DNA of 64,000 nt from Hydrolagus affinis (taxonomy: Eukaryota), in the NCBI GenBank assembly GCA_012026655.1, contig JAAILG010000062.1, positions 1 through 64,000 on the forward strand, read 5' to 3'. The notes under the pieces were generated by a model. The model was not told the DNA's origin, did no database searches, and was given only the letters and a program-made list of their open reading frames with translations. The translations under genes and the position numbers were made by a program. Positions 1 through 64,000 of this stretch are shown piece after piece (positions within the stretch are counted from its first letter, which is position 1; each line of letters begins with the position of its first letter).

Positions 1-242
1 AGTACTTAGATAGGTACAAGTGGAGCACAACTTTACTAAGAAATGAAAGAAATGCAGAATAAAAAATGGTCATCCAGCCTATTCTTCCACATCTACGCAG
101 AACCTACCCACTCTATGCTATGTCCCAAGGGAAAGTATAGATTCTCCTTCAACCACAAAGTCAAAACCTCCAAAATATTCATCCAACAATGTGCCACAAC
201 TTAATCAGAACAGAAATTGTATTTTATACGTTAAATATCAAA

Positions 243-402
243 TTGTTCATTCACTTGATTGCTGATGGGACATTGCTGTGCGCAAATTGGCTGCATCATT
301 TGTCTACAAATACACAGTCACTTCACTTTACAGGAAATCCGATGAAATGCTTCGAGACATTTCTGCAACGTGATTAGGCATGATATGAAATGCAAGGATT
401 TA
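243..402 (+). mobile_element. SINE 3' fragment (Deu-domain/L2-tail type)
   Basis: GGGACATTGCTGTGCGCAAATTGGCTGC...GAAATGCTTCGAGAC...AAATGCAAGGATT matches the 3' half of the SINE family repeated throughout the window. Confidence 0.85.
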
Positions 403-667
403 ATGTTACACAACCTTTCCAGGTGAGATTGTAATTTATTCCAGTGCCGAATAGTCACGATTCTGCTTCTAATTTATATTGCTTTTGGCACTTTAGGTGA
501 GTGGAAATTTTTTCACTCTATTTTTCATGGTTGACACTTGTTGGTGCATGACAGTAACAGGATTGATGGCATGAAATGTTAAATTTTAGTCCAGTTAATA
601 TGGTGCTAATAATATGTGCTTGGATTTTACTCTTGGGAGATACTTACTTCAGTTGATCCATCTGCCT

Positions 668-906
668 GATCTTCAGGTAGCCTTTAGAGATCCTATGACA
701 CTAGTTGAAAAGAGAAAGGAGTTTCCCTTGGTATACTGGCTGGCAGTACTTCAGATAAATTCACCTCTTAGCTGTTTCTCAAGTCTTGCTATGTGCAAAA
801 TGGCTGCTGTGTTTGCTTACAAGAAAATCATTATTCCTGACAGTAATTCTGCAAAGCACGTTGAGATGTTAGGACATGATAAAATATGGTTAAACATTCA
901 AGTTAT
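668..906 (+). mobile_element. Old, diverged DeuSINE (SacSINE1/AmnSINE1-like) fragment
   Basis: AGAGATCCTATGACACTAGTTGAAAAGAGAAAGGAGTTTCCCTTGG (Deu-like core), then TTGCTATGTGCAAAATGGCTGCTGTGTTTGC and AAAGCACGTTGAGATG tail motifs. Confidence 0.75.
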
Positions 907-1151
907 CTTTACTTCATCAAGTGCCTTTGCTATACTTTTCTTCTGTTGCAACATAACTAAACCTGCTTGTGATAAGTTTACATGTTTAACCAAATGTAAT
1001 TCAAAGTCAATCACCTTAATGGCTCAGAAATCATCCTGGAGCTTTGTGGTGTTTCCCCTAATGAGAAACGGCTGGAAAATGGTGGAGGAACAGCCAATAT
1101 ATAAATTATGTTTCAGCCAGATAACAACATGGTTATGAGAGGTTAAATGTT

Positions 1152-1350
1152 GAAGGGAGTTTCTCCCGGTATCCTGGCCAACAATTCCGCAAATAAAATT
1201 GGTGGTTCACTTTATGACTTATCGTGCTCAAATTGGCTGCCGCATTTGCCCACAAATGCAAAACACTGCACTTCACAGAATATCCTGTGAAACAATTTGA
1301 GTTGTCCTTCACAACATGGAAGGAGCTATATCAATGCAAGGATTATTAAT
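1152..1350 (+). mobile_element. DeuSINE 3' half
   Basis: GGAGTTTCTCCCGGTATCCTGGCCAAC...AAATTGGCTGCCGCATTTGCC...GCTATATCAATGCAAGGATTATT. Confidence 0.85.
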
Positions 1351-1452
1351 AATAGTAATAATCCTTGTATTTGATGTCACGGTTTAACATGTCTTCAAGA
1401 TGTCTCAAAGTGCTTCACGGAATATATTGTAAAGTGAATTGACTGTATATTT
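1351..1452 (-). mobile_element. SINE 3' tail, tail-to-tail with the previous copy
   Basis: TAATAATCCTTGTATTTGAT...GTCTCAAAGTGCTTCACGGAATATATTGTAAAGTGAATTGACTGTATATTT is the reverse complement of the SINE tail. Confidence 0.85.
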
Positions 1453-1795
1453 CACAGGCAATGATATCTGTAATACACAAACTACCAACAGTTAATACCA
1501 GAAATTTTTAACTGGCCATTTTACCAACCCTCTTAAATATTAATGGAATTGACTCCTAATGACTCTTTTATCATTACCCAGCTATTAGCAATGAATTGAA
1601 AATGTGAACTGGCAGTAATTCTGCCATCGACGGATTTACTGTGAAAAAAGAAACCGTTTTCCTACTGACAAAAATCCATCCAAATTCTTGTGCCAGTGGG
1701 GAAGTTCATCGCGTTGAATCCCTAAGTGGAGAAATCCCTAAATCGTTTTCGTCCAAACATCCCCCGACTGACTCCACCCGCCGGCCTGGCTGCCT

Positions 1796-1849
1796 GCCGA
1801 CCCACCCACCCACCCACCCACCCACCGACCGACCGACCGACCGACCGAC
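1796..1849. repeat. Compound tetranucleotide microsatellite (CCCA)n(CCGA)n
   Basis: Directly visible; it accounts for the PTHP/TDRP repeats in the overlapping ORFs. Confidence 0.95.
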
Positions 1850-2700
1850 ATCTCCCTCGTCCTGTCCCATTCAAACCTCAGCCTCTGTTCCCGTCTCGAC
1901 CTACAATGTGATCCACAGATTGGCTCATATGTGTTCGGAGGTCAGACATCAATGTATGGAATCCACATAGTGTTGCCAAACCTCTGGAGTGTAGAAAAAT
2001 GCCAAAGAGAGAGAAAACAATTGTAATAGCTTTAAGCCACCGTAAGGTTTCCACTATTACACTCGCCTGATGTTTCACGAATCCCGAGGTGCTGTAGAAA
2101 CATAGCGAAAGAAAAATGGCATGAGTTTCAGTCATCAATGTACTGTTCCAACCAGCACAGACTTAAGTTTCAGTTGATGGCTGAGGTGAAGCACAGAGGT
2201 GATCAAGGTCGCAGGCATGGACAGGCTTCAGGTCAACTTTTGAATAACTGAGGAGATCCCAGCCAAGCAAGAACTGACAGAAAGGAGCCTCCCCATCAAA
2301 CCTGCAAATGATGAAATGGAGTGAGAAAAATCATATTGTCTCACAAAGATCAGTCAAACTAGCAACAACGATCGATCCCACGGGGCTCCCATTACCCAAG
2401 GTTCAGATTCTTTCCCTTCACCACCACAGAGAAATACCATTTCATATGATTTACAGTCCACCCGAAGGACAATTGTAGATTTTCAGCCCTGAGCTGACTC
2501 AACCACACACTCAAGGCAAGAGCCAGAACCAACTCAGCTAAGTTAACAATGCAGCCAAGTCAACAACCCCAACCATGATCCCAACTCTGCCTGACCTGAG
2601 GGAACTCCATTGAGCCAGGCCTGACAGACTCACAACTGCCCGTGACCAACCTCGGCAAACAGACAATTATATAACAATAATAATAATAATCCTTTTTTTT

Positions 2701-2784
2701 GCGTTTTTGGCCGAATATCCGGCACGTGCTTTAACCGGCATTGGCAAGGTCCTGAGGATGCCGGATAAATGGGCTTTTACTGTA
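2701..2784 (-). mobile_element. Solitary pogo/Tigger-like DNA transposon terminus
   Basis: Reverse complement reads TA|CAGTAAAAGCCCATTTATCCGGCATCC...TGCCGGTTAAAGCACGTGCCGGATA: TA target site, CAGT-starting TIR, repeated TGCCGG(A/T)TA subterminal motifs, CpG-rich. No partner TIR found. Confidence 0.65.
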
Positions 2785-3117
2785 ATTATATTTATAATTC
2801 TTCTATTCAAATTACACTAAATCAACTAGAATCCGGATTCCATTCTAGAAAGAATGCCTCGATGTTTCTGAATAACAGCAGTTTATCCTAAAGCTAAGCA
2901 TATCGAATATTGGTACAGAAAATTATTTCTAACCTGACTCCTAAACATATCTAGCTCAACCTAAAATATTATGACTTACTGCTGCCAAAGACATTTATTC
3001 AAATTGAGAAAAAATAGTCTCTACAGGTTGGCATTTATCAAAATCACAAAGCATGTGTTCAGTAAATTCAATAAGAGATTTACTGGGGATGTGAATGGAA
3101 TAGCACCTGGTTTATAA

Positions 3118-3420
3118 CAATAATAATAATAATCCTTGCATTTAATATAACGCTTTTCATGTCTTCTGGACGTCTCAAAGCGCTTCACATAATATACCGT
3201 AAAGTAAATTGACTGCATATTTGTGGGCGAAACACGCAGCCAATTTCCAACAGCAATGTCCCACAAATAGTTGTGGATTGAAATGACCAATTTATTACAG
3301 TTTTTATTTTTGAGGGATTATTATTAGGCATGTGGAGCAAGGAAACTTGCCCAAGGTTTCTCCCTACCACAGGTCTCACACTTGTAAGGCGAGTGCTTCA
3401 ACCCTGAGCTACAGGACTCC
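3118..3420 (-). mobile_element. Near full-length young tRNA-derived SINE
   Basis: Minus strand starts GGAGTCCTGTAGCTCAGGGTTGAAGCACTCGCCTTACAAGTGTGAGACC (A box; B box deleted) and ends AAATGCAAGGA(TTA)n. Confidence 0.92.
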
Positions 3421-3976
3421 ACATATTAAACCCACAAACAATTCAGGTGTTTGAATAGACCAATATATTGAAGTGTTTCAGATAGCTTAACTACGATGAA
3501 AACAGGACAATAATTGCTCAGATCAGCTTTATAGCTGATTTCAGAAAGAGGATAGACACTGGCAAATTTCCATTCCTTTTGGCATAGACCATGTCCTATT
3601 TGTGACAGATTGATGCTGCAGTTGGCTTGAGATAAAATGCATATCTGATCCAAACATAGAATTCTAAATGTTTCAAATCAATTCTCATTTATTCACATTA
3701 CACAGAATTCTTGACTCTTGATGTTCTTGATTTAAATGTATAATCTTGAACCTATTGTAAAATGTTCATCAGTTATTCATATATTTATGTGTTAGTCACA
3801 TTGTTTGCTCACTTGTGATTTCTTGACAGATATCATGGGGAGAATTTCCTGATGCTAATTTTGTAGGCACATTAATAACAGCGGTAACATTTTTGTTGAT
3901 GCTGCTTCAAGAACCATAGAATTATTGTCTAATCAGGTTTTCCTACATGTTTCATCACCAGCAGTATGGAGAATGT

Positions 3977-4072
3977 TAATAATAATAATCCTTGCATTTG
4001 AAAAAGTGCCTTATCACGTCTTCGAGATGTCTCAAATCGCTGCACAGAATATACTGTAAAATGCATTGACTG
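3977..4072 (-). mobile_element. SINE 3' tail
   Basis: (TAA)nTCCTTGCATTTGA...GTCTCAAATCGCTGCACAGAATATACTGTAAA. Confidence 0.85.
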
Positions 4073-7000
4073 TTTGTTTTATGGACTGTATATGTTGGTC
4101 CAAAACCAACAGGAGGTGTAACAGCTTGAATTACACCATACATGCAGTTTTCATATTCTAATGAAAGCAGCAATGTGTGACATAATGAAGATGTGCTGGC
4201 AACTGACTTTACTCTCAGACACCACTATAGAAAGAGCAATCTCAGGCATAACCTCCATTACTCAGTGGTAATAACAGAGTCAGCTGTAATCATTGGTCCA
4301 CCCATGACTGATTTATTCTTTCCTGATCCTCTCTCTATAGGAGGTTTGGGTAGGACAGAAAGTGTTGGTGCTGGCTGATTGCCAATGTTGACTGCAGAAT
4401 GAAGACATGGCTCATCATTCCCATTCTGGGAAAATCTGCAGACCTTTGTGGAGAGAATATTTTTAAGACAATATCCCACAATACTCAGGGACTTACTCAA
4501 AAGACTCATAGAATGCACCTGTAAAATGCATTGATGAAATGCATATAACCTCCCAGCGCATTAAGTTATTTTCAGCCGAAGTAGGAGTGTGATGAATGTA
4601 CTTACAGTTTATCCAAGAAGAGACCAAGAGTTAAAACAACCACCTGATGAATACTATAGATTTGTGTGTGCCAGAACAAATAGATTTGTGTGTGCCAAGC
4701 GCAATTAATTCACAAACACTTCTATAAATGTACATCAATGATCTGCTTAGCATATCTGTACATTGTGGTCCCCATAGAACTACTTCATGTGTGGTGTAGA
4801 TTGTTATTTACTGTGTCTTGTAGCTGAATAGATACACAGTACAGAGAGCTGATGTTTGTCTCTTAATCAAACAGGACAGCTTGTGACCTTCTTCCCCCCA
4901 CCCCCCAACTCTTTCCAATAGCCTGAGACCACATTAATTATGATAAGTGTTGCTCATCTCCAATGAAGTATGTTGGAAAGCAATTATACTGAGGGGAAAA
5001 GGAAACGTTAGATTTGGTTAGTTATTTCCTGACTTTCTGTTCTCTTCACCTAGATTAACCCGACACAACAAATTCCACCTGAATCTGGATTCCCTCCATT
5101 CACACCACATTTCAGAGTGTGCAGAATCTGGCAATAAGTCTTCATTTTAAAATCATAACTTTGAAGTTGGTTTGGTCTAGGTCTTGAAATAACTTCAAAA
5201 TGAAGGACATGTTTAAGAATGACCAAATTCAGAATGCTCTGAAATGAAGATTAGGTCTAGACACAAGGGAATACTTCTCCCAACCAAATACTGTAATAGT
5301 TCATCTGAGCCATGCCCTCAGGATGATCAGAAAAATCACTATGGTACATCAATGGCTCTTCCTTCTTGGGTATAAAAAAAATACACCACCAAAAAAATCA
5401 AGATGATGTGTGTATGTCATCCCTTTGTTTTGTTGAAGTATTTTTTCTAGAATCCGTTGGCCTGGCTCATTGTATGCTCATTGCATTCTTGCAGTTTCCG
5501 TTTCACTTGACTAACAGTTATTATCTTCTCAAGCAGCACCTCTTTATTTCTTTTCAATGTCAATTGTACGAATTATTACTTGAAGGAGCTGCTGCCGAGT
5601 GCACTTTTAATTGTATTCCAGATGAATACACTCAGTTGCAGGGCACTGTGGGTTAATTATTCAGGGTCACATGTTTGTCTGAACAGGTGAATTTTTTAAA
5701 AATCCAAGAATTCCAAATCATTATTTGTTTTAGGTACAGAAGAATTGGGTTATTTTTGCAATTGGATGAGTATATTTTCAGTGCACTATTCAAAATTCAT
5801 GCTGATCCCTTACTCTACATGACAACGTGGGTTATGACAGTAACGAAGGGTAACCACACTAGCACAACTCCACTGAATGGATAGTGAAATATTCATATAT
5901 ATCATTTACCAGAGAAGTGCAGAATGGCAAACGGTGAATTGGCTGCCGACAATACTGTCTGCCCAAGCAGAATTCAAGGCATGATTGTTGGCAATGATTC
6001 TGCTAGGTATTGGAAACCAAAATCAATGCCTCTGATTTATAAGTACAAATTAAATCAATTAAAATGAATTAGTGGTTAGAAATAATAGGCAGGGTCAGTA
6101 ATATACTGAGCTAGACTATTATTAGCAAACATAAATTTGAGATGTTGTGGGTTCAGGTCTGAGTCAATTGAGGTTAACACCAACAAGGATAATAACTTCA
6201 TGTGTTAAATCCAGACACGTCAAATGATTTTTAAACATATGAGAAAAATCCTTACTAAGGTAAAGTAATCAGCACCTGCAGACAAATTAAACAGGTTATG
6301 TGAAAGATAACATTTACTTATAGTGAAGTTAGGTGTAGTGAAACCGTTCCATTGTGCTGATTCATTTACTGAGTGACCAAATGGAACATCATTCCCTGCT
6401 ATAATGAAATTTTTGCCCAGAAGGACTTGTGGACTGTGCTTCACAGATTAGTGGTAACTAGTATACATAGGAAAGTAGGGATATGAAGAAGTCATTAAGC
6501 GCATCTTAATTAAGTAAATTTTCACAACACTTAAGTCAGTTTCAGCACTTTGTTGTTTTGACATCTTAATATGCCTGTATTGGTTTTTGTTTCAGAAATC
6601 CATTCATTTCTTTTTCAATGTTCCAAAGGGCTCTACATTTACTGGATGGACTAATTTTTAGCCTATTCCATAAAGTAACTCAGGGTGAAGCAATCACTTC
6701 TTCAGTTACATTCAGTTTTCTTTTGTTTGTACCCTTGTTCCTCGAAGCAATATACATTCCCCACCTTGGTACATATTAACTTGAGAATGGAGAGGAAAAG
6801 TAGCTGCTATTATCATTCAATATTATTCTGCTGATTAAGAATAATCATCTAATAGTTTCAGAATATAAAAATGAACTAAACATTCATAACTTTGTGCATC
6901 ATAAACAATGAGCAAAACATATTAGGTTTCTTTCATTATCAACTGCTCTATTTAGCTATAAGGATGTTAGTTCAGTGCATGTGTAAACATAACATGAACG

Positions 7001-9740
7001 TGTTTATGTTAAAAATTCCATTGCTGAAAAGAAATCCAGCATTAATTGAAGATAAGAAAATGCATTTGAGGCATTGGAATGGATTGCATTTCACAATGCT
7101 CATTTTAGTCTGGCTTTATTTTGCCAAATAGCTACAATAACTAGAATGCTGAAGCAGCAGGACCTTTTATGATAATGAAGAAAGGTTAGCTGGAGCTGTG
7201 GGCTGTTTGTATTTTATGATTGCCTGTCCTTTTGCATTTTGGATCCATTGATGCAGGAAAGCTTTCAGAAGGTGTCAATGTTGGGTGATTTGCATACTTA
7301 GTGTATTTAAAATGTATGGCACAATTTATTCTGTTTAGATGGTTGCTGATTATTTGCTCCAATTAAGATCATGGTATACATGGTTTAATAAAACTTGTTT
7401 TCACCTTATTAGTACTAGATGCATCTACTGGTGATGGCATACAACACCATTCTTTATGAGTTTAATAGATCAAAAATCCACAAGCACTAAACACAAGTGG
7501 AAGAACAATTGTAGGGCAATAGATATTCTTGTTTTTCTGTGAACATCAGCAGGTTAGATTAAAAACCCTTCAAGAATGTCCTATGTGTTGAAAGCTAACA
7601 ACCCTTTATCAACTATACATGCATAATATACATATACCATATACATATATATATATACAGTATACAGAATTACCTGTACAGTATAGGGCAATGCTCCGAT
7701 TCAATCTTTGAACTTTTCAAACTAATTAAGTGATATAAGGTTGTAGCTGCTGAGTTACGAGGCAATAAACAGTTTGCTTGCCTCAATGCCTGACTATTTT
7801 AAGAGCTTCAATTGGCTAAAGCTTCAGGCAGTGGTATTACGGGTAACATCTTTATAATTTTGCTAAACTTCTTGTTAAATTGCATCTGGTTCACATGTAT
7901 TTCATTCACAGAAGGTTGCACAGCTGTGAAGCTTTTTTGCTTAAGCAAAACAATTGATGACAAATGTAGCTTAATCCTGATTGCATTTTGTTCAAATGTA
8001 CAGTACTATAATATCAGGAGGATAAATTAAACTTTCATGCTTTTTAAAATCTCTTATAAATATAAGGGTGTGGCTTTTAAAGCAGGTTCGACTGCACAAT
8101 CTAGCTTTGCTTTTAGTGAAGGGTCTAAAAGTGATAATTCACATTTTTACATTTAAATTTAATTATGTTAAGAGGCTATAAAAATATGGTGAGCGCAAAA
8201 AATGTTTATTTTAAAGAAAGTTTTTTTAATTCTATTTATAGCCTTTTTAACTACCTTTTTCATTGAAGGGAGGCATAACATTGGGGGGACAAAGCCAGGA
8301 ATAAAGGTCCAAAGCAATGGAATTGGGAATAGCAAAATAATAACATCAGAGTTATTGGAGCAGGGACCAAGATGAGAAAGAGACAAATGACCAAAGAGGA
8401 AAGGAACCAGAATGAGGGAACAGATTTAGGGAGAGATTCAGAGAGTTTGGTATCAAAGAGAGGAAACTTAGAGTGATGGAGCTCAGACAGTGAAGGACAC
8501 AATGAGGGAGCTCAGAAAGTGGGGATTGGAGTGAAAGGGCTCTGGAAGTGAGGATCAGAGTCAGAGAACTCAGAGTGAGAGGCTGTTTGTGTCTCCATTA
8601 TAAGTAATATATACTGCCTAAAATAAATCATATTTTTTCATGAGCAGACAATCTAATGTAACCCCATTCAAATGCTACACATGGAAAATGAAGCTTGTAG
8701 CGGAGAATGCGGTGGGCAGGATGCTTGATCAGCAACACGCAGCACCACAGAATGACAGGACCCAGATCAAATTCCCCTCATTATTGTTGACTTCCCAATC
8801 TCGACTCCGCTGTTGTGCGTAGATGCTGACTGGAGAGCAGGCGTCTCGCAATGCGGTGAAGGGAAAACTGGAGGGAGAGCAATCACTGGGACTTTGTTAC
8901 TCCTCCTCTAGGGGTTGGATGAAGAACAGCATTAACAAAAGTCTAGCAGCAGGTCACCCACCCTGAGGATGGATGGCTGGTGAAACCTGTGCAGGAACAA
9001 AAAAAAGGGAAATATAGAGATTTCATACCCTCATTAAGAAAACTCATAGAAAACTAACTTAAGTGATTGCCACAGTCTTATAATCTGATAGTCATGAATA
9101 ATGTTCATTTATCTTTTACATTTGTAATGCAAAAAATCAGGGTGGAAATAAGTGATTTTCAAATTTTAGATTTAAAACTATATTCGTGCCTTGTCTTCTA
9201 CTGTTCATTAGAGCCATTTGACTTGTACATAAATCAACATTATGCAGTGATTGAATGCTAATCATACTTTTTTTGCATTAAAATGGACTGGAATGCCTCT
9301 GAAATGAATGGGGAAATTTGAATTTTTGGATGCACTTTGCGTCTATGCCAATTGCACCTAAGTGGATTTGACAATCTGAAACACATAGGTGAGATCAGAA
9401 AAAGTTGAATGTCTGCCTCCCACCCAGACGTCTGCAGATTAAGTCAAAGGACTGTCTATCAACCTGTCACAAACAGAACACGTTTCATCAGTTCTTGGCA
9501 CGGCTGATAGATGGAAGGCCCCGCTGTGTTGGGACAGAAAATAAACAACAATCAACTGTTCCTGCTGCAAGCACATCTCACATTGGTCAATAGCAAAGAA
9601 TCATAACACTGCGCTAGAAGAAAATATCTATGTATTGAGCTAAAGCTATCATCTAGCATGACGGGTGAGAGTCACAACAAGAAATTACAAATGACAATCA
9701 GGAGGGGAAATTAATTAAGAAAGTAATAAAAATAAATTAT

Positions 9741-9848
9741 TAATAATAACATTCAATATAACACCTTCCATGGCAGGAGGACTTCTCAAAACGCTTCACA
9801 GGATTTATTGTCAAGTGTGGTGACTATGTATTTTGTCGGCGAAGGGCA
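9741..9848 (-). mobile_element. Diverged SINE 3' tail
   Basis: TAATAATAAC...CTCAAAACGCTTCACAGGATTTATTGTCAAGTGTGGTGACTATGTATTTTGT. Confidence 0.7.
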
Positions 9849-10494
9849 GAAGCATCTGCTTAATTATAATGTAATCAGCAAAACACAGCTTTCTATTTTG
9901 TAAGAAGCTGTGTTCTATTATTCAAGCAGATATATAGCTCTGCTCATATATAGCTGATGTTTTCCTTTCTTCTCTTCCATCCTCCGCCCCCAGCCCCACC
10001 CCACCACCTTCCCCCACAACAAAATATCAGTTCACTTAAATAAAAGCTTTGGTCAGATATTGGACACCATTATGTTACTATCACAAGAATGCCAAAAGAA
10101 TTATGTAGTGGAAATGTCCATCAAGTTTCCAAGGTGATGTCTTTGTGTGTTTTGTTCAAGGAATAGCCTAACCAAAAACCAGGGGAATGACTACGAATAA
10201 CTGGTTCCAGAATAGAAAACTCTGTGACCTGATTTTTTTCCCAAATCTGAAAGCAATCAAACATTCAACTGCAGAATATCCCTGGAGCCCAGCTTATACT
10301 TTTAGAAGACAAGCAATATCACTTCCAACAGTGAAGCGATTAGGAGCAGGGCATCTGAGTTATACACCTAATTCCTAATCGCATTGGTTAAGGTCTGAAG
10401 TTATCTCTGCACATACACAGCTGAGCACATGCTCATTGCTCCTCCAGTAAGTGTTCTTAATGTTATTGAAGAATCAGTCAAAAATCATTACACA

Positions 10495-10955
10495 CAAGAA
10501 ACATTTTGGATCCATAATTTTCCATTCCATGTTTTCCTAACCTTGTCCCTGTAATTCAGAAGGCCCTTTCATAACCCATCACTCATACAACTATTGTTTT
10601 AAAACCAGCTAATTGGCATAGTGCTAACTAATTTATATGAGTCTGTTCCAACCAGCTACCTCATTGTGGAGACAAAGGCTTCTTTCTAGCTTTGCTTGAG
10701 ATCCAGAATATTTATGGTTACACATCGAATCCTGCAATTATAGTTTAACGGGAAAATAGCCTGCTTACATCCAGCATATGCAGGCATTTAAACATCTTGA
10801 AAACCCAGATGTTGCATGATTCAGGTCTTCTCTTCTCCAAGAAGAACAATCCCAGTTCTATCTACATACAGTACCTTCACTCATACCTTGTTTTAAGCAC
10901 TGAAATCTCATTGTTCTGTGAAGCCTTTCCAATGCATGAATGTCTTTTTGAAGAG
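10495..10955 (-). mobile_element. Degraded CR1 LINE 3' end
   Basis: Antisense CR1 ORF2 C-terminal signatures: TTTAAACATCTTGAAAACCCAGATG, CTTCTCTTCTCCAAGAAGAACAATCCCAGTT, CTTTCCAATGCATGAATGTCTTT. Confidence 0.7.
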
Positions 10956-11244
10956 GTTGCTGTAAGAAAGTCTCTTTGGGGAAAACTATTTGCAGCTCAA
11001 ATACCCAGTACCCGATAATTATCTTCTACTTGGTTTTAGTGGTAACAGAGATGGAAAGCAAGAAAGTAACAAGTAATTCCTCTGAGATATACTGTTGTGG
11101 AAACAAAAAGGATTACATCTGACAAGTCCCCAATTGGTTCAATTGAGATTACCAGTTCAGGTCACTAAGGAAATACATCTAACCTACCTGAGTACAGTAG
11201 AAAAGATGTGTGGATAAACCTTATTGAACATAACTTTGTTCTAG

Positions 11245-11790
11245 AGAGTGCCTATTTCGTTGGTCATGTAGGCAGCAGGTTGGATGAATAGAAAGACTGT
11301 GATTCCCAACTGAAGTGGTAATGTTATAAAGCTAGACACTGGGTCAGGGTTGCGGTGTAACTTATCCATAAAGGGCAGGGAGCCTTGCAATTGACAGTCC
11401 AATTTGGATAAAAGCAAGGACATCAAGGGCAGAATCTCGGAATGCATAAAATTGTGGGGGGAGGGGGAGAGAAGATAGAGCTTGCTGAAGGTGAGTAGGG
11501 TAATAGCAAATGAATCTTGCTGACCTGGAGCACTGGGCTGCCAATAATAATCACCTCATCACATGGAAAGGATGGGTTGTGACGTTAAAAGGATAATCCA
11601 GGCAAGGCTCATCCAAATTGTATTTCTGAACCTTCCATGTGTATAAGAAAAACTGTAAAAATTTACTTGGGCACATTGCCTTATTTCTTGACCCACTGAT
11701 AATGATGCCATGTAATGAGAGCTGATTGTGGTCACAACAGGGTGCCTGCATCGGGTCAGGAATTTCATAGCACCCGGCAATGAAGTGAAT
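11245..11790 (-). mobile_element. Degraded L2 LINE ORF2 fragment
   Basis: Minus-strand peptide HSEILPLMSLLLSKLDCQLQGSLP resembles L2 'AEILIHAFVxSRLDYCNSLLxGLP'. The upstream DHNQLSLH...GSRNK resembles L2 'HNFLQLN...GS'. Confidence 0.6.
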
Positions 11791-12681
11791 CCAGCACTAC
11801 TCTATTTCAGTACTGAACCAAGCGTTAACTGTAAAATAAAATTTTTATTAGCAGAGTATATTGCTTTCCCGGCAGGTGGTTGTTTTAGACTCTTTATGAC
11901 TTGCATTATGTTAAGTTTTTTTCAGAAACATAATTTCCGTTCATTTGAAGTTCTGAAAGTAACCAGGTCTTGTGATTTGGATTCCCGAGTGTTGTATGTA
12001 ATTGGGACAAATTACAAGCTAATGTGCGTACAGTTTTTCCAAAAAGGAAGCCTCATAAAATCATATTTAGTTCAATTTTAAACAATCCCAAACACAATGC
12101 ATCACGCAAACCAATACAATGGGAAAGCCATCCTCAGGCACACACTGGAGATGTGAGAAGCAATGAGAGACATTTTTATATGCCCTGTAGGGATGAAAAA
12201 AGGTCAGCTCCAATTGCAAAGAGTTTGTGTGACATGTTTGCTGCCTAGCCGAAGCACACATCCCATTTTCTGCATGGGTCATACCCCTGGGGGATTTGAC
12301 TGAAACATGGTGTAGTAAATTTTGACAAATATTTATTCAAGCACCTAATACTGGCAGAAAGGTGATTTCAGAAGTTGGTAATCAATAGTCTGCTGAAATT
12401 TAATATTGTGCAAGAGAATCTGAAAGATTATGGAAGATACGAACAGTCTTCTATCTCCCGGTTTGAGATAAGAGGCCACCATGAAATACAATACCTATGA
12501 CAGATAGTTGTTGACACAGTAAATAACACAAAATGATTTTTTCTGTGTTTTCCACAATAAGCTCAATTAGATATCCTCATTCTGCATGGCTCAGCTCTGT
12601 ATTCTGGAGTCCTGTCTCTTGAAGGTGTATGCAGTCACTGCTAAATTATTCCAAGACATTTTGGGATGTCCACTGTTCACA

Positions 12682-12983
12682 AATAATAATCCCTGCATTT
12701 GATGTCGTGCTTTTCACATCTTCCAGATGTCTGAAAACGCTTTATAGAATATACTGTAAAATGAATTTACAGTACATTTTGTGGGCAAAACGCGGCAGAC
12801 AATTGCGTACAGCAGCGTCCCACAAACAGCCATAGATTGAAGTGACCAATTTATTATTGTGTTCTTTTTTCCTGTGGGGATCAGGCATGTGGAGAAAGGA
12901 AACTTGGCCAAGGTTTTGCTCTGCCTGGAATCAAACCCAAGTATATTACTTGCAAGGTGAGTGTTCTAAACACTAAGTTATAG
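12682..12983 (-). mobile_element. Full-length young tRNA-derived SINE with its head interrupted
   Basis: Tail AATAATAATCCCTGCATTTGA through head ...TGGAATCAAACCCAAG...CTTGCAAGGTGAGTGTTCTAAACACTAAGTTATAG. The remaining head bases AGCTACAGACTCC lie at 13296-13308. Confidence 0.92.
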
Positions 12984-12985
12984 CT

Positions 12986-13295
12986 GTCCTGTAGCTCAAT
13001 GGTTAGCGCACACTCGCCTTGCAAGCGAAAAACCTCAGTTGAATTCCAGGCAGGGTGAAACCTTGGATAAGTTTCCTTACTCTACATGCCTGATAATAAT
13101 CTCTCAAAAAAAGCAATAATAATTTGGTCACTCAATCCACAACTGTTTGTAGGGCACTGCTGTGAGCAATTGGCTGCCATGTTTCACCCATAAATATGCA
13201 GTCAATTCACATTACAATATATTCTGTGAAGCGCTTTGAGATGTCTAGAAGACATGGATAGTGCTATATTAAATGCAAGGATTATTATTATTATT
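12986..13295 (+). mobile_element. Full-length young tRNA(Ala)-like SINE
   Basis: GTCCTGTAGCTCAATGGTTAG (A box), CTCGC-CTTGCAA-GCGAA anticodon-like arm (TGC), GTTGAATTCC (B box-like), tail GTGAAGCGCTTTGAGATGTC...AAATGCAAGGA(TTA)n. Confidence 0.93.
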
Positions 13296-13839
13296 AGCTA
13301 CAGACTCCATAAAGTCAGGACAAAGCAGGTGAAATCTTTGGGGGTACCACGATTGGGTACCACGGTGTACCTCCCTCCCATACTCTTAGGTTGCAGAGGG
13401 AAAAAAATTAAAAGGACTCTTGATTGTTCTCCAGACTATAGACTACTGTTAGAAGTATGTATGTGTGGCTACTGGTGAAGGTGTTATCAGACTAAGTTGC
13501 AATGGTCATACAATTACTGCAAGACGACCGACACTTGGCTTGAACTTCCAAGTTACTGGAGGATGTTTCCTTATATAAAACAAATCATTTGGGAGAGGGA
13601 GCAGCAAGGGAAGCCAGCAAAACGAAGAACATATATTCATGAAGATAAAAAACAAATTAGAATTGTTTGAAGGCCTGGTTTGTCATATGGTGATCAGAAT
13701 TAAAGCTGCCCTTTGTGCTGTTGAACCTTTTGTCTGTGGAAAAAGAAGGGAGTTTCCAAAGGGCTCGGCATTTCTCAAAAGCAATACAATGTGTGGGGTG
13801 GGGGAGGGAGTAGGCTGCTGTTCAAGAAAAGTTGCTTGT

Positions 13840-14075
13840 CTATTACTGCACAAAACACATCTGGCATCAGCACTTCATCAGATTTAAGGCTGTGTGATTT
13901 CTTTTTGTGGAATTACCTGGAGAAATGTGTATGTGCTGACAACCACATTACCCTGCAGCAACTTAAGACCAACATCAAATGTGAAATCAGAACTCCCTCA
14001 GATATAATTTCAACAGTTGTAGACAAGTTCAGTGTTCGTGCAGCTGTTGTAATCCAGTAACAAGGCGTGAAAGCC
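13840..14075 (+). pseudogene. Fossil Tc1/mariner-superfamily transposase C-terminus (maT/rosa-like)
   Basis: SDLRLCDFFLWNYLEKCVCADNHITLQQLKTNIKCEIRT matches the conserved 'SPDLTPCDFFLWGYLKxxVYxxxPxTLxxLKxxIxxEI' block. A frameshifted upstream W marks the WPxxSPDL motif. Confidence 0.85.
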
Positions 14076-14571
14076 AAGAATATTCTACCCAGTTAGCTGT
14101 GCCCAGAGAAAATACTCGATTCCTTCTGAATATATATGGTTAAAATAAACCTCCTAACCTTGTTTTTTGAAAGAATGCCTGTTTTTTGTATTTTGTGATT
14201 GGCACTGACGTTATTCTGTTTCAAACCCCTGAGGTTTATTCTTGTGTAGCAGTTTTCTTCCCTGATTTTTTTTTAAAAAATGCATGAAAAAGAGTTTGTG
14301 GATTTTGTTTGAAAAGCAGACTTTAGTAGAAATCACAACTTGATTCATGTAAGCAGTTCACCTGGTCCATGCTCATCTCATGACATCAAGTACATTTATC
14401 AGCTGAGTGACGTGTTTTGACGTCAACAAATGTGAGTTATTCATTCATCATATGGATGCATGAAGCATGCACATTAACTGTCATCGGTATACTTTGAACC
14501 AATAGCTCTGATGTAATATGGCTGCTGAGGTCACTGCAGAATAAGACCACATATCATTTCAACCCTGACAT

Positions 14572-14970
14572 TAATAATCCTAGCATTTGATTTCATGCCT
14601 TCCCATGTTGTTGAGATACCTTAAAATACTTTACAGATTTTACTGTGATGTGTAGTGACTGTGAATTTATAGGTGAACATGGCGGACAATTTGTCCAAGA
14701 AGCAGACCTGAACTGAATAAACAGTTTTATTTGAGGAATTGTTGTCCAGAACAATGGGAGAAATTTTCCTTTCGAATAGTTCCATAGAATTAATGTCCAC
14801 CAGAAAGGCAGATTGTAGTTAAACATCTATTTCGAAGCATTGCCCTTCCAAGAACATAGCAGACTCCACACACTATTTTGCAGTATTGGCTGTGAGTTCA
14901 AAGTCCCAATGTAGGTTAAGAAGCCCACAACCTTCTGACTCAGAGGCAAGAGTGATACCAACCACTACCA
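14572..14970 (-). mobile_element. Full-length old DeuSINE (SacSINE1-like)
   Basis: Tail TAATAATCCTAGCATTTGA, Deu-like core, and head AAGCCCACAACCTTCTGACTCAGAGGCAAGAGTGATACCAAC. Confidence 0.85.
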
Positions 14971-14986
14971 ACTGACAGCTATTCCA

Positions 14987-15272
14987 GAGTCCTGTACCTC
15001 AGTGATTAGAGTCTCGCCTTGAGAGACCTGGGTTTGATTCCCAGAAGAGAGAAACCGTGGACAAGTTTCCTTACTCCACACGGCTGATAATAATCCCTCA
15101 AGAAAGCCACCACCCCCCCCAAAAAAAAAAATCCATGACTGTTGCCACATTTTGCCCCAAAATATACAGTCAATTCACTTTACAGTATATTCTGTGAAGC
15201 AATTTGGTACTCCTAGAAGCCGTGAAAAGTGCAAGAAATCAGATGCAAGAAATATTATTTTTTATTATTATT
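14987..15272 (+). mobile_element. Young tRNA-derived SINE with internal deletion
   Basis: GAGTCCTGTACCTCAGTGATTAGAG...GACCTGGGTTTGATTCCC (A/B boxes) and tail ...TCAGATGCAAGAAATATTATT. Possible 7-bp TSD TATTCCA/TATTCAA. Confidence 0.9.
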
Positions 15273-16904
15273 CAACATAAGTAGTTCGAGCCAGATTTTG
15301 GAAGCCATTAACACATAGGTTTAAGATCAAATTGGAGACGAGATTTAACTTGGTATTTGTAAGATGTTTTTAAACCCCCTGGGCTACTTCTCAGTCCCAC
15401 TCAGTGAAGAATCCTACTAATGCGCTTAAGGCGTCAAAGCAAAGTTAACTTCTGAACTGTTGAGCTATGTTTCTCCAAGCATCCTTGTTTCCCTTTGGAG
15501 TAGAAATAAGTTACATTCTTCATGAGATTTTATTATCTGCCTTTTCCACTTATATTTATTCTCCTGGTGGGAAGACTGATGACTCATTTCCAACTCTAGC
15601 TGCAAACACTGGAGCATCAATCGTTTCACATCCACCTCAGCCCCCCCCACCCCAGCCTCACTCCCGAGATATCTTATATGTTATTTAAAATGTTTATATT
15701 ACTGGACATAAGTATGTTAGTAAAGTGTGGAATGAGATGGGGTAAGAAGTGAAATACTATACAATTTTCTTTAAAAAACACATGCAACAGGACAATTGGC
15801 AGTAAATAAACAATGGAATTGAGGTGAATTTCAGTGAATAATAGTGAGCTAGCTGACTAACTTGCTTCTAAAGTATAACTGGTCTGTGTCACTCAACTTT
15901 TTTTTCAATGTTTGTCCATGTTTATTAACATGTTGAAAATAATAGTTTGTTAAGAATACATATTAGAAGTTCTAATCCATGAATTCCATAAATGAGCAAA
16001 GTTCTGAATTTTAAGTGGTTTTTAACTGTGTTCTGAACCTCATGTTTACAACCTTGCTTTTTTATATATCTCCTGTAGAATAATATCCCAGGCTATTTTG
16101 TTGGAACTAAGTCTAATTTTGCATTAAAAAAACTGTGAATGCTAATGTCAGCCGCCACTGCGGTCAGTGTTATTGATGTATGATGGAATTCATACCCAAT
16201 TTATACAGAAATAATTTGCTGTTAATTATCAGGACATTCGGTCTTAAATTTTTTTTAACTTCTCTCTCAAGTTTAGTTTAAAACTCAGTAGTTATAATTA
16301 CAGTAGTAAGAACAATGCTCTATGGACATCCATTTTTCTGCAGAATAGGAATAATACTGTGGTTTTTCATCACTGGGGAATGTCATAGATTCTTTATTAT
16401 GTCATGTAGTTCTCAGTTTGATGATATTAATACAGCCAATTTGTGGTTTGCTGTTGTGTGCCAAATTTTTTAAAAAAAAATAAACTTTCCATTGAACTTT
16501 GACGAACAGAATAGCTATTTCAATATTTTGTTTGAAAAAAAGTTAATATTTTATATCTTAGTCACAGTGCATTGGCTGACTAAAATTATCTCAAATTTCC
16601 TGGAATAAACTCCCCAAAAAGTGTTTTTCTTCCCTTCCCCTCTTGTCACGTGCGCTAGTAAACAAGGCAGTGATAGAATTGGGATTCTGCATAAATGCTT
16701 CAGTCTTGGCAAAGAATATTGATCATGAAAGGTTTGGATGAAGATGACAATTTGGCTCATTGATCTTACCCATCCAGAATACCTACCCTAAAACCATTTC
16801 ATTGCAGCATCTAGCTGTTTTCCAATTGTTCACAGAAATTAACAGTATCAACAATTTTCATTAATCTAAAGCCCCTGATTCTTTGCTGAGTTAAGGCTAT
16901 GCCC

Positions 16905-17008
16905 ATACTCTTTCTACCCCTGCTCCTAGCTCGGTCCCGGGATCCGTTGTTGTGAAGTGCTCTGAGATGCTTGCGTGAAGGGCGCTATATAAATCTAAAT
17001 TGTTTTTT
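16905..17008 (+). mobile_element. L2 LINE 3' terminus
   Basis: GTTGTGAAGTGCTCTGAGATGCTTGCGTGAAGGGCGCTATATAAATCTAAATTGTT is the typical L2 3' stem-loop and tail. Confidence 0.85.
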
Positions 17009-18390
17009 ATGCATATCTGTAAGGTTACAGGCAATGAACATCCCGTATTTTATGATCCCACAACAGAAGTTCAGGTGAGTTGAAGTCATGGCCCACCAAC
17101 ATTGCAGGAACCCCAACTCTAACTTTGTTTAACTCAAACCCTATTAGGTGACTACAGTTCTGACAGAGTTGCTTGTGAGTTTGGAAAGAGTTCTTCAAGA
17201 GTGGAATTGACCAAGTGTTATGCTGTTCTCAATTATGCATTCTATTTATTCAGTTCTGGGAATGATTTTAGTTAGAACGAAAGCATATGCCTTGAATATT
17301 CTTGTTTGCATCTATAAAGGCTATTTTGGCAGGAAATGTAAGTTAACTATGCATGGTTACAGCCAAACCATTGGTATGATAGTATATCTAATGAGCTAAT
17401 ACAAGGAAAGGAGGTTGAGTCACTCATGGTATTACATACAAGGAAAAAATGAACAATGAAGAGACAACTGAAGGGACTAAAAAAGGAATAATATATAGTG
17501 GATACTTATAAATAACTGATACAACGGAGTAGAAAGATATGCTCAGTAACTATGCGGTAGTTCTTTCTGCATGGTTTCCTCCATTGTTGCTGAAGGGCAT
17601 GGAAAAGAATGAGCAGGATGTCACTTTTGTGAGCTGTTGCTAAACTGATGTGTGCAGGAAGGAATTGATTTTGAAAACAGCTGGAGAAATTTTGGAAGTA
17701 CTTTCACATAGAATTCCTGTATTGTCACAATACTTGATTTCACACCTTACAAACCTCAATTCCACACCTTGATTGACTACCTTTATGATGTCTGTTCTCT
17801 TCAGGCAAATATTTTTAACATCCTTTTTGCCTCACTACCTGTGGTGGGCTCATTGGTTCATCCTAATTTGAGGAAATAATTAAGTGAGCTCCAGTCATGA
17901 TTATATCTCAAAAGTCAGTACATTTGAAAAATTTTGCATGCATACTGAAATGCCTGTTTAGAGGATATGATGTAATACAGTGACTTTTATCTTTTTAATG
18001 ATAGATATATGTCATACAAAACTGCCTTGTGAAGATGTTAAATTCGACGTTAATCCCATTTACACGTGAGATTTTTCCCCCTTTATTCATGAAATAAATA
18101 CATAAACCAACTTCATGGAGTATTAAACGTACCTCCCTCTCTCTTCTCTGGAAGAGCAGTAGCATTGCGATAATTGAAAACTGAACATTAGATGTCAATT
18201 AATGATTTTCTTTGAAACATTGTTGATCAGCTTCAGACAAACAACGCAGGGTGTATTACACAGCAGCGATAGAAATGTAAAAATCACTTTGTGCAGTAAC
18301 CAATGTGCTCAGCAAATCATTGTCGATTTTGCTGCTCATTACTGCCTCCAGTTCATCTTGCTTCACTCAGTAGCAACAGGCACACAATAT

Positions 18391-18503
18391 AACAATAATA
18401 ATCCTTGCATTTGATATAGCGCCTTATCATGACATTGAGACATCTAAAAGCACTTCACAGAATATATTGTAATGTAAATTGACTGTGTATTTTGTGGGCA
18501 AAA
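18391..18503 (-). mobile_element. SINE 3' tail
   Basis: AATAATAATCCTTGCATTTGATATAGCGCC...GCACTTCACAGAATATATTGTAA. Confidence 0.88.
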
Positions 18504-19878
18504 TATATATCCTGAATAAAGGTGGGGGATGCTTTAGGGAACCACATGCCATCATAAACTGAAGATCGAGCGAGTTTATAACAGCCCATGAAATGTTATT
18601 GTTAACTCTCTATATTTTCAGTCCTAATACACTTCAATTTCATCTTTATTGTAAAACATTTCTTTGAGCATGCTTTATCAAAGCGTTGTTAGCCCATCTC
18701 TGACCTTGGTAAATGTCTACAATGTACATGCATTACTGGAAATCTATCTATTTAAATAATCGCTCTATAGTGTGTAACATTAAAGTATTTTGGTAAATTC
18801 CACTGATCTTGGTTTAAAAAACGTTCAATTTGTGCATAAAGGATATTGCACGACAGAACACCAAACTTGTGACAGAGTGGGAGGATGTTAGTCCACGTGC
18901 AGGATTTCATGCACTGTAGGTTCCTGATCCTTGCTGGCCTATAAGATAAAGGGGAGCAGGGCTAAGTGGCTGATTGGAAGGAAGAGAGGGAAAATCAAGC
19001 TGTAAATCAGTGTGATCTATCCCCATAATTTACCTCCCAGCGGCTGGTTATGGTGCAGCATTGGCGAGAGGCCAAAGGACTGAATATCTCCATACCCTTC
19101 GGTCCACAGACAGCACATTACACTTAAGAACCTAGTAAACAGGAGATTTAAAATGTGAGGGAGAAATCATTTCAAACTTAAAACAATAGGAATGTAGCTG
19201 AGCAGAATGAAGTGGTTCATAGGGATTTGGATTTGTGCTATATCTGAACGGTTGGAAACCTACAACAGGTCAATCAGACCAGCATCTGTAGATTTTTCTT
19301 GTCCCATACAATGGTAAATACAACAACCAAGTAAGCACTGAAACAGGCGGTTTTGTTTCACTTAAACTGCCTATGCAGCTACATATACTTCTGCATGTCA
19401 CCTGTTCACAGAAACTGAGCTCACTTTGGCGGCTTTCAATGGTTCAGGCTTATTGCATAGTATTCTCAGACATCTTCGAACTGCTTTTTGTAAAACTCTG
19501 GTTCAGAGTTCAAGTGTGATTACATACACTCATGCCATGGTACGATGCTGCGTTTAAAACCTATGGAAGCCTTGGTTGTATTGGCTTAAAAGCACCATAG
19601 GCAATCTCTCCTGGGATGAAGTAAATCCTATCAGCCTCCTATAGTGTCCCAGCTGTCAGTGTCAAAACTAGCTTAACCTTTTTTCTTGCTGTGCAGAAAA
19701 AAACGATTTTTTTTGCAGTATTTTCACCATGGTGAGCTAATCCTAATGATTCAGAGCATGGTGCTATAAATAGTGAGTGGGCTGCAGAACATAATGTTGA
19801 GGTTTACCTTACACACCCTCGGCTCTCCGCTGGTGGTAATGATCAGATTAAGAAATTCAAATATTCCATCTTCAAGCA

Positions 19879-19909
19879 ACACACACACACACAGACATAC
19901 ACACACACA
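19879..19909. repeat. Imperfect (CA)n microsatellite
   Basis: Directly visible. Confidence 0.9.
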
Positions 19910-22900
19910 AAGACTCATTTAAGAAAGGTACTGCATTTTGAATAAAACGCAACCAACCTGCAAGAATATGTCCTTTAAGTGTGATTTTATTTTTCTTGGG
20001 AAAATGGCGAGTGTGTGCAGAAATGCATTTGAATGTCTTTTTCATTCTATGTTGTCTGCAATATAATCTATCTGATTTATTATTAGTAGTTTGTGTAATG
20101 TAATCTAGCTGCAGATTACTCAGTTCAGATGATAAATTCCACTAGGAGAGCCAAATCTCTTTACAGTAATACTCTGGCTGATAATTCCAAGATAATGACA
20201 TTACAAACCAGCTCTTAGTGTTATTAATTCTGCTATCTTCAAAACAACTGCTGGAAATAGAATTTAAGACCAGACTACATGTGTTCATGGGTTTAAATAC
20301 AAGAATATTGCCGACACAGTGTAAGCCAATCTCAACCTTTTAAAAGCTGCTCTTGTCGGATACCCAAACTGCGCAATAGTGGTCAGACCTTGTGAATGGC
20401 TTCTGTTCTGTCATTTGAAAAATGGGCTTGCTTCTAAATTAATTTGCTTCAGATTAATTATATTTATCATCTGTACAGATCTTTGGTTTACACGGATGTT
20501 CTATTTGCCACCGTCTAGAAATGTTTGCATTTTGGTGGGGCATATATTTTTATACTGCACTGTTATCTTGTTTTTAATATTGAATTCCTTTTGTACAGCT
20601 ATTTTATTCCCTTCTGGTTCTTTGAATGCTGCTTGAAATACAGAACAACAGGTATAAGTACAAGCAATTATGGACTTTGTTTCGTATTCACCAGTGAACT
20701 CTCTATAGTCCCCGCTCTTTCTTTTCTTTTGAAAAAAAATTGTTTTTCACAGTCCCTCAGCTCCTTGCTGTATTCTCCAGTCAGTAAGGCATGCAGCTGA
20801 GCTGCAGATTCCTTCAAAGCCACATACAGCAGAGCTCCACTGTTGTTCAGCAGAAGGTACATTGCCACTGACTAGACGGATGATGTAGTCGTATTCTCCA
20901 GAATAGAATGTCGCAGCCAGTAACCTAGTGGAGAAATGTTATCACTCATTACCCTCACAGAATAGTGAGTAAGATGTTTTGCCTGTGAGCAGATGAAGGA
21001 TCTCGCTCCTCTGCCTCCTTCCCCACTGCAAAAAAATGACTAGGAGGTGCCCTCTTTGTCTATAATACCTGTATTTCGATGTGCACATCTGTATGTAAGA
21101 CTATTTTTCATATTAAACAAAATAGGATTTAATCGCAAATTAAACCTGAGATCATTCTTCACTAATTACTTCTTTGTGAAGCAAAGTAGTAGATAAAGAG
21201 CCTACATCAGTCTCATCAAAATAAATTTACAACTCAGAGGGTGACATTATTATCAATGCGAATACAGCACAGCTTAAAGTGACATGTAAGCCATCAGATG
21301 GCAAACGTACTTTAAAGGAAACCTTTGATTTGCTTGATAGGACAGTTTTCATCCAGTCACACAGTAACAGATCGAAGATTGACAACATCACATCCTAGAA
21401 GCATCCCTGTCAATCTCCAGGCAGGAATTCAAATGGAAAGTCAGGACTGATGCTGCAAACAAGAAAGCATATCATGGAATCCAGGGAAAGATTACAGTTG
21501 ACGATCATTCTCTCATGGTTAACTTTTCACCGCTTTCACAAAGTCTTTGTTTCTTGGTCTTGCCACAACTATACTATAAAAGGGCTTCTTCTCCAGCCTT
21601 GCAGCCCAGCCAACCAATCCATTTTCAGTTGTGATCAAGACGCACACACAGAAAATGTTAACCTATCTTTCGAATTCAAGATTTTCCACGGCCTAACTAG
21701 CATTTTCTCTTTCTACTCAGATTTCCGAGACTCATGATTTTTTTTTTCCTTTTTATCTTGGCTCTGTTAGTGGGTGATGCAGGTTAACAACAGCAGTGTT
21801 CCATGTGTCAAGTTCCCAGTCTTAGCCGGAGGCATTGAAAAGAGACGCTAAATGGAGGGTAGTTGCCTGCCTGCGGGGGCAAAGGAAAACCACCACCTTC
21901 TATGGAGAGCTGCACTGGGGAGAGTCCTGAGGGCACATTGTCTGGCTGCCCTTCCACTCTGACACAAAACCAGGCATAGTGGATACGAGAAGAAACACAA
22001 AAGAGATTCTGTTTCCTAAAAATATGACATTTAAAAAAAAAACAATTTCATTTGAATGGTAAATATATCTACTTACAGTACGCCTGCTTTTATTCTGAGC
22101 TATCTTTCCTGTATACATAGTGCTTGTAAATTGTCCATTGCTTGTATTTATTCGCCACAGTTCTACCATAAAGAAGAGTCTTGGAACTGACGGGTGGCTA
22201 TTGCTTCACGCTAAGACTGCCCACCTTCTTCAGCAGATAAACCCTTCCTAAATCATTGATTCTCCTGCACCAGTGCTCACATATGATATGCTGTGTGTCA
22301 AGGGATATACGCAGAGGTAAAATAACGCCATCACCAGTTTACAAGAAATCTCTGCTGTTTCAGTGATGCCGTTTTACCTAAGATGGGAAACTTGATTTTT
22401 AAGAATGACAGGATTATGTCTCCTTGACATCCTGCCATTGCCAACAGAGTCTGTGTGAAGAAAGTGCGCATGACACAAGCACTATTGGAATTCATGGAAG
22501 GGCATCCTTCCTTCACTACGTAGCCTCAGCTAATAAATTCTGCCTGTTCAGTCTGATTTTAATATTATGTCTATCAGTGACTGGAAAGCATGAAGCTGCA
22601 TTAGCTGGAAGGAAATATTGTTTTATGGGTCAAAGAAGCTAACTCTATTTCCCAAATTGACATCAAACAGATTAGACAGTATTAGATGGAATCTCAGGGA
22701 AAAAAACCCCATAAGATTATTTATGATCGCTGTGTTCAAAAAGCAGCACTTGTAGCAGAAGATTTTATATTTAAATGTCACAGAATTTTCATGGAATGCT
22801 TTTCCTGCTTCGTACATTAAATATTTATGCAGTTTACAAAGTATCACTGGAGATCTAATGAGAACGTAAGAATGTTTGGTGATAGTCGCACCTCACATTG

Positions 22901-25469
22901 ATCCACCGCTATCCTTGCCTCATCTTGCCCTTTACTTACCTTGTCTACACCAAATCTTTTGCAACCTCCTTCTATTTGTAATACTAATGATGCACATCAA
23001 AACTGCCTTATTCCTTATACGTTGGCAGACATTTAAAACTATTCTTTATGCAGTTTAAGATTTTAAAATTCTTTCAACTTTTAGCGAAAGTGCACAACTA
23101 TTTTCGTAGCGCTATGATTTTAAAATCTTCCTTCTATGTTTGAGAGTTAAATAAGGTGGACAGTTGGTCATAACTCTTTAACTCCATTGTCATTTTGGAT
23201 GCAATGCTGTAGTTCGAAGCAACTGAGGCTGAAATAAACTCTCTCATCTCTGCTAATAGCTGCATCAGACCTCTTAAAACGCATCATCTTTATTTTCCTT
23301 TCCTTCAAATTGATTTCAAGGTCTGAAACGTCCTCCAAACCATTTTGTCTTTGTGCTTGTGACACCTTTCTGTACAGATGTAAACAAAGCAGGATTCACC
23401 TAATTTTTAAAATGTTGCCAGCAATGGAGAGAGAAGGCTGTTGCTATTTCCACGTTATCATGACAAAGAAAAAAAAACTTTGTTTTTATGAAATTTAGAG
23501 AGTAGATATGTGCTATATTATTATAGGTAAAATAGAAAATGTGTTTTGGCAATGTGCCTGATTTAAAATTTTAAATAATTGGAACATTGACTTTATCCTA
23601 TAACTCAACTATAACCATAAGACTAATCTTTATGATACTGAAAGCATATTCTCTCTGCTCTGCTCACTTGGACAATTGCATGATTGTTAAATGGTTAATT
23701 GGCTTAGTCTTTGTCCCACTAAACAGGCAATAAGTAATGCTCATCAAACTATGCTAAATGACTTTGTTTGTGCATGCAAATTAAGGTATTATAAAGTAGA
23801 CTGTCCTGTGTTACTCTGAAACCATAAATCCTTCTTACAGGAAGTAAATAAGTACTGTTGTGATCTTCTATCTAGTTTATGTAACTGATGTTCATGACAT
23901 GAGTCCGCTCATTCCAGAACGATAATGCTCATCAAAGAGCATTTTATTAAAAAAGAGCAGATGTAAACATTGCATGCAGCAATAGGCCAGAGAAGGCATT
24001 AATGTACGAATGCATTTTTCACCAACGTAATAATTCCTCTCACATGTGGGCTCTTGATACTATTTCCCATTTATGCAGCACATGTATTTAACATTTATGC
24101 TTAGGGTTGAGGCAGAAACACTGAATTCAGCCACCATAAATGATCAAGACCGCCAATGCTGATTCTAACATGAAAACTTTATTGTGCATTTTTCACCAGC
24201 TTTGCGGGATTATGCCATGACTTCCATTTCCATCCTTTCTTCACAAGATATGTAAAATAGAAAGAATGCTCAACATTTATCCTCATGAGTAAGCTAGTAA
24301 ACAATTATGCAAAAAAAAAGTTGCAGTGCATTGAGGCTAACGGGGGGTTTTCTGTATACTTTTCAGGCAACAATGTTTTTGCATTGAAACCCTTGCTGAC
24401 GGCCCTTGTTCTACTGCTCAGTGAAGGGAAATATAAGTTATACTGATCCACTTGGTGTGTAATTGAGCAGACCTATAGCATGTTAAAAAATTAGATTCAT
24501 GTGCTTAGACTGATCAGGTTAGCACACTATTATGGAGTCTTTGGAAGCTTTGTCAGTTTTTTATAGTATGCTGTGCATCCCATAGCATTACTACTTCTTA
24601 CAGCAGCCAGTCCTCAGATTTTGATGAAGCACTATTAGGAGAAAGGCAGATAAAGTAGATTTGCCTGTCTGTGGCAGGTCCAGTGCCTGATAGGCCCAAG
24701 GCTAAAAGGGTCGATCTAATTGAACAGCACTTTACTTAAAAGTGTGCCTTAACATTTTTATGGAGCTAGTCATGTAATGTATGTTCCTTACTAAGTTCAT
24801 TAATTCTTAAAAATATAAATCAATGCCAAAATGCTTAATGGGTTACTGCAGTTTGAGAATATTCCCATTTGAAGCTTTTCATGTAAACACACTCCAGTGT
24901 AACTTTTTATCTGTAATGATTGCAAACATGTTGAATCAGCCTTGCTCGTTGATTGTTGACATTCCAATTGAAGCTGTTGTATATTTCTATTTTTTATGTG
25001 ATGCATATCATCCACAGTAACGTAGTCTCAGTTATGTTATTGTAAGATATCTTCACTTTCTAAGGCATAGTTAGGAAAATCTGAACCTGAAATAATAAAG
25101 TACCCATTTATTTTATTGATCAAATTATTTTCCAATAATAATAGCACAAATCTTATCAACTAAAGCTCCAAAATAGGGTCAGGTCCATTGCCTTAACTAG
25201 CCAGCTTCTGATTTTCCATTTTCAAATGGGAGGCCAGGTAAGATATAAGATGACTATTGAGGCAAGAGAGCTGCTGTATTCAAATTTTTTTGGAGAGAAG
25301 AGAGGGTGGAAGCTGCAACAATGAAATGTTCATTAACCACACGCTCCCTGTTTCAAACAGAGATTGCCACATATTTGTTTATCGACAATAATACAAACCA
25401 AACCAAGCAATAGCAAGCAGATTAACCGCCTGTTCCACTATTTTACTACATTATTATCAAATCTTTTAA

Positions 25470-25802
25470 TCCCATTTCTCCATCTATCTCCAAATTCCTT
25501 AATACCAGGATAAACAACCTTATTATGTTTATTTTACCTTGGCTTCCCAAGTACCTGTCTACCTCTGTTTAAAATGCGCAATTGATTCTGCAGTTATGGC
25601 CTCCTGGGGCAGTGCATTCCACACTGACAAAATCTTTTGTGAGAAGAAACGTTTTCTGATTTCACTCTTAACTTGTTAACTTTAATTTTAAGATGATGAC
25701 CCCTTATTTTTGTTCCCTCCACCAGAGAGAAATCAGCTCCTATCTAGCTTGTCAATTATTTTAAACACCTCAATCAGATCACCTTATCTAATCTCTTTTT
25801 GC
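25470..25802 (-). mobile_element. CR1 LINE 3' end
   Basis: Minus strand encodes GDLIEVFKII...RGHHLK...FFSQ...WNALP-like CR1 ORF2 C-terminal motifs (plus strand TTTAAACACCTCAATCAGATCACC, GATGATGACCCCTT, GGGGCAGTGCATTCCAC). Confidence 0.85.
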
Positions 25803-26788
25803 CTATTGTATTCTTATAATGTTGGGTTTGACCTCATAGGCTCAATCTATTTAATTACCAACAGCTTGCTTAAATGTAGTGTCAATTGACTGCAAGGCAT
25901 AGCTGGGCATTTTTCATGTGCAAGTGCCAGAGGAGAAAGGAAGCTGTGTTTATACATTACACAAAAATCACAGATGGTCAGATGAATCGTAGACATATAT
26001 GAGTTCCCTGGTTGGGTCCAAGATTTAATGTGGGTGAGTGACTGTTCCACTTGTCTACAGACAAATGTAAGAAGAAACCAGAAACCTCAGGTGTTCATAA
26101 ATTCACCGTGACTGTCCATTGTTCTCAAAGTAATATTAGTTTTCAGGCAGTGCACAACGCAAATAAGGTATTAACTCATGGTGCCATCACATTGATATTG
26201 TGTTTTGTGCTTTCAGGCAGCAATGCTAAAGTCAACTATTGCACTGGCTGGGTTCAGTTAGGTTGCAGAGATTTCCAATCCACTGCTTTTTTTTAATCTT
26301 TAAATTAAAGCGTTACCACTTCATTAAAAAATTCACACTTTACTAACTGACGTTAACAAGTCACCAAAAGCTATGTAATTAGTATTTGCGTTGGTGGAAG
26401 AAAGCTGCAGTAAAATGTGCAGTGTTGCCACTTCACATATTATAGCACAATTTTGTCACACATAGTACTTTAAATGTAAATCAGACTGAAGCACGGAATG
26501 GTATCCAGCCAGGTTACGTTCATTTTGCATTTACAGGAATCTGATCATTAAATTTTTTCTTCAGTGATTTAAAAAAAATGTTTCTCAGTCTCCTTCAACC
26601 AAAATTCTTATTTGTAATGGCTGAACTGTATGTAAAATATTTTTAAAAATATATGTTTTGATTTTGAAAGGTTCCACTTCTGTGCGTTCCTTCAGCCTCA
26701 TTGTATTTCCAGAGCAGTTGCATTGATTTATGAACGTGCCTAAGTATGTGCCTGAGTTTATTTAAATTACAGAATAATAATGCAAATT

Positions 26789-26973
26789 GGGTCCTACACC
26801 AGGGCTTGAGCTCATAATCTAAGATGACACTTCAATGCAGGCAGTGCTGAATTGTTGGAGGTGCTGTCCTTCAGATGAAATGTTAAATGTGTGCCTGTTC
26901 TGGTGGCTCAGATGGACGTTAAAGACTCAATGATACCGATTTGAAGAAGGCACAGGGATTCTCTCGATGTCCT
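26789..26973 (+). mobile_element. Old DeuSINE internal fragment
   Basis: CTTGAGCTCATAATCTAAGATGACACTTC...TTGTTGGAGGTGCTGTCCTTCAGATGAAATGTTAAA...GGACGTTAAAGA. Confidence 0.8.
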
Positions 26974-29097
26974 ACTTCATTTTAAATTCCCTTAAAACAA
27001 AACCCAAATTAAATTTGTTAATCTCCCAAAATGCCAACAGCTTAAGGCCGTGTGCCACAAACCAGCAGTCCAAATTCACACATTTAACCAGCCATGCTCC
27101 AATAACGAGGAGTCCAACACCACTCTCCATTAACCAACAGGCCAACATTGAACTCCGCCAACCCACAGGCCCCTCAAACCAACTTGAGCCCCAATCATTG
27201 TGACAGTTGGAGAGGGGGCAGTCAAACTGCTGGATCAGTCAATAAATTAAGACATCGACTGGCCACATTTGTATTAACATGTTAATTAACACTGGTGTTA
27301 ATTAACACATCATTGGTCCCAATTTTCACCCTATGAACTCTGCAGTCAGATATTACCATTTTCCTCTCCTATCACATATTTGAGTTAATACAGAAATACA
27401 GTTTTATGTGTGAACAGTTTTCTCTGGTAAAATGTTGACTCAAATGGTGTGGATTCAATGTGTATTTGTCATCCTTTAAACTTAACATCAAATAAGAGGT
27501 TGTCAATTACACGGATGTGAAATGAAGTGAGAATAAGTCTCATCTTCTCTACTTGTTTTATGCTTGGGAGAGTGCAGGGAACTCTCATTTACAAGCTAGG
27601 CATAATTACTTGGAAAGTTATGTGCGGTTTTAAAAATCAAAATGATGTCTTATTCTCTCATAAAATAGCACATTTGCATTATTTCTGGAATACGAGGCAT
27701 GAACGTAAACGAGATTATTTATATCTGTCAGTTATGAGAATCTGAGTTTGTATCTATTTAATGAAAGCTTGTCAGCATTCATTTTTAAGACAAAATTCTC
27801 CATTTGTAATTGTATGTTGCTTTTGTCACTTTTTTTTTAGTAAATATGATAGATCTGTTTAATTTAACACACTTAATCTGGCCAACATTAATCTTGCAGG
27901 TCTAGCAAAGTCTTCTTCAGCAAAATATGCAGGATAATGATGATATCATTTTTCAATCCACAATATATGTATGTGAAACAATCTTAATCTTGGGAATAGG
28001 GACCTGGCTGTTTTAGTCCGTAGACCATAATTAGGTCTAGTTCATTAACTATGATAGAAATGGTATTGAGGTTATGTTATACAGTCCATGCCAATTATGG
28101 GCATGTTTGTTAAATGCATACTTAAATGTGTAGATTTTAAGAAGCTACATTTTCATTTCTATTTCTGCTAAAGTCAGTTGTGTTTTAAATGGATGAGAAT
28201 AAGGGTGCTTTTGTTTGAGTGTAGATTTACAGTCCAGCCACACAATGCACATTTCAGCAGCAGATTAATAGCCCCATTCCCACCTTTCAAAATGCTAATT
28301 CCTTCATATCTTACCTAAACACGTCAGTTTAACACTTCATAGTTCAATAAACAACAGAGCTTATGAATCTACGTTACACTTTGCACCCTGATCATATACA
28401 GTATTTGCAAAGGTTTGTAAAGTATTCTAAAATATCCCATTGTGTCATTCATAGCCACTGGCACCTTCTCATTTCTTTTCTTCTTTTGTTCTCTGTTACA
28501 TGAAAATTGAAAACAGGAGGATGAGAACACTTTTCCTTGAAACAGAACTGCTGTAAACTTACACGAGCCGTCAGCTAGCTATAGGAGGGTGATTTTTTTT
28601 AACAAAGTGTTTACTGCATTGTTTTCAAACAACTTTTGGAGAAATCAACATTTCCAAGATTTAAAACTCTATAATACCAAGCCACTCATACATCATGGAG
28701 ATTGTGTTGTTATCAATACCAAACTGTATATTACAGGCATACAAAAATTATTTTTAAAAAGACTACACCAGAATGTACCAGGCACAGTAAAAAAAAACTA
28801 TCATACCACCCAAAGCTAACTTGTCTCTTTGATGTCAGCGGAAAAAGTCTACATAACCCATTAGAAGTCTTAACTTGTAACCTATTTGGACATCTCATCC
28901 ATGAGAACCTGTGCAATGGTATTGTGCTTTATTCTTCCCTATTTCTTATTTCATGTGTCAGAAAACTTTGAGTATACCATCTGAAATACTTTGGAGTAAA
29001 TGATAAAGTTGCCTGTAATTTTGTGGTGTGGTTAATGTACCATTAATGTAAATTATGAGTGGAATTCTATAAACGTTAGGAAAGAGCAAAGTGTATT

Positions 29098-29369
29098 CAA
29101 CAACAACAACAACTGAAGCCTGATGTCGAGCCAGGGGGAGGGGGAAGGTGACCAGAGGCACATTCGAAGCGGAAAGATTTCAAGTGCAACCTGCAAATGG
29201 GGAGAGAGGGGGCAAGGTGAACGGATTGAGAGAGAGAGTTGTACAGCTTCGGGGCGTACTGGCTGAAAGTACGGCCGGCGATGGTGGTCAGGGAACAAGG
29301 AGGAGGCAAGAACCAGTCAAGCTGAGGCAGCGGGCAACAGTAAAGGGAGAGAGCAGGTCGGGGTGCCAG
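29098..29369 (-). mobile_element. L2 LINE 3' fragment
   Basis: Minus-strand peptide TIAGRTFSQYAPKLYNSLSQSVHLAPSLPICRLHLKSFRF matches the L2 ORF2 end 'GGRAFSxxAPKLWNSLP...FKxxLKTxLF'. Ends in (TTG)n. Confidence 0.9.
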
Positions 29370-30074
29370 TGCGTGATTACTTTTGGAATTAAAAAAAATT
29401 AACCATTAGCATCAGGGCAAGATTTTGGTTTATAACTGAATGGGAGCGATCAGACTCATGCAAACATGTTCTACTATGTCCAGCTCTGCATCATGTCTTT
29501 GATGACACATGGGCAACAGCTTGGTGGTATACACAAGACCACCTTGGAGGAAGCACAACCATAAAGCTACCGTGGCATTTTATTTCCAACCAGCTCAAGT
29601 TAACCTAAACCAAATGTGCAGACCCCTATTTTCCACATGGTATAAATTACAGCAAATTGTAGCCTGTTTCTGAGGGAATTTTAACTGCTAATTATGTAGG
29701 GGTGAATATTTCTGTTTAACTTTCAGCAGGTTGTGTGGCCATTCACTCCCTCCTGGACTGCGCTCTGGTGCCAAAATTCCAGGAGCAATGTGAAAGCATG
29801 CCAAAATGACACGAGTGGTAGGGTTCACATGTTTATCCATGTAACTCTGTGTGGAGTGAATATAAATGTGCAAGATTACAAAATGTCAGAAATAGGGCTA
29901 AGGCTAAGAGCTGAAACCTATCTATCTCTATTTGTTGAATTACTGCAATTTGATAAAGTTATTCTCTCCATTGTTAAAGCAAAATTTCTATTGCTGATGT
30001 CTACCTGTGGATTCTTAAAATGGCTAGGACTGGACATAGTTCTGAACATATCTTCACACTGTCAACTCCACCAC

Positions 30075-30217
30075 TTAGCATTTCAGCAATGTTCATCACC
30101 TACACTTACCTACACTACAACAGCCACTCCACTTTATAGGAAATACTGTGAAAAGTTTTGAGCTGTCCTCCTCCCTACGTGAAAGGCTCTGTACCAAATG
30201 TAAAGATTATTGTTATT
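30075..30217 (+). mobile_element. Diverged SINE 3' tail
   Basis: CTGTGAAAAGTTTTGAGCTGTCC...CGTGAAAGGCTCTGTACCAAATGTAAAGATTATTG. Confidence 0.7.
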
Positions 30218-30699
30218 TCAATGTAAATTTGAATAGCAAACTCATAAGGTTCAAGTTACAAAAGTGGATCAAGTATACGTGGATCAGTGCATTCAAGTGA
30301 TTGAAACGCAGGAAATGTCCATTACTGAAATGTCTTCTTTCTGGTTGCTGAGATTGTGATAACAATAGTTACAATAGTTGGCATTTTAATGCCAAGCAAA
30401 GCAGAAACTCTGTTACTGTCATAAGTAAGATTGGTGGAAGTCTGAACAAGGTTTAGGACTTTTTTATAAACCAATCTAACAAATTTTAACAAATATATCT
30501 GGTCTGCTGCTAATTGTTACTAAGGATTTCACTTAAACTGAAAACTTTTATTTTCTAGGTGTTTTGAGGGCATTTCATATCTTCACATCACAGTGTTTTT
30601 ATTGTCAATGCCTCTCTCTGTTTCTAAGCCTGTAAAATATATTTCAAGATACAGTACCTTTATAAATATCCAAACCTGTTCTCAACTTCTGCAGTTTTT

Positions 30700-31130
30700 A
30701 GAGCAATTTCCCATCAACTGTTTCTCTTTAGAATCTGTTCTTCACATCTGCTTCTTTCTGGTGGACTACAAATTATTTTAAGCATTAATCCCATATAAGG
30801 CAATTTAATTGTAAGTCTGTGTTTTCTTATTCTACTCTCCCTCTTTAGTTGGCCGTTTATGTCTACATGAGCTGTGCTGCTCATCATTTTAAACAACTGG
30901 ATCAAGACTCTGTAGCTATTCATACCTTGGAGCTTTGAGCCCCGGAGTTCACCCTGTTGCTCTTCTTTGAACTCTTTCCTATAGTTCAATATCCCTATGA
31001 AGGTAGAGTGGCCAAAAACCACCCACAATTTTCGAGATGTAACCAGAAGACTTGTCTGTCCAAGGTTAGAGTAATTGTTTTCGACTTAGTCAGTTCCCTT
31101 GAGATGCAACCTACTAATGCCTTGGACAAT
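30700..31130 (-). mobile_element. Degraded CR1 LINE ORF2 fragment
   Basis: Antisense of the 'PHLEYCVQFWSP..KDIELLERVQRRAT' region (GTTGCTCTTCTTTGAACTCTTTCCTATAGTTCAATATCCC; GGCCAAAAACCACCCACAATTTTCGAGATG). Confidence 0.75.
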
Positions 31131-31728
31131 GAGTATTACTTTGTTCAATGGGCAAAGCCCCTCTTTTTAAATCTGTGAAATGTTTCTGACTTGCAATGAT
31201 CGTCACCCCAAAGTGTGTATTACTTTCATTTAAAAGCATACAACAAATGGGTTATTTTCCAGGAAATTTATTTTCACTTTTTAACATGGTTTCATACTGC
31301 CCCATCAATCTGTAAATTCATATTTGAACAAAATATTTTCCAGTCCATACAGAGCTGGGTTGTTGGGGAGTGGGGAGGTTGGGAGAGAGAAGAGAAGAAA
31401 TGTGGTGATTGTGGGATTGAAAGTGAAACTATTGTATATTACAATACTATGATCATAGATTGTGTGAATATTCATATACTGAATGCATTTCCCAAGGCAA
31501 TTCTCTGATAAGATTAGTAGTACTTATTTTGATCAGAGTAGCAGAGCAATAGATAGATGTATTGTAGTTACTTTTTTGTTACAGTCCACAGACTAACATC
31601 AGAAAGATGCTTACACTAAATCATGCTTGACACTGAGGCAGGTGTGGTATGACATTGAGTGGGGTAGGTCTGGGAGCAGAAGAGAATCTGTGAAATATGT
31701 TGGAATGACAAAATAACACTAATATTGT

Positions 31729-31897
31729 ACAAGCATTTGATACAGCACCTTATCAAGTCTTCGAGACATTTCAAAGCGCTTCACTGAATTTCTTGTAAAA
31801 TTAATTGGCTGTATATTTTGTAGGTGAAATGCAGCAGCCAATTGCGCACATTGTCCTACAAACTGTCATGGACTGAGTGACCAATTTATTATTGTTT
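31729..31897 (-). mobile_element. SINE 3' half
   Basis: GCATTTGATACAGCACC...CAAAGCGCTTCAC...GCAGCCAATTGCGCAC...GAGTGACCAATTTATTATTG. Confidence 0.88.
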
Positions 31898-32827
31898 TAA
31901 AAAAAACTTAAGATGCAAAATTCCCAGTTTATGTTATTGTCCAAAATGAACTTTTGTTTTATGATATAGCTATTTGTTCATTTGAAAATACCCCAGCTTT
32001 ACATTGAATAAAGCAAGAGAAGTAAACAATATGCTTTGTCTCTTTTTTATAGTAAATCAGACAAAGATGCCTCAAAAAGCTGGGCCCAAATTACTTTATT
32101 CTGAAGCCTTTTAATATAAAATACAACGTATAAAGATTCTTTAGATTATTAACAACCTTCTGCATTTTTATATCATTTTGCAAAATAATCAGTGCATATG
32201 GAGTTTTTTTGTTAAATTCTTTTTTAAAAAAAGAGGAAACAATTAGGTAAAATAGTGTTCTCTGTAAATTTCTCCTATGCATTTTTAAAAATCGCAATAC
32301 AGAAGCAACCCACCTGGTGAGTTACAAACCAAAGTAACATTTATTTTCTGTCACAAATACTATTCTGTTAATAACGGTAAACAAAATCCGAGATTCTACC
32401 GGTTTGTGTTACAGATGGGTGACCCATGTAGGCAATGGTAATCAGTACTCATACTTGCAAACAACTGAATAGATTAGGGAATTTACCACTTATATGGGTT
32501 TGCCATGCTGAGTTCTAGTATTGAGCCAATGACCTGAACCATAGCTATAGGGTGTGCGAAATTCAGTGGTACAAATTAAACAGTTGCAACCAGATCTGCG
32601 TGCTCTGAGAATGAAGTTGTATGGATCTAAACAACAGGGATTGAGTTCCAATTGAATTTGGATAAAGGGGAATTTATTCATTTAAATCTGTATCACTGTA
32701 AATAATTCAATCATTAAAATGATTCTTTTAAAAAATTGCTGATATAATAGGTGGAAGATTCTGATTGGATTATTAATTACTGTAATTGGTTTCTAAAGGT
32801 AGAATGAAAAGTTACAAAATGCTGCAG

Positions 32828-32935
32828 TAATAATAATAATCCTTGAATTTGATGTAGCACCCTATTGGGTCATTGAGACATCTCAAAGTGCTTCACAGAA
32901 TGTACTGTAAAGGGAACTGACTATATTTTGTAGGA
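32828..32935 (-). mobile_element. SINE 3' tail
   Basis: (TAA)nTCCTTGAATTTGATGTAGCACC...CTCAAAGTGCTTCACAGAATGTACTGTAAAG. Confidence 0.88.
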
Positions 32936-35900
32936 GAATGTAGATTTTATTTTATTATTATAAGTGTTTAGTAAATATAATTTTAAGTATATTTAAAGAA
33001 CTGTGTGTATGCTGTATATGTAAAGGGCACAAGCCTCTCAGGGTTTTCACCTTCAAATCCACTCAAGGCTATTAATACCTAATCTATAATTACTATACTG
33101 ATTAATTACAGTGCAATTTTCTTTGAGAGACTGTTCCAAATGCACGTTCAATGCCCTGTTATTCATCTGGTCTATCAGTGATAGCGGTTGGGTTTTGTCT
33201 TAGCAATGACCTTTGGCCAGATTCAAGGTTCCTCCCACAAATTTATTTATTCATAATCCTAATCAGGAATTTCACCTCAGGCAGCAAGGAAAAAATTGTG
33301 GTTCATTAAGCATATTTTTATACCGTAGCTTTGCTATTATTCCTAATGTGGTTGATTGTACTTGGCATCCCCTCGCTTCCCTTCTGCCACACTCACAAAC
33401 GGCCACTTGCGCTTCAGATTTGATGCCAACACCCAGTTCGTCTGTTGCTTTCTCCCTCACAATTTTTTCCCCCAAATTGGCAGCAGCTTTATGAATTAGC
33501 AAAACCAGTTCCCAAGACACTGAAAGCAAAATAAAAAATTACTTTTCAATGCTCGCCAACTTGGCTCCCTTAATCTAGCACAGAGCCTTCTTGTGAGCTC
33601 TAAACTGCCTATGGCACAGTAAGCTAAATGATTAGTCTTATAAGACATTAACATTTGTGATTTTGAATCCAGATCCTTACTGCAGCTAATTGCCTGGCCA
33701 TATGTTTAAATATAAGGATAACAAAATCTGCTAATTGTCATCTTTAAAATGCGTTTAATCTTAAAGATGTTTCAGGAAATTCTATCGTTTTAAGATTAAG
33801 CACTTTGCTGCTGAGATTTTTTTTGCCGCAACGCTGTTTGCAACCACATTACCTCTTTCATCAGCCTATTGTGTTCAACCAATTGCTGTTGCTATGGCAG
33901 TAATGTTGGGCTGCTATTAGTTAGGCTTTTGTAAAGTTAAGTTAGAATTAGTTCCATTTGTTATTTCAGTCAGGTTTATACCTCGTTGAATCGTTTCTGA
34001 AAAGTGGGGTTTCATATGCGCCATTTCTAACTGGATCCCTTAAAAACGAAACTGGGCATAAATCACGCCAACCCACAGGAACTCCGCTCTGAAGTGGTCT
34101 GCGTGCTTTAAGGAGTTTGTGCAGGCAGCTCAGCGAGACGTACGTGATGTAATTCTGGTCACTGAATGGAGGCCCCACTCAGATTTCTTAGATTAACTAA
34201 TTGCATATTAAACTCCACCATTTTAGAATTTGAGAAATGCGGAAAAATAATCCATTGACGCCAAATGGAAAGATATCAAGTCAAGCGATAGCTTGGCTTA
34301 ATTTTTAGGGGAAAAATTTTGGTCTTGACTGACTCTGCTATGTGGCACTGAAAGGGTTACATTCTGATTTCCTTGCTAAATTTTGGAGAAAAAAAACCGT
34401 GGCAATTTTCTGTCACAGGTGATAAAAATGACTTTTGAGTTCAGATTTGGTCAGAAAGCTATTGATGTCATTAGTATAATCTATAGATCAGTCACCAAAC
34501 AGCAGGCATCGCTCTCAGCAATGTGTGCAGTAAATTAATTACCTTGTACTGTGGTTTTTACTTGGCTGAAGGATAAAACCCGAAGAAAATTACTGTTTTA
34601 CCAGAACATGTCTTATTCAAGCAAATAGGTTCAGACTTTTTGTTTTTTTTAAAAAAGAGAAGGATCCATTTGCAAATATGTTCATTGATTTTCTCTTACT
34701 ATCAGACGGGGATAAAGGATGAAAATAACACACTGTCAATCTTTGCTTGCCAAGTTAAAAAAAATCGATGCTTACTTCTGAAAAACATCAAATGACTGCA
34801 TTCCAAAATCACATCTGCTGTAATACTTGAGTAATTTCTGTGATTGCCTCCAATTCTTCAATGTACTTAGCAATAGCTATTTCTGTTGCTTTACCCTAGG
34901 CAGCGATTAACATACACTAATGAAATTTTTAAAAATTGCAAAAATACGTAATTCACTCAAACTAGAAAACAAGCAACGTTTGCAACCAGAGAAGGGTGAG
35001 GGAATCTATGTCTGCGATACATAGAGCGTTTTACCAGTGTTTCTTTTGATCTACTATCAAACCAGACTGGTTCAGTGAGATGTTATTTTCTGTCCATATT
35101 TTCATCTTTGCTATGTGTCATTTGTCCTCTGAACCAAGCCCCAATTCCCAGTAATGTCAGCCATTCAATCAGTTTTGCCAGAGAGGACCATCAAACCTTT
35201 TCTTTGAAAAAGCTGAATCATGCAGCCATGACTGGGAGTGGGCTGATCGAAAATAGATCATCAAAAAGGTTTGTGCACTATGGCAAAGACATGGGCTTAA
35301 TACCAGTTTTGACATTTAACCATTTGATCTGCAATTAGGAGGAACACTAACATAACCAACAAAATAAACATTGGATGTAGGAAACATTCCCTTTTCTCCC
35401 TTTTTCATTTTTGCTTTTCATTTCCAATTGATTCGGATAAAACACAAAAGTTAACACCTGAACAAATGAGAACACAAACCAAACACAGAGACAAACAAAG
35501 TGTTCTAGAAAAACACTATGGGTTGAAAAACTGATGCCATTTGAATGGGACTTGGCAGTTCTTTGTATGTAGTGTGGACATTTGACAAATATTGACTGCA
35601 GTTGAGGACTATAGTAGTAAACTATTACGGTACTTCAATACAGGAATCATCAGTTTACCTTATAGCTGCAAAGCTGCAGTCAATGTTTGTTTTAACATAC
35701 CCTTGGTTTAGATTGATTTTAAAAGGGGCTGTTTTGCTCAGGTCATAGCCTGGACTTTGCAGCATCAGCATACATCATTGTTGTGCTGCCTGCTGACATC
35801 TCTGACTGAAGAAGACTACCATCTGCCCAAGTTAATTTGTGGCTAATAGTATTTTGTATTTTCTCCTACAAGATAGCTTTTCAACTAATCATGTTTCGTA

Positions 35901-38699
35901 CTTGGGTCCAAAGGGATTATCAGTTTAGTTCTTTTTATAACTGCATTTGTTTTTGCAAACCAAGCAAAACTCTAATTCTGTGGACTCTGCTGTGGTAGAG
36001 AGAAAGGTAAAGAGAAAGCAAGCATGAATGTATGAATGGCTGAAGTCACAATGCTAAGGAGATTCATTTATTAATAAAAAGAGTGTAAATTAGATCAGTG
36101 AGGCATGAAAAGAAACAGAAATTATTTTTAAGAATAGTTGTGCAGTTTAGATCTTGTAGCGTATTGAAGCACCTCTGTTTAGTGACCTATAGACACTTTT
36201 ACTGCCGGGTAAAGGAAATTCTTGGCTGCTGGCTCCTGCTGAAAGTAAACTTGCCTTTTGTGTTTGTCTCCTCAGTTGCTGTCAAACTTTCTAATACTCT
36301 GCCCCTCCAGTGGTCTTAGGCAGATTAACTGGCCTAATTGGACTTAAGCTTCTGTGAACAGAAGAAAGAGGTGGAGGGATAGTCTCTCCAAGTCCTTCAG
36401 TCACTTCCTCTTGCTTGACTGGCCTGCCCAGCCATGCTGAAACTGTACTCATTGTCATGTTGGAGTGCATTAATTAGAGAGCAGACTAATTTTCAAGGAT
36501 GCACTCTGCCCTTTAGATGGTAATTTAAAATTGAAAATGATGTGAATTGTACAAAGGCATCCTGTTCTGGTGAACAGCCAGCTTTAGTGCAATTCTTCTG
36601 ATTTTTTTTTCTTAGCCTCTCTCTGTTTATTATTTGAACCAATTAGAATTGTTTGCCTTATCAAAAGGGGTAAAGTTATTCCTCGCAAACTACATCTTTT
36701 CACCTCCGAGCTTGCCATTCTGAGTAATCATTCTATATTTTGCTTCATCGTAAGACACGAAGATCCGTAGGAGAATGTCGCTTTGCTGTCAATCTTTAGC
36801 AAGTATTAACATTTTGTTTCCCCCACACCCTGATAGAGCAACATTCATGTAAAAATAATATTTTCCTACTTCTAAATTTCCAAATTCACCCATATTTTTT
36901 AAGGTAGCTTTGTATTGCATGTGAGACTAGTCAGTCTTATTATGTTAAGCTCTGCGAGGTTAACAGATGATCGATTAAGATATAGTGTTAGAACCAAAGG
37001 GCTGATTATGGTTAGAGCCTTTCATGATCTGCCCCAAAAGTTACAAACAAATGCATCCCGATTCCCGCCATCCTGCGGAGGTTGCGAGTGCAGAAAGGGG
37101 ATTTGCAACATTGCAGTGTTGGTTGTTCAGCATTTTCTGATCAGGAAGTCTCGATGGTTGTGAGGAGAGGTTTTAGAGGATGCTTGTACTGCTGTTTTCC
37201 ACATTCATTGAGAACATGAGTGCACATGCAGTTGTCACCCTGCCTCAGGCTAGGGGCAGTTTTCCTGCTCTCTCATCCTCCCATTATTTGTCAACAAGGC
37301 TCTGTTTCAAACCATTTTATTTTGCAGATCATCTGAATCTAAGTGCCAAAATGAAAAGAATTAGAAACTATTGTTTTGTATCGAGATTTACTTATGAGCT
37401 TTACTTTTTAAATAAAGAAGCTGAAGAAATCCTAACCAGTTTTGTTTTTAATAAATTTAGTTATTTTTAAATCTGTGCTAATCTTTCGCTATTTTCCCTT
37501 TTAGTTGCTGTCCACAACCATTTGGAATAAACTCTAATGAAACTCACCCACAGAGGGCAGTTGAGTATGAATGCCATTCAAAACTGTTTCAGATGTGCTC
37601 TGTGTGAGAGTGCGATGCTATATGCATTACAGGCTCTCTTTTCCCCTTTGTGACTTGTAAAACATCACTTTGTAGGACATTTGGTAAGAAATGGCACTGA
37701 ACCATTTCATGAGATTGAACCATTCTGAAAGCATATTGTGTATAAATTACACTTTGCATGTTTGTGAAACCCAGTCAAAGTTAACCACTGCAAGTGTATA
37801 GTGTCTACTTAAGAAACTCTAATCTCAGCCCCATCAACTTTTATTATGTTCAGGATATTGCAAGTAGCTCCCACTTTATATTTAGTGAGAGTAACTTAAC
37901 GTAGATAAGTAAAAAATCAAGGTTTTGTTCCAAGCTGCAACAAATATGTAGAATTTGGCATAGAATAGAAAGTTAATGCTAAAATTGGAAAGATTTTGTG
38001 AAACATTTTCTGTCCTTTTGGCTTTGGCTTTCCTGATAAAATACAGCGGAATTTGTTTGGGACAATAACGACTCAACAATTTTTTTACCTCGTATGTTGC
38101 TGCCTGCTACAGGATGGAAAGAACTGACATTTTGTGGTCTGATAATTCTTCCGCACACTTCCTGTTTTAGATCAATATCTGCCACAACTTTGATACTTCA
38201 TCTTCTTTAAGAATGAGAAAAGCAGCTGTATCAGTATTAGCAGATGTATGGAGGGTACAGAAACAAAAAACAGACCCTATTTCTTACTGCAGTTTACAGG
38301 TGATAGTTGCCAGCAAGTCAGAATGTTCTCATTTACATAGAGCACTTTCAGTTTCCCCCCTGCTAGCCCATTATACTGTGTCCATCTTCTGATTATATAG
38401 CTGACAGCAAACAGCACCAGCTGATTAGCTTAATGTTTTCATCAATCATGACACTTTCATCGGGAAGCTCAAATGGCCCTTCAACTCTTGCAGACCAGTT
38501 GATGCCTTTTGCCATCTTCTGTTCCTCTTCAGGTTACCACGGCCTTGTCAGGACAGCATCTGAGTGTGGTTGGCAGGGTAGTTTCTCTGCATTTTAATGA
38601 ATCTCACGGGGAAGGTGACCTTAAAATGGAATGTGTTCCACAGTGATCGTGAGATCCCAAGATGAACAGGACTACATTTTTGTGTCCGGCAACAGTCCG

Positions 38700-38930
38700 A
38701 TGGTCTCAAAACCTGGTTCCTGTGCTTTATGACCTCCACAGCTCTGAGGACTGTGGACAAACCAGACCCTTGCCATTGCTCAACTCTCTCTGCAGACTCC
38801 TTCCTTTAAATCCTTTTTCATGTCAGTGCTCTCGTTTGCATTCCACCATTTCCTCTCAACGGTGCCACTTTCCTATCCCAACTTCCGTTGTGCCTGCCAA
38901 GCTGCTGTCTTCCTCTGCAAGCCACTGATA
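38700..38930 (+). mobile_element. Possible very old L2 fragment
   Basis: PVLYDLH resembles L2 'PVLxxLHWLP', followed by C/T-rich sequence typical of the L2 ORF2 end. Confidence 0.4.
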
Positions 38931-39139
38931 TCCACACCACGGGACTTTTAAAAGCAAATATAACAGGTCCCTTGTTCTTCATTTTTATCCCTTTTTAATT
39001 TACTGCTCTTAACTTTTGAACCTGTTTAATGGTTTCTTCTTTATTACCATGATAGTTTTTTAAAAACACAAATCCAGCCTGTTATTTAAGTAGTCAAATA
39101 ATAAAACAATGAAACAGTTTTCACCTTTGCTTAATATTA

Positions 39140-39676
39140 AGCCATGCATTTGATACAGGACCTTAACATGTCTTAAAGAGCTTCACAGGATTCTTAAATG
39201 TGAAATGCAGTGACTGGGTACTTGCTGCTGAAGATGGCAGCTCCTTGTGCCCAGCAGTGTCCCATAAAGTGAATGCTCAATTTCATTTGGGGGATTATAG
39301 GACAAGAAGCCGGGAGAATCTCCCTGCTCTTTTTCTATACTTCCATGGGATCTTAAACAATAATAATAATTCTTCCATCTAAACAGGTAGACAGGACTTT
39401 GATTTACCTCTACCTAAAGAGGCTGATGGGACCTTCGTTTAATGTCTCATCTGCAGAATGGCATCTCCAACAATGCAGTGACAATTTGCATATACTGAGT
39501 GGCCTTCAGGGGAGGCTAGCATCTCGGAGCATTAAATGCAGCACTCCTCCAACACTGCAATAGAGTGCCTGTCTGGACTGGGTTCAGAGGCTCGGAATGG
39601 CTGTTTAACAACGAAGACGGGACTGAACCCACAATCTTCTGACTCCGAGGTAAACATACTACCGAGTGAGCCAGGC
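39140..39676 (-). mobile_element. Full-length old DeuSINE (SacSINE1-like) with internal rearrangements
   Basis: Tail GCATTTGATACAGGACC...AAAGAGCTTCACAG; core CCGGGAGAATCTCCCTGCTCTT...CCATGGGATCTT, GTTTAATGTCTCATCTG; head GAACCCACAATCTTCTGACTCCGAGG...GAGTGAGCC. Confidence 0.88.
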
Positions 39677-40237
39677 AGACAATATATCAAAGTCATACTT
39701 TTCTTTAACCTCACGTTGTTTCCTCTCCTGAAAAAAATAATCAGCTACAACTGCATTAAATATTGTTTGACCTAAAGCCTTTATACTTCAGCCAAATCCA
39801 TAATGTGTACAAGATAGTTCTGCATAACATCTGAGCATGGCATCCTGGCTGATATTACAGCTCCCAGCCCAAGTCATTGCTGTGGGAAGCAGAGATTAGA
39901 AATATGAAAGATTATTTTAATATCACATATGGTATAAATTGAGTGCAGAGTGATGAACAATGGGGATATCTAATTTATTCCACTATTCCCCATTGTATAC
40001 CTGCTGTTTCTCATTTCTTTACTGACCAACTTAACCTCAGACTAAGGGGTTGTGCAGCAGAATATATCACCATTATCCAAGACTCATTGAAGTTTGGAAA
40101 TGTAAATATACATGAGGGGCACAACATTCCCCCATAGAGTTTAAAGTACACATTCTGGGGCACAGACTGCCTATATGCTTCAGTACAGGTTTGACTGTCT
40201 CATTTCATTGTTGGGCACTTGTCCAGGCTAATACAGC

Positions 40238-40293
40238 AACAACAACAACAAAATTATATTTATAGAGTGCCTTTCACGTCGGGAGGACGTCCC
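40238..40293 (-). mobile_element. Short L2/SINE 3' tail with (CAA)n
   Basis: (CAA)nAATTATATTTATAGAGTGCCTTTCACGTCGGGAGGACGTCCCA. Confidence 0.75.
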
Positions 40294-41174
40294 ATACTCA
40301 ACATGCAGTTGAACATACATATACTCAACATGCAGTTTGCTTGCATGTGTGTTCAACAAGGAGTAGGCCCCAGTCAGGTAAGGAAGCAGCCTGCCTCAGA
40401 GTGTTATGAATTGGATTAAACATGGATTACACTAGGATCATCTTAGCCTCTGCCTGAATGTGAACAGCAGCCAGATTAATATTTTTGTACAAGCACGGAA
40501 CCATTCCCAGCCATTGCAATAGCACATAGGTCCCATGCATTGGAGCTAAACTAAATGCATGCAGTGTATTGAGCCGCCAAATACAGAGCACACAGAGGGG
40601 AATTTCACTCGCAGTTAGTGCCAAAGATAGAAATCACTCAGGAAGTGCACTCATTCTAGCTGTACTGTGTACCTCACTTGCTGTGCTGATGTTAGAGCAC
40701 CGAACAGTTTAAGGCAACACAGAAGTTCTGAATGGCACGAAAAGTGATGCAAGGGTTTGGTTCTTCGTGTTTTCATGATTTATGGTGCTCAGCTCTGTTC
40801 ATCTTGTTTGGGACTCCTCCTCCCTCCCCCCCCCCCAATGAGAGCTGATAAAAGGAAAGAAACCAATAATAAATGCTTTTGTAGTGAGATGCTACAGATT
40901 GGTACTAATGGTTTGGGAAGGTCAGTGATCCTGTTGGGAGGCTCCTGTTGTCTCTGCATTGTCTGCCGATGACCCCTCAACTACTTTTGTGCGGCACATC
41001 CTGTGGGGCCCAAGTATTCCAATGGTTGCTGACCTGATCTGCATTGGTTGAATTGGGGGCGGACTTTATGCACATCTCTCAGGGCAAACAATCACAGGCA
41101 GAAGTGTTTTCACTCCCTCACTCTGGTGACATAATTGCCTACAAAGATGCACAGAATTCTAACTGATATCCATT

Positions 41175-41368
41175 AACTCCCGTCTGCCTGTTCAGGCGGA
41201 CATTAAAAAATCCCTTCCCATTATACAAAAAGAGAAGGTTGTTTTTCCCGGTGTCCTGGCCAATACAATCCGCCAATAAAATTGCTCATTCAGCCGTTTG
41301 TGGGACATTACTTTATAGTGCAAAGTGACTGCACATTCACCTTCAAATGCACAGTCACTACACTTGAA
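41175..41368 (+). mobile_element. DeuSINE internal fragment
   Basis: CCCGTCTGCCTGTTCAGGCGGACATTAAA...CCCGGTGTCCTGGCCAAT...GTTTGTGGGACATT...CAGTCACTACACTTGAA. Confidence 0.85.
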
Positions 41369-42399
41369 GCCTAACTACCACAGATCTGAAGTGTATTGTG
41401 CACGCGAATTTCATTCTGTCCGCTCCGAACATATAGCGGTTGCATTTACTCGACAGATTAACCTGAACACAAAATACACGTTGTGTTCCGAATGCCTAAA
41501 CTGGTCAAACACAATGTGTCGAGTTAACCCAGTTCCCTCTGACCTGAGATCTGTTCACTCAAAGCATTTTTACAGGACCCTAGGTCTAAATAATGCACAC
41601 AAAATGCATATGCAGACCAGGCAAGTTTTACTCATTTGGAATGACGCGTTCATTAAGGGTGACAATCGTTTAATCGGTATAAAATTGTGGCTCATAGTAT
41701 TTTGATGCACATCCCTCTTAAAACCCAATGTGGCCTGATTATATTTAGATGGGTTAGCAATCTATCATTCCTGCCGATCACAGATACCACTCCCATCACT
41801 TTTCTGATGTTGACAGCTCTGGTGTACAGTTTCAAGTATACGTTGTTTCAGTGTATCAAGAAGATGTATATTCAGAACAAACAATGCCCTGAAATGCTGC
41901 ACGCCACTTATATATTCTAATTTGTATGAATTCTGAATCAAAGCTTAACTTGTTTTGGTTGCTACCAACAACGAAAACAAACCTCTGAACAGAGGGATGC
42001 ACCTAAACAAACAGTAATGAACTATATACAAAATGTTGAAGCGTTAGAATACTATACTCTGTAACCTTTCCGATAGTATTTAGCCTCCTAGTTATTTCAT
42101 GTAATTTTGGTATTTTATTTATTTGGATTCGGGCTATGTACATAACAGCATTAGACAGCTTTGCAAATTGGTAGCTGATACGTTTGTACAATTTCTAATG
42201 CTATTAAAGAATTATCCTTTTTTTCTCCCCCTGCTGTTTACACAGCTAAAGTTCATCATGAAACACTTCAGAGCTTCCCAATTCCGCACCAGTACTTGTC
42301 ACATAATGGCATTACGTGAAGGGTGGCAAATCTGTTCACTTTCTTTGCTTTTGGTTTGATTGCTGACGGAGCCTGCGGAGGTATCTAGTAGAGCTGTGG

Positions 42400-43005
42400 A
42401 TCTCAGGCCACTGGAAGCCAAAGAAAACTATGACCTGTGAAATGCACATGGAAACCCCTGACAAAACTCAGCTCGATAGGTTAAAGTGCTAATGTTTGCC
42501 TTAGTACCCTGTCAGAATCGAAACAAAGAGAGATCTAATCTACAGGAGTGTGGCCTCACAGTCTCACTACTCTGTTTTTAAATGATGACTGTGTACTCCA
42601 GATTTCTAAAGCAGCTTCAGGAAAAAAAAATGCAACATTGGTTTCCAAAATCACTGACTTGGGAACAATCTTGAGAATGTAATAGTCTTCCTCTTGCCAT
42701 TCCTTTATTTTTTGCAGTGATGGATCACTTCTGTGAGTGTAGTGTGTAAAGTCATGCCAGAAATGTCCATATCCATTTCTGACACGACTTTTAATACTGC
42801 ACAAACAGAAGTAAATGACCAGACAGCAAGACTGTGAGACTACACTCCTGTAGTTTAAATCTCTCTTTGTTTAGTGTCTGACAGGGCGTTTGAGCAAACA
42901 TGAGCACTCTAACCCATCAAGCTGATTTTGTTACAGTCTCCATGGATACCTATGCATACATCACACGGCAAACTTTTGTCTGGTCCGGCTTCCTGATGGT
43001 CTCAG
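42400..43005. repeat. Long foldback palindrome (MITE-like/ancient palindromic element)
   Basis: For example AACAAAGAGAGATCTAATCTACAGGAGTGTGGCCTCACAGTCT (left arm) versus AGACTGTGAGACTACACTCCTGTAGTTTAAATCTCTCTTTGTT (right arm). Centre at 42766-42773. Confidence 0.9.
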
Positions 43006-46000
43006 TACATTGGTTATGTCTACTCTGGTACACTCTAATATCACATCACCATGAATGCCATTTCAAATCTGTCAAAATATACAACAAAACATTGGCACCT
43101 GATACTCTATAACCCCAAAGCTTATGCATCGATATTTGAATGACACATCACTGATATTGCAGAGTACAGTAGCAAAATTGGTGAAGGACATCACACAAAT
43201 GATTTGATTGTCACTACGTATTGACACCCTATAGGATAGTTAGTGCTGTATTTGGATAATATCAGATTCCTTATAGCTACCTCTATATTCACATTAATAT
43301 TTTCCTTATCAGCTGTTTTTATTTTCATCTTGTGAATCATTAAATAAATACCTTCACCATCTCCTTTATTTTATGAAAAAATAAATATGGGGAAGCTCCT
43401 TTCATTGTACTGTACTGCCTGATTGACTAAAACCATGATAGCATTTGAAGGAGCAGCAATGGAGTCTAACCAACTGTGGACATATAGGGGATACATCTGG
43501 CGTCCTTCATGTATCTGTGACTAATCCTGATGGACCTGAATCGCTATCAGAGGTCTCTAGTGCTGCAGTCGCTCTTGGCTCATGGCTCTCAAAGGCCTAC
43601 TGAGGGCTACATAATGGTTCAGAACAGCCGCAGGCAGGAATGCCAGCTGGCTGCACCTGTACTGCTCCATGCCTGCCCCTGGTGGAGCCATCTCCTCTGA
43701 ATATGTATCTCATTTGTCAGAATTTCTCTATCCCGTTTGTTAGAACCAGTCTTCCAGAGAGTGGAAGAAAGCCATTGGATTCTTCCTCTTTGACTTTTGA
43801 CCCCAGTGCTTCCACATAATGTCAAACAATGTGGGGGCAATGATGAATCAGACTTGATGAATTTTTCCTTAAACAAAATTCCTATTGTAATACACCCATT
43901 GCAGCACATAACTTTGTTATTTTTAGCATTGGGATTTATGTTGTGGAACTTCCCAGTGGAATTCCTTATTAATAAATCTGCTGCACAAACGGTAACCAGA
44001 AGTACCTCACACCAAGCTCCAGGAACATCCAATATGATGTAGTTCCAGAGCAAACTTCATACTAGTTGACGGAGATTCCTCATCAAGAACCTATTATCAC
44101 ATTGCTTTACGAGTGGATCCTTGTTGTGGCTGGAGATTGTTTGAATCAGCTAACAGTGCCCTTTTAGATCCCATTATTCTGAACGTTTCCCTGTCAGCAC
44201 AACTTTTTAGTGCCTAGAATCTGCAGTGTTCTTATTGTGCACGTATGTCCTGTCACTTGAGTTGAACGTTTGCCACATCCTGCGGAGGTGGTGCAGCCTT
44301 TGTTACTGTTTTCCACTCTGGGCACCTCCTTAGGATAATTAAAGAGGAGGGAGAAGGGGAAAAAAAACAGTTTTTATTTTTAAATTGATCACTGCTGGTG
44401 AATAGCAGTCACTTCCTTCGATATTCTTCAGCATCCCATCAACATGTTGACTTTAAATATAAAGATTTAGCAGTCCCATTTTTACCTTGCCTATTTGTGT
44501 GCGAAAACCTGTTTTGCAGGGTGTCATGGCATTAACTAATACCTCATTGTATATGAGTGTTTACTTCTAACAGTGTAGTGCAACACAAGCAGTGGCGTTG
44601 AAGAGTGTATCTAATTTTCCATGTGATAAATTGACTTCAGCATGAGGAACATTGCCATTAAAATCAGCACCCCGCTGGTAACAGCTATACAGCTTCATAG
44701 GTAATAGACTAAGATGGCTGACCTGCTTGATTCTTGTTTTTCAAGCGTTTTGCAGTGTGAGTGTTGCTGTTACAAGGCCAAATTTGTATGTCAAATCATA
44801 ACACAGGATTTGCCAATTGGAAGGGAGCCACATCCCCCATGGCTTCTTAAGCACAGCAGGAAGAAAAGAAGGGTGACTGAAAGAAAAACAATGTTGAATA
44901 AATGGGAGTCCCTAATGGAGCACAGAGCAGGGTCAGGATACATAAATACCTAAAGTTTTAATAATAAGATGTGAGTGAGATCTCAGTGCAGTGAGTGCCA
45001 TTTCAGCATTCATTGCACCACTGCCAAATCCTTTCTAAATTTGTATTGCTAATTCACACTGTAACATCAGCTGGGAGCCTGTGGTTTATTCTGGAGAAGG
45101 TCGGTTGATGAAATTAGAATTGTCTCGCTTCTTTTTAATAATATTACATTTCACAGTTGACATGGAATCAAAATAATTTAATTTATGTTTGCGGGTAGTG
45201 GTTTTCAGAATTTTGTTTTGCTCATGTGCGGGACTCATTTGATCCTTCTCAGATACTTTTACAAAATTGAACCTGATCCATTCTTAAAGGAGGATCAGAA
45301 GATCCATAACTCTGTACTTTTTCCCCCCAGTTAAAATAAGGAAATCCTAACAAACAGTGCAGTACAGAGCACATATACACACAGCACACTATTGTTTATA
45401 ATTAAGCTGCATTTACAAATTATTACATTCCCCAACAGCTATTTTGACTGCCATACGAACTGATCAAACAATTTAAATAAACAACAAGCATATTAGAATT
45501 TCAATATTATATGAATGATTGAGTTCTTTTTTAAAAAAAATTCTATTGCTTTATATACTATTACAGGCACATTAACGCTGTCTGTGTGTGAGACAATAGG
45601 AGTAAGCTGCAGTAAGATCTCAGCACTATTGAAGGGTGCAAATAACATTGTAAACCTCAGAGCAAAGTTCAAGCACTTTAAAAGTAACCTAACCCCTGGG
45701 GTTTGTGGAATTACCTTTAAAGTTGCTCGTTGTTGTTTATTATGTTGTAAAATTATGTACAATAGTTTCTTCTAATTGACTTTATTTTTAAAGGAAGATT
45801 GCTGCTTGCTTTGCTGAGTATGGTCACGTTCATTATGATGCTAGGAAATGTGATTTATCCATCACATATGTTCAGGTGAAATACAGGAATATTTATTGTG
45901 CTATCTGTGCCTTGTGCAAATGGTTAAAGATGGGTGGATACCTCATTACAGCCACAAATTTGTGGAAACTGTAACACGTTTTTATTTGTCATTCCAGATT

Positions 46001-47299
46001 AGCATGATCAGGAATATATATCAGCAGCAAAGCTCAATATTTTGTGGCATTTTCTGAAGGTAATTAGAGCTCCTTTGTTGTAAATATGATGTAAAGCAGC
46101 TATAACTGTCTGTGAAAGTAATTAAGGCAACAACAATATAGCCCACTGCACCTAATAGATTATTTTAGATGCATAATTTCTGCATTTTAAAAACATAATG
46201 CATGCATATAAAATTGAAATTGTCAAGATCCTCATAAGTCATAAAATTATTCTGCTATTAGAAGCATTCTTCAGACACTGCTTTGCATAATCTTAATTTA
46301 ACATGAATTTATAGTCCATGTTTTGGTTGTGAGAGAGACTGCTGGAGAATGGATGTGAACCGGGGCAGACTTTGTATGTGAAAGGCATGGGGGGAAGAAT
46401 GACCTGGAGATTTGTTCAACAATTGTAATTATAAAATCAAAGCTCTGGTTTTCTCTGTTGGATATCTCAACATCTAATGGATATGTTGTAAAGGAAGCGT
46501 ACAAATGAATAATCATTTCCAACAACTCACAGCAGCGTGCTCAGCATGTTAGTTGAAGAAACGGCAAAAGTTTGGGAGCAGGGGACTGATTAAGATGAGG
46601 ATGATTCTCTGTTGGAGGATGTATTGTGGAAGTATCCTCGGGAGAATAAATTTTCACCTGCAAGGAAAGTGCATTATGAACACTGTGGAACTCCAGAATA
46701 CCGAGCATGGAGCTTATTAAGAACAAATGCTAATTTGCACCAAATCTCCCACTGAAATGGAAGCAAGTTTACCACTGAGTGTGTTAATTTACAAAGAACA
46801 CTATTATCTTTGGTCAGACTTAATACACTAGGGTGGGGTCATTAGCTATGGATTTACTTGTTCCATTATCTATCTTCTGTTATGTGCAGTTTATTGGCTT
46901 TCAGGAAGGTCCAGTGTTTTTCTGCTGTACGAGAATATACTCCCTGGATATGCAGGATATAGGAAAGATCTACCAGTGTAATAAAAGGCGCAGCTGGGGT
47001 GAAATTATTATAATACTTTGTAGATATAATGAAACCATTAATTGACTGTGGTGATTTGAATTTTTGTTGTGTATTAATTTTTGTTGCCTCTACAAGCCCA
47101 TAGGATTTATATAAGCTTCTCCTTGTTGCATATGATTGAACAACAATTAAATACTTAAAATCACTGCTAAATATATTTCTGAACAGTGCTTTTGAAAAAT
47201 ACTAACTTTTAAAGTATAATATCTGAGATGAATTTTTTTTTAGTCAGCCAGGTATCTGGAGGATAAGCAAATATTAGAACCGCAGTTTCCACTGCCACA

Positions 47300-47578
47300 G
47301 CTCTGTCAGTCCAGTTCAGTTATCAACACGGCCAAGCTTTGGGTTAGAAAGTTGTGGGTTCAAGCAATTCAACATTGGAACTTGAGCTCATAGTCTAGGG
47401 TGACACTCAACTGCATTGTCAGAGATGCTGTCCTTTGAATGAGACAGTACACCAAGGTCCTGTTTGACTACAAAAACAGTCATTGTATTTTGTCAGAACT
47501 GTAATTACTGCAAAGCGCTTTGAGACATTCCAATATTCATAGACTCCATATCAAATGTAAGGATTATTACTATTATTG
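47300..47578 (+). mobile_element. Old DeuSINE with internal deletion
   Basis: AGAAAGTTGTGGGTTCAAG...CTTGAGCTCATAGTCTAGGGTGACAC...AAAGCGCTTTGAGACA...AAATGTAAGGATTATTAC. Confidence 0.85.
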
Positions 47579-48249
47579 TCATTAAAACTGTATCAGTATC
47601 ACACCTGTACTAACAGCACAAAGAAGACAAAGATAGGACTTTTTTACACTAATTGCTTTGTGTCAGCTGCTGGTAAAAGAATATGGTTGTTGGCTTTGAA
47701 GCAACCTGTCAAGTGTGAACCTTCATGACTACATCTAGAAGAAGGTTTAATGCATGCATTTTGCATGAATGCATTTTATTGTCAACCATTAGATATTATC
47801 TCAAACCACAATTTTTAAGAACAAAAAAAATGTATAAGTCTCCTATTGTTTCCCAGGTATCAGGTTTTTCTTTGTTTCTCCTTGGGCTTGTTTGTTATTT
47901 TTACAATTAACTATGCCCTTGAGAGTTTGAAACAGAATACACAGAAATTTCACCATTTACTTTGGAAGTGAGAAACCTCTTTACCAAGACATGACTTAAC
48001 CATCTCCCACCCAAAAAAACTATTTCTGCTACATGAGCTATCTGATAAATAGTTCACAGGATCTTTCCAGCTAAATATCCTTTGAGAGGAGGAGGAAAAT
48101 CATGATTACATTATACAAGCCAAAAATAATATTTATCATGCACGTGCTGTTATTTTATAGAGTGTGCCTGTCAACGGCATGGAGAGACTTTTAAAAACAA
48201 AGCTGTGAGATATATAGATGTGCATAAATAAAAAGCATCTAATGATGAA

Positions 48250-48516
48250 TTAATTATACACAGCAAAAAAGACCCGACTGCAAAACCTTGCAATCTGAGG
48301 AGACTTTTCAGCCAGCCCACAAGTGTTAAGGTAGATGTTTTTCTTGCTATGTTGCGGCCAATGCACATATGTGCAACATCTTTCCGCACAAGTCATCATA
48401 CCTGTGGAGAACGTGATGACAGGGAGGCTGGTCATGTTTAGGGTCAGCAGCACCTTGGGGGGAAGGACTTTTTGGCAGAACAGATTAATTGTGTTCAGCC
48501 CTTGGATTTCCCACAA
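48250..48516 (-). mobile_element. Possible fossil Gypsy integrase zinc-binding region
   Basis: KVLPPK...STGMMTCAERCCTYVHWPQHSKKNIYLNTC loosely resembles 'RVVIPP...HxGMxKCKxRARxxVYWPxxxKDIxxxVxxC'. Several key residues are missing. Confidence 0.35.
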
Positions 48517-51500
48517 CTGGCCATTTTGGCAGGGCTGTCTGGCAGCTCTTTAGAAAGTCTATCAATCCCCCGTAATAAACACTTTTTTGACTCAGTCTGG
48601 AGAGCTCCTTGACAAAAAAGCTAACTCGGCACACAAACATCATAGATCAGTAATGGTTCTATATATTATTAAGTACTACGATTTTCCAAGGTACGTTTTG
48701 TCACTTTGGTCTGTACACATAAGGACAGTTTTGGACGATGTGGCTTGAAAGGGTGAGCAAACTAAATTATTAATAATCTGAATACCAATGTGATAGAAAC
48801 AGATGTCTGCAGAAAGCTTTATTTGGTATTACATAACCACATACAGCATTTGATGACAAGTTTCCCCTGCTGTCACTGAAATCAGACCTTGTATTCAAAT
48901 CACAGTTATATTCCCCTGTTGAGTAGCATTCTTTACACCCTCCAGATATTTACCAAGTACACTCGCATTGCTGTCATTTAATGGTTGTTCCCTCCTTTCT
49001 GTGTGCAATCCTAATTTCAAGATCTGAAAAAGATGTGACAGCTCTTCTAGAAGATTAACTCTCTGCCTCTTTTCACCTGTCATTTGTAACTTGCAGTCAC
49101 GCACTGATAGTTCAGTTCATTGGGAAGTCGTCAACATAGCTCTAATTAAAGGCTCTTAATATAGCGATTAATTATACATCTACATTTCCTCCACTGGTTA
49201 TTAGGGTGGTATGATTTTTTTCAGCTCTTAACAGTTACAATTACGATTTTTTTCTCCTCTTTAAGTTTTGATTTATTGTAGTGCAGTGCTCCCCCATTAT
49301 ATGCCCACTCTTTAGTTTCTCCACCATCACACATTTCACTTAAAAGCCAGGGGGCTACAGAGTCCCTCACAGTTGCACTCAACGGTGCCCTGTGATGATC
49401 TAACAAGAGATGTGCATCACACTGCCAGTTGGACCCCCTTGTCAATCTCCTTCTCAGCCCCCCCATCTACTCTTCCCTGCTGGCACACTTTGCCAATGAA
49501 GTGAAGTGAAATGCTTTACTTAGTAGCATGGGTAAGCATTGGTCAAACTATCGCATTAAGGGCAGCAGGGTTTCCAATTCCATTTGAAGTAGATTCAACC
49601 ACAAGTGAACTGAGACAGAACCCAGCATTCCACTTCCAGACTGCTCCAGATCTAGTTGTTTCATTTTGTAGTGTAATATCATCCATAACTATTTATCTAG
49701 CCCCCATTCATTGAGCTGAAGCCTTGTGACGTTTCACACTGTGTTTGGGTGTAAGATGTATGCAAATAAGCATATCTTATACACATGCTGATATGTAACC
49801 GAATATAAAAGTGCTGTATTTGTAATAAGATTGTGTCTCTGTCTAAACAATGTAACTATATTTTAATATGTAGATGTTATACTTTTTTTTAACGGTGGGT
49901 GGGGGTGTATGTACAGTTGTATGTTGGGAGTGAAAGCTGATAAAACTCAAAGCTCCAAAGGGAATCTGAGTTTGCATACTTATTTGCACTGTCGTAATGG
50001 TGACACAAATATGACCTATCTCATTTTCTAGTGTGGTAGAGTAGTTCTGCATTATATCTATTGGTGATGGTGTGTTGGTCAGTCTCAGAAAGAGATTGGG
50101 GCATCTGCATGTAATGATAATGTAGAAGTGAATATGCATCTATTTTCTTATGTGGTGCAGAACATGGCTATGTGTTTTGGAAAATTGTGAACTAACCCTG
50201 CGGATCATGGCTCGGATTCAGGATATGACTTTGTAGACAGCCAAACTATGAACCTTCAAAGACGAGCACCAAGTAAATGAAATTCTCATGTCTATAATGT
50301 TCAGGGCTGGTTTGCATGCAACGATATAAAAATGAATAATAGGCCATTGAAAATAAAACACCATTTGGAATCATTTTCTTAAATAACCCCTTTCTCTCAT
50401 ATCTCTCGTGAACAATGCTATCTGTTGTTACAACTGCAGTTCTCCATGCATTGGGAAGTTCATGTTCCATGATTTCCCCAGTGACTGAAAATTATGACAG
50501 CCAGATAACTTAAATGTATTAATAACTGAGTCCTGTTTGTAATTGGTTACTAATTAAATCATTATTGTGTCTCTATTCAGCAGTTATCTAGTCCATGCAC
50601 TGAAAGGAGACTGAGTTTTATCCACTCTAAAATAAGATTCAAACTCAGCTCTCTCCCATTCGCACAATAAACTGAAAGTATTCAGAGTTTGGTTCCACCT
50701 TGCTGTACTTTCCAACTTAGCAGTTAAGACGCTGCAGAGACATGATCAGCCTTGCTCTGCATTGCATTCAGTCTGACTTAAAACCAGCAGCATTTTAAAT
50801 ACAAAAATATGACCCATTTTATTCAAGGTTTGAAGATATAATTGAACAGTGATAACACGCAAGTGTGTTATTGAGGGGAAGGTGGGCCATTTAAAGGGCT
50901 TAGTTTATCTTTCAATCAAGAGCCTATTCTTGATACACTTATACAGTATTATTGCTCAAATGGAACTCCATCCTCTATTAGAACCTGCTTTCATCAGTTT
51001 AGTACAAAACACCTGCATTTTTCTTTGTTAACAGAAAGCACTGTTTACCAGCGCAAGTATTTAATCTTTGTTTAAGCAGAAAATTTTGTATTCAGCTTGT
51101 AAGGTCATCTGTTTCCAGCATCTGATAGTTCGCCATCACCTGGCATTGCCCTTCCTCAATCTTTGAGTGCTGTCATCAGTTTCATAATTGTTCCAGTTAT
51201 CTGTTTACCACTTGCCTTCATTTTTGACGTTCTGTCGAACAGTCATGTGAGCTCTCTATAGAAGATGGAGGTGGAAAAACACACAGGATATTGACAAAAC
51301 AAAACCATTCTTCTTTTTTGTCACTTTGTAGCTGATGGACTGACCTCAAATGTTGCCTGGTGCCACCAGAGAACAGTTTCTTTCCTGCTTGTGTCTGCCA
51401 GCTGCTGTGGAGTTGTGCATCCTGCATTCTGTGAGGTGAGCGAATATTAACTGGGTAAGGCTAGTGACAGACGAGTCCATTCTGCTCTTAGACTTACTCG

Positions 51501-52022
51501 GGTTTACATTTTCAAAGTGTCAAAGGGAAACCGGAAACCAGCGTTTGAATTCATTCAATGGAGATTTTATATCAACAGTTTCAAGCAGCAACGCACACAT
51601 TTATATTAAACATCTGTACACAATAATACCCGCTTATCAGATAAGTAATTTGTTTAATTGTATTTTTATATCTTGAAACAAAGTGAATTTATTTGCCTCC
51701 TTTCAGCGCTTTTTATCCACAGACTCCAGCTGGGAGGACAGGGCTTTTGTGGAGTGTGAATTTCTTCACAGCCATCATTAGCAACACTGGGTCATCAGCC
51801 AATACAAGACTCATATTAAGCAGGGTGACTCATCCAGGTTGAATTGCTTTCCTCCCATGTGGAGCTTTGTGTAATGGCTTGAATGGGAACTGACAGAACC
51901 CAAACCAGTGCCTGTTGTGAAATTATGTTATTGAACATGAGCAAAAATATTTTGGGCCACAGAATATTTCTAACTAAGAGAAGCACAGATTGGATATATG
52001 GGAGGAAACTAGCCTATTCAGC

Positions 52023-52163
52023 AAAAAAAATACAAAATACTGCAGATGCTGGAAATCTGAAACAAAACAGAAATCGCTGGGAACACTCAGTGGATCAGGC
52101 AGCATCTGTGGAGAAAGGAAAAGTGAGTCAACGTTTTGGGTCCACGACCCTTCATCAGAACCC
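52023..52163 (-). mobile_element. Penelope-like element terminal repeat (chondrichthyan type) containing a hammerhead motif
   Basis: CTGCAGATGCTGGAAATCTGAAACAAAACAGAAATCGCTGGGAACACTCAGTGGATCAGGCAGCATCTGTGGAG...AACGTTTTGGGTCCACGACCCTTCATCAGAAC matches the abundant shark Penelope terminus as I recall it. Confidence 0.85.
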
Positions 52164-52324
52164 TACTCAGCACTTTGAAATTCAACTTGTAACACAGTAT
52201 ATTTTGAGAAATTTACAGATAGTGTATAACCTGATCTGTGCTATTGTACCTACCTAGTTATCTATTACTCTATTTTATTAGCATTATACTGTAGTTGTAG
52301 AGAGCGGGACTTGGTGTAGTTTGC

Positions 52325-52712
52325 CTCAATTGATAGCATTCTTCTCTCTGCATCAAAGATTATGAGTTTTAGCCCCACATTGGGACTTATGAGCTCATAG
52401 TCCAGGCTCATACAATGGTCTAGTACTGGGGAGAGTGCTATATTGTGGATGGTGTTTTCTTTTGGATGCTTCATCCAATCAAGATCCCATCTGGCTTCTC
52501 ATCTGAGTGTTAGATCCGTTGATATTATTTAAAAAGAGAATGGGGTTTATGGAAACACTGATGTCTCGGCCAATAAATTGACTGCTTGTGGGCACTTGCT
52601 GTCACAAATAGTTACCATGAGTTACAGTCACTACACTTGATAGAAATAATTGAACCTTTGAATTGCTTTGAGACATTTTAACATGATAAGGTGATACAAA
52701 AATGCAAGTCCT
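52325..52712 (+). mobile_element. Full-length old DeuSINE (SacSINE1-like)
   Basis: Degraded tRNA head, GAGCTCATAGTCCAGGCT, CAGTCACTACACTTGA, TGCTTTGAGACA...AAATGCAAGTCC. Confidence 0.8.
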
Positions 52713-53129
52713 TATTTACAGGATACCATTACAGGTTTTGTTCAGTTTGAAGTCACCAATGACTTTCTATTTTGTCAGATGTCTGTGGAAGTTTATGTTT
52801 TGCATTGAAGATGTGAATTTATGTCTGTGCCCTTTAGATAGTGCAGCCTTGTCTTCTCTTATTATAAATATGCTTCAAAACTCCTTGTAGAATTAATCTG
52901 CTGGAGAACTGCATGTAGGTGTTCTGTTGTGTGAACTACCTTGACACTGAGGAGTACAATAAAAGTATTATTTTAAAGATAATATCATAATTCAATATTG
53001 TATCCAAATAACTTTCTAATTGTTATTTCTTTAAAAACTTCTCGGCATCACTATTTTTAAATGAGAAAGTACATTATGTAAACCTGTTCCAAATCGTATT
53101 TCTCTGTAGGGTATCCTGCACAAGGCTCC

Positions 53130-53480
53130 CCAAGCCTATCATCACAGCCCTATTGGTTCTCCATTCCCTAGATAAAGTTCCATATCCTTATTCTTATTTT
53201 TAAATCCCTCTAGTCTCACTCCACCCTACATCTGTGACTTTCTATACCACTACCAACCTGCCTGCTCTCTCCACTAGGCAGTCTGCTCTGCATCACTGTC
53301 CTGCCTACCCTACCATCAGCAGTTTGGTCTTCAGCCTTTCTGATTCCACTCCCTGAAACCCCATCCTAGCATCCCCTTTCCCATCTCCGTCAAGGTCTAC
53401 CTGAAGACCTTTCTGTTTACCGTGCCATATTCTCAAACCCATCCCCTCTTGGCTCCCATCCCTCTAGAATCCAACCCTCA
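53130..53480 (+). mobile_element. Degraded L2 LINE 3' region
   Basis: TATTGGTTCTCCATTCCC...ATCCTTATTCTTATTTTTAAATCCCTC...CCACCCTACATCTGTGACTTTCTA...CTGAAGACCTTTCTGTTT corresponds to 'HWLPI..FKILxLxFKSL..PPYLxDLL...LKTFLF'. Confidence 0.8.
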
Positions 53481-56400
53481 GCTTGGGTGCAAACATTCAT
53501 GTTTACATGGACCAGGACCTTTGCAGGCGCAAGAGAACTGAGTTTATTGGCACATTAAGCACTAAGTCCATTGTTTACATTAGTCATTGCTCCTGGCAGG
53601 ATTGGGTAGATTTGAAACCTGAAGTTATGGAGACTTGGCTGCATAAAGCTGACATTCACTTCAACAACATACAGGCCGGAAGGAATTTTCCTTGCAGTCT
53701 ACATGCCATGTATTTGGTGTGCAAAACAGACTGATGATATTCTCCCTCAATCAATTCACAACTGTAGTGGCCCAGAACTGCTGCTATGACTGCCATCAAC
53801 TAACTCTGAACAGACTGGAAATCAGTTGTCTGACTAGGAGCATATGCTCTTTTTTACCTTTTGTAATTCAACACAAAACATTGTGTAGAAAATGCATCTG
53901 TGAATGAGTTAGATGGCTGTAAGCTTCTGTTGGGGTTCAGTTAGCATTTATAAACCACTCAAGCTTTGCTCTTCACTATAAGGCATCACCTATTCCTCTA
54001 TTAGATTACAGCCTGCAACTCACTCCACATACTTATTATTCCAAATGTAATTTACAGTTTTGACCCATCAAAAGCTTTGCTTCCAGCTGCCAGAGCATGG
54101 AGCTTGTTAAGGGATGGGGCACCGACGAGGGTATAAAAAGACGTAGATGGAATAAAATGACCTCAGATAAAATTGACATAAATGTAAACGTAACCACATT
54201 AAATGAGACTTTCCATACATAATGTGACACTAACACTACCTGCGACGTATCATGAGATTGCACAGCGAATGGAAAAATGTCTGTAAAAACATGACAGGTA
54301 ATGTTTTACTTGTGTCAGTTAAGTCTTTTTACAAAAAAAATAGTTTTCCATCGCTTCAGGTCTCAGAAGCCAATTGGATATGGGATTTTGCATTCATGTT
54401 TTTTTTACTGTATGCAAATAGTGTGCACTTATCAGGTTTATTTTTGTGTGAGCAGTAGGGATTTCCCAAGCTTAAAGTACTGACCTCTGGGTTCAGTATT
54501 TTTGTTCACATTTTGAGTAATAAAACAACCTCTAGTCTTTGCTTGACACAAGAACAAGTTTATTTGCCTTTTCCCTAGGGGGTAGATTTTTCACACCACA
54601 TAAAATAGGAAAAACAAATACTGAGACTTCCAACTTCCTCTAAAGCCCTTTATCTCTGCCTACTTGGCAGTGGGTATTGGACCAAACTAAATGCATAAAA
54701 GTCAAGATTATAACACGGACATTTATTGTATCCATTATAAGCTGTAAAATATGATTTTGGAAGTATAAAAAAGTGAGGCATTCTGAAAGTCAGCATTTCT
54801 GCTCTTTCATATGCAGTAGGGAAAAACACATCAGAGGTACAATATTCAATAAATATAATAAACATCCCTATGAAACAAATTGTTCATAAACTACCTGTTT
54901 AATTTTTTAGAGTTTCTGAACCATATATTTTCTTATTAGTTCTGAGCCTGCTGGGTTCCTGGATGGATGGTGAATGTCATGGGCTGAATATAATGTAGCA
55001 GCTTTATGAATTATTTCTGAGAGGAGAAGCCTATTACAGCTGACAGGAGGATGATGATATTAAACCATCACAGTTCAGCTGGTACCACCCTCCCCCTACA
55101 TCCATCACTCCCTCTCATAGCAGTTACAAGTCACAGTATCTCCCACTGAGAGATTTCTAGCACCAAGACAAATACTGCCCTTTCTTGAAACCATGAAACA
55201 TTTAGTATTTCATTTTGGATCATGGCAGATGCCAGTAACAAATAGCCTAATGAATCTCACTTATTGTCTCTGTGAGTTTTAAGCAATCCAGTTGAAGAGA
55301 GAATCTTCTATTTATTTTTCCACTTCCTCTCGTGTACCCTCTCATGCACTATCAATTCTATCCCCCACCCACTTCCATTTATTATTCGGAGAAATAGTAA
55401 AAAAAATATTCAAGATGCACCCTGCGGGCAGTGAGAATATTCTGTTGCCAGTCATCAGCGAGCCTTTGTGATTTGTTAAAGTGTGGTGGAAAAGCAAAGC
55501 GTGTTGATACAAAGCTTAAACAGCGTTGAAGTAACCTAGCATGGTGGAACTGTGCTGTGTTGTGTTATTTGTATGCATCCTTGACCATCCTTCAAACTTA
55601 CCCACCCCACCAAGGTAGGTCTTGCCAATTCTCTCACTAAGGCTGCTGGACAGTGGGCTGGTTTGACAAAGGGACCATCTTGGAACTGCAAAATGCATTC
55701 ACAGTCAGGTTAATCAAATAGTTTTAGTAAGGGTGGTGAGGAAGATGTTGACAGCCTTGCCTGCCTGCTCATCCCTCTGTGAGGAAGCAAGAGGCATTCA
55801 GGGAACGAGAAGCAGTAGATGGGAATTGGAAGAAAGAGTGGTTGGGGTGGGGGGGTGGGGGTGAAGAGAAGGTGTGAATGAATAAAACATATTACAGTAG
55901 TTACATATAGTATTTGGATGGACTCGTGATGAGTTTTGTCAATTTCTTGCTGGTCACTGCAGTTGGATGTCTCATGTATTACCTCGGGCTATATTACTTC
56001 TTGTAGAACAATATTTTCCATTGGCTTGAGAACATCGGCTTGGAATTCCAAGCCGGGCAAGAATTTCACTGTTTGCTCACCTGTACTTCCATCTGACTGC
56101 TTTGAGGTGAGAATTTTTGAGAGGGTGTGGGAAGGAGGGGAGAAAGAAAAGAGAAAAAAAATCGTAGGAAAATGTGGTTGACAGTATAATTTGCCATTCA
56201 GGAGTGAGCAAGAATGCATAACTAATGAGTACTGCGGCTCCTGTGAATTATCTGACTCATTCTCATAAGTGAAATTCAAAGCAGATTATACTGCCAATCA
56301 GGTATTGTTCTTTTCATTCCTTGCAAGTGCTGAAAAATAATAGGAAAATAGGAGGGTGGAGCGAAAAAAAGGAACATTTACACAAAGAAACATTATTACA

Positions 56401-58324
56401 TTATTACCGAGAGCATAAGAATGACACCTTGATATTTTCACTCCACTTTTGATATTTACATTGTAATTCACTGCTATCAAGTTCAATGGAATAAAATGTA
56501 AGGAGCCATACTGCCCACTTATCTTTAACTGTAATTTGTATATTTGTCATTATATGCTTTTTACAGCAGATCAGGTTTGTCATTGTTTCTCTCAAAATGC
56601 TTGCAACATTGTTGGACTGAAGAAGTCCACAGTCATTTTTTTTAAGGAGCAGCCAGCTTCCTTTAGTTTGACACAAAAATGCAATTATTACACCGACACA
56701 CAGCTAACTGAAAATTTCACACCTTTTTTCCTTCACATATAAAGTTAACAGGATTAATTTTTTTTCTGCTCAGACTAATCAGGGCTTCAGATCAGAAAGG
56801 TTGGTAATGAGCTAACTTTGGAGTTGCTGACATTAAAATCTATTGCAGTAGTGAAGATGAGATTTTTTTTTCCCCCTTGTCTCCTTGTCCTTACCCTTTC
56901 GAAGGGTAAGGTAATTAAGGTAATAGGATTCTACAATTCTAAAACTAGACGTTCTTGCTAATAGGCAGCTCCAACTTGCAAATGCAAAATCATTGTTTGT
57001 TACCCAGTGTGAGTTGAATATAACTGATATGTGCAGTTAAAGGAGCTTGCTTTGTTGACCTATAAAAAAACGTGGGAGAAACATATTTGCAATTATTTAA
57101 AGAAAATCAATTCATATTATGCACAGATGGTGCAAGCATGCTTTTAATAGCACAAGCACTGACTCTGTCTTTTTGCTGTTGATTTCCTTTAAATGCTTCA
57201 GAAGAAATATAATTTATTACTTTTGAAGCCACACCTTAAATATCATGCTTGTAGCACATATTGCTTAATGTCATTCAGGTAAATAAAGCTGAAATATTGC
57301 GAGGCCCAAGTGCCATGTTTCATTATCTATGACTAACCATGGAACAGATTGTAATGATGAGCTTTTGACAGTGGAACTTTTTCCTGCAATAATCCTTTGT
57401 TATTTACAAAACTTCAATACAACTGCTAGACCGAAAGCTCAGTAAATACTATACATACATATGTCACCTCTGTGGGGTTTTCAGCAATATATTAGGCATT
57501 GCCCATCTCTTATCAGTATGCTGATGTTATTGTAACATAAATTTTCTTCAGACCATAAGATATGGTTAATTTAGAATGATCCTTACATTTCTTTTCACGT
57601 CAGGAACACATTTCAAAGTGCAATTTACTAATAAACTGGATACAGTGTCATACTTAGTGTCTGCTCTATAAGAAGGGAAAGTGAACTGGTTTTATGTCAT
57701 GTGTATATGTTGATGTGCTTTACAGAAGGGTGCTACTTCAGTTACTTTATGACCTGGATCTTTCCTCTCGCGCTGTTTACTTTTTTATCTTGTCACATGC
57801 AGTGATCTGTTGAAACACTCAATTATTTAAACCATAATTCATTGATGATGGAAACTTCCAAGCAAGTTTTAAAGTGTTAATTTTTTTAAATTATTTTGAT
57901 CCCAAAGGAAAGCCAAGGAAAACCACGTGTGTTTTTTTATTTTATTTAAAACCAGGTCCAGACTCAAAGGTGTTTATGAACATGTTCAGAAGTGAGCCTG
58001 GAATCTCACTCACTGCCACTGATAACCTTAGACTGGCATGACGTTTCGCTAGGGACAACCCAAGCAGCAGAATCATCGGACTAATCTTCTGTCCCTGATG
58101 CTCCTGTTATTTCATCCCAAGAAGTTTGATAGGCTATGGCTTTGGTGGCTTGGCAAACCAGGTAAAATGAGAGATCACGGAGTGGCAAAATTCTAATTCA
58201 GTCCAGTCATTTATCTGCTTGTGTCTATCAAACCGGAGTTGGTTGAACCCTGCAAAAGGTCAAACTTGAAATGCATGCTATCAAACCTCTCCCAGGATTT
58301 TGAGATGAAGTGATCGTCTGACGG

Positions 58325-58420
58325 AGGGTTGCCACCTAGATGGCGTGGTACCCACGTTATTTGATGATACCCGTGATGAGAGAAAACTGTCAGAAGCTTC
58401 TGACGGGAGAAATGTACGGT
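58325..58420 (+). mobile_element. Possible hAT (Tip100-like) MITE terminus
   Basis: AGGGTTGCCA terminal motif followed by CpG-rich sequence containing CCCGTGA and ACGGGAGA subterminal-type motifs. Confidence 0.4.
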
Positions 58421-58916
58421 GTTTTCTTTTTCTTACCACTAATGCTTCTTGTTTGCCTGCAGCAACTGATTTCAAGTTGTAGATGTGGGAAGAACTTGTT
58501 TGTCCAAAAATGAATGGGATGTGGGGGGTTGTCAAACCAAGTTTTCTCTTCCTCTAGTATCTTACTCAAGTGGCCATTATCGAGTATTGTCAGACTTCAT
58601 CCCCGTTATTTTACTTTGTGTAATTGTAATTTGCTCCTGGATTAGCTATCCTGGATTAGCGATGTTTTTGAAATACATCTGTGAACATTGCAGCTCCTTA
58701 CATATTCAAATGTCAAGTGTGACTGATGCATTGGTGCCTAATTTTGTGCTTGTTAATATTACTATTTAACATGTTTATTTAAAAGGTTCATAAAGTACTA
58801 CACAAGTGCCTATTTTGGGGTATGGATTAAATGGCATTTCTGATACTCTTGATCCAACCATTTTCAAGGGAGATAATCTCTTGTGGATTAACTATCATTC
58901 TGCAATTTTGATGAGT

Positions 58917-58969
58917 TTGTGTGCATGCGTATGTGTATGTGTGTGTGTGTGTGTGTGTATGTGTGTGTG
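58917..58969. repeat. Imperfect (TG)n microsatellite
   Basis: Directly visible. Confidence 0.95.
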
Positions 58970-59598
58970 TATTAGTATCTATGGATTTAACGGAATAATT
59001 TCCAATAGTCTTTCAGGGAGCTGTTGGTGCAGAAAGTGGTGAATACTGTCCTCAAAATGACAGTGTAGACAGCCATTTATTCCCAGTCTTTCACTGCCTG
59101 CCTTTTATAGGGCAAATTCTCTATCTTTAAATGTACTTTGGTGTTGACGGATTTGTGATACTATTAAAGCACAACCTTACCACACTGACCATCATGGGGT
59201 TGGACTGGGACAGTTTTAATCTAACATAAAAGATAAAATACCGCAGTATGTAGTACATAATTTTAAGAACATGCTTAATGCTTTTGTTTGCTGCCAGCTC
59301 TCTCAATGTTTTCTTTATCTTTATCATCATCATTTTACACAGCTCACAATTATAACAAATCTGCATTTCTGTTATAAAACTATAGAACCATTCCCAATGT
59401 TTTCCCATTGCATCCTCTGTTAATTTAGGGAATAACAGTCACTACAGTACCTGCCTTGTTACAGCATGCAGAATGCTTGGCTTCCGTGGAGCATATTATA
59501 ATGAGGAGAGGGTTAGTGTCTAATTTCCTGACAGGTTGAACAGAGAGGAAAGAAAGCTAAGGGAGAGTGATGGAAGAGCTAGTTCCTCAGAAATAAAG

Positions 59599-59939
59599 CA
59601 AAAATCTATTCTGTTGTGTGTTGTCGTCTTTCGCATCACGATTTTTCATTTTGTACCCGTGCCTTTCTCTTTTATTCTTTTTTATAATGCATTGTTCTAA
59701 TGGTTTCTTTCTTTTTTTCCCTCCCAATTTGTCCCTTTCCTGTGCAAAACTGACAATGCTGGATACCTTGTGTTTCTGTTCAACTGGTTTGAATCCATGC
59801 GTACATTGACTGCTAATGTTTTTGCAGGAAATAACAGTTATGATTCAACAATCCCCATCTCATTTTGCCAAATCTTTTAAAATGCGATTTCCTTCTCTGT
59901 TACCACAAGGAGGGATTTCTGTTGCCTAAAATAATAACT
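59599..59939 (+). promoter_or_regulatory. Extended AG-exclusion zone, 3' splice site and candidate alternative exon (59828-59939)
   Basis: No AG from 59599 to 59825, long pyrimidine tracts, branch-like GCTAAT followed by GTTTTTGCAG|G, and candidate donor ACT|GTATGT at 59940. Confidence 0.5.
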
Positions 59940-62324
59940 GTATGTACTTTCAATACTCTTGCTAAAAGGGAAAAATCAACAATATGGCTTACGTTTCCTG
60001 AAATAGCAATTATTATAGTCTATATTTAGACCATTTGCTTCATAACTGATTTAACTATTATTTCAGATGCCAAAGTATTTGTTAAGATGATGAATCAAGT
60101 GGAATACAATAGTCATAAACCACAGTTGTACCACAGATCATGCAAGTATGAATGCACTACATATTCTACAGTGGAGGGTTTTAATCAAACAGCCATTTGC
60201 TGGTTTTGAATCAATGTTCACTGGTGTCTGCTGTGTCACTTGAACAGCCTCTTGTGCACGATACATCATTTGACACGATTCAGGATAGTCAGAATGGTAT
60301 GCCATCCACTGCTGATCTTGGTAGACTTGGTTGTTTAAACAGGGTAGACTGGACCAGTGCCTAATATTATCCTTACAGCAGCTACTTTGGATGAAAGTGC
60401 AAAGTCTCATGTTCCATCACTTGGACATTAATCTAATGTACAGCTTCCAAAATTTTAGGATGCTGAATATTATATAGTTTTCTTCGCTGGCACCCTAAAC
60501 TTTTAAAATGCATTCTCCTCAAAAATATAACAAACATGCTATATATATAAATATATATATATGTGTGGCAACACCTGAGGAAATTGACATGTAATGTTAT
60601 GTTACTATAGCAGTTTATAATCTCTGTATCAAAATACAGATGAATCGTGCTTTATCCAATTGGCCTGGGTGGACAAAAAAGTCACTTAGAATTAGATTTG
60701 CGTGTAGCCAGAATGGCGGCCTGACCAAAACTAAGGCCTTTAGTCACTAAGCTTCTGCAGTTCTGTAAAATTGTATTTTTTGGCAAATATGCAGAGCTTT
60801 TGTATTGGTAGAGTATTCACAAACGGAGGTATTGTGAAAACAGTGTACAGCTGCCGAAATGTTGCTGAATGCCATGTGGAATTCATGTGAACCATAGACC
60901 TGCAAACTTGGTTGAATACTGATATTTAGCATTCAAATAGAGGCGTGGACATGCAATTAGTATTAGTGTGCTATTCACTACATGTTACTGATCTGCAAAG
61001 TGACACTGCATGAAAATCGAATTACAGGAATGTCAAGTTCCTCTTATTGACTTGCAAACAGTATAAGTATCAGATGCGTTGCTATTGATTGGGTTTCTCA
61101 CAATGCCCTTAATGCCCACATAAATGCAAGGTGGGAATATTTTGAACCTCTACCCGCCGCTTCTGAAGCAGATATTTTATCCCAGTGTAATTTTTCCAGA
61201 AAGGCAGATACCCAAGTCATTAGGAGGTTAAAGGTTTAATAAGTATGGAGCATTGGACATCTGCCATAAGCTGAAGGGGAAAACTTGGAGTTCAGCTGCT
61301 ATGAGTGTTCATGTAAAACGTGCAGCAACATGAATCCACTTAGTCCATTGCAGGTAAAAACAACATCAAGTATCACAGCACAAACCCTATCAAACTAAAT
61401 GCACACTTTATATTCGGCCTCACATTCTCCCGCTGCCCAGTCAAGCCTAATTGTCAATGCTTGTGCTGCACTTGCACAACACGTTCGTTCATGTCTCTGG
61501 TTTTCATGGTTGTGACATGATAATAGGATCCACTTGTAAACTTGCTCTTATGGGTTAAATGAGACTGTTCTGCACAGATATTCAACAAATCGGGTAAAGC
61601 AGTCCATGGCTTTAAAGGCTTTTGCCAAACCATTGAGCAGTGTGTTTCAGTGAATACTGAAGCACTTCTGCATATGTTTCATATACTGTATTCTGTGAGC
61701 TAAAGGCAACACTGTTCAAAACAGGGCCCTATGTTGTCACCATTCAAAGCCATTCAGCATCACACACAAGGGATACGAAAAGGGAAAATAACATTAAAAA
61801 GACCTTTATTGCTTTTTCATTATGCTTCCAAAAGAATGAATATAATTTATAACCAACAGGGTATTCATACAGTGTTCTGTTTGATATAAAAATGTAGATT
61901 GCATTAAATAAAAATTCAATTGAATCTTAATTTGGTGCAGCTAGACTGTATTATAGTGCTTCTGAACCATTCAAAATAATCTGGCTAGTGACCCATTACC
62001 TAGATGTGATTTATTCCCAACCAGAAGACTCAACTAGTTTGAGTCTGAGTCCTTTTGTCACACCAACTTGCTGACTCTGTTTTGGTGAATTCTGCCAGCT
62101 CTTAGCCAAGCCAAGAGACTGAGCAATTTACCTACTCCCTCACTCTTCAGTTGGTAAAAGGGAAGGCTGTTTTAAACAGAAGTGAGTTCAATTTTATCCA
62201 GGAAAATGTTGGCCAGGACTTTGCAGAGCATGGGTTTGCCAATACTGGTTCCTCACAGGTTATTAATTGAACCAAACAGCAGCAAATGTCCTTGGGTTAC
62301 CGACCTGGGGTTCTTAGTTTGACA

Positions 62325-62424
62325 NNNNNNNNNNNNNNNNNNNNNNNNNNNNNNNNNNNNNNNNNNNNNNNNNNNNNNNNNNNNNNNNNNNNNNNNNNNN
62401 NNNNNNNNNNNNNNNNNNNNNNNN
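62325..62424. other. Assembly gap (100 N) followed by a poly-C run
   Basis: Directly visible. Confidence 1.
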
Positions 62425-62444
62425 CCCCCCCCCCCCCCCCCCGC

Positions 62445-62538
62445 ATGATCCCACAAGCAGCTGTGAGGTGAATGACCAATTAATCTAGAGGTCTGGTGGC
62501 AAGGACACCACTAGAAATTCCCTTCTCCTTTCAAAAGA
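62445..62538 (-). mobile_element. DeuSINE internal fragment next to the gap
   Basis: GATCCCACAAGCAGCTGTGAGGTGAATGACCAATTAATC...GGCAAGGACACCACTAGAAATTCCCTTCTC. Confidence 0.7.
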
Positions 62539-64000
62539 TTTGAAAATTAGTTTTCAAATGGAAAACTCATATTATACAAAGAGGAGAGAGTAGTATGCAT
62601 TTAAACAAATAAAGTAATTAAGTAACACACAGCTCCACTTCATTGAGCAGAAGTGCTGCAAGGACACAGTAGAGCAGAGTGTTACATCTTCAAAGCAAAG
62701 CAGTTTCTGCAATAAATTAGTAACCAGTACCTGTCCACTAAGCTGACAGCTTGGAACTCCACTAAACTCATCACCACATTAATAAGAAAAGTGTTGTGTG
62801 TTGATGTGTAAGCCTGCAAATCATTATTTACCTTTCATGCCCAAATTATACATATTATCAAAGAAAGTCCTAATGAACCACAGCATACACTACAGAAGGA
62901 CTGCATCTTGACTGCATATTTCAGCACCCTTCAGAAGGCTGTACTACCAGTGTTAAAACCTGTCACCGAGTTTTGCATCACAATCATGAGATGTCTCACA
63001 CTTGTACATTTTTGCTTAAGGCTTCTTAGATACTGGCAGTATTGAACACAATACATGGAGGTACATGGACACTTAATGTAAAATTGCTAAAAACTTAGCT
63101 TAAAACGATGTGTCTGTTTAAGAGACCATTGACAAAAACGTATAGTACCACATCAATGTCCCTGAACGACGGTGATTAGTAAAATAGGCTGTAGGTATGG
63201 GGATATGCTGAGCACATATAGGTATGTCTTAGTGAAAGGTTTATTTCCCAGAGATGTTGGTAGAATGACAGGTGTATATATTTCTAAAAAAAATCCTTGA
63301 AAGATACAAAGGCAAACTTGTCAAAACAAAAAGGCACACACAACTTTTGCCACCTAACTGACACATGTGAATAGCTGCAATTTAACTATCAGAGAACACA
63401 GTTTAACAAAATCATGGCTTCATATAAAATATATGGGTCCATACATGCTGTTGTTGATACCATGGAGGAAGCATTAATTTATAGAATGTTAAAGTCATAA
63501 TCTTGGGTTGGGGGTGAATTATCCACTTGAAAATGTACACTTGCATCTATAACCTAAAGATTTCAGTACAAATTTCATTTTGCCCTGAATTTCTCCTAGC
63601 ATTTTTTTTAATATCGAGAAAGCAGATTAGGGGGTAATCTTAATGTAATAGAAAATAGAATAGTTTGAGTTTCACCTTTGCTGACAGTAGAAAGTATGAA
63701 TTCTTGATTGAAGCAGAATACAAATTGGTGGCAATACTTTGCACCTCCTCTGCACAGCACGGCACAGAGTAGATTGTGAACAGAGGTCAACTGGACCAGG
63801 TGGCATGCTACTGTCAGCATTCAGTCCTCTGGTGTTGAGACAACATCAAAGAGTGACATTTGGGAGCAATTCTGTGCTGTGAGATAGCCAGGTTTATTTT
63901 ACTTGTGAAAATTAGCTGTTAAACATGGGGAAAGTGGTTACCAGTTAGAAAAATTGCATTGATTGCAGATGAAGCACTATGTGTGAAGATTTTCGAAACT

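What the first reader, a model, noticed from the sequence alone, without database searches (positions are those of the whole stretch)
59599..59946. 227-nt AG-free zone ending at a strong acceptor: candidate poison or alternative terminal exon
Seen: no AG dinucleotide on the + strand from 59599 to 59825, with several long U/C tracts, then GCTAATGTTTTTGCAG|GAAATAAC and a plausible donor ACT|GTATGT at 59940 (112-nt exon). All three frames stop inside the exon. The phase-1 frame reads (G)NNSYDSTIPISFCQIF*, ending in a CaaX-like CQIF. Rough estimate: if AG is 6-7% of dinucleotides, a gap this long has a chance of about 1e-6 to 1e-7 per gap, though local pyrimidine skew weakens this. Established: long AG-exclusion zones mark distant-branch-point, tightly regulated alternative exons, including NMD poison exons. 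Inference: this is a regulated exon of a large + strand host gene, either triggering NMD or giving a short, possibly prenylated C-terminus. I cannot name the gene.
Basis: partly seen in the sequence, partly recalled or inferred. Interest (0 to 1): 0.7.

Follow-up and report, generated by a model that had tools for sequence, protein, structure and literature searches.

The report
Twin last exons flank AG-free zone
The AG-free stretch lies between two look-alike short exons about 400 bases apart and begins at a conserved polyadenylation-type signal, so it likely belongs to a switch by which a large, still unnamed fish gene would choose between two alternative protein endings; no RNA data show this yet.

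Summary
The 227-nt AG-free run (59599-59825) and the acceptor at 59826-27 are real. An AG gap alone says little here: gaps of 210 and 293 nt nearby end at non-acceptors. The donor at 59940 and the three-frame stops are chance-level.

399 nt before the acceptor sits a same-phase look-alike exon A, (G)NNSHYSTCLVTACRML...RVSV*, against exon B, (G)NNSYDSTIPISFCQIF*. It is the only such pair among 13,588 nearby acceptor pairs of the contig. Exon A's stop is followed by AATAAA (59592-97) and a GU-rich element, joint best of 391 in the contig, inside a 90-nt block unchanged in a relative about 8% divergent. The AG-free zone starts at that AATAAA.

Best reading (0.55): two duplicated alternative last exons of a large + strand gene, where cleavage after A competes with splicing to B from a distant branch point. 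A poison cassette is less likely (0.1). The host gene is unnamed, and the two RNA runs laid gave no test. This scan has noted AG-exclusion zones on other genomes before.

The parts
59427..59428 (+). Acceptor AG of candidate exon A (ttaatttAG|GGAATAACAGT)
   Evidence: repeat D9, 17 of 22 nt like the exon B acceptor; score 6.4, rank 454 of 10,776. Use not shown.
59429..59523 (+). Candidate last exon A, coding part, phase 1: (G)NNSHYSTCLVTACRMLGFRGAYYNEERVSV*, stop TAA 59521-23
   Evidence: (best match to exon B among 8,215 AG-led phase-1 frames, B itself aside). Single copy in the genome search. Its base-level conservation in organism D was not seen.
59512..59517 (+). Possible internal donor in exon A (AGG|GTTAGT), 83 nt after the acceptor
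   Evidence: score 6.0, rank 388 of 9,219. Would make A a composite internal/terminal exon; untested.
59547..59636 (+). Block unchanged in organism D: purine-rich 3' UTR-like part, AATAAA and GU-rich element
   Evidence: 1 change in 59540-59636, against 18 of 191 and 17 of 111 further on; (90-nt run, P about 0.011 under uniform change).
59592..59597 (+). AATAAA poly(A) signal 68 nt after exon A's stop; its last A plus G59598 is the AG that opens the AG-free zone
   Evidence: Joint first of 391 AATAAA in the contig for a GU-rich downstream element (my own score).
59612..59631 (+). GU/U-rich downstream element (5' part of the AG-free zone)
   Evidence: Sequence; unchanged in organism D. Function inferred.
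59599..59825 (+). 227-nt AG-free zone, 68% pyrimidine; candidate branch A at 59648 (-180), 59700 (-128), 59753 (-75), 59809 (-19), 59816 (-12)
   Evidence: Still AG-free in organism D after 17 substitutions and 1 insertion (neutral chance 0.15-0.24). The -19 site loses its T and the -128 site its C in D.
59826..59827 (+). Acceptor AG of exon B (the finding's acceptor)
   Evidence: score 7.4; AG and the next 29 nt unchanged in organism D.
59828..59880 (+). Candidate last exon B, coding part, phase 1: (G)NNSYDSTIPISFCQIF*, stop TAA 59878-80
   Evidence: In organism D: I>F, one silent change, F>L (ends CQIL), stop kept.
59940..59945 (+).
   Evidence: chance-level.
61793..61912 (+). First ATTAAA/AATAAA hexamers after exon B (61793, 61903, 61907): possible end of an about 2-kb 3' UTR
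   Evidence: moderate downstream elements; inferred only.

Best explanation
The AG-free zone lies between two look-alike, same-phase short exons that are likely duplicated alternative last exons of a large + strand gene, and it likely combines the GU-rich downstream element of exon A's predicted poly(A) site with a long pyrimidine tract serving exon B's acceptor. In this model an upstream phase-1 donor either joins exon A, followed by cleavage just after AATAAA 59592 (a 30-residue tail ending RVSV), or skips A and joins exon B from a branch point about 75-180 nt upstream (a 16-residue tail ending CQIF, possibly prenylated). AGs would be excluded between that branch point and B's acceptor. Shown: the sequence features, the A/B likeness, and conservation in a relative. 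Inferred: transcription, splicing, cleavage, branch-point use, translation, and the host gene.
For: A is the best match to B among 8,215 AG-led phase-1 frames in the contig, B itself aside (score 33, next 26; 9 of 8,215 reach the score without the first three residues). It is the only pair scoring 30 or more among 13,588 same-phase pairs of plausible acceptors within 1 kb. A pattern built from the pair has only 2 other matches in 1.1 Gb, both judged chance. AATAAA plus GU-rich element ranks joint first of 391 and lies in a block with 1 change in 97 nt, against 17 in 111 downstream (Fisher p = 1e-4). B's acceptor, stop and the AG-free state are kept in organism D; the proximal -19 branch candidate is not. 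Cumulative T-minus-A skew peaks at 60,503; per-kb skew is +0.021 over 0-60 kb and -0.009 over 62-170 kb (p = 0.002). A + strand first-exon-like block with a strong donor lies in a CpG island about 129 kb upstream on overlapping contig C1027. Homologous 3'-terminal exons with separate poly(A) sites are a described class (PMC3228551, passages).
Against: No upstream coding exon was found in about 129 kb, and no Pfam family passed its cut-off in 438 of 531 exon-like frames of C62, 12 local frames, or 80 of 165 + strand frames of C1027. No protein relative of A or B was found; the 8 phmmer hits are mostly (6 of 8) SRCR repeats sharing CRMLGF. B's 16 codons show 2 replacement and 1 silent change in organism D, no sign of coding constraint. 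About 19 changes fall in 59335-59539, which holds exon A (roughly 9%; positions not listed), so A is not shown to be conserved. Staying AG-free in D has a neutral chance of 0.15-0.24. The A/B likeness rests on 6 identities in 16 residues and was found after the fact. Skew is negative over 1-15 kb, neighbouring kilobases are not independent, and the combined T-A plus G-C skew keeps rising to about 84 kb. Exon B has no canonical poly(A) hexamer for 1.9 kb.
Confidence: 0.55

Rival explanations
1. The two look-alike acceptors and the poly(A) site belong to a non-coding or prematurely terminated transcript, or the AG gap is simply a pyrimidine-rich tract. The peptides are then not made and their likeness reflects an old local duplication or chance.
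For: No coding exon or start found upstream; the upstream first-exon-like block has no ATG-led frame open to its donor in phase 1. AG gaps of 210 and 293 nt nearby end at non-acceptors. No protein relatives. No coding constraint seen in B.
Against: A/B likeness is unique among 13,588 acceptor pairs and both frames share a phase. Ser-Thr and Cys are kept, with one Ser in different codon families (AGT and TCA). The poly(A)-like block is conserved.
Confidence: 0.18
2. Exon A is a composite exon: it either reads through to the poly(A) site or uses its internal donor at 59512 to splice to exon B across a 316-nt intron that holds the AG-free zone, as for Xenopus tpm1 9A9'/9B. B would then be read in frame 0 (33 residues, EITVMIQQ...).
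For: Donor AGG|GTTAGT ranks 388 of 9,219. The layout matches the tpm1 description (bioRxiv 10.1101/2022.03.17.484714, abstract).
Against: Frame 0 of B gains an early stop in organism D (R>*). The A/B likeness is in the phase-1 frame, which suggests both take the same upstream donor.
Confidence: 0.12
3. One reading: exon B (59828-59939) is spliced in between flanking exons and triggers nonsense-mediated decay, possibly as the stop-containing member of a duplicated pair like SCN8A's neonatal exon.
For: The donor GT is kept in organism D, and the 112 nt differ less than the next 111 nt (6 against 17; p = 0.016). The stop lies 59 nt before the donor, just past the recalled 50-55-nt rule. Exon A has a usable donor.
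Against: The donor is chance-level and three-frame stops are expected. Conservation does not drop at 59940 (1 change in 59940-59964). No downstream coding exon was recognised in 110 kb, and skew flattens after about 60.5 kb. A conserved poly(A)-like site sits just upstream.
Confidence: 0.1
4. The conserved block is coding: a third acceptor (cctgacAG|G, 59533-34) opens a frame to the stop at 59698-59700 giving LNREERKLRESDGRASSSEIKQK plus a hydrophobic tail, like a membrane or GPI anchor exon.
For: Acceptor score 7.3. 5 of 6 changes in organism D in 59637-59697 fall at third codon positions and 4 are silent.
Against: Six changes, with three frames to choose from, is weak. The first 90 nt lack even silent changes, which fits a non-coding signal better. 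AATAAA would cut this frame before its stop. No protein relative.
Confidence: 0.05

Closest known systems
Homologous 3'-terminal exons with multiple poly(A) sites, e.g. human capping protein beta (PMC3228551; passages)
   Same: Tandem, sequence-related, same-frame last exons chosen by splicing plus cleavage.
   Different: Here the tails are very short (30 and 16 residues), differ in length, have no known domain, and use is not shown.
Distant-branch-point exons with AG-exclusion zones (Gooding et al. 2006, PMC1431707; Results part 1 and passages)
   Same: AG-free zone over 150 nt before an acceptor, with branch-like motifs and pyrimidine tracts in its upstream half. The paper counts 165 of 67,334 human exons at 150 nt or more.
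   Different: No TACTAAC-quality site; proximal candidates exist; about the first 35 nt of this zone look like a poly(A) downstream element. The paper itself notes long zones unrelated to splicing.
OGDH duplicated exons 4a/4b with a long AG-exclusion zone between them (PMC7969005; passages)
   Same: Ancient exon duplication with a long AG-free pyrimidine tract in the intervening intron.
   Different: OGDH exons are internal, with branch points near the 5' splice site. Here the candidate branch points lie 136 nt or more from A's donor, B carries a stop, and a poly(A)-like site lies between the exons.
Xenopus tpm1 exon 9A9'/9B (bioRxiv 10.1101/2022.03.17.484714; abstract and outline only); PFN2 alternative 3' splice sites (PMC4402522; passages)
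   Same: A proximal cleavage site competes with splicing to a nearby downstream last exon, giving different C-termini.
   Different: In tpm1, 9A is joined to 9B; here A and B look like alternatives of each other. Those cases are experimentally shown.

Membership tests
Duplicated alternative last exons | Two tandem exons with the same intron phase and related sequence | tested here: met
   both phase 1, 6 of 16 residues identical, 27 of 50 nt, unique among 13,588 pairs.
Duplicated alternative last exons | Each exon has a stop and its own poly(A) signal | tested here: inconclusive
   A: stop, AATAAA and GU element, conserved. B: stop kept, but first canonical hexamers 1.9 kb away.
Duplicated alternative last exons | Transcripts join one upstream exon to either A or B | tested here: inconclusive
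   0 reads from 2 single-cell RNA runs of one sample of organism B (27-30% of each read) on 58400-61400; the tool marks this as no test.
Duplicated alternative last exons | An upstream coding exon ending in phase 1 | tested here: inconclusive
   None recognised in about 129 kb; tiny exons would be missed, and the gene may start beyond C1027.
Distant-branch-point (AGEZ) exons | AG-free zone of 150 nt or more before the acceptor | tested here: met
   227 nt; kept in organism D.
Distant-branch-point (AGEZ) exons | Branch-like motif with pyrimidine tract in the upstream part and no good proximal site | tested here: inconclusive
   Motifs at -180, -128, -75, -19, -12. The -19 site is damaged in D; -180, -75 and -12 are kept.
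Distant-branch-point (AGEZ) exons | Lariat mapped to the distant A | not testable with these tools
   Needs lariat sequencing or a minigene.
NMD poison cassette exons | Functional donor, with the stop more than 50-55 nt before it | tested here: inconclusive
   59 nt; donor rank 1,386 of 9,219. The distance rule is recalled.
NMD poison cassette exons | Very high conservation of exon and flanks (recalled hallmark) | tested here: not met
   6 of 112 changes in the exon including a 1-nt deletion, and 17 of 111 just downstream, in organism D.
CaaX-prenylated C-termini | Cys four residues from the end, aliphatic a2, accepted X | tested here: inconclusive
   CQIF, and CQIL in D; a1 is not aliphatic; 0.8% of random frames fit my recalled rule. 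Prenylation itself is untested.
SRCR domain | Pfam SRCR match and flanking SRCR exons | tested here: not met
   Exon A matches no Pfam family itself; only the CRMLGF word is shared with SRCR repeats.

The most novel reading that the evidence does not exclude
An unannotated, ancient pair of duplicated last exons deep in a giant intron truncates a large vertebrate gene into two short isoforms that differ in their targeting tail: a PDZ-ligand-like RVSV end or a prenylatable CQIF/CQIL end. One 227-nt AG-free element would do double duty as cleavage element for the first and distant-branch-point tract for the second.
Probability: 0.15. Interest if true: 0.65.

Novelty: new member of a known kind. 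Interest (0 to 1): 0.4.

Why it matters
If true, it adds an unannotated isoform switch to a large vertebrate gene and gives a compact, testable case in which a poly(A) downstream element and a distant-branch-point tract share one AG-free segment. It also shows that an AG gap alone is a weak signal in this genome: equally long gaps nearby mark no acceptor. The mechanism class is known, and without the host gene the biological meaning is open.

Tried and rejected
RNA evidence: no RNA holder listed. Two single-cell runs of one sample of organism B gave 0 reads on 58400-61400, which is no test.

Host gene: splice and codon scans of C62 and C1027 showed no convincing coding exon. Pfam gave nothing above cut-off; 4 weak hits at E 0.001-0.007. 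93 of 531 C62 frames, 85 of 165 C1027 + strand frames and the C1027 minus strand were not scanned. Rfam gave only tRNA-like hits and one sub-threshold mir-297 match, and was not run on all loci at both thresholds. No contig was found upstream of C1027 or downstream of C62, and no paralogous element for the CpG island.

Protein searches: three word-index searches of longer proteins, PDB and the ESM Atlas (top score 0.83) found nothing; these are weak negatives for 16-59-residue queries. Metagenome patterns found nothing.

RNA structure: z = 0.13 for 59530-59830; no convincing inverted repeat. A minus-strand coding reading of the zone was rejected because organism D has a 1-nt insertion and stops in that 85-codon frame. 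The conserved 60.9-61.4 kb block has four 69-73% copies elsewhere, so it is probably an old repeat and was not counted as 3' UTR support.

Literature: no paper held any of six peptide words; topic searches gave only class comparators. Supplements were not read; the terminal-exon lists of PMC5740500 (passages seen) could bear on the host gene.

Full report
Setting. The window is bases 1-64,000 of contig C62 (170,907 nt) of a 1.11-Gb genome. Earlier notes of this scan call the genome chimaera-like (not tested by me). Contig C1027 (76,397 nt) overlaps the window start by 171 identical bases, giving 247 kb of continuous sequence. No coding exon was recognised in it by splice and codon scans or by Pfam (438 of 531 exon-like frames of C62, 12 local frames, 80 of 165 + strand frames of C1027). 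Both ends are CpG-rich and promoter-like. The upstream one holds a + strand first-exon-like block ending GAGCAG|GTAATA at C1027:7018.

Observation. The AG-free run 59599-59825 is exactly 227 nt and the longest on either strand of C62. The acceptor, donor, stops and peptide are as described. No Markov simulation of 75 passed 171 nt, so the gap is unusual. But gaps of 210 nt (minus strand, 8257-8466) and 293 nt (C1027) end at non-acceptors, so length alone does not make an exon here. The donor at 59940 is chance-level, and 67% of random 112-mers have stops in all frames.

What was missed. A repeat search showed the acceptor and first bases of the exon again 399 nt upstream. In the same phase this exon A reads (G)NNSHYSTCLVTACRMLGFRGAYYNEERVSV*, against exon B's (G)NNSYDSTIPISFCQIF*. 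A is the best match to B among 8,215 AG-led phase-1 frames of the contig, B itself aside. The pair is the only one scoring 30 or more among 13,588 same-phase pairs of plausible acceptors within 1 kb. Without the acceptor filter, 15 of 589,801 pairs reach 33; the others shown look like repeats or low-complexity sequence. These tests were set up after the pair was seen. Sixty-eight bases after A's stop lies AATAAA (59592-97), followed by a GU-rich tract at 59612-31, joint best of 391 AATAAA sites by my score. The AG that opens the AG-free zone is the last A of this hexamer plus the next G.

Conservation. Contigs of coded organism D (three runs of one study; one spans the whole stretch) differ at 40 letters and 2 gaps in 59540-60050. 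Thirty-six letters were listed; I placed the other four near the ends from the piece counts. By segment the changes are 1 of 97 (59540-59636), 18 of 191 (59637-59827), 6 of 112 (exon B to the proposed donor) and 17 of 111 (downstream). The unchanged block covers the AATAAA and GU tract (P about 0.011 for so long a run). The zone stays AG-free, though with a neutral chance of 0.15-0.24. B's acceptor and stop are kept and its end reads CQIL; its codons show 2 replacement and 1 silent change. The -19 and -128 branch candidates are weakened, while -180, -75 and -12 are kept. Exon A lies in a stretch with about 19 unlisted changes in 205 nt, so its conservation is not shown.

Strand. Cumulative T-minus-A skew rises from 15 kb to a peak at 60,503 and then flattens, as expected if a + strand transcript ended near exon B. 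This is soft evidence: 1-15 kb is negative, and the combined skew rises to about 84 kb. The first canonical hexamers after B are at 61793-61912.

RNA. No RNA holder was listed. Two single-cell runs of one sample of organism B gave no reads on 58400-61400, which is no test.

Mechanism. The most likely reading is two duplicated alternative last exons. Splicing to A with cleavage after AATAAA would give a 30-residue tail. Skipping A and splicing to B from a branch point 75-180 nt upstream would give a 16-residue tail and an about 2-kb 3' UTR. The AG-free zone would be A's downstream cleavage element joined to B's long pyrimidine tract. Sequence features and conservation are shown; splicing, cleavage, translation and the host are inferred. 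Confidence 0.55. Rivals: non-coding or chance (0.18), composite exon A spliced to B (0.12), poison cassette (0.10), a coding exon from 59535 with a hydrophobic tail (0.05).

Comparison. Homologous last exons with separate poly(A) sites are described, e.g. human capping protein beta (PMC3228551, passages). Long AG-exclusion zones mark distant branch points but can be unrelated to splicing (PMC1431707, Results part 1). OGDH 4a/4b shows such a zone between duplicated internal exons (PMC7969005, passages). Xenopus tpm1 9A9'/9B is the composite case (abstract). No protein or paper matched either peptide; the phmmer hits were mostly SRCR repeats sharing CRMLGF and were rejected.

Verdict. A real feature, probably a new member of a known kind, with more structure than first reported, but with neither RNA support nor a named gene. 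Interest 0.4.

Noticed in passing
G000:C1027:76227-76397 = window 1-171: Contig C1027 overlaps the window start by 171 identical bases and extends the region 76 kb upstream; its first 7 kb are a CpG island with a + strand first-exon-like block ending at C1027:7018.
   Followed up: partly
L012:6200-6907 (C62 about 170,200-170,907): CpG-rich, TATA-like, promoter-like end of the contig with a very strong minus-strand acceptor at C62:170360 (score 16.5); direction of the gene unclear.
   Followed up: partly
window 8257-8466 (minus strand): 210-nt AG-free, pyrimidine-rich run on the minus strand ending at a non-acceptor.
   Followed up: partly
L042:about 5050-5345: 293-nt AG-free pyrimidine tract ending at a non-acceptor, about 885 nt upstream of the window.
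   Followed up: no
window 14144-14200: A second AATAAA with an equally high GU/U-rich score on +, close to the minimum of the cumulative T-A skew at 15,251.
   Followed up: no
window 49458-49531 and 19697-19731: Exon-like segments with strong sites that end in an ATG context (ATG+G before the donor in the first, CACCATG before the donor in the second); the first would give Met-Gly-Asn-Asn-Ser if joined to A or B. Could be chance.
   Followed up: no
window 60876-61387: Block only about 4% divergent in organism D but with four 69-73% copies elsewhere in the genome: an old repeat, perhaps retained.
   Followed up: partly
window 59451-59527 (minus strand): Minus-strand exon-like segment with a fair acceptor and donor overlapping exon A (frame window:59428-59556:-); no Pfam match.
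   Followed up: partly
L003:9389-9460, L008:5807-5869, L009 (three sites), L011:7159-7230, L040:4833-4889: tRNA-like Rfam hits, probably heads of tRNA-derived SINEs (inferred).
   Followed up: no
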